DNA of 40,466 nucleotides from Candidatus Moraniibacteriota bacterium. Its GTDB lineage: Bacteria; Patescibacteriota; Minisyncoccia; Moranbacterales; JBBINP01. Made by a program: the position numbers and the translations under genes. Where the stretch lies: the NCBI GenBank assembly GCA_037443825.1, contig JBBINP010000003.1, positions 1-40,466 on the forward strand. Direction: 5' to 3'. This document shows positions 1 to 40,466 of this stretch, one piece after another. The notes beneath the pieces were generated by a model that saw nothing but the letters and a program-made list of their open reading frames with translations, was not told where the DNA came from and made no database searches. The stretch's first letter is position 1; each line of letters opens with the position of its first letter.

Positions 1-205
1 TGATTTTTTCAGGGTTGAGTCCGTCGTTTTTTATTTTGAGGGAAGCCGAGACGGAAGCGCCGGGAGCGGTTTTGAGGTTGATGGGGACGGGAGAGGTGGT
101 GAGGCGCAGATCGGAAGCGGGGGTTTGAGCGGAGGCGGGAAAGGAAAAAAGAAAGAAAGCCAAAACGGCAAGAGACGGAATTTTGAAAAAATAATTTTTC
201 TTCAT
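1..205 (-). CDS. Partial (3' end outside window) secreted/surface protein with signal peptide, possibly DUF916-like Ig-fold
   Basis: Manual translation from ATG 205: MKKNYFFKIPSLAVLAFFLFSFPASA-QTPASDLRLTTSPVPINLKTAPGASVSASLKIKNDG...; Sec signal ending in ASA; open to window edge; TATAAT 6 nt upstream. Confidence 0.7.
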   Translation of the reverse strand, partial: MKKNYFFKIPSLAVLAFFLFSFPASAQTPASDLRLTTSPVPINLKTAPGASVSASLKIKNDGLNPEKI

Positions 206-228
206 GCCGTTATTATACAGCAGGAATG

Positions 229-275
229 AAAAAAATGAAAGTCCGGTTTTGGAATTGTAAAACCGGACTTTCATT
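229..275 (-). terminator. Intrinsic terminator
   Basis: Perfect 17-bp inverted repeat aatgaaagtccggtttt (234-250) / aaaaccggactttcatt (259-275), 8-nt loop, T-tract on minus strand. Confidence 0.8.
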
Positions 276-419
276 GTCCTAATTAGTGAAAATAAGTTCG
301 GAAAAGAAATTGTGCGATTCTGCGGACAATTGATTTTGATTGTCTCGCTGGCAATCGCCCCAAGAGCGCAACTGGAAGAAGCTGATTTTCCGGTCATGCC
401 CGCCTCAAACCAATAATCC
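229..419 (-). ncRNA. Candidate ~190-nt structured small RNA (possibly 6S-like)
   Basis: TATAAT at 431-426 upstream, terminator downstream; nested pairings cggaaaa/ttttccg, gcgatt/aatcgc, gacaat/attgtc; G-U pairs favour the minus strand. Confidence 0.35.
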
Positions 420-502
420 TTTTAAATTATATCTGCCACGAGATATGACTGAAAGGAAACAGAGATATCTATTTTTTAATGCTTTAAAAAAATAAAAAGC
501 CA

Positions 503-805
503 TCATTTTATTTCTCCGTCAAGAGAGCGCATGGCATTGCGCATAAAAAGCACTCCCGACAAAAATCCCAGGGCAAACAGCATCCGCAAGGATTTTACCG
601 CCAATTCCGCCAAAGCCGCTTTGTCAGCAGGATAATAAAGACTTAGTATTTCCGCGACAAGCAAAAAAACAACGGCAGCCAGAAAAAATTTATAAGAAAC
701 ATCCAGTTTCATTTCAACCCGCCAAACCACCCCGGCGGTATAAATAACAGCTAAAAAAAGCGAAGTGATGGTTACGGCGTTAACCGCAAAAAAAATCGAT
801 TCCAT
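503..805 (-). CDS. Small membrane protein (100 aa, ~3 TM)
   Basis: ORF 503..961, but ATG 805 (MESIFF...) abuts the stop of the upstream gene at 807; three hydrophobic segments. Confidence 0.75.
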   Translation of the reverse strand: MESIFFAVNAVTITSLFLAVIYTAGVVWRVEMKLDVSYKFFLAAVVFLLVAEILSLYYPADKAALAELAVKSLRMLFALGFLSGVLFMRNAMRSLDGEIK

Positions 806-806
806 T

Positions 807-2363
807 TCAACGCGACACCCCCTTTCCTTTTTTTGTTCCCAAAAATCCCATTTTTTCCAAATGGCGCTCGGTGATGTGGCGAAAGGCGCGAAGCTGAAGT
901 TGATATTCCCGAAAAAAAAGAAAGAGCCACACCAGAAGAAGCAACAGAAAAATTGAAGCAACAGCCCCCAAATTGCTCAAAAGTTCGGGATAAGTGACCA
1001 GCACCCCCCCGCCGAAGTTTAAAAGCGGCAATTCCAAAATCTCAAAAAAACCCTCCCGACTTATATTGTAGCGGTCAAAAATTATTTCCGCCTGAACGCG
1101 GTGCTGGCCGCCTTTCCAAAAAGCGGGAATGGCGATGTTTTTTTGAAAAACCAAATTATTTTCAAGAAGTATTTCTTCAAAAAAAGTTTTCCTTTTCTCC
1201 TCTGCCTCGTCAAAAAGAGTGTAGCGCACGATGGCTTGGGATCCTTCAAAACCGGACATGAGTCCGGTAACATTAATGACGGTGCCCAATTCCCTCCCTT
1301 GAAAAACAGTTTCGGATTTCAAAAGCAAAGAAAAATCAAGCGGAGGATTTGCCGGCAGATCCTCTTTCGGAGGCGCCGTTTCCGGCGGCTTGCTTTCCGG
1401 AACAAAAGGGGGTGCCGGGATTTTTTCTTCATCTTTCTTTTCTTCTCCTTCCCTTTCCTTTTCTTTTCGAACAATTCTAAAAGTCAAACTGTCAGAACTT
1501 TCCCGGAAAGGATTGTTTGGATCGGCGGCTTTCGCCAAAAGAACGCTTCGGCCATAATTAAGTTCTGCCGGCGGCTCCCAACTCCAATATCCGTTGGCGT
1601 TGGCCAACACTCGCGCAAAAATTACGGCGGAACCGTCAATAAACAAGGAAATTTCAGCTCTGGCAATATTGGTAGTTCCGGAAAAAACCGGACGGCGCGA
1701 AAATGCTTCGGGAATACCCTTGTAGCTGGCAACGCTTTTTCCGGCAAACGAAACGATTTCAATAGCCGGATCAGGCAAAGGAACTTCGCATTCATCCGGA
1801 GTTGTCACTGCTATCGGATCGGACACGGCGATCCCCGGACCCATCGGACCGCGCGCGGTTACCGTATAAACATAAGAAGCGCTTGTCACAACATTCGCAT
1901 CATCATACCGCGAATCAACAAGACCGGTTACTAGCGACATATCATCGCGGTCAATATCAAAAGTTTTTGAATTTTTATCATCGTCCCAGTCTATTTTTAT
2001 TGAAAGATTTCCATTTTTACAAACTGCTTCACCGAAAACCGCCGGCTTGACTGGCGGACCCAAAACCGACGCCGTAACAACCAATATTTCATCCGCCAGC
2101 GCCCGAAATTTTGTCCGCGCGTCAAAAATTAAAAATTCTGGACTATAGATCAGCGACAAAACAAAATATAAAAAAAATAAAGAAAGCGAAAAAACAAAAT
2201 GCGCTTTCGCCATTTTCCGAAATATTTTTTTTTCAGCTTTGTTTTTTTTCGCCATACCAATCATTACAAAAACCGCCAAAAATAGCTTTTTCAGATTTTC
2301 CTTTGATTTGGCAAAAACAATCAAACCCCGCCCGGATTTTTGCCAAAAATTGTTCCGCGCCAA
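807..2363 (-). CDS. Membrane-anchored surface protein with FN3/Ig-like (Big) domains, Pro-rich linker and C-terminal TM helix
   Basis: YVYTVTARG (FN3-like), PVFSGTT...ANANGYWSW (Big-like), N- and C-terminal hydrophobic segments; start uncertain. Confidence 0.75.
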   Translation of the reverse strand: MARNNFWQKSGRGLIVFAKSKENLKKLFLAVFVMIGMAKKNKAEKKIFRKMAKAHFVFSLSLFFLYFVLSLIYSPEFLIFDARTKFRALADEILVVTASVLGPPVKPAVFGEAVCKNGNLSIKIDWDDDKNSKTFDIDRDDMSLVTGLVDSRYDDANVVTSASYVYTVTARGPMGPGIAVSDPIAVTTPDECEVPLPDPAIEIVSFAGKSVASYKGIPEAFSRRPVFSGTTNIARAEISLFIDGSAVIFARVLANANGYWSWEPPAELNYGRSVLLAKAADPNNPFRESSDSLTFRIVRKEKEREGEEKKDEEKIPAPPFVPESKPPETAPPKEDLPANPPLDFSLLLKSETVFQGRELGTVINVTGLMSGFEGSQAIVRYTLFDEAEEKRKTFFEEILLENNLVFQKNIAIPAFWKGGQHRVQAEIIFDRYNISREGFFEILELPLLNFGGGVLVTYPELLSNLGAVASIFLLLLLVWLFLFFREYQLQLRAFRHITERHLEKMGFLGTKKGKGVSR

Positions 2364-2378
2364 TCACGCAATATCTTG

Positions 2379-2407
2379 ATTATAAGCAAGACGTGAAAAT
2401 TTGTAAA
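2379..2407 (-). promoter_or_regulatory. Sigma70-type promoter TTTACA-17-TATAAT
   Basis: tgtaaa 2402-2407 and attata 2379-2384 on + strand, 17-bp spacer. Confidence 0.6.
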
Positions 2408-2483
2408 TAAAATTTTTCGCGCGTTTTTCCTCTCTTCAAAAAGAAAAAGTTCCGCGCTCTTTTTGACGCTGATTATTCAATGC

Positions 2484-2520
2484 CAAGCCGGAATTTTTAC
2501 GCGTTAAAAACTCCGGCTTG
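2484..2520. repeat. Imperfect inverted repeat (hairpin)
   Basis: caagccgga...tccggcttg with inner tttt/aaaa arms. Confidence 0.6.
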
Positions 2521-2554
2521 TTTTCTGGCAATTAAGCGCGCTTGATTTCGCAAC

Positions 2555-2586
2555 AATAAAATCCCTCCTGAAAGAGGGATTTTATT
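2555..2586 (-). terminator. Intrinsic terminator downstream of hup
   Basis: aataaaatccctc-ctgaaa-gagggattttatt, 13-bp stem. Confidence 0.75.
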
Positions 2587-2667
2587 TCTATCTTTTGGAC
2601 ATTGCCTGCTGTCAAGCGGTTTTTTGCCCGTACGGATAAATTTCCTTTGATAGATTATAAACCGAAA

Positions 2668-2949
2668 TTACTTCACGGCTTCTTTTAGTGCTTTGCCAGC
2701 CGTAAATTTTGGCAAAGACATCGCCGGAATTGTGATTTTTTCTTTGGTCTGAGGATTGATGCCGATGCGCGCCGCGCGTTTGGACAAACGAAATGTTCCA
2801 AAGCCCGTAAAAGTCACTCTGTTGCCTGTGCGAATTTCATCAGTCACTTTCGCCAAAACTTCTTCAATCACGATATCCACGTCTTTTTTGGAAAGTCCTG
2901 TTTTGGCCGCCACCGCGTCCACCACCGCATCTTTGTTGATATGAGCCAT
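2668..2949 (-). CDS. hup: DNA-binding protein HU
   Basis: GFGTF and GINPQTKEKITIPA...PKFTAGKALKEAVK motifs; SD AGGAGGTG supports start at 2949. Confidence 0.95.
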   Translation of the reverse strand: MAHINKDAVVDAVAAKTGLSKKDVDIVIEEVLAKVTDEIRTGNRVTFTGFGTFRLSKRAARIGINPQTKEKITIPAMSLPKFTAGKALKEAVK

Positions 2950-3069
2950 ATACACCTCCTTTCATTTTATAATAAGCGGTTTATTTCTTGTGCCAATTTT
3001 TTAGCGCAAGCGATTCCATTAATTGAAATTATAGCAATATTTTTGTTTTGTTCAAAATTCGCGAAGCGA

Positions 3070-4602
3070 CTATCTCGCGAACTCCACAGCCCGGGTTTCA
3101 CGCAAAACATTGACTTTGATTTCGCCCGGATACTTGAGATCTTGTTCAATTTTATTGGCAATGTCTTTGGCTAATTTCAAAGCCGTCAAATCATCCACCT
3201 CCTCGGGTTTTACAAAAACCCGAATTTCCCGTCCGGCCTGAATGGCGTAAGTTTTTTCCACTCCGCCAAAAGAACCAGCCACCGCTTCCAGTTCTTCCAG
3301 GCGTTTCAAATAATTTTCCAGCGTGTCTTTCCTGGCTCCCGGACGGCTGGCTGAAATAGCATCCGCCGCCGCCACAATAAAAGCTTCATTGGTCTGAAAA
3401 GGATATTCTTCATGGTGGGATTTGACCGCTTTAATTACTTCTTTTGACACGTTGAATTTAGACAAAATTCTGATTCCTATCTCCACATGCGTTCCCTGGA
3501 TTTCATGATCCACCGCCTTGCCAATATCATGAAAAATTCCCGCTTTTTTGGCTATCGCGGCATCCGCTCCCAGTTCCGCCGCCAGCGCGCCGGCCAGATG
3601 AGCAACCTCCAGCGAATGCAAAAGAACGTTCTGTCCGTAACTGGTCCGATAACGCAACCGCCCCAGCAAAAACACCAGCTTTGGATCCACTCCGGCGATT
3701 CCCAGGTCATAAAGCGCCGCTTCGCCGGCTTCCTTGATTTTATTGTCTATTTCCTTTTTAGCAAATTCAATTGTTTCTTCAATGCGTCCGGGATGAATCC
3801 GTCCGTCACTGATCAGTTTTTCCATCGCGATGCGCGCGATTTCCCGGCGCACCGGATCAAATCCCGAAATCACCACCGCTTCCGGCGTATCGTCTATTAT
3901 TATTTCCACGCCGGTTATTTTTTCCAGCGCCTTGATGTTGCGCCCTTCCCGCCCGATAATTTTTCCTTTTATTTCATCTGATGGCAACGAAACAGTCGTA
4001 GTCACTATTTCCGCCGCGTGCGAACCGGCGTATTTTTGAACGGCTTGCGTAATAATATTTTTAGCTTTCTTTTCAAACTCTTCGCTTCCTTCTTTTTCCA
4101 ATTTTCCAATCCGTTCAGCTAAAATATTCCGATATTCTTCTTCTGTCAGCTGCAACAGTATTTTTTTGGCTTGTTCCCGCGAAAGTCCGGCGATTTTTTC
4201 CAGCCGCTGCAATTCTTTTTTGCGCGTTTCTTCAACTTCCTTGCGGACGCGCCTTATTTCTTCCGATTTTTGTTCCAAAACCAATTTTCCTTTATCCAGT
4301 TCGTTCAGCTTTCCATCCAGCGCTTCTTCCCTTTTTTCCAGACGATGTTCCATTCTCACGATTTGATTTTCCCTTTCTTTCTCCTGTTTTTTCGCTTCTT
4401 CCAAAATTTCAACGGCTTTGTTTTTGGCGGACAAAGTAAAATCCTGCGCTTCTTGACGCGCTTCTTCAATTATTTTTTCCGCCCTGCCTTCGGCGGTGGA
4501 AAGTTGTTTTTTAGCAATAGTTTGCCGAAAGACATATCCCGAAAGCGCTCCGACGCCCAAAGCCAAAATTCCAATAACAATAAGCGTAATACTTGATTCC
4601 AT
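3070..4602 (-). CDS. rny: Ribonuclease Y
   Basis: N-terminal TM, coiled coil, KH (KGKIIGREGRNI), HD (HDIGK), RPGARKD, IQAGREIRV. Confidence 0.97.
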   Translation of the reverse strand: MESSITLIVIGILALGVGALSGYVFRQTIAKKQLSTAEGRAEKIIEEARQEAQDFTLSAKNKAVEILEEAKKQEKERENQIVRMEHRLEKREEALDGKLNELDKGKLVLEQKSEEIRRVRKEVEETRKKELQRLEKIAGLSREQAKKILLQLTEEEYRNILAERIGKLEKEGSEEFEKKAKNIITQAVQKYAGSHAAEIVTTTVSLPSDEIKGKIIGREGRNIKALEKITGVEIIIDDTPEAVVISGFDPVRREIARIAMEKLISDGRIHPGRIEETIEFAKKEIDNKIKEAGEAALYDLGIAGVDPKLVFLLGRLRYRTSYGQNVLLHSLEVAHLAGALAAELGADAAIAKKAGIFHDIGKAVDHEIQGTHVEIGIRILSKFNVSKEVIKAVKSHHEEYPFQTNEAFIVAAADAISASRPGARKDTLENYLKRLEELEAVAGSFGGVEKTYAIQAGREIRVFVKPEEVDDLTALKLAKDIANKIEQDLKYPGEIKVNVLRETRAVEFAR

Positions 4603-4786
4603 AAAATTTTTCTTTCTTCAACCGACAGCCAATCCGCGAAAAAAACAATCCGTGATTGTTTTTTGAAAATTTAAAATTGTCCAAATTTTCAATAATAAAA
4701 GACATATTACGCAACATTTATCTTAATTTTCGGATTGAATATCGGATAAAATTTTTATTATTAATTAGAATAAATCCAGTAAAAAA

Positions 4787-4837
4787 ATGATAATACGATT
4801 TGACCTTTTTGTCAAAAGCTCCGAAAAATGATAAAAT
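4787..4837. promoter_or_regulatory. Divergent promoters for rny (TTGACA-17-TATCAT, minus) and gpmI (TTGTCA-17-TAAAAT with extended TG, plus) with overlapping -35 elements
   Basis: ttgtcaa at 4809-4815 reads as a -35 on both strands; -10 at 4792-4787 and 4832-4837. Confidence 0.55.
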
Positions 4838-4881
4838 AAAAATGTTTTTCAGATTGTTAAAAATTTATCAGCGAAACAACT

Positions 4882-6450
4882 ATGCGTAAACCGGTCGCGC
4901 TGGTCATCCTTGACGGATGGGGAATCAGCAATGTTGGCCAGGGCAATGTTATCAAAGAAACGTCACTGCCAACCATTGAAAAGCTTAATAATTATTATCC
5001 GATGGTGGCTCTGCAGGCCTCGGGAATTTCCGTGGGATTGCCTTGGGGAGAAGCAGGCAACAGCGAAGTGGGGCATATAGCGCTGGGAGCCGGAAAAATT
5101 ATTTACCAAAACCTGCCGAGAATTTCCCTCTCCATTCAGGATGGAACTTTTTTTGTCAACCCTGTTATTTTGACGGCAATGCAAAATGCCAGCCAAAAAG
5201 AACGCTCGTTGCACCTGATGGGACTCATTGGCGACGGTTCCGTTCATTCGTATTGCGAGCATGTCTATTCTCTTTTGCAAATGGCCAAGTCGCAAGGTGT
5301 TCAAAATGTTTTTGTGCACGCGTTCACTGACGGGCGCGATTCTCCGCCAATTTCCGGCACTAAATCGATCAGATCATTGATGGATAAAATGAAAATGATC
5401 GGGGTTGGAAAAATCGCCTCCGTTTGCGGAAGAAATTGGGCGATGGATCGCAATAATAATTGGGATAGGATTGAAAAAGCTTATGCCGCCCTCGCGGAAG
5501 GCAAGGGGAACTTCGCTTCCGATCCGATAAAATACATTCAGGAATCATACGCGCGCGAAATAACGGATGAATATATTGAACCGGCCGTCATTACCGAGAA
5601 CGGCAAGCCATTGGCGCTTATTCGCGACAACGACTCCGTGATTTTCTTTAACTTTCGCGAGGATCGCGCCCGAGAGCTCACCAAGGCCTTTGTGCTACCT
5701 GGTTTTGAAAAATTTCCACGGACAAAACGCTTGCGTCTGGAATTTGTGACTATGACTGAATATGAAAAAGATTTGCCTGTTTCCATTGCTTTCCCCAAAG
5801 AAAACATTCGGAACGGACTGGGTGAAGTTTTAAGCCAGAAAAACCTTAAACAGCTCCGTGTCGCGGAAACGGAAAAATACGCCCATGTCACTTATTTTTT
5901 TAACAGCGGAAGGGAAGAGTCCTGGCCAGGAGAAGATCATGTTTTAGTTCCCTCTCCCTCTGTTTCCAGTTTTGATCAAACACCGGAAATGAGCGCTCCG
6001 GCAATTACAGAAAAAATCATCGCGCTCGTGGAAAAGAACAAATATGACTTTATTCTTGTCAACTACGCAAATGCCGACATGGTCGGGCACACCGGCAACT
6101 ACAAAGCCTGCGCGGAAGCGGTGCAGGCGATTGACAAAAGTTTGTCAATTTTGATTCCTTCAATTCTCAAAGCCGGCGGATGCCTTTTGATTACCGCCGA
6201 TCACGGCAATGTTGAAGAAATAAAAAACCTTCACACCGGACAAATTGACACCGAGCATTCCGCCAACCCGGTGCCGTTATGGTTTGTCGCGCCGGACAAT
6301 CATCGTAAAAAAACGAAAGAGGATTTTATCCGCCAGGAAAGCGAAGTTGCAGGCATTTTAAGCGATGTCGCTCCAACCATATTGGATATTATGGATATAG
6401 AAAAACCGAAAGAAATGTCAGGCGAAAGTTTGCTGCCTTTTTTGAAATGA
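4882..6450 (+). CDS. gpmI: 2,3-bisphosphoglycerate-independent phosphoglycerate mutase
   Basis: LVILDGWG, GNSEVGH, FTDGRD, ETEKYAHVTYFF, ADMVGHTG, TADHGN motifs. Confidence 0.97.
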   Translation: MRKPVALVILDGWGISNVGQGNVIKETSLPTIEKLNNYYPMVALQASGISVGLPWGEAGNSEVGHIALGAGKIIYQNLPRISLSIQDGTFFVNPVILTAMQNASQKERSLHLMGLIGDGSVHSYCEHVYSLLQMAKSQGVQNVFVHAFTDGRDSPPISGTKSIRSLMDKMKMIGVGKIASVCGRNWAMDRNNNWDRIEKAYAALAEGKGNFASDPIKYIQESYAREITDEYIEPAVITENGKPLALIRDNDSVIFFNFREDRARELTKAFVLPGFEKFPRTKRLRLEFVTMTEYEKDLPVSIAFPKENIRNGLGEVLSQKNLKQLRVAETEKYAHVTYFFNSGREESWPGEDHVLVPSPSVSSFDQTPEMSAPAITEKIIALVEKNKYDFILVNYANADMVGHTGNYKACAEAVQAIDKSLSILIPSILKAGGCLLITADHGNVEEIKNLHTGQIDTEHSANPVPLWFVAPDNHRKKTKEDFIRQESEVAGILSDVAPTILDIMDIEKPKEMSGESLLPFLK

Positions 6451-6518
6451 CAAACGACAAAAGAAAACTCGTGAACAAAATAAAATTCCCTTTTAGGGAA
6501 TTTTATTTTTATCGCTTG

Positions 6519-7112
6519 CTATTTGATAATTTTATCAACCAATCCGTATTTTTTGGCTTCTTCGGCGCTCATAAAATAATCTCTTTCGGCGTCTTTTTCA
6601 ACCTTTTCCGTTGTTTGTCCGGAATGCCTGGCCAAAATTTCGTTAAGTTTTCGCTTAATCTTTAAAATATGTTTGGCATGAATGTCAATATCCGTCGCCT
6701 GTCCTTGCGCTCCGCCCATAACCTGATGAATAAGAACTTCCCCGTTAGGCAAAATCAATCTTTTTCCCTTTTGTCCGGACGCAAGCAAGAGAGCGGCCGC
6801 CGAAGCCGCCAGTCCGATGCAGATTGTAGACACGTCAGCTTTTACGTATTGCATGGTGTCGTAAATCGCCAGAGCCGAAGTTACCTGTCCGCCCGGAGAA
6901 TTTATGTAAAGTTTGATGTCTTCCTTGCCACTCTGGGAGTCCAAAAACAAAAGTTGCGCGATTATGCTGTTGGCCGCGACATCATCAATGGGTCCGCCAA
7001 GAAAAATAATCCGGTCTTTCAAAAGACGGGAATAAATGTCATACGCGCGTTCGCCGTAAGTGGTTTTTTCAATAACGGTCGGAATGAGATATTGATTAAT
7101 AAGCTTATTCAT
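6519..7112 (-). CDS. clpP: ATP-dependent Clp protease proteolytic subunit
   Basis: [29 protein letters not shown] (catalytic Ser), [21 protein letters not shown]; ATG 7112 preferred to TTG 7121. Confidence 0.97.
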
Positions 7113-7220
7113 AATTTTCAACGGACAATGATCAATTTTCTTTCAAATCCGACTTTGTCAAACATCAGCTGATTAAAAAAATCAGAAATTGATTGAAAAT
7201 TGATAATTGATAATTTATTT

Positions 7221-8510
7221 TTATAATTTTTCTAAAAATTGCATGATTTTTTCATTTTCCAGCATTCTTTTGGCGTGGTTGTATAATTTTTCCATATCAA
7301 TGTTTTTCTCCGCGCTTTTGGCGTTTTTGTAATACTGGAGCGCTTTATTCATTTCGGATTCAATTGCTTCGGATGGAATATGAATATCTTTTTCTTTAAC
7401 TAATTCTTCCAGAGCCAACGCTGATTTTATGCGCGTTTCCGCCCGCGATTTCCATTCTTTTTCCAGATCATCTTTTGTTTTTTTAATCCGGACAAGATAA
7501 TCGTCCAAAGTAATACCGAAATATTTGGCTTGCTCTTCAAGTTCAAGGAACATTTTCCGCAATTCTTCCCGAACCAATATCTCCGGCAAATCCGCTCTTA
7601 AATTCGCGGCTAATTCTTCTAGAATTTCGGTTTTTTGTTTTTCTTTTTTACGCGCTTCCTTTTCTTGCCGCAAACCGTCGCTTACGCTTTTTTTCAAATC
7701 TTCCATATTTTCAAATTTTCCAAGCGATTTGGCAAATTCATCGTTCGGTTCCGGAATTTGCCGTTCCTGCACGAGATTTATTTTCACCTTAAACCGGGCC
7801 GGCTTTCCAGCCAGTGATTTTTCATGGTATTCGCCGGGAAAAATCAGGTCAAATTCCTTTTTTTCATTCTCTTTCATTCCTTCCAGTTGTTCCTCAAAAC
7901 CGGGAATGAACACTCCTTTCCCCAAAACCAGCGGATGGTTTTTACTCGATCCTTTTTCAAGAAGAACGCCGTCTTGAAACACTTCAAAATCCGCAAAAAC
8001 AGTATCGCCCTTTCTGGCTTCGCGCGAAATAGTGATGAATTTCGCGCGGCTCTCGGCTATTTTTTCAATCTCTTTTTTCACCTCACCTTCATTCGCTTCA
8101 ATTTTTTCCTCCTGAATCCTGGCGTTGACTTTTTTAACGCTTTCTTCCCAATTTTTAAGTTCAATTTCCGGAAAAACATCCGTTTCAATTTTGTATTCCA
8201 GATCGTTGCCTTCCGCCAGTTTCAAAATTTCCGCCCGCGGAGAGCCCAAAGCTTCAATTTTTTCCTCCTGAACAATTTTTGAATATGATTTTTGAATGGC
8301 TTTGCCCGCCGCCTCCTCCAAAACAGCCGTTTTTCCGATTTTTTGCTCCACTAAATTGCGCGGCGCTTTGCCCGGACGAAAGCCCGGAATTTTGATGTTT
8401 TTTGACAACTCGCCAATCGCCGTCTCAATGAATTTCTCCCAGTCCTGCCACGGCAAAACAACCCTTATTTCTATTTTTGAACGCGGAAGTTTTTTAATTT
8501 CTTTGCGCAT
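7221..8510 (-). CDS. tig: Trigger factor
   Basis: IPGFRPGKAP ribosome-binding motif, FIPGFEEQLEG PPIase domain, tig-clpP order. Confidence 0.96.
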   Translation of the reverse strand: MRKEIKKLPRSKIEIRVVLPWQDWEKFIETAIGELSKNIKIPGFRPGKAPRNLVEQKIGKTAVLEEAAGKAIQKSYSKIVQEEKIEALGSPRAEILKLAEGNDLEYKIETDVFPEIELKNWEESVKKVNARIQEEKIEANEGEVKKEIEKIAESRAKFITISREARKGDTVFADFEVFQDGVLLEKGSSKNHPLVLGKGVFIPGFEEQLEGMKENEKKEFDLIFPGEYHEKSLAGKPARFKVKINLVQERQIPEPNDEFAKSLGKFENMEDLKKSVSDGLRQEKEARKKEKQKTEILEELAANLRADLPEILVREELRKMFLELEEQAKYFGITLDDYLVRIKKTKDDLEKEWKSRAETRIKSALALEELVKEKDIHIPSEAIESEMNKALQYYKNAKSAEKNIDMEKLYNHAKRMLENEKIMQFLEKL

Positions 8511-8531
8511 ATTTCCAATAATATTATAATA

Positions 8532-10547
8532 TTACACCAACAATCCGGCGATCAGAAGAGCCACGATATTTATTATTTTAATCATCGGATTAATGGCCGG
8601 TCCGGCGGTATCCTTGTATGGATCGCCAACCGTATCGCCGGTTACGGCCGCCTGATGGGCAAAAGATCCTTTACCGCCAAAATGCCCTTCTTCAATATAC
8701 TTTTTGGCATTATCCCAAGCGCCGCCGCCGCTTGTCATTGAAATTGCCACAAAAATTCCGGTAATAACGGAACCGACCAAAAGTCCGCCCAAAGCATGCA
8801 CTCCCAGGACAAATCCGACTAAAATAGGCGCCAACACCGGAATAAGCGCCGGAATAATCATTTCTTTGATAGCGGCTTTCGTCACAATATCCACCGTTTT
8901 GCCGTAATCCGGCTTGGCGCTTCCTTCCATAATGCCCTTGATTTCACGGAATTGGCGGCGCACTTCTTCCACCACCGATCCGGCCGCCCGGCCCACGGCT
9001 TGCATGGATAATGCGCCGAAATAATAGGGCAGAAGTCCGCCGATAAAAAGACCCGCTAGAACATTGGGATCATTGATTAAAAATTCAAAAGAATCCGGTA
9101 TGCTGTGAGTAAAATCGGCAAAAAGAACCAACGCAGCCAGAGCCGCTGAACCGATAGCGTAACCCTTGGTTACGGCTTTGGTTGTGTTGCCGACCGCGTC
9201 CAACGGATCGGTAACTTCCCGCACATTTTTTCCGAGTTCAGCCATTTCAGCGATACCTCCGGCATTGTCGGTAATCGGACCGTAAGAATCAATGGCCACG
9301 ATAATTCCCGCCATGGAAAGCATCGCCATGGCCGCTATCGCCACTCCGTAAAGTCCGGCAAAATAATAAGCGATGAGCGTCGCCGCCACAATAACCAAAA
9401 CAGGCCAGCCGGTTGATTTCATAGAGACCGCGAGTCCGGTAATGATATTGGTTCCGTGTCCGGTTTTTGAAGCTTTGGCGATATCCCGCACCGGTTTGTA
9501 TTTGGTGGAAGTGTAGTATTCAGTGATAATAACCATCGCCGCCGTCACCGCCAAACCGACTAGTGAAGCCAGATAAATGCCAATTTCCGGATATTTGCCG
9601 TTGTTTTGCATTAGATAATTGGTAGCCGGATAAAAAGCCGCCGCCGCCAAAACTCCGGAAACAATCAGTCCTTTATACAATGCTCCCATGATATTTTCTC
9701 CACTGGCAATACCGGTTTTTTTCCCGGAAATTTTGCTCAGTTTTATGAAAAAAGTTCCTATAACGGAAGCGATGATGGAAATAGCTCCCAAAATCAAGGG
9801 GTAAATAACGACATTATCCATACCCGGAAAAAGCAACGAGCCCAAAAGCATCGTGGCAATCAACGTTACCGCGTAGGTTTCAAAAAGATCGGCCGCCATG
9901 CCGGCGCAGTCGCCCACATTGTCTCCCACATTGTCCGCGATTACGGCCGGATTTCTTGGATCGTCTTCCGGAATTCCGGCTTCCACCTTGCCGACCAGAT
10001 CCGCCCCGACATCGGCCGCTTTTGTAAAAATACCTCCGCCCAGCCGGGCAAAAATGGAAATAAGCGACCCGCCAAATCCCATGCCTATCAGCGATTTGAT
10101 GTCATTGGTTATAAAATAAAAACCGGCCGTGCCCAAAAGCGCGAGTCCCACCACCAAAAGACCGGTAATGCTGCCGCCGCGCGCCGCCACCGCCAGCGCC
10201 TTTTCAATTCCGCCGCGCGCCGCTTCCGCTGTGCGGACATTGGCCCTCACCGACACGTACATTCCGATGTAGCCAGCCAACGCCGACAAAAAAGACCCTA
10301 GCAAAAAAGCCAGCGCCGTTTTCCAGCCAAGAGGAGGAACCAGTCCGATGACGACAAAAAGAATCAGCGCCACCAACGCCACGGTTTTGTATTGGCGATC
10401 AAGATACGCCTGAGCCCCTTCCTGAATGGCTTGGGCGATGGATTTCATTTTTTCATTGCCCTCCGGAAGGCGCAAAATGTTTTTGATCAGAAAAATTCCA
10501 TAAACAATGGCCAGCGCGGCGCTGCCCAATATAAATAACGTCGTCAT
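8532..10547 (-). CDS. hppA: Membrane-integral ion-pumping pyrophosphatase, K+-independent type
   Basis: [39 protein letters not shown]; GNTTKA has Lys at the K+-dependence position. Confidence 0.95.
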
Positions 10548-10668
10548 ACTTTTTTGCTTTTACTGGCCGCCAAACCCTCCTTGAATAGCGGGCGGCCGGT
10601 TAATTATAAAAAAATTAAAGATACAATACAATACTATGAGTCTTCGCGTTGTTATTTTTATATTTTAA

Positions 10669-11994
10669 TTATTCCTCTTTGGGTTTATCCAAATCGTCTT
10701 TCTCTTTGCCGCTTTCCGCGGAAACTTCAGCCGCTGTTTCGTCTTTTTGATCTTCTTTCAGCGCTTCTCCTTCCGGTGTTTCACCGATCATGTCTATACT
10801 CCAGCCGGTAAGCCGCGCGGCCAACCGCACGTTTTGCCCGCGCCTTCCGATGGCCAAAGACAATTGATCGGCCGGCACTTTGACTTTGGCCGCCCTGTTT
10901 TCTTCGTCGGCTTCAATGGACAAAACATTAGCCGGACTCAGAGCCGCGCTGATAAATTTTTCCGGACTATCGTTCCATTCAATAATGTCTATTTTCTCGC
11001 CTCCCAATTCGTCAATCACGGCCTGAACCCGCGTGCCTTTCTGCCCCACGCACGAACCGATTGGATCAACTCCTTCATCCCTGGAAGCCACCGCGATTTT
11101 GGCGCGCGATCCGGCTTCGCGGGCTATGGCTTTTATTTCCACCGTTCCGGAAAAAATTTCCGGCACCTCCAGTTCAAAAAGTTTTCTGATAATTTCCGGA
11201 TGGCTGCGTGAAAGCGTGATGCCCGGCCCCTTCGGATCCGATTCAACTTTCAAAAGATAAACTTTCAAACGTTTGCCGATGCGATAATTTTCCGTTTCAA
11301 CCTGCTCGGACGGAAACAGCGCGCCCGCGGATTTTCCAAGGTCCACGAACACGGTGCGCCCCTCAATTCTTTGAATGACTCCGTTTATAACTTCTCCTTC
11401 TTTTTCTTTGTATTCCTTAAACATTGAATCACGCTCGGCTTCGCGGATTTTCTGGATAATAACCTGCTTGGCCGTCTGCGCCGCGATGCGGCCGTAGTCG
11501 CTTTTGGATTCCAGTTCAATTTCCAAAACGTCGCCGACCTTAACGCCTTTTTTTATTTTTCTGGCTTCTTCAACGACAATATCCCTTTCCGGGCTGAAGC
11601 GGGGAATCTTTTCTTCTTCCGTTTCGCTTTTGCCGCCTTCCTGTTTTTCTTTTTTTGTCTTAGGCGCCACGTCCCTGGCGTCTTTTTTTTCTTTGGCTTC
11701 TTTTTCTCCGGCAACATCCTCTTCCGTCAAAAATTCCCTGGTCGTTTCATCCACCACTTCCAGCAGTTTGAAAAATCTGGCGCCGCCCGTCACTTCGTCA
11801 AACATCGCTTTGATGTGCTGGCCTCTTTTGCCGTAATCTTTTTTATACGCCGCCGCCAGAGCCGCTTCCACCGTTTCAATGACTTTTTCTTTGGCGATGC
11901 CTTTTTCTTCGGCTATCTGCGCTATAGCGCTGCCGAATTCTCCCAGTCGGCCGGATGAGGCGGCGGGATTATTGGTTTGTTTTTTGCGTGCCAT
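10669..11994 (-). CDS. nusA: Transcription termination/antitermination factor NusA
   Basis: GRIAAQTAKQVI, S1 and KH domains (AREAGSRAKIAV, SLAIGRRGQNVRLA); charged insertion in NTD. Confidence 0.97.
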   Translation of the reverse strand: MARKKQTNNPAASSGRLGEFGSAIAQIAEEKGIAKEKVIETVEAALAAAYKKDYGKRGQHIKAMFDEVTGGARFFKLLEVVDETTREFLTEEDVAGEKEAKEKKDARDVAPKTKKEKQEGGKSETEEEKIPRFSPERDIVVEEARKIKKGVKVGDVLEIELESKSDYGRIAAQTAKQVIIQKIREAERDSMFKEYKEKEGEVINGVIQRIEGRTVFVDLGKSAGALFPSEQVETENYRIGKRLKVYLLKVESDPKGPGITLSRSHPEIIRKLFELEVPEIFSGTVEIKAIAREAGSRAKIAVASRDEGVDPIGSCVGQKGTRVQAVIDELGGEKIDIIEWNDSPEKFISAALSPANVLSIEADEENRAAKVKVPADQLSLAIGRRGQNVRLAARLTGWSIDMIGETPEGEALKEDQKDETAAEVSAESGKEKDDLDKPKEE

Positions 11995-12088
11995 ATTTTT
12001 AGCTGCTTAAATAGTTAATTGATTGCGGGCATTATTAACATTGCCCGAAAAGCGAATTTATTTTCAAATTCCGCTTTTTCTAACTTAA

Positions 12089-12111
12089 CAAAAAGTCCGC
12101 TCGCGCGGACC
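12089..12111 (-). promoter_or_regulatory. Candidate leader attenuator upstream of nusA
   Basis: Minus strand ggtccgc-GCGA-gcggact-tttt, ~10 nt after the predicted TSS. Confidence 0.55.
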
Positions 12112-12127
12112 GTTTCAGTATGAGTTT

Positions 12128-12189
12128 AAATTATCAGATCAATTCGCTTTTGTCAATCATTTGACAAAGTCGCGGAAATATGCTAGTAT
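12128..12189. promoter_or_regulatory. Back-to-back promoters: TTGACA-17-TAATTT (minus, nusA) and TTGACA-17-TAGTAT (plus, orphan operon), both with extended TG
   Basis: tgtcaa 12151-12156, ttgaca 12161-12166, TAGTAT 12184-12189. Confidence 0.7.
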
Positions 12190-12278
12190 TTAGTGTTGTC
12201 GTGAAATGGCTTCCATTTTGCGACAGTCAAGGAAAGAAACTGAAAGAACCTTGAAAATTTAATATTAGGAGGCAGAAA

Positions 12279-13022
12279 ATGCCACTAAAAACTATTTTAA
12301 TGGGCTCTTTGTTGGGCCCGCTATTTGAAAAGGTAATAGGCAAGATCTCCGATAAGGGGATCGACATCGCGGAAAAAAAGTTGAGCAAAATGCTCGACTT
12401 AAAAGAGGCTGGTCGTAGTACTGATGATGAGAGGTACTACAATTCAGCTAAAAGATCCCTTAGCGATCTCGGAAATAAAAGTTTCACTCGAGATCAAATC
12501 AAAGAGATTGTAGACTTTGAGTTTAACCTTCGCCGAAACAACAAGGAAGAGGCGGAGGCGTTTGTGCTTTTTATTTCCGGGATCGTCCATGATCTGGAAA
12601 GAGAGGTGCAGACGGTAGAAACCATTACAAGCAAGGATGGACACAACTCTTATGTCAAAAAAAAGACATACAAAGAAATAGACAGGACGGGGGGAGAAAA
12701 AGATCTCTACTTCTTCCTGAGGGAGTTGTTGGACATAAAGGGAAGCACGGACGAAGAGACGTTTAAGCTTCGGCGCGACTTCCTGAAAGGGTCAAATGTT
12801 TTTTCCATAATCCCTCCCAAAAAGGAGGGTAAAAGCGAGATTGAAAAAGGGATGGACGGGTTTTACGACGCCATCCAGAAAAAAGTGAAAGAGTTCGGCC
12901 GGGAAATAAATACCGGCGCTAAAAAAATAAAAAAGACGCAAGGTGAAAACCTTTGCGATTTAAATGAAAAATTTAAAAAAATAAAAAGCTGGAATGAAAC
13001 CCAGCGAAGGAGGAGGAAATGA
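12279..13022 (+). CDS. Hypothetical protein (247 aa, charged, helical)
   Basis: Long ORF with AGGAGG SD and its own promoter; no recognised motif. Confidence 0.8.
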   Translation: MPLKTILMGSLLGPLFEKVIGKISDKGIDIAEKKLSKMLDLKEAGRSTDDERYYNSAKRSLSDLGNKSFTRDQIKEIVDFEFNLRRNNKEEAEAFVLFISGIVHDLEREVQTVETITSKDGHNSYVKKKTYKEIDRTGGEKDLYFFLRELLDIKGSTDEETFKLRRDFLKGSNVFSIIPPKKEGKSEIEKGMDGFYDAIQKKVKEFGREINTGAKKIKKTQGENLCDLNEKFKKIKSWNETQRRRRK

Positions 13023-14056
13023 TGCCAGTCGTAATATCGCTGGCGGCTTTATTGCTGTTGGCAGTAATGTTTGTTTTTTCAGTGACCGCGAGAAACGCGG
13101 CACTGACGTTAATAGAAGCCTGCTGGCACTTGGCCATCAGGCTGTACGAAAAATTCAAAAGATTAATATTAATCCTGGCTCTGCCGGGGTTAATATTCTT
13201 TCTTATTTTTTCAGTAATCGGCGTTGCCACAGGATCGCCGGTTGCCGGAATTATTATGGGGGTAATGGCCCCAATCTGGATTCTTTTTTTCATACTCAAA
13301 AGAATCCCAGTGGTTGGGGTGATTGGAAAAGCGGGATTTTGGGCGACGACCGTTTTGCTTATCGTCGCAACGCCCGCCTTTCTTTTAGGCGTTTGGTCCC
13401 CATCCGTTAAAAGAAGTTTTGACGGGTGGATGGATTCAAAAAAATCTAGCTGGTCGTTTTCACTTGACCAGCAAGCGGAATATGAAAAGTTCGCGCTTGT
13501 CACAGAAGACGCTGTTCTTTATGAAAGCGCAACGGGGAAAAACCTCCAGAATCTCCGGAAGGGTGATATGGTTTTAATCATTGACCGGAAGTTTAGGAAG
13601 GTGAACGGGGGGTCCGAGCCATTGATTTATGTCATGACTAAGGACAAGAACGGGGAATTCCTCCACGGGAACAAGGGCTTTGTTCTCGCGAGAAAACTGG
13701 GGGATGTTGTTTCTCAGACCCACTCAACCGGGCAAGTTATCGCTCGGGAAAAAAGGGGTGAGATTTTTGGGACATACCGGATCTGCTGGGATGAAAAATG
13801 CGGCAGATTCGGAACGTATGGAAATGGAAATTTTCTCCGGTTTGTGTCTCAGTACAAATCGGGGGAAAGCTTTGTAATGGAGGCCAGGGAAACCGGTCTC
13901 AATCAATATGAAGGAAATTGGGAATTCCGCAGCCAAAATAATCCAGCGTGCGGAAGTTTTTCCCTGAAGTTTAGCCCGGACGGCAGAACCGCCGAAGGAA
14001 TAATGCACAATTATTCCACCAGAAGAGTTCGGCAGCTTCGGGCCGAACGTGAATAA
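13019..14056 (+). CDS. Hypothetical membrane protein (4 N-terminal TM, possible SH3-like and beta-rich C-terminal domains)
   Basis: ATGA overlap with upstream gene, AGGAGG SD; EDAVLYESATGKNLQNLRKGDMVLI resembles SH3b. Confidence 0.8.
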   Translation: MMPVVISLAALLLLAVMFVFSVTARNAALTLIEACWHLAIRLYEKFKRLILILALPGLIFFLIFSVIGVATGSPVAGIIMGVMAPIWILFFILKRIPVVGVIGKAGFWATTVLLIVATPAFLLGVWSPSVKRSFDGWMDSKKSSWSFSLDQQAEYEKFALVTEDAVLYESATGKNLQNLRKGDMVLIIDRKFRKVNGGSEPLIYVMTKDKNGEFLHGNKGFVLARKLGDVVSQTHSTGQVIAREKRGEIFGTYRICWDEKCGRFGTYGNGNFLRFVSQYKSGESFVMEARETGLNQYEGNWEFRSQNNPACGSFSLKFSPDGRTAEGIMHNYSTRRVRQLRAERE

Positions 14057-14059
14057 ACC

Positions 14060-14103
14060 AAACGCCAGTTGACATAAAAATGTTGACTGGCGTTTCTTTT
14101 TTT
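14060..14103 (+). terminator. Intrinsic terminator between convergent genes
   Basis: aaacgccagttgacat-aaaa-atgttgactggcgttt followed by cttttttt. Confidence 0.8.
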
Positions 14104-14139
14104 CCGCGCCGACTTGAATCGCGAAAAAATTCATCCGCG

Positions 14140-14574
14140 CTAAAATCCCGAAGATGCCCGCAAGGCCTTGTCAACCGCGTAAATAATCACCAAAGCCGAA
14201 ATGGCCACAATCACTCCGATAATAGACGCTTCCATAGCTTTTTGCGCCTTTTGAGCTTTTTCTTTGTCTCCCACGGAAGTCAAGTATAAAATGCCGGCAA
14301 TGACAAAACTGATGATCGCCAACGCTCCGAAGATGGTCAAAAGCCATTTCAAAAAATTCATAACAATATCTTTTACCGGTTTGTCGGAAAGTCCGATTTC
14401 GGAAGAAGTGGGAATGTAAATGCCTTTGCTGGAATTATTAGAGGCAAAAACAAGAGAGCCGCCGGAAACTTTGTAAATTCCTCTTTCAGCGTCCGGATTA
14501 GGAGCCGCAAAAAACAAGAGCGCGGCGACAAAAAAAAGACCGTAGATTATTTTTGCTTGATTGTTTTTTTTCAT
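14140..14574 (-). CDS. TrbC/VirB2-like (T4SS-type) pilin
   Basis: Signal peptide; two TM helices flanking GILYLTSVGDKEKAQKAQKAM...IIG. Confidence 0.8.
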   Translation of the reverse strand: MKKNNQAKIIYGLFFVAALLFFAAPNPDAERGIYKVSGGSLVFASNNSSKGIYIPTSSEIGLSDKPVKDIVMNFLKWLLTIFGALAIISFVIAGILYLTSVGDKEKAQKAQKAMEASIIGVIVAISALVIIYAVDKALRASSGF

Positions 14575-14600
14575 AAAAAAATCGTTGTTTATGTTTGTTA

Positions 14601-14957
14601 TTAAAATTGCGGGTCTGTTCCGGTCAGCATTTTGTTGACCGCCTGCAAAATCACCAGACCCATCAAGGCGACAATGACTCCGACGATGGACATTGTCATG
14701 GCTTTTTTAGCTTTTTCAACGCTTTCTTTTTCTCCGGTTGAAACTAAATATAAAATGCCGGAAACCACAAAGCCGATAATCGCGATGGCAGAGAAAATTC
14801 CCAGTATCCACAAAAGTAAATTATGGATAATGTTATAAACGGAATTGGACGGCAATTTCGTCTCCGTGTAACTGCTCGGATCCCATTGGGCCAGCGCCAA
14901 GGCGGGAAAGAAAAAAATAACCGCGAAAAAAACGCGCCGGATGATTTTGTTTTTCAT
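14601..14957 (-). CDS. TrbC/VirB2-like pilin
   Basis: Signal peptide ending ALA-Q; GILYLVSTGEKESVEKAKKAM...IVG. Confidence 0.85.
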   Translation of the reverse strand: MKNKIIRRVFFAVIFFFPALALAQWDPSSYTETKLPSNSVYNIIHNLLLWILGIFSAIAIIGFVVSGILYLVSTGEKESVEKAKKAMTMSIVGVIVALMGLVILQAVNKMLTGTDPQF

Positions 14958-14997
14958 AATATTAAATTTAATTTAACTGGTAGTTTTTCCTGTTAAA

Positions 14998-15007
14998 ATT
15001 ATACCAT
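14998..15007 (-). promoter_or_regulatory. Extended -10 promoter (TGGTATAAT) for pilin 14957; duplicated upstream of 15362
   Basis: attataccat on + strand in both repeat units. Confidence 0.6.
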
Positions 15008-15023
15008 ATTTTTTTCAGTTTTT

Positions 15024-15060
15024 AAAAAACAAAACAGCCCGGTTATCCACAGGGCTGTTT
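15024..15060 (-). terminator. Terminator hairpin with DnaA box TTATCCACA (15043-15051) in the loop
   Basis: aaacagccc-ggTTATCCACA-gggctgttt; T-rich tract follows on minus strand. Confidence 0.7.
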
Positions 15061-15089
15061 GCTTATTTACGAAAAATATTTTTCCCAAA

Positions 15090-15362
15090 TTAAAATTGCG
15101 TGTCTGCTCCGCCCAGCATTTTGTTGGCCGCCTGCAAAATCACCAGACCCACCAGGGCAACAATGACACCAACAAGAGACATTATCATGGCCTTTTTAGC
15201 TCTTTTGACTCCTTCGTCATCTCCGGCCGAAACCAAATACATAATGCCGGCGATCGCGAAACCGATCACGCCGATCACACCCACCAGACCCAGCATCCAT
15301 TCCATTATGTTGTTGATTATGCTCCACACGACGCCTTGTGGCAAGATGATTTTGTTTTTCAT
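15090..15362 (-). CDS. Chimeric TrbC/VirB2-like pilin lacking a signal peptide
   Basis: MKNKII from the 14957 gene fused in frame to the LPQG... body of the 15856 gene at the duplication junction. Confidence 0.75.
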   Translation of the reverse strand: MKNKIILPQGVVWSIINNIMEWMLGLVGVIGVIGFAIAGIMYLVSAGDDEGVKRAKKAMIMSLVGVIVALVGLVILQAANKMLGGADTQF

Positions 15363-15433
15363 AATGTTAAATTTAATTTTAATTTGACTGGCAGTTTTTC
15401 CTGTTAAAATTATACCATATTTTTTCAGTTTTT

Positions 15434-15470
15434 AAAAAACAAAACAGCCCGGTTATCCACAGGGCTGTTT
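15434..15470 (-). terminator. Second copy of terminator hairpin with DnaA box (15453-15461)
   Basis: Identical to 15024-15060. Confidence 0.7.
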
Positions 15471-15499
15471 GCTTATTTACGAAAAATATTTTTCCCAAA

Positions 15500-15856
15500 T
15501 TAAAATATCGAGTCTGTTCCGCCCAGCATTTTGTTGGCCGCCTGCAAAATCACCAGACCCACCAGGGCAACAATGACACCAACAAGAGACATTATCATGG
15601 CCTTTTTAGCTCTTTTGACTCCTTCGTCATCTCCGGCCGAAACCAAATACATAATGCCGGCGATCGCGAAACCGATCACGCCGATCACACCCACCAGACC
15701 CAGCAGCCATTTCATTATGTTGTTGATTATGTTAAACACGGTGCCTTGCGGCAAATTGGTGTCTCCCGGTTGCTTGAATTGAGCCGCCGCCAAAACCGGC
15801 GCGAACAAAGTCGCTGAAACCAGCCCGTAAACTATTCTTTTTATTTTTGTTTGCAT
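15500..15856 (-). CDS. TrbC/VirB2-like pilin, probable major subunit
   Basis: Signal peptide ending AAA-Q; GIMYLVSAGDDEGVKRAKKAM; strong SD AGGAGGTG like that of hup. Confidence 0.85.
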   Translation of the reverse strand: MQTKIKRIVYGLVSATLFAPVLAAAQFKQPGDTNLPQGTVFNIINNIMKWLLGLVGVIGVIGFAIAGIMYLVSAGDDEGVKRAKKAMIMSLVGVIVALVGLVILQAANKMLGGTDSIF

Positions 15857-15930
15857 ATTTACACCTCCTTCTATTTTTAGTTATGGATTGAAAATCATAA
15901 CATTCATTTTTTGACACGGTTCGCGCCGCG

Positions 15931-16254
15931 TCATTCAACAAGTTTTTGCGCCGTTTTCACGATTATCAGCGCGCCGAATATCGCGATAGTTCCAATAATT
16001 GAAAACCCAAAACCTTTCTTGGCTTTTTCCGCAATTTGCGGACTGCCGGCGGAAAAAAAATAGATGGCGCCTGAAACAACCATTGATATTATAGCAAGAA
16101 CGCCCGCGATTGACAAGAGAAATTCCAGAGCGTTCAGCGCCGCATCCTTGATCCACGGAGCGTCGGCAATCACGCCGGCGCTGGCATAATGAAAAAAGAG
16201 CGCCAAAAAAAACAGTAACGGCGCGACTTTTAATTTTTCAATAACAATTTTCAT
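15931..16254 (-). CDS. TrbC/VirB2-like pilin
   Basis: Signal peptide ending ASA; GAIYFFSAGSPQIAEKAKKGF...IIG. Confidence 0.8.
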   Translation of the reverse strand: MKIVIEKLKVAPLLFFLALFFHYASAGVIADAPWIKDAALNALEFLLSIAGVLAIISMVVSGAIYFFSAGSPQIAEKAKKGFGFSIIGTIAIFGALIIVKTAQKLVE

Positions 16255-16262
16255 TTGAAAAA

Positions 16263-17477
16263 CTAGTTTCTTAAATCAACAACGTTTCCTTTTGTTTTAG
16301 GATCGTTTTTGGAGTTGTTGCCGCGCGGAGAAGTTTCCGGACCCGGCTGATTGATGGGCGTGATGCGGTATAGATTGGGGCGAGACGATTGAATCGTCCG
16401 CGCGAACGGCTGGAAAGAAGGCGCCGGCCGCGGAACCGGACGCGATTCCGTCCGCGGCTGAAAAACAGCTTTTTCGGAACGTTTTTCCGCCGGAAAAGTG
16501 TGCGGGGAAGAAAACTTCAGATTTTCTTCGGTTATCGGTTCGCGAACCGCGCTTTCCCGTTTCTGATTCCCCGCTCCCGACTCATTATTCACGGTTTCCA
16601 TTTTTGCCGGCGGGCGATTCGGTTCGTTTACCGTCCGTTTCCGGAATTCATTCGCCTGAAACACAATTTCTCCTTTTTCCTGATTAATCGTAACGACGGC
16701 GTCTTCGTCCAGCGCTTTGATAATATAGCCGACTCTCTGCCGCTCGCCGTCCGTAAGCCGCCTGGTGTTTTCCGTATGGAACAAATAATTTCCGCGATCT
16801 ATCACTCCGTGGCTTCCCGCGCCCGCGTTTTCATGATAATCGGCGATCCAGTTTTTGATTGACGGCCGCGCGGGGGCGGGAAAAACGCGCAACCGCAGAG
16901 GGCCGGACGTTATCAGCTGTTCGCCCAAAGAGGGATATTGTTTCAGGGACTGGGAAAACCTGACGGCAATAAGTTTTGTTTCCGTTTTTTCTTCGGCGGC
17001 GATTCTTCGGCGCGGGACAAACGGTTTTTCCGAAAGAATTTTGGCTTGGTCCAAAATATTGGCAAACAAAAAATCGGCTATAGTTCCGGCTTTTTTTCCG
17101 TCCAATCCGAGTCCGCCGGCAATTATTTGTTCCGCGTCGCGCCAGTTTTTTCCGATCACGATTTCCCAAACGATTTGCGGCAAATTGTCTCTCTGATTCC
17201 GATCCAAACCAAGATTGCCCGCCAGCTTGTTATAAAAAAGCGTGTGCTTGAAAGACAGCATAAATTCAACGACTTCCGGGTTTGTTCCGGCCAGTTTTGG
17301 CGGAAAAATTTCCGCGTCGGCGTAGCGTTTTTTCCATCTGGCCAAAAGATCTTTCTTGATTTCTTCCGTCGCTTCGGCAACGGCCTTTTTTTCATTTTCC
17401 AAGCCATACGCCAAATCGTCCGCTTTTTGCGGCTGAAAGCCGTAATTGTAATTTTCGTCCGGATAAATAACCGCCAT
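16263..17477 (-). CDS. Hypothetical protein with disordered Pro-rich C-terminal half
   Basis: 404-aa ORF in operon orientation with short gaps to neighbours; ends GNVVDLRN. Confidence 0.8.
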   Translation of the reverse strand: MAVIYPDENYNYGFQPQKADDLAYGLENEKKAVAEATEEIKKDLLARWKKRYADAEIFPPKLAGTNPEVVEFMLSFKHTLFYNKLAGNLGLDRNQRDNLPQIVWEIVIGKNWRDAEQIIAGGLGLDGKKAGTIADFLFANILDQAKILSEKPFVPRRRIAAEEKTETKLIAVRFSQSLKQYPSLGEQLITSGPLRLRVFPAPARPSIKNWIADYHENAGAGSHGVIDRGNYLFHTENTRRLTDGERQRVGYIIKALDEDAVVTINQEKGEIVFQANEFRKRTVNEPNRPPAKMETVNNESGAGNQKRESAVREPITEENLKFSSPHTFPAEKRSEKAVFQPRTESRPVPRPAPSFQPFARTIQSSRPNLYRITPINQPGPETSPRGNNSKNDPKTKGNVVDLRN

Positions 17478-17491
17478 AATTTTTTAAATTC

Positions 17492-17899
17492 TTAAAATTC
17501 AAAAACGATTTTGTTGTCTTTCACGTATTGGATTATGTTTTTCACCCGCTCCTGGTTTTTTGTTGAATTGTTTCCCAGATCTTCATCCAGCAACTTGGCG
17601 ATTCTGAATATGTCTTCCACCTCGGCTATGTTTGAGAGCAAATCAATAATTTCTTTTTTATATTCTTTGGGAGCGTAATTCGCGATATGTTCAATATGCC
17701 TCTCGGCAAGTCCGGCAAAAACCGAACATACATTAAATCCCGTGGAATTTATTAATAGAACATCTTCGTTTTTTCTTGCCAATACGTCCGACGCAATGGC
17801 ATGTTTTGAAGCAGAACCGACTTTCCCATAAGAAAGATGGGGCATTTCTATTTTGCCGGAAATATCAAATTTTAATTCTATTGAATCTCGCGTCATCAT
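17492..17899 (-). CDS. Hypothetical protein (135 aa)
   Basis: ORF fills the gap between co-oriented genes. Confidence 0.75.
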   Translation of the reverse strand: MMTRDSIELKFDISGKIEMPHLSYGKVGSASKHAIASDVLARKNEDVLLINSTGFNVCSVFAGLAERHIEHIANYAPKEYKKEIIDLLSNIAEVEDIFRIAKLLDEDLGNNSTKNQERVKNIIQYVKDNKIVFEF

Positions 17900-17922
17900 T
17901 TTTGTTTCTGTTTATTCTTAAA

Positions 17923-19857
17923 TTAAACCCCCTTGATAGCTTGGTCTGTGTATGTGCCGTGTTGCTTCATTGTTTTGGCGGTTTCGTCTTGGTAAAATTC
18001 CTTCTTTTCTTTTTTCCATTCATCATGTAATTTTTTCGCATTTTCAAGCGCTTCAATTTCGTTTTTAAGATTAAGGACTTTTCTATCAAATTTATCTTTT
18101 TGATCTTGAGTTGTTCCGCTTGGCAAGGGAGTGGATATCAACAACTTATGTTGATTAATTTTTTTCACGTATTCACGCCTGTCAAAACTCGGCTCCGGAA
18201 CAGCATACGGAGTGGATGCTTTAGTTCTTCTTTTTATCTCCTTTTCATATTCTTTGCTATCGCGTTTGGCAGCCTCCCGCAAACCAGCTAATTCATTAAA
18301 ATTCTCCTGACTGGGAGCTAGTCCTTTACTACTTATTCCATTTTCTATTCTTTCAATTTCATCCACAACGTCTTTCATGTTTTTATTTTCCCAGTTTTCT
18401 GCTCTTTCTTTAATGGCCTCTCTATTTCTTTTTTCCTTAAATTTTTGTCTTGCTTTCGCTTCGGCTTCCTTTGGATCTTTTCCACTTGCTCTCGCTTTTT
18501 GCCTTGCTTCGCGCACCGCCATTTCTTCGTCATACGCTTCTTTTCTTTCATCAACGCCTTTTCCTTTCTTGCCGGTCAATGTGTCTTTGTAATGTTTCAG
18601 TTTGGCTCTCGTTTTTCCTTCCAATTCATTAAATCCGGGGATTTTTCTTGCGCCGGCCCAGGCGGCATATCCGGCTCCCTTGGCCGTGCCTTTGGCCATT
18701 TTTTTGCTCCATGCTATGCTTTTATTAAAGGCCTTTGTTCCTATCTCGCCAGCCGCGCCGCCCAGTTTCAGTGCCGCCAAAAAACCGGTCCAAAGAAGAA
18801 TGACCGGGATGAAAAAAAGCGCCGCGCTGGCAACAAAACTGGAGCTATCGCTCGATCCCACATTGTTTCCCGCGTCTCGAAGAAAAGTCGCATCAATGGC
18901 GCTGTTACTCATATTTTGCATTATTTTTACGGACAAGACGATTACAAACATCATTATCGGCGCGAAAAAAGAATATTTAAAAAGAGCGTCCCACCAATCA
19001 TTGGCATGTTTGTTGATGGCGGGAAAAATTAATCCCACGAACCCAACAGGGGAAAGAATGATAACAATTCCCAAAACAGCCAACCGGACGACAAAACACA
19101 GCGCTATCACGAGAAAAGTGATCATCAAAATGAAAGTGAGAGTAATAATAGCTAGCAAAAACCAGACGGACGTGCTGTCAGATGTGGCTGTTTTAAAATT
19201 AATCACTTTCACAATACTTGAATATTCGGCAATCTGTGCAAAAATGCTTTCGCCCTTGCCGCCGGCGGGAACAAGACTGTTAAAAAGAAAGTAGAAAATA
19301 ATGTGGGACACGTCTATGACAAAGCGCGCGATGGGAAAACTGAAATTCACCAGAAGCGCCACAAGAATCACGTTGAGCAGAATGCCTTTTCCGATAAGGT
19401 GGTATTTTGAAACCTGAAAGACAGTGCAAAAAGCCGAAAATAAAAGAGTCAGAATAAAAGCGATATTTAAAATATCGCGCACCGTTTTCCATGATTCATA
19501 AATAGCCGGATTCCACAGAACTCTATAAATATTTTCCGGATTAACCACCCATCCAAAAATAACCGCGGCCACTCCCAAAAACCAAGCGAAAACCAAAAAA
19601 ATTCCATATAATACGGCTTTTATCGCTTTTAAAAACATATTCCCTACCGTCCCGGCATCCTGATGTTTAATCGCGGGTTTACTATTTTGTGCAAAAGTTT
19701 TTTCCGCTGTTTCATAAACAAACACCTTTTCGCCGTGACTGCCACCGTCCAATTCAACGCCCTGAAAGTTCAAAAGAAAAAAACCAAAAACGACAAAAAC
19801 AGACAAAATGGCAAGTTTCGCGCTTTTGGATATTTTTTTGTTTTTCTTTTTCCACAT
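17923..19857 (-). CDS. VirB6/TrbL-like polytopic membrane protein with charged coiled-coil C-terminal tail
   Basis: WKTVRDILN, LLVNFS..IARFVID, R...L..VIILSP.GF, WWDALFKYSFFAP pattern recalled from CPR VirB6-like proteins; near pilin array. Confidence 0.65.
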   Translation of the reverse strand: MWKKKNKKISKSAKLAILSVFVVFGFFLLNFQGVELDGGSHGEKVFVYETAEKTFAQNSKPAIKHQDAGTVGNMFLKAIKAVLYGIFLVFAWFLGVAAVIFGWVVNPENIYRVLWNPAIYESWKTVRDILNIAFILTLLFSAFCTVFQVSKYHLIGKGILLNVILVALLVNFSFPIARFVIDVSHIIFYFLFNSLVPAGGKGESIFAQIAEYSSIVKVINFKTATSDSTSVWFLLAIITLTFILMITFLVIALCFVVRLAVLGIVIILSPVGFVGLIFPAINKHANDWWDALFKYSFFAPIMMFVIVLSVKIMQNMSNSAIDATFLRDAGNNVGSSDSSSFVASAALFFIPVILLWTGFLAALKLGGAAGEIGTKAFNKSIAWSKKMAKGTAKGAGYAAWAGARKIPGFNELEGKTRAKLKHYKDTLTGKKGKGVDERKEAYDEEMAVREARQKARASGKDPKEAEAKARQKFKEKRNREAIKERAENWENKNMKDVVDEIERIENGISSKGLAPSQENFNELAGLREAAKRDSKEYEKEIKRRTKASTPYAVPEPSFDRREYVKKINQHKLLISTPLPSGTTQDQKDKFDRKVLNLKNEIEALENAKKLHDEWKKEKKEFYQDETAKTMKQHGTYTDQAIKGV

Positions 19858-19932
19858 AAGTATTTTATTTCAAACGAAAACGGCAAACGGACACCGTCTA
19901 ATTTCGCCGATTCGCAAAATTGATTTCCAGAC

Positions 19933-19974
19933 AATTCCGGCAAAACAACACCAAGACCAATTGCCGGAATTATA
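19933..19974. promoter_or_regulatory. 11-bp inverted repeat overlapping a minus-strand TATAAT upstream of the VirB6-like gene
   Basis: aattccggcaa 19933-19943 / ttgccggaatt 19961-19971; attata 19969-19974. Confidence 0.45.
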
Positions 19975-20013
19975 CAACAAAAACACAAAAAAACAAAATT
20001 GCAGAATATTTTT

Positions 20014-20430
20014 TCATAAAATGTTTTTGATTTCCCGCAGGATTTCTTCCGGAACCGGATTTCTTTTCGGGCTCACTCCCGGATACCGCCAGGCGCTGAT
20101 TACGCGGATCTCGCGTTTTGTTGAATTTCGGATTTGTATTTTTGAACCCGCGGTCCGCCCTGAAGCCGGAAATCGGGATCTGGAAATTTCCCCGCCCCGT
20201 AACCGAAACATTGCCCAAATTTCCTGTTTCCATGTTTTTTTGCCGTTTCTGATTTTCACGGAAACGGGCTGCATCACAGCGACAGTTTTGGGCGCGATGC
20301 CACCCTCCCGCCTTTGCGAATTCCTAATCACGCGCGCGACTCTTTGGGCGCTCAGACCGTATCGCGCCATTTTGAGAACCGCGTGCCGCGTCCAGTGGTA
20401 TTTGTCATTTTTGGGAAACTTAAAATTCAC
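20014..20430 (-). CDS. Hypothetical protein, DUF4258/BrnT-like fold candidate
   Basis: WTRHA..KM..YGLS...V..VI and C-terminal RVISAWR; overlaps htpX end. Confidence 0.6.
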   Translation of the reverse strand: MNFKFPKNDKYHWTRHAVLKMARYGLSAQRVARVIRNSQRREGGIAPKTVAVMQPVSVKIRNGKKTWKQEIWAMFRLRGGEISRSRFPASGRTAGSKIQIRNSTKREIRVISAWRYPGVSPKRNPVPEEILREIKNIL

Positions 20431-21355
20431 GGTTTACTGAATAATTAGACGATGACTGCCTCGCGTCTATTTCTCTTAACGCCTTGATTCTTTCCTCTAT
20501 CGGCGGATGCGTTTGAAACAAGGAGGAAATTTTTTTGCCCTTGAAAGGATTGGCTATGTATAAATGCGCCGTGGCGCGGTTGGCGGCTTCCAACGGCTCA
20601 TTGTCGGCGGAGATTTTTTGAAGCGCGCTCGCCAAACCTTCCGGATAACGAGTAAGCAAGGCGCCGTCTGCATCCGCCAAAAATTCGCGTTTGCGGGAAA
20701 TCGCCATCTGCATCAGCATGGCCGCGAGCGGCGCCAAAATAGACAAAATTACGGCCAGAACAAGCAGGATTAATTGTAATTGTCCGCCGCCTTCCCGTTT
20801 GCGGCCAAATCCCGCCCACGTCCAATGGCGAAACCAATCGGCCAAAAGAGTCACAAATCCGACCAGCACCACTATCACGGTGGAAAGCAAGATATCGCGA
20901 TTGCCGATGTGCGAGAGTTCGTGAGCAATAACTCCTTCCAGCTCCGTTTTTTCCAATTTTTGGACAAGACCCGTGGTTAAACAGATGACTCCGTGTTCAG
21001 GATTTCTGCCGGTGGCAAAAGCGTTGAGAGCGGAATCTTCAATAATATATATTTGGGGAACCGGCAAGCCGGCCGTAATGCAGAGATTTTCCACCAGATT
21101 ATAAATTTGCCGATTATTTTTTTTGTCCGCTTTTTTGGCTCCGCTCATGGCCAAAACTATTTTGTCGCTCCACCAATACGATCCGAAGCTCATGACAAAT
21201 GAAAATATCACCGCGCCGTAAAGTATGGTGCTGTTGTTCATCGCTCCAGCAAAAATATATCCGATGCCGATGACAAATGCCAAAAAACCGGTGATATAAA
21301 CCCATGTCAGGCGGATATTTTTGTCTTTTTGCGTGTATAAAGTCGGCATATTCAA
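20420..21355 (-). CDS. htpX: M48 family zinc metalloprotease HtpX
   Basis: NAFATGR, AHELSH (HExxH), SRKREFLAD, THPPIEERI. Confidence 0.95.
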   Translation of the reverse strand: MNMPTLYTQKDKNIRLTWVYITGFLAFVIGIGYIFAGAMNNSTILYGAVIFSFVMSFGSYWWSDKIVLAMSGAKKADKKNNRQIYNLVENLCITAGLPVPQIYIIEDSALNAFATGRNPEHGVICLTTGLVQKLEKTELEGVIAHELSHIGNRDILLSTVIVVLVGFVTLLADWFRHWTWAGFGRKREGGGQLQLILLVLAVILSILAPLAAMLMQMAISRKREFLADADGALLTRYPEGLASALQKISADNEPLEAANRATAHLYIANPFKGKKISSLFQTHPPIEERIKALREIDARQSSSNYSVNREF

Positions 21356-23136
21356 TTAAACAATTGGAGGTTGCCTTTTATTATACTGTTTTTTACAGAA
21401 ATATCAATTTTTGAACTGCCGGCGATTTTTTCCAAAAAATTTTTTCTTTTTTCTTCTTGCATAATCGCCAATTGCCCGTTTCTTTCAAGATATAAAGGGA
21501 TTAAATAGAAAGACAGTTTATTGTCCGCATAGATAATTCCCAGCGCCAAACGGATTTTGACTTCTTCTGAAAAATTTTGATCAAAAACAAAATTGCCGAG
21601 GGAATAAAATACGGCTTTATTTTTATAAATCTCCACCGGCTGAACGACATGAGGATGGGAACCGATTATCAAGTCCGCTCCGGCATCAATAAATTGGCGC
21701 GCCAAAAAAATTTGTTTTTCATCCGGCAAAAAAGCGTATTCCGTTCCCCAGTGCGCCATTAAAACAACCAAATCATTTTCGCTTTTGGCTTTTTTGATGC
21801 TTTTCGCGACGCTTTCTTCGCCGGCGCCTCCAAATCGGTTATAAGCGATAAAAGCGATTTTTTTGTTGTTTATTTCTTTCACGAGATAAGCGTCTTTTTT
21901 CAGCGGACTGCCGAAATAATCCACGCTTGCTTCGCGCAAATAATTTTCCGTTTCTTGAGCGCCAATTTCTCCAAAATCATCCGTATGATTGTTGGCCAAA
22001 CTCAGGATGTTGATATGATTGCTTTTTAAGAAACTTGCGGTTGTTTCCGGATCGGAAGTGAAGGAAAAATGTTCTTTTTCTTTTGCGCGTGAATTTATTG
22101 AAACGGAAGGGTTGCTTGTAACCGCGCTTTCCAGATTGGCAACATTGAAATCCTGCCCCCAAAACAAGCGGTGGATTTTTTTCGTCGGCCAATCAACGCC
22201 TTTGTTTTTCAAAAGCGGGCGCATTCCCCGATCCAGCATCAGATCGCCAAAAAACATAAAACTGGCCGCGCCAAAACTTAATTCGCCTTTTCCTTGCGAA
22301 AAATAACCGGTGAGATAGCTGGTGTTTTCCGAACCAAAATCCCGGCCGTAAATTTCCGAAGAGCTTGATTTTTCCAGAAAATTAAACTTTCGGCGGCCAA
22401 GTTTTTCGGAATACCGCAATAAAATTTCCAATCCGCCGCGGCAATCAATGTCAATCCGGCTGATTTTTTTATAATTAAAATTATTAATGGAATCCAAAGA
22501 TATTTGATCGTGCATTTCGGAAGCTGTTTGCCCGATATAATGCGAAAAATCGGCAGAAAGAATCACAACAGTTCCGGAATCGGAATTATCAGCCAATAAA
22601 TTCGCGATTTTTTCCGCTTTGGATGAAGAAAGTCCGTCGCGCAGCATAATCGGGGTTATTTCGGCTTGCGGAAAATATTTTTTCGCGAAAGGCAACAAGT
22701 TTTTTATGCCGTGCTCTTGTTCAAACGCTTCATTATCCAATGAAAAAATGTCCGCTTCTTCCGCGAGAGTTCTGATCATTTTTTTGTCAGCATCAATTTT
22801 TCCGCCCTCAATTTCCCAATCATTGTCGGCCAAAACCGCCCACCCTCGCCCGATATTGTTGTGATTGGGACTTATGAGAACAATTTTTTTAATTTCGTGA
22901 TTTTTGTTGATTTGCGCCGTCTTTTGAAAAATATTTTCAATAAGTTTGCGCGCGACAAGATGATGCGGAGAAATAAAAGAAACAGCTTCCGGTAAAGCTG
23001 TTTTTGGCGATGTCTCAAAAATTTTATTTTCAGGAATGCTTTTTTCAATCCGATTATCGCGCGCGAAAATTCCTCCCATCATTGCAAAAAACAAGCCTGC
23101 GGCAAAAATCGCTACAATTTTCTTTTGTCTTTGCAT
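21352..23136 (-). CDS. Fusion of signal/anchor + Memo-like (AmmeMemoRadiSam protein B) domain + CapA/PgsA metallophosphoesterase-like domain
   Basis: Memo: SPHH, SPNH, EHGI..LLPF, SADFSHY; CapA: GDLMLDR, NLE, LANNH, HWGTEY, GSHPHVVQ, YSLGNFVFDQ. Confidence 0.85.
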   Translation of the reverse strand: MQRQKKIVAIFAAGLFFAMMGGIFARDNRIEKSIPENKIFETSPKTALPEAVSFISPHHLVARKLIENIFQKTAQINKNHEIKKIVLISPNHNNIGRGWAVLADNDWEIEGGKIDADKKMIRTLAEEADIFSLDNEAFEQEHGIKNLLPFAKKYFPQAEITPIMLRDGLSSSKAEKIANLLADNSDSGTVVILSADFSHYIGQTASEMHDQISLDSINNFNYKKISRIDIDCRGGLEILLRYSEKLGRRKFNFLEKSSSSEIYGRDFGSENTSYLTGYFSQGKGELSFGAASFMFFGDLMLDRGMRPLLKNKGVDWPTKKIHRLFWGQDFNVANLESAVTSNPSVSINSRAKEKEHFSFTSDPETTASFLKSNHINILSLANNHTDDFGEIGAQETENYLREASVDYFGSPLKKDAYLVKEINNKKIAFIAYNRFGGAGEESVAKSIKKAKSENDLVVLMAHWGTEYAFLPDEKQIFLARQFIDAGADLIIGSHPHVVQPVEIYKNKAVFYSLGNFVFDQNFSEEVKIRLALGIIYADNKLSFYLIPLYLERNGQLAIMQEEKRKNFLEKIAGSSKIDISVKNSIIKGNLQLFN

Positions 23137-23148
23137 TATTTAACAAAT

Positions 23149-25036
23149 TTATTTTAAAATTCCTCCCCATTCCACCACGGTAAATCCTTCGCGTTCCGGA
23201 GCGTGAAGTTTAAGCGGCATAACGTTTTTGTATTGATCCAGCTCCTCATAATCCATCATAACGCGAATAACCGTGTCCGGCGCGGGATCAATGGCAAGCG
23301 GAGCGTTGACATCCATGAATCTTTTGGAAAGAAAAGTTACAAAATAATAAGGTTTATTGTTTTTGACCATTTCCGGGATCCAAAACTCCTTAAAATCGTT
23401 AATTTCTTTGCCGATCAATCCCAGTCGGGATAATTTATCGTTAAAAAACGAGTTTAGTTGATTTTTGGCAACCACAAATCCGTTTGAAGATATTTTGTAC
23501 GGCGCGCCGCCTTGTCCTTCCCAAAAAAGATAAGGATATGTTTTTCCGTCTGCCAGATTTACAATATTGCTTTGCGTGTCGGCAAAAACTTTCCAGCCGT
23601 CGCTGCCATGGTCCGGATCGGTAACACTGAAACCGTTTTCCAGTTTCACCCGAACGCTTATATTCATCGGCTTCTCCGGATAAAGATAGATTACGGGCTT
23701 TCCGCATTCAGCCGGAGAAATAATATCCGCGCGATAAAAAGCTAATATTCTTCCGAAGTAATCCGTCCAGAAAACTTTGGGATTCATTTTTAAAAAATCT
23801 TCTTTGCTTTTTTTCTTTTTTCCGTCTTCCACCCAATAGACATCGCTGTATAATTTTTCAAAATCAGGATTCGTCGTATTTTTATATCCGTAAATATTGT
23901 CTCCTTTTTCCGTTTTTCCGACTATCACAGCGTCGTTATCAAGATTGATTTTTAATGTTTCGTCATAAACATAATCGCCCGCACCGCATCCGCTGGGATT
24001 TTTTTCATATGTATTTTTGTTTTTTTCCCCATTGTTCCATACGACGCCCAAAACTCCAGATCTGTTATGTTCATCCTCATTCGCAAAAATGTCCGGCTCT
24101 AGTTTGTACGCCACCGCCGTTCCGTCAGGCGCTTTTATATAAAAACCCAAAGATCCAAAAATATCCTGGTATTTTTTTCTATAATCACTCACCGCGTCAA
24201 TATAACTGTTTAACTCAAATTCTGTCGGATTCTGATTCAACGCTTTTATTGAGTCCGTCATCCAGACCTGGCCGTATTCCTTGTGGACAAAGACCGGTTT
24301 TAATTTGGCATTGGAAAAAAAGCCGCGCGCGTATTTGTCTTTTTTGAATTTTTGCCTGTCGTTTTCTCCCGTCATTGAATCCGGGTAAACAAGTTCTTCA
24401 ATTGATATTTTGTTGTCTATGATTTTTGTTCCCGTTCCGCTGAAAAAATATCTTTTTATAAACTCGTTTAAATATTTGTCGTAATTGTCCAGATGTTTTC
24501 CCAGAAAAATAAAATGATTGCCGCGCTTCAAAATTCTAAAAAATTCAACATTATAAGACGCCCCTTCAGCGATATTGGACACAACCACCACTTCATTGTC
24601 GGCATATTTTCCTTTGGCAACTTCGCCGACCTTAATATATTTTACGCCATTTGAAGAGATATCATCAGATCCACCGCATTTGTTTTTTTTGTTGTCGCCA
24701 AAACTGCTGCACCCTCTGTATAATTCTTTTGTTGTCAGCCCCAAATCTCCGATATCGCGCGGTTCCTGCCAATTAACCCATCCTTTTTTTAATTATGTCG
24801 GTTTGGTTGTCAATAATTTCTTCATCGGCTTGCGGCCATTTTTTTTCCGGCAAATGTTGTCCGCTTTGTTGTTTGACTTCCTCGGATTCATTCTCAAAAA
24901 CCGTCCGTGATTTTTCCTGCCTGTCAATCATTTTTCCGACTAAATAATAAGACGCTCCAAAAACCGTGGTAGCGGCAAAAATAACCAAAAAAAACTTAAT
25001 GATAATTTTTTGTTTTACTGTATCTTTCGCATTCAT
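23149..25036 (-). pseudogene. Frameshifted membrane-anchored protein with C-terminal KPVIYLYP domain (628 aa if repaired)
   Basis: ORFs 24773..25036 and 23149..24744 join (IIKK-GWVNWQEPRDIGDLG) if one A is removed from the A7 run at 24784-24790. Confidence 0.75.
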
Positions 25037-25180
25037 TTTATTTTTATTTTGTTAAAAATTAACCGCCAAGAATTCGTTAATTTTATTCTAGCAAGAAAAA
25101 AAATTGGCAAATGAAATTTACGAATCCGCAGCAAAAGCGATATAACAAATTTGTCCGGCCATTATCGGGAAGAGTGCGGA

Positions 25181-25732
25181 CTAAAATTCCACCTTTACCG
25201 GTTCTTTTTCTTTTTCGTCCATATCAAAAAAGTCCCTTCTGGCAAATTTCAGCATTCCGGCGATAATGCTGTCCGGAAAAACTTCAATTTTTGTGTTGAA
25301 ATCGCGCACGTTTCCATTATAAAAACGGCGCGCGGCCTGAATCTTGTTCTCCGTGTCGGCCAATTCCCTTTGTAGTTCCAAAAAATTTTCATTGGCTTTG
25401 AGATTCGGATAATTTTCCGCGACGGCAAACAGCGATTTTAACGTTTGCGAAAGCATGTTTTCCGCTTCGGCTTTGTCGTGAGCCGTTCCCGCACCCATGG
25501 CGCGACTTCGCGCTTCCGTTACGTTTTCAAGAACCTGCTTTTCATGCGCGGCGTAACCCTTGACCGAACTGACCAAATTGGGAATGAGATCGTATCTTCT
25601 TTTTAGTTGCACTTCAATGTCGCTCCACGCCTCTTCCACGCGGTTTTTAAGACGGATAAGTCCGTTGTAAATAAAAACAATCCACAACAAAACCGCGGCA
25701 ATAATAATGATTAAAATAATTCCGATGATCAT
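25181..25732 (-). CDS. lemA: LemA family protein
   Basis: AWSDIEVQLKRRYDLIPNLV, AVAENYPNLKAN, ARRFYN; ATG 25732 precedes the TM anchor. Confidence 0.95.
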   Translation of the reverse strand: MIIGIILIIIIAAVLLWIVFIYNGLIRLKNRVEEAWSDIEVQLKRRYDLIPNLVSSVKGYAAHEKQVLENVTEARSRAMGAGTAHDKAEAENMLSQTLKSLFAVAENYPNLKANENFLELQRELADTENKIQAARRFYNGNVRDFNTKIEVFPDSIIAGMLKFARRDFFDMDEKEKEPVKVEF

Positions 25733-25826
25733 AATAATTTGTTTTTTAATGATTATTCTCGTTTTTTCAATAATAACTTTTTTTCGCCGGATATGCAAAT
25801 CCGGAAATCCGTGTTAAAATAAAAAT

Positions 25827-26273
25827 ATGGAAATAATTTCTCAATACGCCATTTTTGCCATTCCGATTATCGTCGGAACTGTTACCCAGACAATAAAGTT
25901 TGTTGTTTTTTCCATGAAGCACGGCTGGAGTTTGCAATATTCCATGACGCACGGCCACATGCCGAGCGCCCACACCGCTTTTATTGTTTCTTTGGTAACA
26001 GCCGTGGCTATTTTTGACGAAAACGGAATACGTTCCAGCGCTTTTGCCATTGCCGCCATTCTAGCCGTTATCGTTATTGACGACGCCGTGCGGCTTCGGA
26101 TGTATATGGGCGATCAGGGGCGTTATCTCAATATGCTTGTTCGCCAGCTGAACGTGGATGAAAAAAATTTTCCGCGCCTCAAGGAAAGAATCGGCCATCG
26201 TGTCAGCGAAGTTATTATCGGGGGAATATTGGGATTTGCCCTGACAATTTTTTTGGCAAAAATATTATCCTAA
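25827..26273 (+). CDS. Divergent PAP2 family (DUF212) membrane protein
   Basis: GHMPSAH, DA..LR...G.Q, LKERIGH...EV..G motifs. Confidence 0.9.
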   Translation: MEIISQYAIFAIPIIVGTVTQTIKFVVFSMKHGWSLQYSMTHGHMPSAHTAFIVSLVTAVAIFDENGIRSSAFAIAAILAVIVIDDAVRLRMYMGDQGRYLNMLVRQLNVDEKNFPRLKERIGHRVSEVIIGGILGFALTIFLAKILS

Positions 26274-27566
26274 TTCTTCCAGTATCACTTTTTTGTCGTT
26301 CCATGGAATTCTTTTGCCGCCGATCGCCATCGTGACTTCGGCGCCTTTTCCGGTTACCACCACAAAGTCTCCGGTCTTTGCAATCCGCAGAGCTTTTTTG
26401 ATCGCCCCTCGCCTGTCCAAAATTTTCCAAAAATTAACGTCCAGCTGTTTGTTTTTAACCCCGGCCGCCACTTCATTGATGATTTTCTCCGGATCTTCGC
26501 GATACGGATCTTCATTGGTCAAAACAATATAATCGGCGTAACGCGAAACGATTTCTCCCATAATCGGCCTTTTTCCGCGATCCCGCTCCCCGCAAGCGCC
26601 AAAAACGACGATGACTCTGGGCGTCAAACGACCTGGTTGTTTCCGCGCCAGTTTCAAGCTGGAAATCAGTTCGTATAATTTTTCAAGAGAATCCGGCGTT
26701 ACCGCGTAATCAACAATAATTTTTAAATTCCTGCCGTTCGGAACATATTCCAAGCGGCCGGGAACGCCTTTGATTTTTGAAAGCGCGCTGGCAATCGTTT
26801 GCATTCCGATGTTTTGGGAAAGTCCGGCGCTTATAGCCGCCAGCGCGTTTTCAATATTGAATTCTCCCGGCAGATTCAAAAGAAATTTTGAATTTTGAAT
26901 TTTGAATTTTGAATGATTGATTCCCATTTCTATTTCACCGGCCGCGACCATTCGCGCTTCATTTTTCACCAAAGAAAAAGAGCGGGAAACTGGAATCCTC
27001 GCCGCGTAACCGTATTTTTCTTTGGCTTCGTATTTTAAAAAATCCCGCGGATTCTCCATGTTTAAGTTAACAATCAACGTTCCGTTATTTTTTGAAGTCA
27101 TCTGAAAAAGCTTCATTTTTGCTTTTCTGTATTTGTCCATCGTTTCGTGATAGTCAAGATGTTCTCTCGTCAAATTGGTAATTACTGCCGCATCATATTT
27201 CACCCCCCAGACCCGGTTCTGATCCAGGGAATGGGATGATGTTTCCAGCACGAGATAATCGCATTTTTTCTCAACCGCCCTTTTGATGAATTTCTGAGTG
27301 GCGAAAGAAGATAATGTGGTAAATTTGGTGTTATTAACCCACTCCTCGGAATCCAGCTTGAAATTTATGGTGGAAATCATCGCCGTTTTATATCCGGCTT
27401 CTTCCAGAATTTTGGCAATCATCTGGCAGGTGGTTGTTTTTCCATTGGTTCCCGTCACGCCGATAACTTTTATTTTTCGAGAGGGAAATCTATGCCAAAC
27501 ATTGGCCAAAATAGCCTGAAGCAAATGGTACGCATTCTTTATTTTTTGAGGTATTAGTTTTTTCAT
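26265..27566 (-). CDS. murE: UDP-N-acetylmuramyl-tripeptide synthetase MurE
   Basis: GVTGTNGKTT, ETSSH, TNLTREHLDYH, GVPGRLE, FGACGERD..KR..MG; EDPY in place of DNPR. Confidence 0.92.
   Translation of the reverse strand: MKKLIPQKIKNAYHLLQAILANVWHRFPSRKIKVIGVTGTNGKTTTCQMIAKILEEAGYKTAMISTINFKLDSEEWVNNTKFTTLSSFATQKFIKRAVEKKCDYLVLETSSHSLDQNRVWGVKYDAAVITNLTREHLDYHETMDKYRKAKMKLFQMTSKNNGTLIVNLNMENPRDFLKYEAKEKYGYAARIPVSRSFSLVKNEARMVAAGEIEMGINHSKFKIQNSKFLLNLPGEFNIENALAAISAGLSQNIGMQTIASALSKIKGVPGRLEYVPNGRNLKIIVDYAVTPDSLEKLYELISSLKLARKQPGRLTPRVIVVFGACGERDRGKRPIMGEIVSRYADYIVLTNEDPYREDPEKIINEVAAGVKNKQLDVNFWKILDRRGAIKKALRIAKTGDFVVVTGKGAEVTMAIGGKRIPWNDKKVILEELG
26884..26914. repeat. Heptamer tandem repeat (AATTTTG)x4 inside murE
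   Basis: Read directly; encodes SKFKIQNSKF. Confidence 0.9.
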
Positions 27567-27597
27567 ACAATACCATTATATCCCAAATTATTTAAAT

Positions 27598-27626
27598 AAA
27601 AAACAGGGCCCAGTTGCACCAGGCCC
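27598..27626 (-). terminator. Intrinsic terminator of the HD-domain gene
   Basis: Minus strand gggcctgg-tgcaa-ctgggccc-tgtttttt. Confidence 0.7.
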
Positions 27627-27648
27627 ATAATAATTATTTATTTTTTTC

Positions 27649-28380
27649 TTATTTTTTATGAGCTTTACAAGATAAAAGCTCGCTTTCCAGTTCTTTTATT
27701 CTTTCAAGCAAATTCTTATTTTTCTTAATATCCTGATATAATTGCATGGAATAATCAGCCCCTCTTATTATACCTTTCATAGATCCCCTGAGAAACCTGA
27801 GTGGTTTTGCGTATTTTATATATTCTTCTTTTCCGAAAAAATCATGTTCTGATTCAGCAAGGGTTATTATCCTTTCCGACATCGGAAGAATATAATAACG
27901 CGTTTCATACACATATTCACCCGTCTTTTCATCACTGAAGACGCCAAACATTCCTCTGCGGATGTTTATGTATCTGTCCACTGTTTTTACAAAAACCCTT
28001 CTTGGTTTTTTTTCAATTTCCTTGAAATAATTAACAAGTCCCCTAACATCAAGCCCTTTTTCTTTCGTCATCGCGGCCACGTCATCCGCGATCTCTGATC
28101 CAAATTTTTTTTCAATATCTTCTCTGGTGACAATCTTTCCGCCTTGATCCCTGGACTCTTCTATGGTGTCATGCAATAATAAAATAATATCGACTTCCTC
28201 GTCATTGATGCCTGCAATTCTTGCGGTATAAACCCCTTCAATTGGATGAACGATGTACTTGACTCCGTCTTTTCTTGTGTGATTTTTGTGCACCAGATTT
28301 GAAAATTCATAGGCCATATTGAAACGATCCGATGGATTTTCATCATAAAGATCAAAAATATACTGCTCCTTGCTCTTCAT
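27649..28380 (-). CDS. Stand-alone RelA/SpoT-type HD hydrolase (small alarmone hydrolase / Mesh1-like)
   Basis: H..HTRKDG..YIVHP, LLHDTIEE, V.AMTK, VKTVDRYIN; AGGAGG SD supports start 28380. Confidence 0.8.
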   Translation of the reverse strand: MKSKEQYIFDLYDENPSDRFNMAYEFSNLVHKNHTRKDGVKYIVHPIEGVYTARIAGINDEEVDIILLLHDTIEESRDQGGKIVTREDIEKKFGSEIADDVAAMTKEKGLDVRGLVNYFKEIEKKPRRVFVKTVDRYINIRRGMFGVFSDEKTGEYVYETRYYILPMSERIITLAESEHDFFGKEEYIKYAKPLRFLRGSMKGIIRGADYSMQLYQDIKKNKNLLERIKELESELLSCKAHKK

Positions 28381-28406
28381 TTTGCGCCTCCTTGTAAATT
28401 TTATAA

Positions 28407-28471
28407 AAATTGGTAAAGATCTGTTTATTTTTAATTCTTCACACTTTATCTCCAAAGACAAAAAAAGTCAA
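28407..28471 (-). promoter_or_regulatory. Promoter TTGACT-17-TAAAGT followed by boxA-like GATCTTTACCAATTT
   Basis: -35 at 28471-28466, -10 at 28448-28443, boxA-like at 28421-28407. Confidence 0.6.
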
Positions 28472-28523
28472 ATCCTTTTTGGCTTCAAGTTTTCATGACA
28501 ATAAAACGGCTTGTTGATGAGCT

Positions 28524-29522
28524 TCAAAATAAACTTTTAACCTTTTGCAGCAGGCGATAAATATTATACAGGAAGGGATTCAAAATAATATCATAACTCC
28601 CCGGAAATTCAATCGGATTCGTGTTCGGAGCAAAGCCGGTTTTAAACCTGGTTATTCCGGACCAATCGCCATTGTTTTTTGTCCACTGCGTATCGTATGA
28701 TTTCACCCCGCCCAAATCATATCTTGCAAATCCCGCTTTTTTGGCGTCCGTTATCGCCTGCCATTGCAGAAGATACGGCGCCATCGCGTTGCGAAATTCA
28801 TTATCCGACGCTCCATGAAGATACGTGGCCGTATCGCCGCAAAAAACGACAATGTTGGCCGCGGCGACTTTTCCGTTATATTCAGCAATATATAATTTTA
28901 AAATATCTCCCGGAATTATTTCAAACATTTTGCGATAATAACTCTCCGGATGGCAAGTGATCTTGTCTCGTTTTGCCGTAACTTTCACCAATCTCATAAA
29001 TTCATTAATATAAAAATTTGAATTTTGATCATCGGAATCTGAAGATTTATTGAAAATTGCTTTCACGGAAACCCCGCGTTTCCGCGAGAGATTGATATTA
29101 TATCTTGTCTTCGGCTTCATCTCCGCCAGCAAATCTTCTTCATTTTTGGAAATATCCAAAACCAATATCTCTTTCGGTTGCATATCATGCGGCGCCCTGA
29201 CGGCTTTCAGTTTCAGTAACTTCGCGCAGACATCCATGAATTCTTTTCTATCCGGATCAATCCTGATCCAGCCCGCGTTGTTTTCTTTTGCCAATTCAAT
29301 TATCCCGGGAAAATAATTTTGAATTTGCCTGATTGTCGCGTTTTGATCATTGATTATTGACACAACCGGTCCGCGGGGAATGTAAAAATAACTCCCGACC
29401 GCCGGAAGATTGTGTTTCACACCGCTCGCGCGAAATTTTTCTCCCGCAATCAGAAAAGTTTCGCGTCCGGCGGCTTTTTGAAATTCCCGCCACTCGTCAG
29501 ACTGAAGAAAATCAATTTGCAT
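28524..29522 (-). CDS. FemABX family peptidoglycan bridge peptidyltransferase (FemX-like)
   Basis: FLQS.EW, YIPRGP, MKPKTRYNI, YLHGAS, PYLLQW, YDLGG, GITRFKTGF. Confidence 0.9.
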   Translation of the reverse strand: MQIDFLQSDEWREFQKAAGRETFLIAGEKFRASGVKHNLPAVGSYFYIPRGPVVSIINDQNATIRQIQNYFPGIIELAKENNAGWIRIDPDRKEFMDVCAKLLKLKAVRAPHDMQPKEILVLDISKNEEDLLAEMKPKTRYNINLSRKRGVSVKAIFNKSSDSDDQNSNFYINEFMRLVKVTAKRDKITCHPESYYRKMFEIIPGDILKLYIAEYNGKVAAANIVVFCGDTATYLHGASDNEFRNAMAPYLLQWQAITDAKKAGFARYDLGGVKSYDTQWTKNNGDWSGITRFKTGFAPNTNPIEFPGSYDIILNPFLYNIYRLLQKVKSLF

Positions 29523-29527
29523 TTTAT

Positions 29528-30103
29528 TTATCGCCTTTTTCCCAAATTTTTAAGCGCCGCCTTCACTTTTTGTCCGATGTCTTTCATGTCCGCCGGCACG
29601 GATTTCAACGCTTCGCGCGCCTCGCCAACCGAATAACCCATTCCTAAAAGAGCTTCCATGGCGTCATTGTCAGCGATCGCTTTTTCTTTTTCGTTTTCCG
29701 GCAAATCAGCCACTTTGTTTTTCAGTTCCATAATAACCCTTTCGGCGGTTTTTTTGCCGACGCCGGAAACTTTGGTTAAAATAGACGGATCTTCATTAAG
29801 AATGGCGGCGCGGATGGTTTTTGGATCCGCCACCGTCAAAATTCCCATCGCGGCTTTTGGTCCGATTCCGGAAATGGTTATCAAAAGCTCAAACATTTCC
29901 AGTTCGGAAAGCGTTAAAAAACCATATAAAGCCAGCGCGTCCTCGCGGACATAAGTGTGCGTGTAAAATAATGCTTCCTTCTCTCCCGCGATTTTGCCCA
30001 AAGCGTAAGCCGTGGCAAAGATTTTATAACCCACTCCCCGCACATCAACAACAACATAAAAATCTCTGATAAATTGGATTTCGCCGGAAATTTTAGCTAT
30101 CAT
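29528..30103 (-). CDS. ruvA: Holliday junction branch migration protein RuvA
   Basis: GVGY, VRED...LYGF, ISGIGPKAA, GVGKKTAERVIMELK. Confidence 0.97.
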   Translation of the reverse strand: MIAKISGEIQFIRDFYVVVDVRGVGYKIFATAYALGKIAGEKEALFYTHTYVREDALALYGFLTLSELEMFELLITISGIGPKAAMGILTVADPKTIRAAILNEDPSILTKVSGVGKKTAERVIMELKNKVADLPENEKEKAIADNDAMEALLGMGYSVGEAREALKSVPADMKDIGQKVKAALKNLGKRR

Positions 30104-30127
30104 ATGTTTTGTTTCTGATTTATTTTT

Positions 30128-32665
30128 TTACAAAGTTACGTTTTCGCTCGCGCTGGTTTGGTTGTTGTTTTTGTCTGTGAGAACCGCTTTAACGCTAACG
30201 GTTTTGCCTATATCTTCCGCCGCAAACGAATAGGACGTTTCCGTTCCAGAGCCACTGTAAATTTTGTCATCCTTCACAAAAAAATCAATTTCTCTTATTC
30301 CATAAGGCGCGTTGATATTGGCTTTGATAACAAGCTTCATCGCCGCCAAATCCTTGGAAACACTCATCGAAACGGCAGGGAAATATTTGGAAAAATCGTC
30401 TTTCTTACATTCCTCTTCCGGCGGAGAGCCGAGAATGTAATCTTCTTTATTTCTTTCATACCATTTCTGGACAGCTTTTTCCCAATTTTTAAATTGCGGA
30501 TCATTTTCCGGTTTTTGCGGCCGATCTCCGCGCGGATCGTCTTTTTTCACATACCACAAAATGGAATGCGCTTCGGCAAAATCCCTTTTCTTCACGTCGC
30601 TCGGACCGCAATAATCATTAGCCAGGCAGTATTCGCTTTCTTTTCCTGGTATCCTGCAAACTTTGACATTTTCTCTAACATTAATCTTGCCGTCCAAAAT
30701 ATCCTTGCCGGCCTCCTCTTTTTCATATTTGGGAAATTGTTCCAAGTTGTGGTTGCCCAGCGCCTGATCAAGAAAATTTCTCCAGATGGGAGCGGCCACA
30801 TTCACTCCGTCCGCGCCCGCGCGCATCGGACTGTTGTCGTTGTTGCCGGCCCAGACTCCGACTGCCAAAGACGGAGTGTAGCCAATCGCCCAACCGTCGC
30901 GAAATTCATTGGTGGTTCCTGTTTTTACCGCCACATGGCGATGGCTGAAACTCAACGGACTTGTTTCCCCAAAAACCGGCTTCCGATAATCATTGGTGGA
31001 AAGAATATGGCTTATCATGGATGTATATTTTTCTTCAACGATTCTCTGCCCTTCTTCCGTTTTATATTCTTCCAAAACCTCTCCTTTGCTGTTTTCTATT
31101 TTCAGAATGGCTGTTTTTCCATGGCGAACTCCGCCGTTCGCCAAAACGCCGAAAGCGTTCACGTGGTCAAGCAGTTTCACCTCTCCGCCGCCCAACACCA
31201 AAGATAAACCGTAACGATCCGGATAATTAAGTCCGGAAATGCCCAAATTTTTCGCCATTAAAACGGAATTTTTCACTCCGACAAGATACAAAGCTTCCAC
31301 TGCCGGAATATTAAGCGATTGTGCAAGCGCCTCTTTCATTTTAACGGGACCTCTGAATTTTCCGTCATAATTCTGGGGAATATAATCTTTTTGTCCTTCC
31401 GCCGCAAAATTAATTTGCGCGTCAAAAAGATAGGTTTCCGGCGTATATCCGTTTTTAAAAGCAGTTAAATACACGTATGGCTTAAAAGAAGATCCGGGCT
31501 GACGATCGCGAATCGCCACGTTAACCTGCCCTTCAAATTTGCAATTCCTGCCGGTAACGCATTTTTCCGGCTGCGATTCTCCAAAAAAATCCCTGGATCC
31601 GACCATGGCTAAAATTTGTCCAGTCTTCGGATCCATGGACACCAAAGACGCGTTGTGAGCGTTCCAGTTTTTCATATTTTTTTCCACTCCTTCCCTGACC
31701 GCCCTTTCAGCTATCTGCTGTTTATCCCAATCCAGCGTGGTATAAACCCTCAATCCTTCTTGTTCCACGGTTTGTTTTCCGTATTTTTTTTCCAGATATT
31801 CCCTAACGTACATCACGAAGTGGGGGGCGTCCATTTTTTCCCGATTGGGCTTTATTCTTGCCAGCACGTCTGTTTTTTTAGCTTCTTCCGCCTGTTGTTC
31901 GGTAATATATCCCAGCCGCGCCATTTGGCTAATTGCGTATTCCTGGCGTATTTTTAGCCGTTCTATGTTTGAACCATGCGGAGAATACAGAGTTGGCGCC
32001 TTGGGCAAAGACGCCAAAAGAGCCGCTTCATCCAGCGCCAATTCCTTGGCATGTTTTCCAAAAAACGTCTGGGCCGCCGCCTCAATGCCGTAAGCGTTGG
32101 AGCCATACGGAATTTCATTGAGATACATCCCTAAAATTTCGTCTTTGGAAAATTTCAACTCCATTTCAACGGCCAGAATAACTTCTTTGATTTTGCGCGT
32201 AAAAGTCCGCTCCGGGGTCAGAAGGGAATTTTTGACCAGCTGCTGAGTTATGGTGGAGCCGCCCTGAGCCACGCTGCGTTTCAGAATGTCCTTGAAAGCG
32301 GCGCGGGCGATGGAACTCATTTTGATGCCATGATGCGAATAAAAATCCTGATCTTCCAGCGCGATGGTCGCGTAGCGAATGCTTTCCGGCATTTCCTCAA
32401 AAGGAATGCGCGTCCGTTTTTCCTCCCCGTGGATCTCATAAAGGACGTGTTTGCCGTCGCGATCGTAAATTTTTGCCGATTCAATTATCAAACGCGAAAT
32501 GACTTTTTCGGAGCTGGGCAAATCTTTGGCGAAATAGAGAAAAACGCCGATGACAAACAAAAAAAAGGCGCCAGCCAAAACAGCCGCTGTTTTGGCGGCG
32601 ATTTTCCAATATTCTTTTTGAGGAAGAACCTTGAATTTTTTGAGTGAAATAAAAATTGATTTCAT
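30128..32665 (-). CDS. Class A penicillin-binding protein (PBP1A family)
   Basis: EDQDFYSHHG, QGGSTITQQL, RKIKE; transpeptidase SSFK, SLN, KTG. Confidence 0.95.
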   Translation of the reverse strand: MKSIFISLKKFKVLPQKEYWKIAAKTAAVLAGAFFLFVIGVFLYFAKDLPSSEKVISRLIIESAKIYDRDGKHVLYEIHGEEKRTRIPFEEMPESIRYATIALEDQDFYSHHGIKMSSIARAAFKDILKRSVAQGGSTITQQLVKNSLLTPERTFTRKIKEVILAVEMELKFSKDEILGMYLNEIPYGSNAYGIEAAAQTFFGKHAKELALDEAALLASLPKAPTLYSPHGSNIERLKIRQEYAISQMARLGYITEQQAEEAKKTDVLARIKPNREKMDAPHFVMYVREYLEKKYGKQTVEQEGLRVYTTLDWDKQQIAERAVREGVEKNMKNWNAHNASLVSMDPKTGQILAMVGSRDFFGESQPEKCVTGRNCKFEGQVNVAIRDRQPGSSFKPYVYLTAFKNGYTPETYLFDAQINFAAEGQKDYIPQNYDGKFRGPVKMKEALAQSLNIPAVEALYLVGVKNSVLMAKNLGISGLNYPDRYGLSLVLGGGEVKLLDHVNAFGVLANGGVRHGKTAILKIENSKGEVLEEYKTEEGQRIVEEKYTSMISHILSTNDYRKPVFGETSPLSFSHRHVAVKTGTTNEFRDGWAIGYTPSLAVGVWAGNNDNSPMRAGADGVNVAAPIWRNFLDQALGNHNLEQFPKYEKEEAGKDILDGKINVRENVKVCRIPGKESEYCLANDYCGPSDVKKRDFAEAHSILWYVKKDDPRGDRPQKPENDPQFKNWEKAVQKWYERNKEDYILGSPPEEECKKDDFSKYFPAVSMSVSKDLAAMKLVIKANINAPYGIREIDFFVKDDKIYSGSGTETSYSFAAEDIGKTVSVKAVLTDKNNNQTSASENVTL

Positions 32666-32710
32666 AAATGCTATTATAGTACAAACTAAGCGAATTTAAA
32701 TATTTGCCTA

Positions 32711-34492
32711 TTAATGTTGACTTAAATGTCTTTTTAATGGCGCAAAATCATTATTGGCCATAATAAACAAAACATTGCGATGCTCGGCATCGGGAAAATT
32801 TCTGCTAATTGACGTTGGCAACCCGCTGAAGCGACTGATTAAAAAATTTCCATTATCAGCTAGTGATTTTTCAGCTTCTCCTAAAATTATTTTTTCAAGT
32901 TTTGATTTGTGCGCGCAAATCCTGCAACAAACTAAAAACTCAAACTTTATGTCAAGGTGTAAATCAAAATATTTTTCAATAATTAAATCCTCAATTCTGT
33001 TCAACATTTTTTTATATATCTTAACTCTCTTAATGGGAAAAGCATAAAATTTAGAAGCGCCAATGATGGCATGGGTCAACATGTATAATCCAAGCGTTTC
33101 ATTGCCAGGCAGTTTCCACGCATATTCTTCAAATATTTTTAAGAAATATTGCGGATTGGCATATCTGCTCTTCCCGAAATAATGGTCTAGATTGTAAAAA
33201 TAATTTACAGCAAATGTAGACATTATAATTATTGCCTTTTTGTCCTTATATAATTTATTGCCCAATTTTACAAATTCTTTATCTGAAATTTCCTTTTTTA
33301 TGCTATCACGCAAGTTATTGCCATAGAGCGTACCCGCGAAAAGATGCCGAAAAAGGACCGCGTTAAACGGAGCTAGCCATGGATACTTTAGCATATATTC
33401 TTTTCTTGTTTTCCATGCAATCAGATTGTTTTGATTATAATTATATTTTAATTTTAGCAAATCTTTTATTTTTTCTTGGACTTCATTTTGATTTTTTCCC
33501 AGATATTGATTTTTTAGCTTATCCAATTCTTCACGATAAAATTTTTCCCTGGTCCATAAATACATTCTGGAAACATAGTGAAACTTCTGATTTCCAAGAT
33601 TAGCGATATTTTTGTCAAAATATTGACGTATGAGATCGGTTTTGTTTTTTAATTTCCGATTATGCAAATCCAAACAATAATCAATGATTTTCTCCGCTAC
33701 ATTAATTCCTGTTGCCTGCTGGAATCCTTTCCATTCCGGATTGGTGTTAACCTCCATAAAATATAACTTGCCGTTTTTTAAGTCTTGGATTATATCAATT
33801 CCACAAAGCGAAAGTTTAAACATTGAAGCAACCGACAAAGCAATTTTTTCAAATTCTGTTAACAATTTTTCATTAGAAACAACTTCCGCGGATCCGCCTT
33901 TAGAAATATTATTTAAATAACTGCCTTTGCGCGCCACTCTTTTTATAACTCCAAGCATTCTTCCGCCTAACACAAAAACGCGATAATCCCCGTTATTTTC
34001 AATAAAATTTTGATAAATATATTTTTGAGTATCATAACTGTGTTTTTTTAGGTCTTTTTCTGATTTCAACAAGGTAATGTCGTCGCCCTGCGAACCATAA
34101 TTGGGTTTTTGAATAATTGGATACTTTAGTTTTTGAGGAATGGCGGACAGTAACTCTTTCTGGTTTTTAAAAACAAATGTTGGAATGGAATTCAAACTAC
34201 TATAACTTTCTAAATATTTTTGTTGGAAATATTTTCTTGTCAAAAACGGCAATTCTAAGCAGTCATTGTTCAAAACAACTCGCGTTCTCATTAAGTGAAA
34301 GCAAAGATTTTTCCTGTCTAATGTTTCGAGTTTTGACGAAAACCAGATAATCACATCGCCAAAACGACTATCAAAATTTTCGTTAATGTCTTGCAATAAT
34401 ATTTTTTCTAATTGAATTTTATTTTTTTTAGCTGCCTTAATCAACTCATTCGCATGCCAACCTCCTTTTGTGCAAATCAATGAAATTTTCAT
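32711..34492 (-). CDS. RimK-type ATP-grasp ligase fused to a DUF3541-like helical C-terminal domain
   Basis: PIIQKPNYGSQG, QNFI, DYRVFV, NISKGG, GIDII, EVNTNP; C-terminal HYVSRMYLW, YMLTHAII..S.FY, EHRNVLFIM. Confidence 0.8.
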   Translation of the reverse strand: MKISLICTKGGWHANELIKAAKKNKIQLEKILLQDINENFDSRFGDVIIWFSSKLETLDRKNLCFHLMRTRVVLNNDCLELPFLTRKYFQQKYLESYSSLNSIPTFVFKNQKELLSAIPQKLKYPIIQKPNYGSQGDDITLLKSEKDLKKHSYDTQKYIYQNFIENNGDYRVFVLGGRMLGVIKRVARKGSYLNNISKGGSAEVVSNEKLLTEFEKIALSVASMFKLSLCGIDIIQDLKNGKLYFMEVNTNPEWKGFQQATGINVAEKIIDYCLDLHNRKLKNKTDLIRQYFDKNIANLGNQKFHYVSRMYLWTREKFYREELDKLKNQYLGKNQNEVQEKIKDLLKLKYNYNQNNLIAWKTRKEYMLKYPWLAPFNAVLFRHLFAGTLYGNNLRDSIKKEISDKEFVKLGNKLYKDKKAIIIMSTFAVNYFYNLDHYFGKSRYANPQYFLKIFEEYAWKLPGNETLGLYMLTHAIIGASKFYAFPIKRVKIYKKMLNRIEDLIIEKYFDLHLDIKFEFLVCCRICAHKSKLEKIILGEAEKSLADNGNFLISRFSGLPTSISRNFPDAEHRNVLFIMANNDFAPLKRHLSQH

Positions 34493-34499
34493 AGTTTTC

Positions 34500-35453
34500 T
34501 CATTTAATTCTGTTTATAAAAACTTTTAGCAAAACCGCGTACATTTTAAGCATAAATGGCTTTTCTTCCGGCGTAAAATATAATCCGGGCATTGAGTTTA
34601 GCTCCACAACCCAAGGAAATCCGTTTTCATCAAACATAAAATCAATGGTATAAATCCTGGGGTTGAACGGTTGTAAAATTTTATTAGCGTGTTGAATTAT
34701 CAGACGAAGCGATTTGGGGATTTTGCTGTTTGGAACTATTATAAGCGATCCGCCTTGAGCCAAATTGGCCAAGAAACTTCCTTTCTTCGGTTCGCGTATA
34801 TAAGCATAAACAACTTTTTCATTCACAAAAACCAAACGCAGATCATGATAACTCTTATTCAGTCCGGGCGCGCCCTTGGATGAGTCAATGAATTCTTGCA
34901 ACAAAAACGGCTGGTTAATTTTTGATTTTTTTAACGCTTCTTTTTTGTCACAGATCAAAATATTTTTACCACCGCTTTCAATCATCGGCTTAAGGACAAT
35001 TTTTCTTGTTTTCACTTTGGATAAATATTTTTTTAAATCTTCCTTGTTTTCAACAAGCCAATTTTGCTTGCTCCATTTTTCAAACAATAAACTAACATTC
35101 AACTTATCGTCAATTAAACGCGTAAATTCAAGATTATTAATAAACGGATACCGTTCTCTTATAAGCTCTTTTTTGTAATACACTTCCATTCGGGCTTTTG
35201 TTTTATCATAGATCAAATCCGGCTTGACATTGGAAGCGCGCTTCCACCGCCCGCCGCTGCCTTCAAAAATCCAGGCGTGCTTAAAAATGCATTTTTGATA
35301 GTCATACCATTGATACGAGGCGCGATACATTTGAATCCCGTTTCGCCGGCACAAATCATAAAAATATTCGTAGGAGTACTGATAATCTTTGTTTTGAAAA
35401 GGTTTAGCGGTCCGCCAATTGCTTTTGCCGAAAAGAATTAAAACTTTTTTCAT
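34500..35453 (-). CDS. ATP-grasp ligase (RimK / YheC-YheD-like)
   Basis: VLKP..ESGGKNI, LQEFI, DLRL, ANLAQGG, IDF, ELNSMPG. Confidence 0.85.
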   Translation of the reverse strand: MKKVLILFGKSNWRTAKPFQNKDYQYSYEYFYDLCRRNGIQMYRASYQWYDYQKCIFKHAWIFEGSGGRWKRASNVKPDLIYDKTKARMEVYYKKELIRERYPFINNLEFTRLIDDKLNVSLLFEKWSKQNWLVENKEDLKKYLSKVKTRKIVLKPMIESGGKNILICDKKEALKKSKINQPFLLQEFIDSSKGAPGLNKSYHDLRLVFVNEKVVYAYIREPKKGSFLANLAQGGSLIIVPNSKIPKSLRLIIQHANKILQPFNPRIYTIDFMFDENGFPWVVELNSMPGLYFTPEEKPFMLKMYAVLLKVFINRIK

Positions 35454-36900
35454 TGTTTTTATTTACATCAATTAAAAATTTTCCTAAATTCATTTTTCCG
35501 ATGATCATATCTTTTTTAAGATCCGCCCTGTCAACGATATTCACTTGCGTAGAAATAGATATGTTATTTGTGTTAAAATCTATATTTATCTTTGGCCTGA
35601 TTGATGTTCCATGCGCCGAATAAATTACCGCAATATCAGCTAAATCCGGATGTTGGCCCAAATATCTTTTACGCAATCCTTCTTCCACTTTTTTTACTTC
35701 TTCTCGTGAAAAGCCCGCGGGCAATTCCAATTTGTCAAAATAATTAAGCAAATCCTCAAAACCCAGATTAACAGCTAAATTCCTGTCAATAGAAGAAGAA
35801 TGTGCTCCAGTATCTATTTTGGCCTCCACTTCAATTTCTTTCCCGTTTTTGCCGACAAGTTTTACTTTTTCCGTCGCGCCGATGACTTTCCGTCCGGAAA
35901 TATCCTCAACCTCCTCTTCCACTTCCCCTCCAAAAAGATCCATCCCGATTCGCACGCCCTTTTCCGCTGTCAACGCCTTAAGTCCGCTGACTCTCATCAG
36001 ACGCTCTTTCAGTCCAGCCATATTGGCCAATTGAATGGAAAGGCCGGGTCTGGCGTTAAGCTCCAAAAAAACCGGTCCCAAGTCTTTGTCAATGGCGATA
36101 TCCGCTCCCAAAAATCCAAGCTTGGAAATTTCCTGAGCGCGCACCGCCAGTCTTAAAATATCCTGCCAGTAGGGAATTTTGATGCCGGAAAGCGGCATTC
36201 GCGTTTCCGGCACATATTCAATAAACTTCCGTTTGCCAAGAATAGCTGTGGTTGTAACGCCGCTCGCCATGTCAATTCCCAACCCGATCGCTCCCAGCTG
36301 CAAATTGGCTTTCCCCCCTGACTCCTTGGTAGGAAGGCGCAACATCGCCATTACCGGAACTTTATTATACACTATCACGCGAATATCGGGTATTCCGCGA
36401 AAAGCGTAGGGTTTGAACAATTTCAGCAATTTCAACCGTTCCTCAAAAAACGCCGTGTCGGAAGCTCCTGAAAGCAAAAAAGATCCGTCCAGAATATTGC
36501 GAATATGGTTTTTCAAGTCATCTTTCGTTACCAACGACCTGTCAGCTTTAATCCAAACATCCTCGCTGCCGTTTTCGTCCTCATTGCCGAATGAAGCGCC
36601 GCGAGCGACCTTTTTCTTCCCGTAAACAACAAGTATCCCTTCGCCGCCAAAGCCGCGACTGGGTTTTAACGCGAAACTTGACGGCAAAACACTCCAGTCA
36701 AAATTTTCCAGCTCTTCAAGCGTGGAAATTTTAGCCAGCAATTTCGGCACCGGCACGCCGCCCTTTTTCAGCAGTTTTTTACTCGCTATTTTGTCGTCCG
36801 CCAGATTTTTGGCCGACTTCCTGTTGCACGGCCGAATAAATTTCAAATTGCGGGCGTTCATCCCCAAAATAATATTTGCTTTTTGAAAAAAATCCAGCAT
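35404..36900 (-). CDS. Alpha-L-glutamate ligase-like (sugar-transfer-associated) ATP-grasp fused to a retropepsin-like aspartic peptidase domain
   Basis: ILGMNARN, ADDK, GIPDIRVI, AMLRLPTKESGGKANL..GA, LELNARPGLSIQLAN; C-terminal AKIDTGAHSSSID...MIIG. Confidence 0.88.
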   Translation of the reverse strand: MLDFFQKANIILGMNARNLKFIRPCNRKSAKNLADDKIASKKLLKKGGVPVPKLLAKISTLEELENFDWSVLPSSFALKPSRGFGGEGILVVYGKKKVARGASFGNEDENGSEDVWIKADRSLVTKDDLKNHIRNILDGSFLLSGASDTAFFEERLKLLKLFKPYAFRGIPDIRVIVYNKVPVMAMLRLPTKESGGKANLQLGAIGLGIDMASGVTTTAILGKRKFIEYVPETRMPLSGIKIPYWQDILRLAVRAQEISKLGFLGADIAIDKDLGPVFLELNARPGLSIQLANMAGLKERLMRVSGLKALTAEKGVRIGMDLFGGEVEEEVEDISGRKVIGATEKVKLVGKNGKEIEVEAKIDTGAHSSSIDRNLAVNLGFEDLLNYFDKLELPAGFSREEVKKVEEGLRKRYLGQHPDLADIAVIYSAHGTSIRPKINIDFNTNNISISTQVNIVDRADLKKDMIIGKMNLGKFLIDVNKNNEKSFNSFRQKQLADR

Positions 36901-36903
36901 AAA

Positions 36904-37557
36904 TCATCTTGTCTTAAAAATTTCCCTGAAGCGCAAATATTCCGAGAGGCGCAATCCAGTCCATTTTCCTAGAAAAATATTTATTAGCAATGTCAGCAAA
37001 ATTACCCACGGATAGGCAATAATAAAATTGGACAGCGCTTCCCATTTGAGCAGCCAATAGCCAAGCAGAGAAATAAAAAGCGTTTCAATGGCCAGAAAAA
37101 AAGCCGTTCGGTTGTCTTTTTCAATTTGCGCCGCGATGAATTTTTCCACGATAGTGATCATTATTAAAAGAGGAAAAATTGAAACCGCCGCCAGTCCCGT
37201 GCGTTGAAAATACCCCCCGATCGTCAACACCAAAAGCGTCGTAAGGGCGACAACGGAAATGGTGATAGCCACCCGCGGCAAATAAAGCAAACGCATTTTT
37301 TTCAACAAAAACTTAACTGCCATGCCGGCAAGAATAACGCTTATAAAAATTGCTATGCCGTATTTAATGCCGATCGCGAAAAAGGCGAACATAATGATGG
37401 CCGGAGTATAAATTCCAAAGGCCTTAATGCCGACCACCTGCCGCAAAAAAGCGATGAATGTCGCCACTACCGGCAGCATCAGCAAGAGTTTAATTGTTTC
37501 CATGGGAACGCCTTCCGCCAGAAAAAAATTCACGATGGGACTGGTTGGTGCGATCAT
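36904..37557 (-). CDS. 7TM membrane protein (7TM_transglut-like, without the inactive transglutaminase domain)
   Basis: LLMLP, RQVVGIKAFGIYTP, LYLPR, FPLLIM...VE, LGKWTGLRLSEYLRF; start 37557 or 37614. Confidence 0.85.
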   Translation of the reverse strand: MIAPTSPIVNFFLAEGVPMETIKLLLMLPVVATFIAFLRQVVGIKAFGIYTPAIIMFAFFAIGIKYGIAIFISVILAGMAVKFLLKKMRLLYLPRVAITISVVALTTLLVLTIGGYFQRTGLAAVSIFPLLIMITIVEKFIAAQIEKDNRTAFFLAIETLFISLLGYWLLKWEALSNFIIAYPWVILLTLLINIFLGKWTGLRLSEYLRFREIFKTR

Positions 37558-37641
37558 ATGATTTTTAATTTTCCAGCCAAAGCGAAACTTCGCCAAAGCG
37601 ATGGATTTTGACAATAAATTTAAAAATTAAAATCCGCGACA

Positions 37642-38127
37642 TTATTCTAAATCGTTGATTTTTTTGGAATTGAGATGGCAAATGGCAATAGCCAAAGCGT
37701 CTGCCGCGTCATCCGGCCTGGGAATTGATTTAAGTTTCAGAACGTTTTTCACCATTTGCTGAATTTGTTTTTTTTCCGCCCGTCCGTATCCGGTAAGCGC
37801 CTGTTTGATCTGAAGAGGCGTATAACTGGTTATTTTAATTTTTTGTTGCTGCAAAGTCAAGAGGATGGCGCCGCGCGCCTCGCTGACTTTTATCGCCGTT
37901 TTCAAATTTTTAAAAAAGAAAATATCCTCCACAGCCGCTTCTCGGACTTTATATTTTTGGACAATTTTTTTGACATCCCTGCCGATTTCTTCCAGTCGTT
38001 CAGCGGCTTCTTTTCGGACAGAAGTGCTGATGTGGCCAAAAGCCAACGGCTTCGCGCCGCCATTTTTTTCTTCCACCACCGCCCAACCGGTTGTCGCCGT
38101 GCCAGGATCAACGCCCAATATTATCAT
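37642..38127 (-). CDS. ruvC: Holliday junction resolvase RuvC
   Basis: ILGVDPG, AVEDIFF, YTPLQIK..LTGYGRAEK, DDAADALAIAICH. Confidence 0.97.
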   Translation of the reverse strand: MIILGVDPGTATTGWAVVEEKNGGAKPLAFGHISTSVRKEAAERLEEIGRDVKKIVQKYKVREAAVEDIFFFKNLKTAIKVSEARGAILLTLQQQKIKITSYTPLQIKQALTGYGRAEKKQIQQMVKNVLKLKSIPRPDDAADALAIAICHLNSKKINDLE

Positions 38128-38151
38128 AAATTGTAAAATAAATGGTTTTTT

Positions 38152-38718
38152 TTAATCCATTATTTCCGTTTCACGATTTTCCCGCAAATTATCATAAACT
38201 TCTTCCACGTCGCCTTGCTCATCCAGCGCTTCCAGTAATTTTTCATACTGTGTTTCGGTTTCCGCGCCAACCGCCGATGCGTTTTGGGGCTGATATTTTC
38301 CGCCGGAAAAACCGAAGTTCCATGTCACGCTTCCCGGTTCGCCCAATCTTCCCCCAAAATCCGAAAGGATGCTTTTAATTTCGCTCACAGTGCGGTTTTT
38401 GTTGTCAGTCGTGGCTTTAATCACCATCATTATTCCGCCCGGACCATAGGCCTCATAAAAAACATTTTCAATCTCCGCGCCGCCTTTTATTTCGCCGGCG
38501 CCGCGCCTGATAGCTCGTTCAATATTTTCCTTGGGCATGTTGTCGGCGCGCGCGCGATCAACCGCCAATTTCAACCGCAAGTTGGCGTTAACGTTTCCGC
38601 CGCCTTCACGCGCCACCAAAGTGATTATTTTCCCGTGTTTGGTGAAAATTTTGGCGCGCTTGACGTCATTGATTCCTTTTTTGTGCTTGATTCCCGCCCA
38701 ATGCGAATGTCCCGACAT
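38152..38718 (-). CDS. yebC: YebC/PmpR family protein, short form (188 aa)
   Basis: MSGHSHWAGIKHKK, NMPKENIERAI, YEAYGPGG, TDNKNRT, DVEEVYDN. Confidence 0.93.
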   Translation of the reverse strand: MSGHSHWAGIKHKKGINDVKRAKIFTKHGKIITLVAREGGGNVNANLRLKLAVDRARADNMPKENIERAIRRGAGEIKGGAEIENVFYEAYGPGGIMMVIKATTDNKNRTVSEIKSILSDFGGRLGEPGSVTWNFGFSGGKYQPQNASAVGAETETQYEKLLEALDEQGDVEEVYDNLRENRETEIMD

Positions 38719-38879
38719 AATAGATCGTGTTCCAGGTCGCTTTTGTTCCAGATTTTTATTCCGCGAACTTAAAGCAAAACGGGATGCGTTATTTTTAATT
38801 TTAGCATAATCCCGCCTTGACGGGATGATGATTTTTCGCGATTTTTATTGTTTTTCGTCTCTGCCTTTTTTCTTTGTTT

Positions 38880-39467
38880 TCAGGAAAGCCCTTCCCGTAT
38901 TTTTTCCTCAATAATTTCTCCCAGTTCATTGGCTTCATTAATTTCGTTCTTTTTCCGCATGGTCATGATTAAATCCTTAATCGCGTAAGGATCGGGAACG
39001 TTATGAAAAATAAAGCGTTCTTTTTCGGCTGCCGTTTGCACATAGACATCGCCGTAGTTAAGAAAAGTCTGAATGATGCCTTTGACCTCCGTGGTAACGT
39101 CCTGAATTCTTTCCAATTCTAGTTCGCTTACGCGCCGATCAAACAATCCTTTCTGAATAATATTGACTACCCGCTTGTCCGTGACAATCCAGATGTCAAA
39201 ATAATAATCAATCCACACAAAAAAAGCGTACATCCAAATAAAAACAGCGAAAAAGCTTTGCACAAAAAGAAAGGCGGCATAAATTTCGCGCTCCTTGAGA
39301 TCCGGAAATATCTCGGGAAAAACAAAAAAGCCGACAAAAATAAGGAGGGTGAGAAAAAAAATCGTCGTTATTTGCAAAAAAATATCAAACCAATGGCGAT
39401 GATAAACGTCTATTATTTTTTCTTCGTCTTTTATTTCCTTAAAATGATACCTGCCGAAGTCGCGCAT
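38880..39467 (-). CDS. Membrane protein with bacterial PH (bPH_2) domain
   Basis: Two TM helices, then WIVTDKRVV...GLF, IQDV, NYGDVYVQTA. Confidence 0.85.
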   Translation of the reverse strand: MRDFGRYHFKEIKDEEKIIDVYHRHWFDIFLQITTIFFLTLLIFVGFFVFPEIFPDLKEREIYAAFLFVQSFFAVFIWMYAFFVWIDYYFDIWIVTDKRVVNIIQKGLFDRRVSELELERIQDVTTEVKGIIQTFLNYGDVYVQTAAEKERFIFHNVPDPYAIKDLIMTMRKKNEINEANELGEIIEEKIREGLS

Positions 39468-39475
39468 AAAATTGT

Positions 39476-39694
39476 TTAAAAATAATAAAATAAATTTTCA
39501 AAATCAATCATCTGGAAAAGGATGATGTTTGTCAGAATCAGAATCGCCGCTACCGAAATAAAAACGCTCAGCATCAGAGTTGTTGCAAATTTATTGAAAG
39601 AATAACGGACGATATGGAAAATAATAAAAAAGGCGGACAAAATAAAAACACCCAGAATAAAATAATAAAAGATACTGGTGATTTGCGTGATCAT
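39476..39694 (-). CDS. Small membrane protein (72 aa, 2 TM)
   Basis: Co-oriented ORF filling the gap; two hydrophobic helices. Confidence 0.7.
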   Translation of the reverse strand: MITQITSIFYYFILGVFILSAFFIIFHIVRYSFNKFATTLMLSVFISVAAILILTNIILFQMIDFENLFYYF

Positions 39695-39738
39695 AAAAAT
39701 TAGCGGATTTGCAAAAGATTTGCGATTTCGCGGTTTAA

Positions 39739-40466
39739 TTAAATTAATTTCTTTTGATGTTCTTTGGGATAATCATAGCCCAGATGATTATAGGCGTTTT
39801 CCGTCACAACGCGCCCTCGCGGCGTGCGCGCCAAAAATCCGATTTGCAGGAGATATGGTTCATAAACATCCTCGATGGTCTGGATTTCTTCCAGCGTGGC
39901 GGCCGCGATGGTTTGCACTCCCACCGGACCGCCTTTAAATTTATCAATAATGGTTTCCAGGATGCGCCGATCGGCCGGCTCCAGTCCCAAATGATCAATG
40001 TTAAGCATATTCAGTCCTTCCTCGGCAATTTTTTCATCAATCTCGCCGGCGTTCTGTATCTGCGCGTAGTCCCGCACCCTTTTCAGAATGCGATTGGCCA
40101 CGCGCGGAGTCTTCCGGCAGCAAACGGCTATTCTGTCAACGCCGGCCGGACTGATATCTATGTTCAAAATTTTTCCGGAACGTTTGACGATTTTTCCGAT
40201 TTCCGCCTGATTGTAAAAATCCAGCCGATGAATAGCGCCAAAGCGGTTGCGCAACGGATTGGAAATGGATCCCAGTCGCGTAGTCGCTCCAATCAGCGTA
40301 AATTTCGGCAAATCAAGCTGCAAAGCGCGCGCTGACGGTCCTTTGCCGATAATAATGTCCAGTTTGTAATCTTCCATGGCCGGATAGAGAATTTCTTCAA
40401 TGGATTTGTTGAGCCGGTGAATTTCATCCACAAAAAGAACGTCGCCATCCTGAAGATTTGTCAGGA
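39739..40466 (-). CDS. ruvB: Holliday junction helicase RuvB (partial, 5' end outside window)
   Basis: Walker [41 protein letters not shown]. Confidence 0.97.

Follow-up and report, generated by a model that had tools for sequence, protein, structure and literature searches.

A tandem duplication within an array of VirB2-like pilin genes contains a 90-aa chimeric pilin gene, here called C, in a Moranbacteria-type Patescibacterium, an ultra-small groundwater bacterium. The explanation that we favor, and consider reasonably probable as a whole, is that a recent duplication produced C as a self-contained chimera without a leader and that its ends have since diversified at one tip of the pilin hairpin. 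The analyzed window is the whole stretch of 40,466 nucleotides from contig JBBINP010000003.1 (GenBank assembly GCA_037443825.1), and the source genome, binned from a metagenome, has 59 contigs and is 94% complete. Patescibacteria are monoderm, and VirB2-like pilin arrays are widespread among them. Published arrays contain only old, very divergent paralogues, so that views on how arrays grow and diversify have been guesswork. The present locus appears to show one way in which an array gains a member, through homology-free duplication from mid-gene to mid-gene that brings its own promoter and terminator, and it appears to show the earliest change, in both termini, where the hairpin is open. In addition, work on assembly and host specificity can draw on the residues identified here and on a leaderless variant that occurs naturally.

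The array consists of five adjacent pilin genes on the minus strand in the order E, D, C, B, A. Gene E (15931..16254) encodes a 107-aa pilin, and gene D (15500..15856), with GGAGG 8 bases ahead of its ATG, encodes the 118-aa full-length VirB2-like pilin that was the source of the duplicated body. The chimeric gene C (15090..15362) is followed by gene B (14601..14957; 118 aa), which gave the promoter, the start codon, and the residues MKNKII, and by the array's final gene, A (14140..14574; 144 aa). All five predicted products score above the gathering cutoff of 26.6 bits for PF18895 (T4SS_pilin, the VirB2-like pilins of Patescibacteria), with 48 bits for A, 41 for B, 41.8 for C, 42.1 for D, and 32.7 for E; against NF045849 (pilin-like conjugal transfer protein), D reaches 39.3 bits at a cutoff of 40. 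None of the window's proteins matched PF04956 (TrbC/VirB2) at an E value of ≤0.01, and precomputed matches to this profile exist on 7 of 77 homologues. The sequences of D, B, A, and E, and for D also a structural model, point to a hydrophobic hairpin of two helices behind a cleavable signal peptide; C keeps the hairpin and has no signal peptide. To our knowledge, no pilus built from these pilins has been observed.

Two genes upstream of the array, a 644-aa multipass membrane protein (17923..19857, minus strand) is probably VirB6/TrbL-like. Its top match in the Atlas feature search was "TrbL/VirB6" (0.95), with PF19590 on 18% of the members, which is a lead. A homologue of this protein is present in 18 of 20 relatives; in 5 of these 18 genomes it lies at most 4 kb from the pilin array. 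Searches of Pfam and NCBIfam with the 644-, 404-, 135-, 345-, and 247-aa neighboring proteins returned nothing. Elsewhere in the genome, on contig C1, an AAA_10 VirB4-like ATPase adjoins three more pilin domains, and PF03135 was not found in the genome. The array is linked to other type IV secretion genes, with the VirB6/TrbL-like neighbor recognized by Atlas features alone.

The two units of the duplication, each of about 410 bases, lie on the minus strand at 15754-15345 and 15344-14940 and align end to end (blastn, 94.6% over 411 columns, with 15 mismatches and 2 gaps). Unit 1 (15345..15754), also detected as repeat family D1 at 98%, contains the mature body of D from L35, the stop codon, a terminator-like hairpin, a promoter-like site, and the MKNKII of C. 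Unit 2 (14940..15344) contains the mature body of C, its stop codon, the same kinds of hairpin and promoter-like site, and the first 6 codons of B. The junction (15344..15345, ATC/TTG) is in frame, and no base is common to both parents across it. C opens with ATGAAAAACAAAATCATC (MKNKII, identical to the first 6 codons of B) and continues in frame with LPQG..., which corresponds to D from residue 35 onward. An earlier note on this DNA had described two adjacent units and an in-frame fusion of MKNKII to the mature body of the neighboring pilin; both were confirmed to the base.

The regulatory DNA was included in the duplication. The putative promoter of C is a duplicate of that of B: a promoter-like site, TTTAAA-16-TGnTATAAT, lies upstream of C at 15409..15436 (minus strand; 10 of 12 consensus matches with the TG, a pattern match only), and the same scan places its duplicate upstream of B at 14998-15026. 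Downstream of D is a terminator-like hairpin with a U-run (15437..15474, minus strand; RNA fold of -23.8 kcal/mol, z of -4.2), and an identical one lies downstream of C at about 15027-15064; the consensus scan did not pick up the hairpin. The stop codon and the next ~96 bases are also identical between the units, and a third small cluster of differences, comprising 2 substitutions, a 6-base indel, and a 1-base indel, is located just upstream of both MKNKII starts.

Over their 255 shared coding bases, C and D differ by 12 substitutions in 9 codons and are 90% identical in protein and about 95% identical in DNA. Eleven of the substitutions are nonsynonymous and fall in 8 codons (T>V, F>W, N>S, K>E, L>M, T>A, S>T, and I>Q), and CCG/CCA is the only synonymous one. 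An uninterrupted match of 188 bases (unit positions 50-237), the longest between the copies, encodes residues 52-113, that is, both hydrophobic helices and the loop; it lies at 15518..15705 in D (unit alignment, Logan contig, and predicted shared unitig) and at 15108..15295 in C (unit alignment and predicted shared unitig). Eight substitutions are located in an N-end patch (15706..15749 in D, residues 36-51 at the start of helix 1; 15296..15339 in C), and the other four in a C-end patch (15507..15517 in D, residues 114, 116, and 117 in the tail after helix 2; the homologous 15097-15107 in C). These counts, the length of the core, and the terminal position of the differences match those given in the earlier note exactly. 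The clustering is highly significant and far beyond chance: when 12 substitutions were placed at random 200,000 times, no placement left a run of at least 188 bases, and the probability that 9 changed codons of 84 leave at least 62 unchanged is about 1e-5.

An AlphaFold2 model of D predicts a signal helix at residues 2-25 and two further helices at 39-72 and 77-110. In the model, the changed residues 39, 41, 42, 49, and 51 open helix 1, residues 114, 116, and 117 follow helix 2, and both groups are opposite the loop at 73-76; the changed residues are thus located where the predicted helical hairpin is open, with its two ends side by side. The solved conjugative pili F, pED208, T, and H likewise have a helix-loop-helix pilin with the loop to the lumen and the termini together, as described in the available text of PMC11722321, in which the interhelix loop of the H-pilus is turned to the lumen. 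The same text states that the last residues of cyclized pilins are cut off; if the same holds here, the C-terminal changes may be in a segment that is removed. The PF18895 pilins of this array gave no significant sequence or fold match to any solved pilin. A PDB sequence profile search found no link to a solved pilin (best E value of 0.94, unrelated), Foldseek with the D model returned designed proteins (best E value of 0.25) and no solved pilin, and VIA wide matched generic helical hairpins such as ESCRT-III, with Z values of about 10; none of these three results speaks for or against a VirB2 fold. Since the fold searches gave no link to solved pilins, the surface exposure for which the earlier note had looked to a structural model stands as a position at the open hairpin end, and its placement on the outer surface is by analogy.

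Comparison of sequences indicates that the duplication is lineage-specific and young. Neutral changes between C and D amount to 1 at 61 synonymous sites and 2 at about 131 intergenic sites, a divergence of about 1.6%. Relatives from the same order also have genes of types D, B, A, and E, and a leaderless D copy between the D-type and B-type genes was found in 0 of 9 relatives' arrays, in which the best within-array pair identity is 0.46 to 0.71, versus 0.90 here. The closest outside homologues share 64 to 67% identity with D and 53 to 57% with B; among the genomes compared, none of the same genus or family offered a closer relative for polarizing the changes.

The pattern of replacements is suggestive of diversifying selection on the pilin ends, as the earlier note had proposed, with a Nei-Gojobori dN/dS of 3.5 between C and D. 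The differences are terminal and almost all nonsynonymous, and the excess reaches a Fisher p of 0.032 when synonymous and intergenic sites are taken together but is not significant against synonymous sites alone (p = 0.30). Against the 11 observed replacements, the neutral rate predicts about 3 (Poisson, 2.7e-4; 0.011 with each changed codon taken as one event). Three changed codons carry two substitutions each, and the independent events are therefore fewer than 11. The changed columns are variable in the family (1.94 versus 0.88 bits; p = 0.0014), and among the variable columns only terminal ones changed, 6 of 11 versus 0 of 14 between the ends (p = 0.0026). The stronger of these tests for selection rest on 3 neutral events or on "ends" chosen after the data were seen.

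A second assembly, compared at the protein level, encodes full-length D plus the chimera on a 26,867-base contig, and the chimeric N terminus is the same as in the window. This assembly and all four public runs used here (X1-X4) may stem from one study, which limits their independence. Between the two assemblies, C (P0007 in the second) differs by 1 residue, whereas D differs by 7 residues plus 1 inserted residue. The 644-, 135-, and 404-aa neighbors differ together at 1 of 1,183 residues (D versus flanking residues, Fisher p = 3e-7), which shows that the parent pilin D is a hot spot between two nearly identical genomes.

We propose the following history. Within a conserved chromosomal VirB2-like type IV secretion pilin array, a segment of about 410 bases that extends from codon 35 of D to codon 6 of B, its neighbor, was duplicated in tandem by an illegitimate (homology-free) event. 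This span combined the mature body and terminator of D with the promoter and start codon of B and gave an extra self-contained gene of 90 aa, versus about 92 aa for mature D, with MKNKII replacing the signal peptide. Since then, neutral sites have diverged by only ~1.6%, the hydrophobic helices and loop have not changed, and replacements have gathered at the start of helix 1, which is amphipathic there, and in the C-terminal tail. In solved conjugative pili, the open end of the hairpin is the one away from the lumen, and by analogy this may hold here. The replacements may have been driven by selection for new surface properties in contact with the host or phages, while segments may at times have been exchanged between C and D or with further alleles, and C is presumably expressed and able to enter the membrane.

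A different view is that C is an inert by-product of the duplication and that the pattern arose from recombination of D with diverged alleles of other strains, with no selection on C; we regard this as rather unlikely. It would agree with the observation that D changed at 8 positions between the assemblies and C at 1. In addition, the N-tail of D differs between the assemblies (QPGD versus QDPEG) and lies outside the duplicated segment, so that its variant cannot derive from C, and an allele of B in run X2 has a 3-base insertion in the corresponding N-tail region. The leader present in D, B, A, and E is missing from C, which also has two lysines in its short N-tail and therefore may be misoriented in the membrane or inert. 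However, V39, S42, and E49 are common to C of both assemblies and are absent from both D copies and most outgroups, which indicates that C itself gained replacements, at its ends only and with the core unchanged, whereas an unconstrained gene should change evenly. The frame, promoter-like site, and terminator of C are also intact in both assemblies, and the 94%-complete genome contains no donor allele: when all 59 contigs were searched by blastn with both units for a donor of the end variants, the hits were the other unit, B (80% over 178 bases), and A (69%), and nothing else.

Outgroups favor F41, N42, K49, and L51 of D as ancestral, yet the second assembly's D has W41, M51, T116, and Q117, common to both C copies, beside the D-type T39 and K49. 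With these conflicting states, either copy may have changed, and either history needs several patches. The earlier note had also read the terminal QF of C as a mosaic piece from the downstream paralog B, and this reading was not upheld. B has 73% nucleotide identity to D across the 255 bases that are shared; of the 12 bases that differ between C and D, it matches D at 5, C at 3, and neither copy at 4, and conversion from B was rejected as the source. TQF is the C-terminal state of both copies in the second assembly, F is nearly invariant at its column, and Q occurs in 6 of 35 outgroup homologues; QF is therefore explained by shared ancestry. A diversity-generating retroelement was likewise rejected, the differences being not confined to adenines (of the 12, A stands in D at 5 and in C at 4). 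A search for the exact 30-base core pattern found 0 stretches in JGI metagenome contigs.

It is conceivable, though we give it little credence, that D and C together form a two-copy recombination device for surface variation, in which C stores alternative ends, the core and the identical terminator region act as homology arms, segments pass between the copies, and units are gained or lost, to give mosaic expressed pilins. If so, an obligate epibiont could retune its attachment to the host or escape phages within a nearly clonal population. The second assembly's D and the alleles implied by the ends of X1 contigs would, in such a device, be examples of mosaic expressed pilins. A parallel is antigenic variation at pilE/pilS of Neisseria, which concerns type IV pili with a protein fold unrelated to VirB2-like pilins and uses pilS copies that have no promoter and no start codon. 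The likeness consists of a partial copy without the N-terminal export region beside a full-length gene, conserved segments flanked by variable ones, and a mosaic allele in a second strain. Unlike silent pilS, C has an ATG, the duplicated promoter-like site of B, and a terminator.

Compared with the young duplication that we favor, an older one whose core and post-stop stretch were kept identical by repeated gene conversion between C and D, with the ends escaping, is improbable. Perfectly identical segments do alternate with densely changed ones, and the second assembly's D resembles a mix of D-type and C-type residues. Nevertheless, homology covers the whole unit, including the intergenic DNA and the first 18 bases of B, with one sharp junction, and neutral sites outside the core have likewise diverged by only about 1.6%. 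At that neutral rate, a core with zero synonymous changes is expected with a P of 0.47; its identity is thus unsurprising and homogenization by conversion is needless.

The junction is real. A Logan contig of run X1 (15272-15422) spans 15344/15345 by 72 and 78 bases with 0 differences, and the shared 188-base core is collapsed in one Logan contig of the same run at 39.1×, about twice the 20.8 to 24.2× of the flanks; the earlier note had held that a lack of reads across the junction, or half coverage of each unit, would speak against the duplication, and this was not the pattern seen. The junction contig has a depth of 11.5×, about half that of the flanks, and contig depths cannot tell copy number variation, as in the accordion-like locus that the earlier note suggested, from coexisting alleles. 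It begins at 15272 and not at the predicted 15266, and a Logan contig ends within D at 15736, an end not predicted from the repeat structure of the assembled genome. In runs X2 to X4, only a small part of the stretch was represented, by short contigs of low depth, and 15213-15613 was uncovered, so that these runs have no bearing on the junction in their samples. That the assembler stacked two strain alleles of one pilin gene in tandem is extremely improbable: the origin of the genome from a metagenome bin, the half-depth junction contig, and contig ends that point to further alleles in the sample would suit such an artifact, but the 31-mers of the junction are present in run X1 at a mean of 11.5×, the core is at about twice the flank depth rather than equal to it, and the second assembly has both full-length D and the chimera.

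The kind of array is already known, and what is new is such a young chimeric leaderless pair. Like published Patescibacteria arrays, this one is chromosomal and contains tandem small PF18895 pilins with a signal peptide and two-helix hairpin, a VirB6-like neighbor, and a VirB4-like ATPase elsewhere. In the available text of Quinonero-Coronel et al. 2025 (PMC12102498), paralogues within such arrays have a mean identity of 25% and a maximum of 54%; unlike in those arrays of old paralogues, C and D are 90% identical in protein, regulatory DNA was duplicated too, and the added gene is chimeric and lacks a signal peptide. The tandem VirB2 paralogues of Bartonella and Anaplasma, treated in the same text, offer an analogy in that neighboring pilin paralogues vary and the variation is proposed to alter the surface. 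However, these are animal pathogens with Gram-negative-type systems, and that text describes no young chimeric leaderless copy in their arrays. A six-pilin array of "Ca. Southlakia epibionticum," the one cultivated case tested according to the available text of PMC12857230, is essential for life on the host, and polymerization into an extracellular pilus is there considered unproven for the whole PF18895 family. Two further candidates for leaderless pilins, P0074 and P0076 (69 to 71 aa), were rejected; both start at an internal Met on contigs of ~1.1 kb and appear to be truncated gene calls. Among the 9 relatives' arrays, 5 have E-type pilins that lack a classical signal peptide.

The minus strand carries five small pilin genes head to tail (16254-14140), in the order E (107 aa), D (15500-15856, 118 aa), C (90 aa), B (118 aa), and A (144 aa). 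All five match Pfam family PF18895, T4SS_pilin (32.7 to 48 bits; cutoff, 26.6), and pilin homologues of the window are labelled Candidatus Moranbacteria or Parcubacteria. D scores 39.3 bits, just under the cutoff of 40, against NF045849 (Mbov_0395 family pilin-like conjugal transfer protein), an NCBIfam family that originates from Mycoplasma integrative conjugative elements; this near-match ties these pilins by sequence to the conjugation systems of monoderms. Upstream of the array are 404-aa and 135-aa genes without a known family and, beyond them, a 644-aa multi-pass membrane protein whose nearest ESM Atlas clusters are TrbL/VirB6 (score, 0.95; PF19590 in 18% of members), which is no more than a lead. 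Elsewhere, this complete contig, from a genome of 840 kb in 59 contigs (94% complete), has housekeeping content, including NusA, H+-pyrophosphatase, trigger factor, ClpP, RuvABC, and a penicillin-binding protein.

The tandem units described in the earlier note, 15754-15345 and 15344-14940, are correct to the base and align end to end with 94.6% identity over 411 columns. On the minus strand, each contains a mature pilin body from LPQG, a stop codon, a terminator-like hairpin (−23.8 kcal/mol, z −4.2 by RNA folding) and U-run, a promoter-like site (TTTAAA-16/17-TGnTATAAT), and ATGAAAAACAAAATCATC. The simplest history is an ancestral D-B arrangement followed by tandem duplication from D codon 35 to B codon 6. 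The parents have no base in common at the junction (ATC/TTG), and therefore the join was not made by homologous recombination. Since the join is in frame, gene C consists of the promoter and MKNKII of B and the mature body and terminator of D, without a signal peptide. The 255 shared coding bases contain, as first counted, 12 substitutions in nine codons, giving eight replacements (11 substitutions) and one synonymous change, and a run of 188 bases is identical between the copies. No identical run of that length occurred in 200,000 random placements of the substitutions.

The duplication and the chimera are real. A 151-base k-mer contig of public sequencing run X1 spans 15272-15422 without differences, and the collapsed 188-base core contig has a depth of 39.1×, about twice that of the flanking long contigs (20.8, 21.4, and 24.2×). 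Two strain alleles stacked in assembly, the artifact that absent spanning reads or half-coverage units would have signalled, predict a single-depth core and no junction words, contrary to these data. X1 may be the source sample and hence not independent. A second deposited assembly, separate from the assembler of the window, encodes on a 26,867-base contig a 90-aa protein that has this chimeric start and differs by one residue (P0007), as well as a full-length D of 119 aa (P0079); the four sequencing runs (X1-X4) all come from one study, and the independence of this assembly may be limited. Unitigs (k = 31) predicted from the assembled genome alone match the X1 contig ends at 15011, 15096, and 15422 and the 188-base core. 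However, two X1 contigs start at 15272 and 15736 (a long contig) instead of the predicted 15266 and 15676, both starts coinciding exactly with variable codons (E15 to M17 in C and F41 in D). We infer that the X1 sample contains further alleles branching at those codons, which could also account for the low depth of the junction contig (11.5×). The contig depths are also compatible with a sub-population lacking the duplication.

The most informative result comes from comparing the window with the second assembly. The 644-aa and 135-aa neighbours are identical between the two assemblies, and the 404-aa neighbour and C each differ by one residue (of 404 and 90, respectively), whereas D differs by seven residues and one inserted residue (7/118 versus 1/1183 in the neighbours, p = 3e-7). 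These differences are confined to the mature N-tail (29-32), residues 41, 42, and 51, and residues 116-117. The D of the second assembly shares W41, M51, T116, and Q117 with both C copies and T39 and K49 with the D of the window. This pattern fits a reversion of the window's D toward the family consensus (F, N, L), for example, through uptake of a diverged allele, and it also fits a transfer of two tracts from the adjacent C copy into the D of the second assembly. C cannot be the source of the N-tail difference, which lies outside the duplicated segment. In run X2, a contig covering 14600-15059 carries a B allele with seven substitutions, 3 bases inserted at 14862/14863 (mature N-tail residues 32-33, ahead of LP), and single-base insertions at 14971 and 14976 in the promoter region. 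Hence, the mature N-tail can vary independently.

An AlphaFold2 model of D (40 sequences; mean pLDDT, 70; best in the hairpin) contains a signal helix (2-25), a disordered tail (26-38), two helices (39-72 and 77-110) joined by a loop (73-76), and a C-terminal tail (111-118). The residues changed between D and C are 39, 41, 42, 49, and 51 at the start of helix 1 and 114, 116, and 117 in the C-terminal tail, and in the model all eight occupy the hairpin's open end, on the opposite side from the loop. The changed columns are more variable in the family (1.94 versus 0.88 bits, p = 0.0014). Among columns of at least 1.5 bits, changes affect 6 of the 11 at the ends and none of the 14 in the middle (p = 0.0026, for a split chosen post hoc), so variability alone does not explain the placement. 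PMC11722321 describes solved conjugative pili in which the loop joining the helices points into the lumen. If these pilins were arranged likewise, their changed end would be directed outward, an analogy that no sequence or fold match to the solved pilins backs. Cyclised pilins lose their last residues (PMC11722321), and the C-terminal changes could therefore lie in a discarded tail.

Diversifying selection on the pilin ends, as first suggested, is plausible and partly supported. The replacement excess is suggestive against synonymous plus intergenic sites (p = 0.032), and the 11 replacement substitutions compare with about 3 expected (p = 2.7e-4, or 0.011 with changed codons as single events); the Nei-Gojobori dN/dS of 3.5, with a single synonymous change, is not significant against synonymous sites (p = 0.30). 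Neutral change amounts to about 1.6% (one change in 61.3 synonymous sites and two in about 131 aligned intergenic sites), at which zero changes are expected 47% of the time in the 49 synonymous sites of the core. Therefore, the identical core needs no homogenising conversion. The suggested mosaic origin from B found no support, as B matches D at 5 of the 12 bases, C at 3, and neither copy at 4, and the 59 contigs contain no other donor for the end variants. Nor are the differing bases confined to adenines.

Several pilin matches were present in all 40 relatives searched, which are of the same order and of other families and genera. E-, D-, B-, and A-type genes recur in nine related arrays of the order (L002-L010). 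In none of them does a leaderless copy of D stand between the D-type and the B-type gene, and the best within-array pair identity is 0.46 to 0.71 in these arrays versus 0.90 here. A survey of 3,035 Patescibacteria genomes gives 441 arrays with a mean within-array identity of 25% and a maximum of 54% (PMC12102498). The locus belongs to this published kind of system, and it is valuable because it captures at an early stage how arrays gain members and where change starts.

The frame of C is intact in both assemblies, a promoter-like site and terminator are present, and its length is similar to that of mature D (about 92 aa). Its short N-tail has two lysines and lacks a hydrophobic leader, and these features may disturb membrane orientation. 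E-type pilins of 89 to 95 aa, with the family domain 8 to 27 residues from the first possible start codon, are the first gene in five of the nine related arrays (L002:2113-2382, L003:1890-2162, L004:606-878, L005:502-774, and L010:1054-1341). They lack a classical signal peptide (one, for example, begins MKLIEIARAQ followed by VISEAP), in contrast to the E of the window, whose leader is complete at 26 residues. The pattern points to a subclass of these pilins with short leaders, and members without a classical leader therefore seem tolerated. Judged from these sequences, C may be able to work despite its missing leader.

Four further pilin domains occur elsewhere in the genome, three on contig C1 and one on C29. 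The C1 locus (38340-42554), probably the motor half of the secretion system, encodes a 253-aa pilin whose C-terminal domain is Cys-rich, a 214-aa protein carrying two tandem pilin domains, a 158-aa membrane protein, and an adjoining AAA_10 (VirB4-like) ATPase. On C29 (416-4086), a 920-aa Cys-rich secreted protein is immediately followed downstream by a 303-aa protein in which a Pro-rich linker joins an N-terminal pilin domain to a Cys-rich C-terminal domain. In the window, two overlapping plus-strand genes (12279-14056) converge on the pilin array, encoding a charged 247-aa protein and a 345-aa protein with an N-terminal membrane region; neither has a Pfam or NCBIfam family, and NCBI records place the latter on two contigs. 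Between the convergent genes there is a 16-pair palindrome and, after it, a T-run (14060-14095). A local strain variant covers this feature (13939-14090), while the stretch is otherwise uniform; X1 yields two contigs there, one identical to the window (21.5×) and the other with 11 differences and a 1-base gap (7.4×).

Follow-up and report, generated by a model that had tools for sequence, protein, structure and literature searches.

A fused Rlo-like ligase–retropepsin and its 7-TM partner beside a fast-changing ligase slot in Patescibacteria

In an uncultured groundwater member of the Patescibacteria (Moranbacteria-like; genome 840 kb, GC 0.41), we found a fused, stripped-down Rlo-like core followed by swappable ligases; the RloABC kind of system itself is already known. 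The window, a stretch of 40,466 nucleotides, carries four minus-strand ORFs in the same orientation, g1 to g4. Only g1, a 7-TM membrane protein, and g2, an ATP-grasp ligase joined to a retropepsin-like domain, make up the conserved core; g3 and g4 lie outside it, as occupants of a fast-changing cassette slot. We put the probability at roughly 0.55 that this is the Rlo system in its Patescibacteria form with a strain-specific add-on, which would make and trim acidic (Glu-rich) peptide chains in a membrane-coupled manner.

A conserved 7-TM and ligase–retropepsin pair

The ORF layout bore out the sequence-only reading of four packed, co-oriented genes between ruvC and a class A PBP gene. Genes g1 and g2 are separated by a 3-nt gap, g2 and g3 overlap by 50 nt (the last 17 codons of g2), and 7 nt lie between g3 and g4. 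The features, all on the minus strand, are as follows:

37642..38127, minus: ruvC, conserved upstream flank (PF02075, E 1.7e-50)
36904..37557, minus: g1, 7-TM membrane protein, RloB-like 7TM module only (PF14402 7TM_transglut, E 2e-30, 106.5 bits)
35941..36900, minus: g2 N-terminal part (residues 1-320), RloC-like ATP-grasp ligase (PF14397, TIGR02291)
35404..35940, minus: g2 C-terminal part (residues 321-498), RloA/RimB-like retropepsin domain (30-homologue profile against structures)
35803..35814, minus: DTGA catalytic motif, g2 residues 363-366 (conservation)
34500..35453, minus: g3, stand-alone RimK-type ATP-grasp ligase (PF08443, E 3e-15; TIGR00768, 52.9 bits)
33638..34492, minus: g4 N-terminal part (residues 1-285), RimK-family ATP-grasp ligase (PF08443, E 2.4e-29)
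32711..33637, minus: g4 C-terminal part (residues 286-593), DUF3541-like all-alpha (alpha/alpha)-toroid (AF2 pLDDT 92.9)
30128..32665, minus: class A PBP gene (pbp1a), conserved downstream flank of the variable slot (Transgly 3.3e-61, Transpeptidase 7.8e-20)

Among 401 sampled Patescibacteria genomes, 127 have both the 7TM and the ligase gene, 272 have neither, two have the 7TM gene only (one of these a sub-cut-off match, the other in an 83%-complete genome) and none has the ligase alone. The two genes are adjacent in all 19 untruncated loci, drawn from 20 families. Most of 80 related Moranbacteria loci, and many other Patescibacteria lineages, also have ruvC upstream of g1. In 99 of the 127 genomes, the open frame containing the ligase measures 410-530 aa, and in another 25 it measures 620-920 aa, so the ligase is almost never free-standing. 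The four genes had been proposed as one unit, a view that stands for g1 and g2 and fails for g3 and g4, whose combination occurs in none of 63 related loci; since only g1 and g2 are conserved, a lack of co-occurrence was found for the distal pair and not for the core.

The g1 ORF spans 36904-37614, with a probable ATG start at 37557 and an alternative TTG start upstream at 37614, giving 217-236 residues depending on the start. It had been described as a 7TM protein without transglutaminase, and this held: Pfam and NCBIfam searches matched PF14402 and no transglutaminase domain, and the NCBIfam RloB model is matched only at positions 312-507 of 508 (81.6 bits against a cut-off of 900). The AF2 model has seven TM helices (pLDDT 89.7), with the conserved residues R39, E138, E158 and N193 lying within the membrane, and the C-terminal tail is basic and conserved. 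Fold searches returned no solved relative of this 7TM fold, and an exporter role is for this reason a guess; a PgsC-like chain was not listed in these searches, whose structure library may not include one. In other Patescibacteria lineages, eight of nine long forms of the 7TM partner carry an N-terminal PKD domain. Complex prediction weakly suggests that g1 and g2 associate, with an ipSAE of 0.59 (runs 0.60, 0.59 and 0.57; best control 0.00) that lies in a range, up to 0.60, into which only 18 of the passing solved complexes fall together with both passing mismatches (116 of 157 solved complexes pass in the tool's calibration, as do 2 of 215 mismatched pairs). The runs share no fewer than 77% of their contacts, and partner pLDDT is at least 75.

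As first proposed, g2 (35404-36900, minus strand) encodes ligase and then peptidase in one polypeptide. The ligase part matches PF14397 ATPgrasp_ST (E 2e-61, 207.9 bits, above the cut-off of 31.4) and the 'alpha-L-glutamate ligase-like' model TIGR02291 (E 1e-78, 264.5 bits), the latter under its curated cut-off of 314.2, which just one of the 127 Patescibacteria genomes with a match attains. Neither E280 nor N282 varies in the homologue alignment, and no solved relative of this part was found at E<=1e-3. On reading the sequences, g2, g3 and g4 all retain a K-P...G-x-G loop and an E-x-N motif, which we take to be ATP-grasp motifs. Domain identity predicts RloC-type ligase activity for g2, RloC itself being a putative ligase in its published description (PMC12239564).

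A profile of 30 homologues of the g2 peptidase part matches the RloA crystal structures 9g58 (4.4e-10) and 9g59 (6.8e-9), as well as 2pma (1.8e-7) and DDI1; the single sequence gives weak matches to RloA and to Pfam Zn_protease (PF05618), the latter at 24.9 bits, below the cut-off of 27. The DTG motif and the family-level similarity reached through the profile place the domain with retropepsin-like PF05618 proteins of the RloA/RimB type, with the fold predicted from sequence. No substitution occurs at D363, T364, G365 or A366 among 21 homologues, and D-T-G is invariant in 30 sequences from diverse lineages. In a HMMER alignment to 9g58, K361, R435 and R458 of g2, invariant or nearly so among the 21 homologues, pair with K46, R114 and R137 of RloA, which Lormand 2025 (PMC12239564) names as conserved polyglutamate contacts. 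Being C-terminal in the ligase polypeptide, the peptidase domain has no separate N-terminal signal peptide.

Occupants and turnover of the cassette slot

Both distal genes match PF08443 and pass the Pfam RimK domain cut-off, in agreement with the earlier view of a rearranged trio expanded by two ATP-grasp ligases. Neither reaches the cut-off of TIGR00768 (143.4; g4 scores 129.6 bits, matched over residues 1-275, and g3 52.9), of PRK10446 (331; 54.7 and 25.4) or of any Ddl, Mur or MurT model. The solved structures nearest the g4 ligase are Pseudomonas RimK (7qys, 6.7e-13), LysX/ArgX and E. coli RimK (4iwx). The g3 gene belongs to the commonest cassette type (cluster 0), present in 41 of the 63 related loci and first in 34.

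The C-terminal part of g4 (ORF 32711-34492, minus strand), about 310 residues long, has no Pfam match of its own, and its AF2 model is all-alpha, in line with the helical domain first described. The proposed likeness to DUF3541 stands through relatives: 39 of 51 aligned sequences, namely the window's domain and 50 relatives, match PF12060 at E<=0.01 (best E 6.4e-27), although the window's own copy gives no match at that threshold. A protein atlas feature search placed DUF3541 at the top (0.95), and VIA-align ranked a series of alpha/alpha-toroid proteins at similar scores (Z 11.5-9), none of them standing out. Invariant residues of the domain, in its own numbering, are N145, Y185, H189, D229, E233, E285, H286 and N288. 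The fusion of RimK with a DUF3541-like toroid is rare (4 of 63 loci), and some g4 relatives combine a retropepsin, RimK and a DUF3541-like domain in a single protein.

The slot between the core and the class A PBP gene holds 38 gene clusters in 51 arrangements across the 63 related loci, with at least one ORF in every locus and ATP-grasp ligases dominating. TTL-family Pfam matches are frequent among the cassette ligases. The slot also contains Mur-type ligases (Mur-ligase-like genes in five loci: L012, L019, L029, L048 and L080), MATCAP-type carboxypeptidases (L013, L021, L054 and L076, with a split copy in L057), GNAT, GT4, YdjC and DUF3541 genes, an AAA_14/DUF4143 ATPase (L013) and ORFs of ~600 aa without a Pfam family. 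The distal genes had been described as AT-richer, and GC content indeed runs from 0.436 in g1 and 0.481 in the g2 ligase part to 0.371 in the g2 peptidase part, 0.363 in g3 and 0.319 in g4, against 0.455 in pbp1a, the fall starting already within the peptidase-coding portion of g2. Slot GC is lower than that of both flanks in all 63 loci.

Close relatives differ in what the slot holds. Among 12 pairs with ligase domains at least 90% identical, one shares the same arrangement and three have no cluster in common, and below 90% core identity the mean Jaccard index of cassette content is 0.14-0.19. In the 12 closest pairs, the peptidase domain is 52-61% identical in nine and 81-87% identical in the three whose cassette sets match fully or almost fully, and the exchanged segment seems to begin inside g2, at the ligase/peptidase junction. 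Across all pairs, peptidase identity and cassette content correlate weakly, at a Spearman coefficient of 0.116, which 6 of 1000 shuffles reached, related genomes not being independent; a cruder test that took just the first cassette gene gave no clear result (93 of 2000 shuffles).

Cassette content that is nearly uncorrelated with core identity, slot items such as the ATPase and the Pfam-less ORFs that have no clear link to peptide ligation, and a low GC that suits foreign or fast-turnover DNA would all fit a chance neighbourhood, in which an Rlo-like pair sits beside a recombination hot spot that collects ligases and transferases, for example for small dipeptide-like metabolites. We consider this quite unlikely, given that no slot is empty and ligases prevail in it, that most of 19 distant lineages, too, have additional ATP-grasp or MATCAP genes after the core, that MATCAP (L098, L105 and L112) or a second ATP-grasp is fused straight to the core ligase in other lineages (L098, L105, L112 and L115), and that the core's own peptidase domain falls within the exchanged segment.

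A bolder and unlikely extension is that the slot and the core peptidase form a cassette-exchange locus for a strain-specific, ribosome-independent surface peptide or glycopeptide polymer, under phage or host-recognition pressure, with the 7TM protein as exporter or anchor. O-antigen and capsule loci have low-GC hypervariable gene sets between conserved flanks, and the slot resembles them in its flanks, its low GC and the differing gene sets of close relatives; those loci encode sugar enzymes, whereas the slot encodes mainly amide ligases, and the surface location of its product is putative. If true, ultra-small, probably host-attached bacteria would have in this locus an equivalent, based on amide ligases, of O-antigen or teichoic-acid variation.

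Relation to known systems and proposed function

The trio of peptidase, 7TM and glutamate-ligase-like genes, previously called uncharacterised, is now named RloABC and has published data (Lormand et al., mBio 2025, PMC12239564). According to that work, Pseudomonas RloA cuts runs of at least eight Glu, rloB and rloC deletions rescue a triple rloA mutant, and the system affects hypo-osmotic stress tolerance, antibiotic sensitivity, biofilm and cell shape, with shape defects and ampicillin sensitivity in rlo mutants. As in RloABC of P. aeruginosa and other Gammaproteobacteria, a 7TM_transglut protein, an ATP-grasp resembling the TIGR02291 type (here under the curated cut-off) and a PF05618 retropepsin stand side by side in our locus, the three modules being encoded together by g1 and g2, and the g2 peptidase keeps the polyGlu-contact residues of RloA. 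RloB, however, joins an inactive transglutaminase domain to seven TM helices, whereas g1 is the 7TM part alone; RloA is secreted with a signal peptide, whereas here the peptidase is fused to the C-terminus of a cytoplasmic ligase; and here a hypervariable ligase cassette follows the core. Because the peptidase is cytoplasmic by fusion, the export-then-trim logic of Pseudomonas is not simply transferable to this host, which presumably has neither outer membrane nor periplasm.

In the proposed mechanism, the RloC-like ligase of g2 would build alpha-linked acidic, probably glutamate-rich, chains in the cytoplasm, and the retropepsin domain, as a dimer, would cut or release them, as RimB does for RimK. 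The 7-TM protein g1 may tether g2 at the membrane and pass or present the product at the cell surface. The ligases g3 and g4, two of the quickly swapped amide ligases and tailoring enzymes of the slot, would add strain-specific extensions, branches or caps to the chain, and the alpha/alpha-toroid of g4 might bind substrate or act as a hydrolytic module; it is position that would tie the cassette enzymes to the core product. The 908 non-overlapping ORFs of the host genome encode no run of six or more Glu and none of nine or more Asp/Glu, so that a polyE substrate would need ligases to make it. From these features, we infer a membrane-associated synthesis-and-trimming machine, much as first proposed.

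Retropepsin-like endopeptidases that cut polyGlu in the cytoplasm are likewise paired or fused with ATP-grasp alpha-L-glutamate ligases in RimK/RimB and RimBK. In RimBK, the protease is N-terminal on a true RimK, whereas in g2 it is C-terminal on an RloC-type (ATPgrasp_ST) ligase, and the locus here has an obligatory 7TM partner. The TTL/MATCAP and TTLL/CCP cycles also set ATP-grasp writers against peptidase erasers of non-templated amino-acid tails, and MATCAP peptidases occur in related slots and fused to the core ligase elsewhere, although the window has no MATCAP gene. The ligases could be writers that extend one protein or a small number of proteins (such as a ribosomal protein, an envelope protein or the 7TM protein) at the C-terminus or on side chains, with the retropepsin as eraser and no free polymer, on the model of RimK/RimB on S6 or TTL/MATCAP on tubulin. 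The RimK-family membership of g3 and g4, the MATCAP genes and the frequent TTL-family matches fit such a cycle, and RimK/RimB is a proven tail writer/eraser pair in which RimB stimulates poly-alpha-Glu synthesis by RimK, as described by Little et al. (JBC 2025, PMC11957791). We nevertheless regard it as unlikely: the host S6 homologue ends ...KKIEEILNI, without a C-terminal Glu, whereas E. coli RimK requires S6 to end in Glu-Glu; of the 908 ORFs, just one ends in an acidic tail, and its product matches no Pfam family at E<=1e-8; and the obligate 7TM pairing, with an extracellular PKD domain in other lineages, points to the envelope over the ribosome.

The flanks and some slot contents would fit a role in the cell wall. 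In Gram-positives, an ATP-grasp D-aspartate ligase and MurT modify the wall, and by analogy the variable ligases might modify peptidoglycan stem peptides, cross-bridges or a wall polymer, with the core serving the same envelope pathway as the class A PBP. That gene lies directly downstream and co-oriented in 63 of 80 related Moranbacteria loci (inverted in three) and inside the fetched 15-kb stretch around the core in three loci of other families (L096, L103 and L104); a FemAB/FemX-like gene (28524-29522) and murE (26265-27566) lie in the window as well, and the Mur-ligase-like, GT4, GNAT and YdjC-like deacetylase genes of the slot and the phenotypes of the Pseudomonas mutants agree with a wall role. 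We judge it quite unlikely all the same, since gene order in small genomes may be inherited rather than functional and pbp1a is not adjacent to the core in most of 20 other lineages; the peptidase retains the RloA/RimB polyGlu-contact residues, with no obvious role in peptidoglycan, and g3 and g4 fall short of all the wall-ligase models.

If the preferred reading of an Rlo-like core with a strain-specific add-on is right, the Patescibacteria version is a natural minimal form, with ligase and opposing peptidase in one protein and a partner of only seven helices, which should make it easier to establish in vitro what is ligated, what is cut and what crosses the membrane. Our full-text searches on RimK and ATP-grasp found no account of such a system in Patescibacteria/Candidate Phyla Radiation. 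Keeping some 5 kb of a ~0.8-Mb genome for this purpose speaks for the importance of the locus, whether in the envelope or in interaction with the host. The slot offers a ready set of natural variants, its 38 clusters including MATCAP, Mur-type ligases and DUF3541, that could show which chain types are built and give functions to several domains of unknown function. Ribosome-independent synthesis of an amino-acid polymer is a theme shared with cyanophycin synthetase and PgsBCA; the four genes give only weak partial matches to cyanophycin synthetase models, far under cut-off, and no NCBIfam match to PgsB or PgsC. Cyanophycin synthetase unites an ATP-grasp with a Mur-ligase module, and the five related loci named above have Mur-ligase-like genes in their slots.

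The four-gene locus and its Rlo-like core

Four minus-strand ORFs (g1–g4) fill 32711-37614 of the window nearly without gaps. The host genome measures 840 kb, at 94% completeness and a GC content of 0.41, and holds no paralogues of g1–g4 elsewhere; the closest protein relatives of the window are labelled Candidatus Moranbacteria or Patescibacteria.

Genes of the locus and its surroundings (window coordinates)
36904-37557, or to 37614 from an upstream TTG, minus strand: g1, 7TM protein; PF14402 (7TM_transglut), E 2e-30
35404-36900, minus strand: g2, 498 aa; N-terminal ATPgrasp_ST ligase domain, weak C-terminal Zn_protease/RloA matches
34500-35453, minus strand: g3, RimK-type ATP-grasp ligase
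32711-34492, minus strand: g4, 593 aa; RimK-family ligase with a tail of ~310 residues
Flanks of the four-gene set: ruvC on one side, the class A PBP gene (pbp1a) on the other
Outer neighbours: ruvA, a FemAB-like gene, murE, yebC, a bPH_2 gene and ruvB

Scans for promoters (28 promoter-like sites versus 18.9±4.3 in shuffles) and terminators (17 versus 12.9±3.6) were uninformative on operon limits. At 35404-35453, g2 extends 17 codons beyond the usual homologue stop (...DVNK), hence its 50-nt overlap with g3; in six related loci, tblastn reads through a stop at the matching site.

The NCBIfam RloA and RloB models led us from the window to the rloA-rloB-rloC operon of Pseudomonas aeruginosa (Lormand et al. 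[quoted passage not shown] RloA cuts runs of at least 8 Glu; loss of all RloA paralogues causes hypo-osmotic sensitivity with shape, biofilm and antibiotic defects, and deletion of rloB or rloC rescues these defects (PMC12239564). RimB, a cytoplasmic RloA homologue, shortens polyGlu tails and makes RimK more active in producing poly-alpha-Glu, and a RimBK hybrid with the protease N-terminal to RimK is also known (Little et al. 2025, PMC11957791). The sequence-only reading had likened the locus to an uncharacterised proteobacterial trio; the trio itself stands, but it now has a name, RloABC, with operon genetics and RloA cleavage reported in PMC12239564.

As had been proposed, g2 fuses a ligase to a peptidase, with an N-terminal ATPgrasp_ST domain (PF14397, E 2e-61) followed by a retropepsin-type domain whose profile matches RloA structures. 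The ligase scores 264.5 bits (E 1e-78) against TIGR02291, 'alpha-L-glutamate ligase-like', under the curated 314.2. A profile of 30 aligned g2 C-terminal domains from diverse lineages, in all of which D-T-G is invariant, matches the RloA crystal structures (PMC12239564) 9g58 (4.4e-10) and 9g59 (6.8e-9), as well as Legionella 2pma and DDI1 retropepsin domains. In the alignment to 9g58, K361, R435 and R458 of g2 fall on RloA K46, R114 and R137, named as conserved polyGlu contacts (PMC12239564); spacings from the catalytic Asp along the 9g58 chain, 66 and 89, equal those in RloA, and the three g2 residues are invariant or nearly so among 21 Moranbacteria homologues. Because the DTG motif and the polyGlu-contact residues are kept, the g2 peptidase appears competent for catalysis and adapted to acidic chains. 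Whereas RloA is secreted in Pseudomonas, the g2 peptidase is fused behind a cytoplasmic ligase and is therefore not secretable in the same way, a cytoplasmic topology that it shares with RimB.

The match of the 7TM protein g1 to the NCBIfam RloB model is confined to the model's final 196 positions, and Pfam and NCBIfam searches bore out the expectation that g1 has no transglutaminase domain. Its predicted structure (pLDDT 89.7) has seven helices, within which R39, E138 and E158 are conserved charged residues. The positive-inside rule predicts a cytoplasmic location for its C-terminal tail, which is basic and conserved; the N-terminus would then lie outside, consistent with the PKD domains found in the long forms described below. 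Foldseek against the PDB returned no structure at E≤1e-3 (NqrD/RnfE came closest, at 0.25), and a wide VIA-align search gave a best Z of 9.5 to partial helix bundles and no solved fold relative; these fold searches neither show nor exclude kinship with PgsC/CapC or with a family of transporters. Complex prediction for g1 and g2 (ipSAE 0.59, best control 0.00) lends weak support to their association.

The pairing is conserved across the sampled phylum. Among 401 sampled Patescibacteria genomes, PF14402 was found in 129 and the TIGR02291 ligase (E≤1e-30) in 127; both genes occur in 127 genomes, the 7TM gene alone in 2, the ligase alone in 0 and neither in 272, counts in which relatives are not independent. 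The two 7TM-only genomes are one with a sub-cut-off 7TM match (G181) and one that is 83% complete (G235). Presence is patchy by family, yet always joint. In a set of 14 control genomes, E. coli among them, no match to PF14402 or TIGR02291 appeared. The order ruvC, 7TM, ligase-peptidase is repeated in 80 Moranbacteria-type loci wherever the contig permits. In 20 loci from different families, the ligase directly follows the 7TM gene in all 19 whose contig extends far enough, the remaining contig ending earlier, and tblastn detects the peptidase domain in 17 of these 19. Stand-alone ligases of RloC size are essentially not seen in the phylum, since the ligase-bearing frame spans 410-530 aa in most of the 127 genomes (99) and 620-920 aa in a further 25; the three frames below 400 aa comprise two at contig ends (G278, G400) and one of 368 aa (G077).

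The fusion partners vary outside the Moranbacteria type. None of the 7TM proteins of the 20 different-family loci has a transglutaminase at E≤1e-6, and in 8 of 9 long 7TM forms (~500-520 aa) a PKD domain stands at the N-terminus, followed by ~170 residues without a family match before the 7TM part.

Variant core architectures (locus:coordinates)
L096:6287-7810, L097:7267-8826, L099:7328-8896, L100:6013-7575 and others: long 7TM forms
L098:7811-10192, L105:7870-10269, L112:8043-10415: RloC-like ligase of ~795 aa with C-terminal MATCAP, in other Patescibacteria lineages
L115:4408-7170: 920-aa triple fusion of ATPgrasp_ST ligase, retropepsin and a second ATP-grasp (ATP-grasp_3, E 2.5e-21)

MATCAP is a tubulin-tyrosine-carboxypeptidase family; the L098 fusion also holds a retropepsin-like stretch.

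A variable cassette slot between g2 and pbp1a

The sequence-only reading had treated all four genes as one system. Co-occurrence in other genomes holds for g1 and g2 and fails for g3 and g4, whose types are not found together in any of 63 loci that hold g2 and, in the same orientation, pbp1a. The g2-pbp1a interval of these loci spans 1.0-6.1 kb and 1-7 ORFs, 180 in total. A Pfam scan of all 180 (148 at E≤1e-3, 32 at E≤1e-8) identified mainly ATP-grasp ligases of several subtypes, alongside GT4, GT2 and GT8 glycosyltransferases, GNAT acetyltransferases, YdjC-like proteins, MATCAP peptidases, Mur-ligase-like proteins and DUF3541 alone or fused to RimK; few ORFs lack any Pfam family. Clustering at ≥35% identity over ≥70% of length yielded 38 clusters in 51 arrangements. 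The g3 cluster is the commonest (41 of 63 loci, in first position in 34) and the g4 cluster is rare (4 of 63); both genes are cassette occupants. In every one of the 63 loci, the slot has a lower GC content than either flank (mean 0.359 versus 0.447 and 0.437), and in 62 of them the stretch of g2 that encodes the peptidase has lower GC than the stretch that encodes the ligase. The window shows the same profile, in agreement with the earlier impression that its distal two genes are AT-richer than the flanks. One cluster without a Pfam family (~460-630 aa; L009:11288-13126, L015:10857-12752, L035:11093-12910, L082:10889-12739, L008:8829-10220) includes a member with a weak SduA_N match (6.8e-4).

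Slot turnover is fast: among 12 locus pairs whose ligase domains reach 90% identity or more, a single pair has the same arrangement in both members, and 3 have no cluster in common. A cassette MATCAP gene that is one 444-aa ORF in L054:11527-12858 is split in its close relative into L057:11527-11913 (129 aa) and L057:11953-12858 (302 aa), and may be decaying there.

The exchange appears to reach into g2. In these 12 pairs the ligase domains are 92-96% identical and the PBPs 76-91%, and in 9 of them the peptidase domains are only 52-61% identical and the cassettes mostly different, with at most one shared cluster (two in L008-L024). In the other three (L025-L081, L033-L059, L054-L057), the peptidase domains are 81-87% identical and the cassettes the same or nearly so. 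The mosaic is reversed in some pairs, where the peptidase is closer than the ligase (80% versus 72% in L018-L051). We read these patterns as an exchanged segment that begins inside g2, with probable recombination breakpoints at the ligase/peptidase junction. Over 1953 pairs, peptidase identity correlates weakly with cassette overlap (Spearman 0.116; 6 of 1000 label shuffles reached this value), compared with 0.073 for ligase-domain identity (reached by 104 of 1000), shuffles that ignore relatedness in both cases; by peptidase type and first cassette gene the difference is 1.1 identity points, reached by 93 of 2000 shuffles. The association may arise because peptidase and cassette are functionally matched, or simply because they are linked. 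A neighbouring gene pool unrelated to the core is an alternative reading of the slot; the prevalence of ATP-grasp ligases among the cassettes speaks against it, and we consider it improbable.

The ~310-residue tail of g4 has no Pfam match of its own. Its description as DUF3541-like nevertheless finds support through relatives: 39 of 51 aligned sequences match DUF3541, and a protein atlas agrees. In a collection of 5.8 billion proteins (searched lengths 326-1038 aa), 45 clusters match the tail, nearly all with RimK-type domains and seven with a retropepsin domain. Four proteins of ~760 aa (P0149, P0150, P0151, P0156) join a retropepsin (PF05618), a RimK ligase and a g4-type DUF3541-like domain, and so resemble RimBK with a toroid added. 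The predicted structure of the tail (pLDDT 92.9) is all-alpha; Foldseek returned nothing at E≤1e-3, and VIA-align placed alpha/alpha toroids (GH105, LanC-like, terpene cyclases, epimerases) together on a flat plateau at Z 11.5-9. For the model, this plateau shows a fold class and no family: we rejected assignment to a specific enzyme family, as these Z scores lie in the range where the tool warns of a common helical arrangement. Ten invariant positions, including H189, D229, E233 and E285-H286, suggest a putative binding or catalytic site.

Candidate substrates and the function of the locus

None of the 908 ORFs of the host genome encodes a run of at least 6 Glu or of at least 9 Asp/Glu. If the peptidase needs long Glu runs, as RloA and RimB do, the ligases must therefore make them. 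The best-supported view, to which we assign a probability of about 0.55, is that the locus is a minimal, fused form of an Rlo-type machine acting on acidic peptide chains, with strain-specific tailoring by the cassettes: the core would build and trim the chains at the membrane, and the cassette enzymes would modify them differently from strain to strain.

Tagging of protein tails is an unlikely alternative. Ribosomal protein S6 of the host has no C-terminal Glu, and a single ORF of the 908 has a strongly acidic C-terminal tail (contig C1 42906-43565, locus L116; ...EYDEDEEMDEVT); no Pfam family matches this ORF at E≤1e-8, and it is conceivable as an acceptor for tail ligases. Cell-wall tailoring appears quite improbable. 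The neighbourhood does have a cell-wall flavour, lent by pbp1a, murE and a FemAB/FemX-like gene just past ruvA (28524-29522); against this reading, the core itself carries the RloA-like polyGlu contacts. A poly-gamma-glutamate system in the window was considered and rejected: the Mur-ligase gene at 26265-27566 is MurE (404.6 bits), and the PGA_cap domain at 21352-23136 has no PgsB nearby. The latter belongs to a 594-aa fusion of Memo-like (AmmeMemoRadiSam B) and PGA_cap (CapA-like) domains.

The locus is a variant of the kind of system that received the name RloABC in 2025. New are the C-terminal ligase-peptidase fusion, the loss of the transglutaminase domain or its replacement by PKD, the strict 7TM-ligase pairing across a third of sampled Patescibacteria, and the mosaic cassette slot; a search of the full-text literature found no paper describing the Patescibacteria form, and the supplementary phylogenies of PMC12239564 and PMC11957791 might include members from this phylum. 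Outside the four-gene set, a bPH_2 membrane protein (bacterial PH domain; 38880-39467) lies between ruvB and yebC, a position kept in most related loci.
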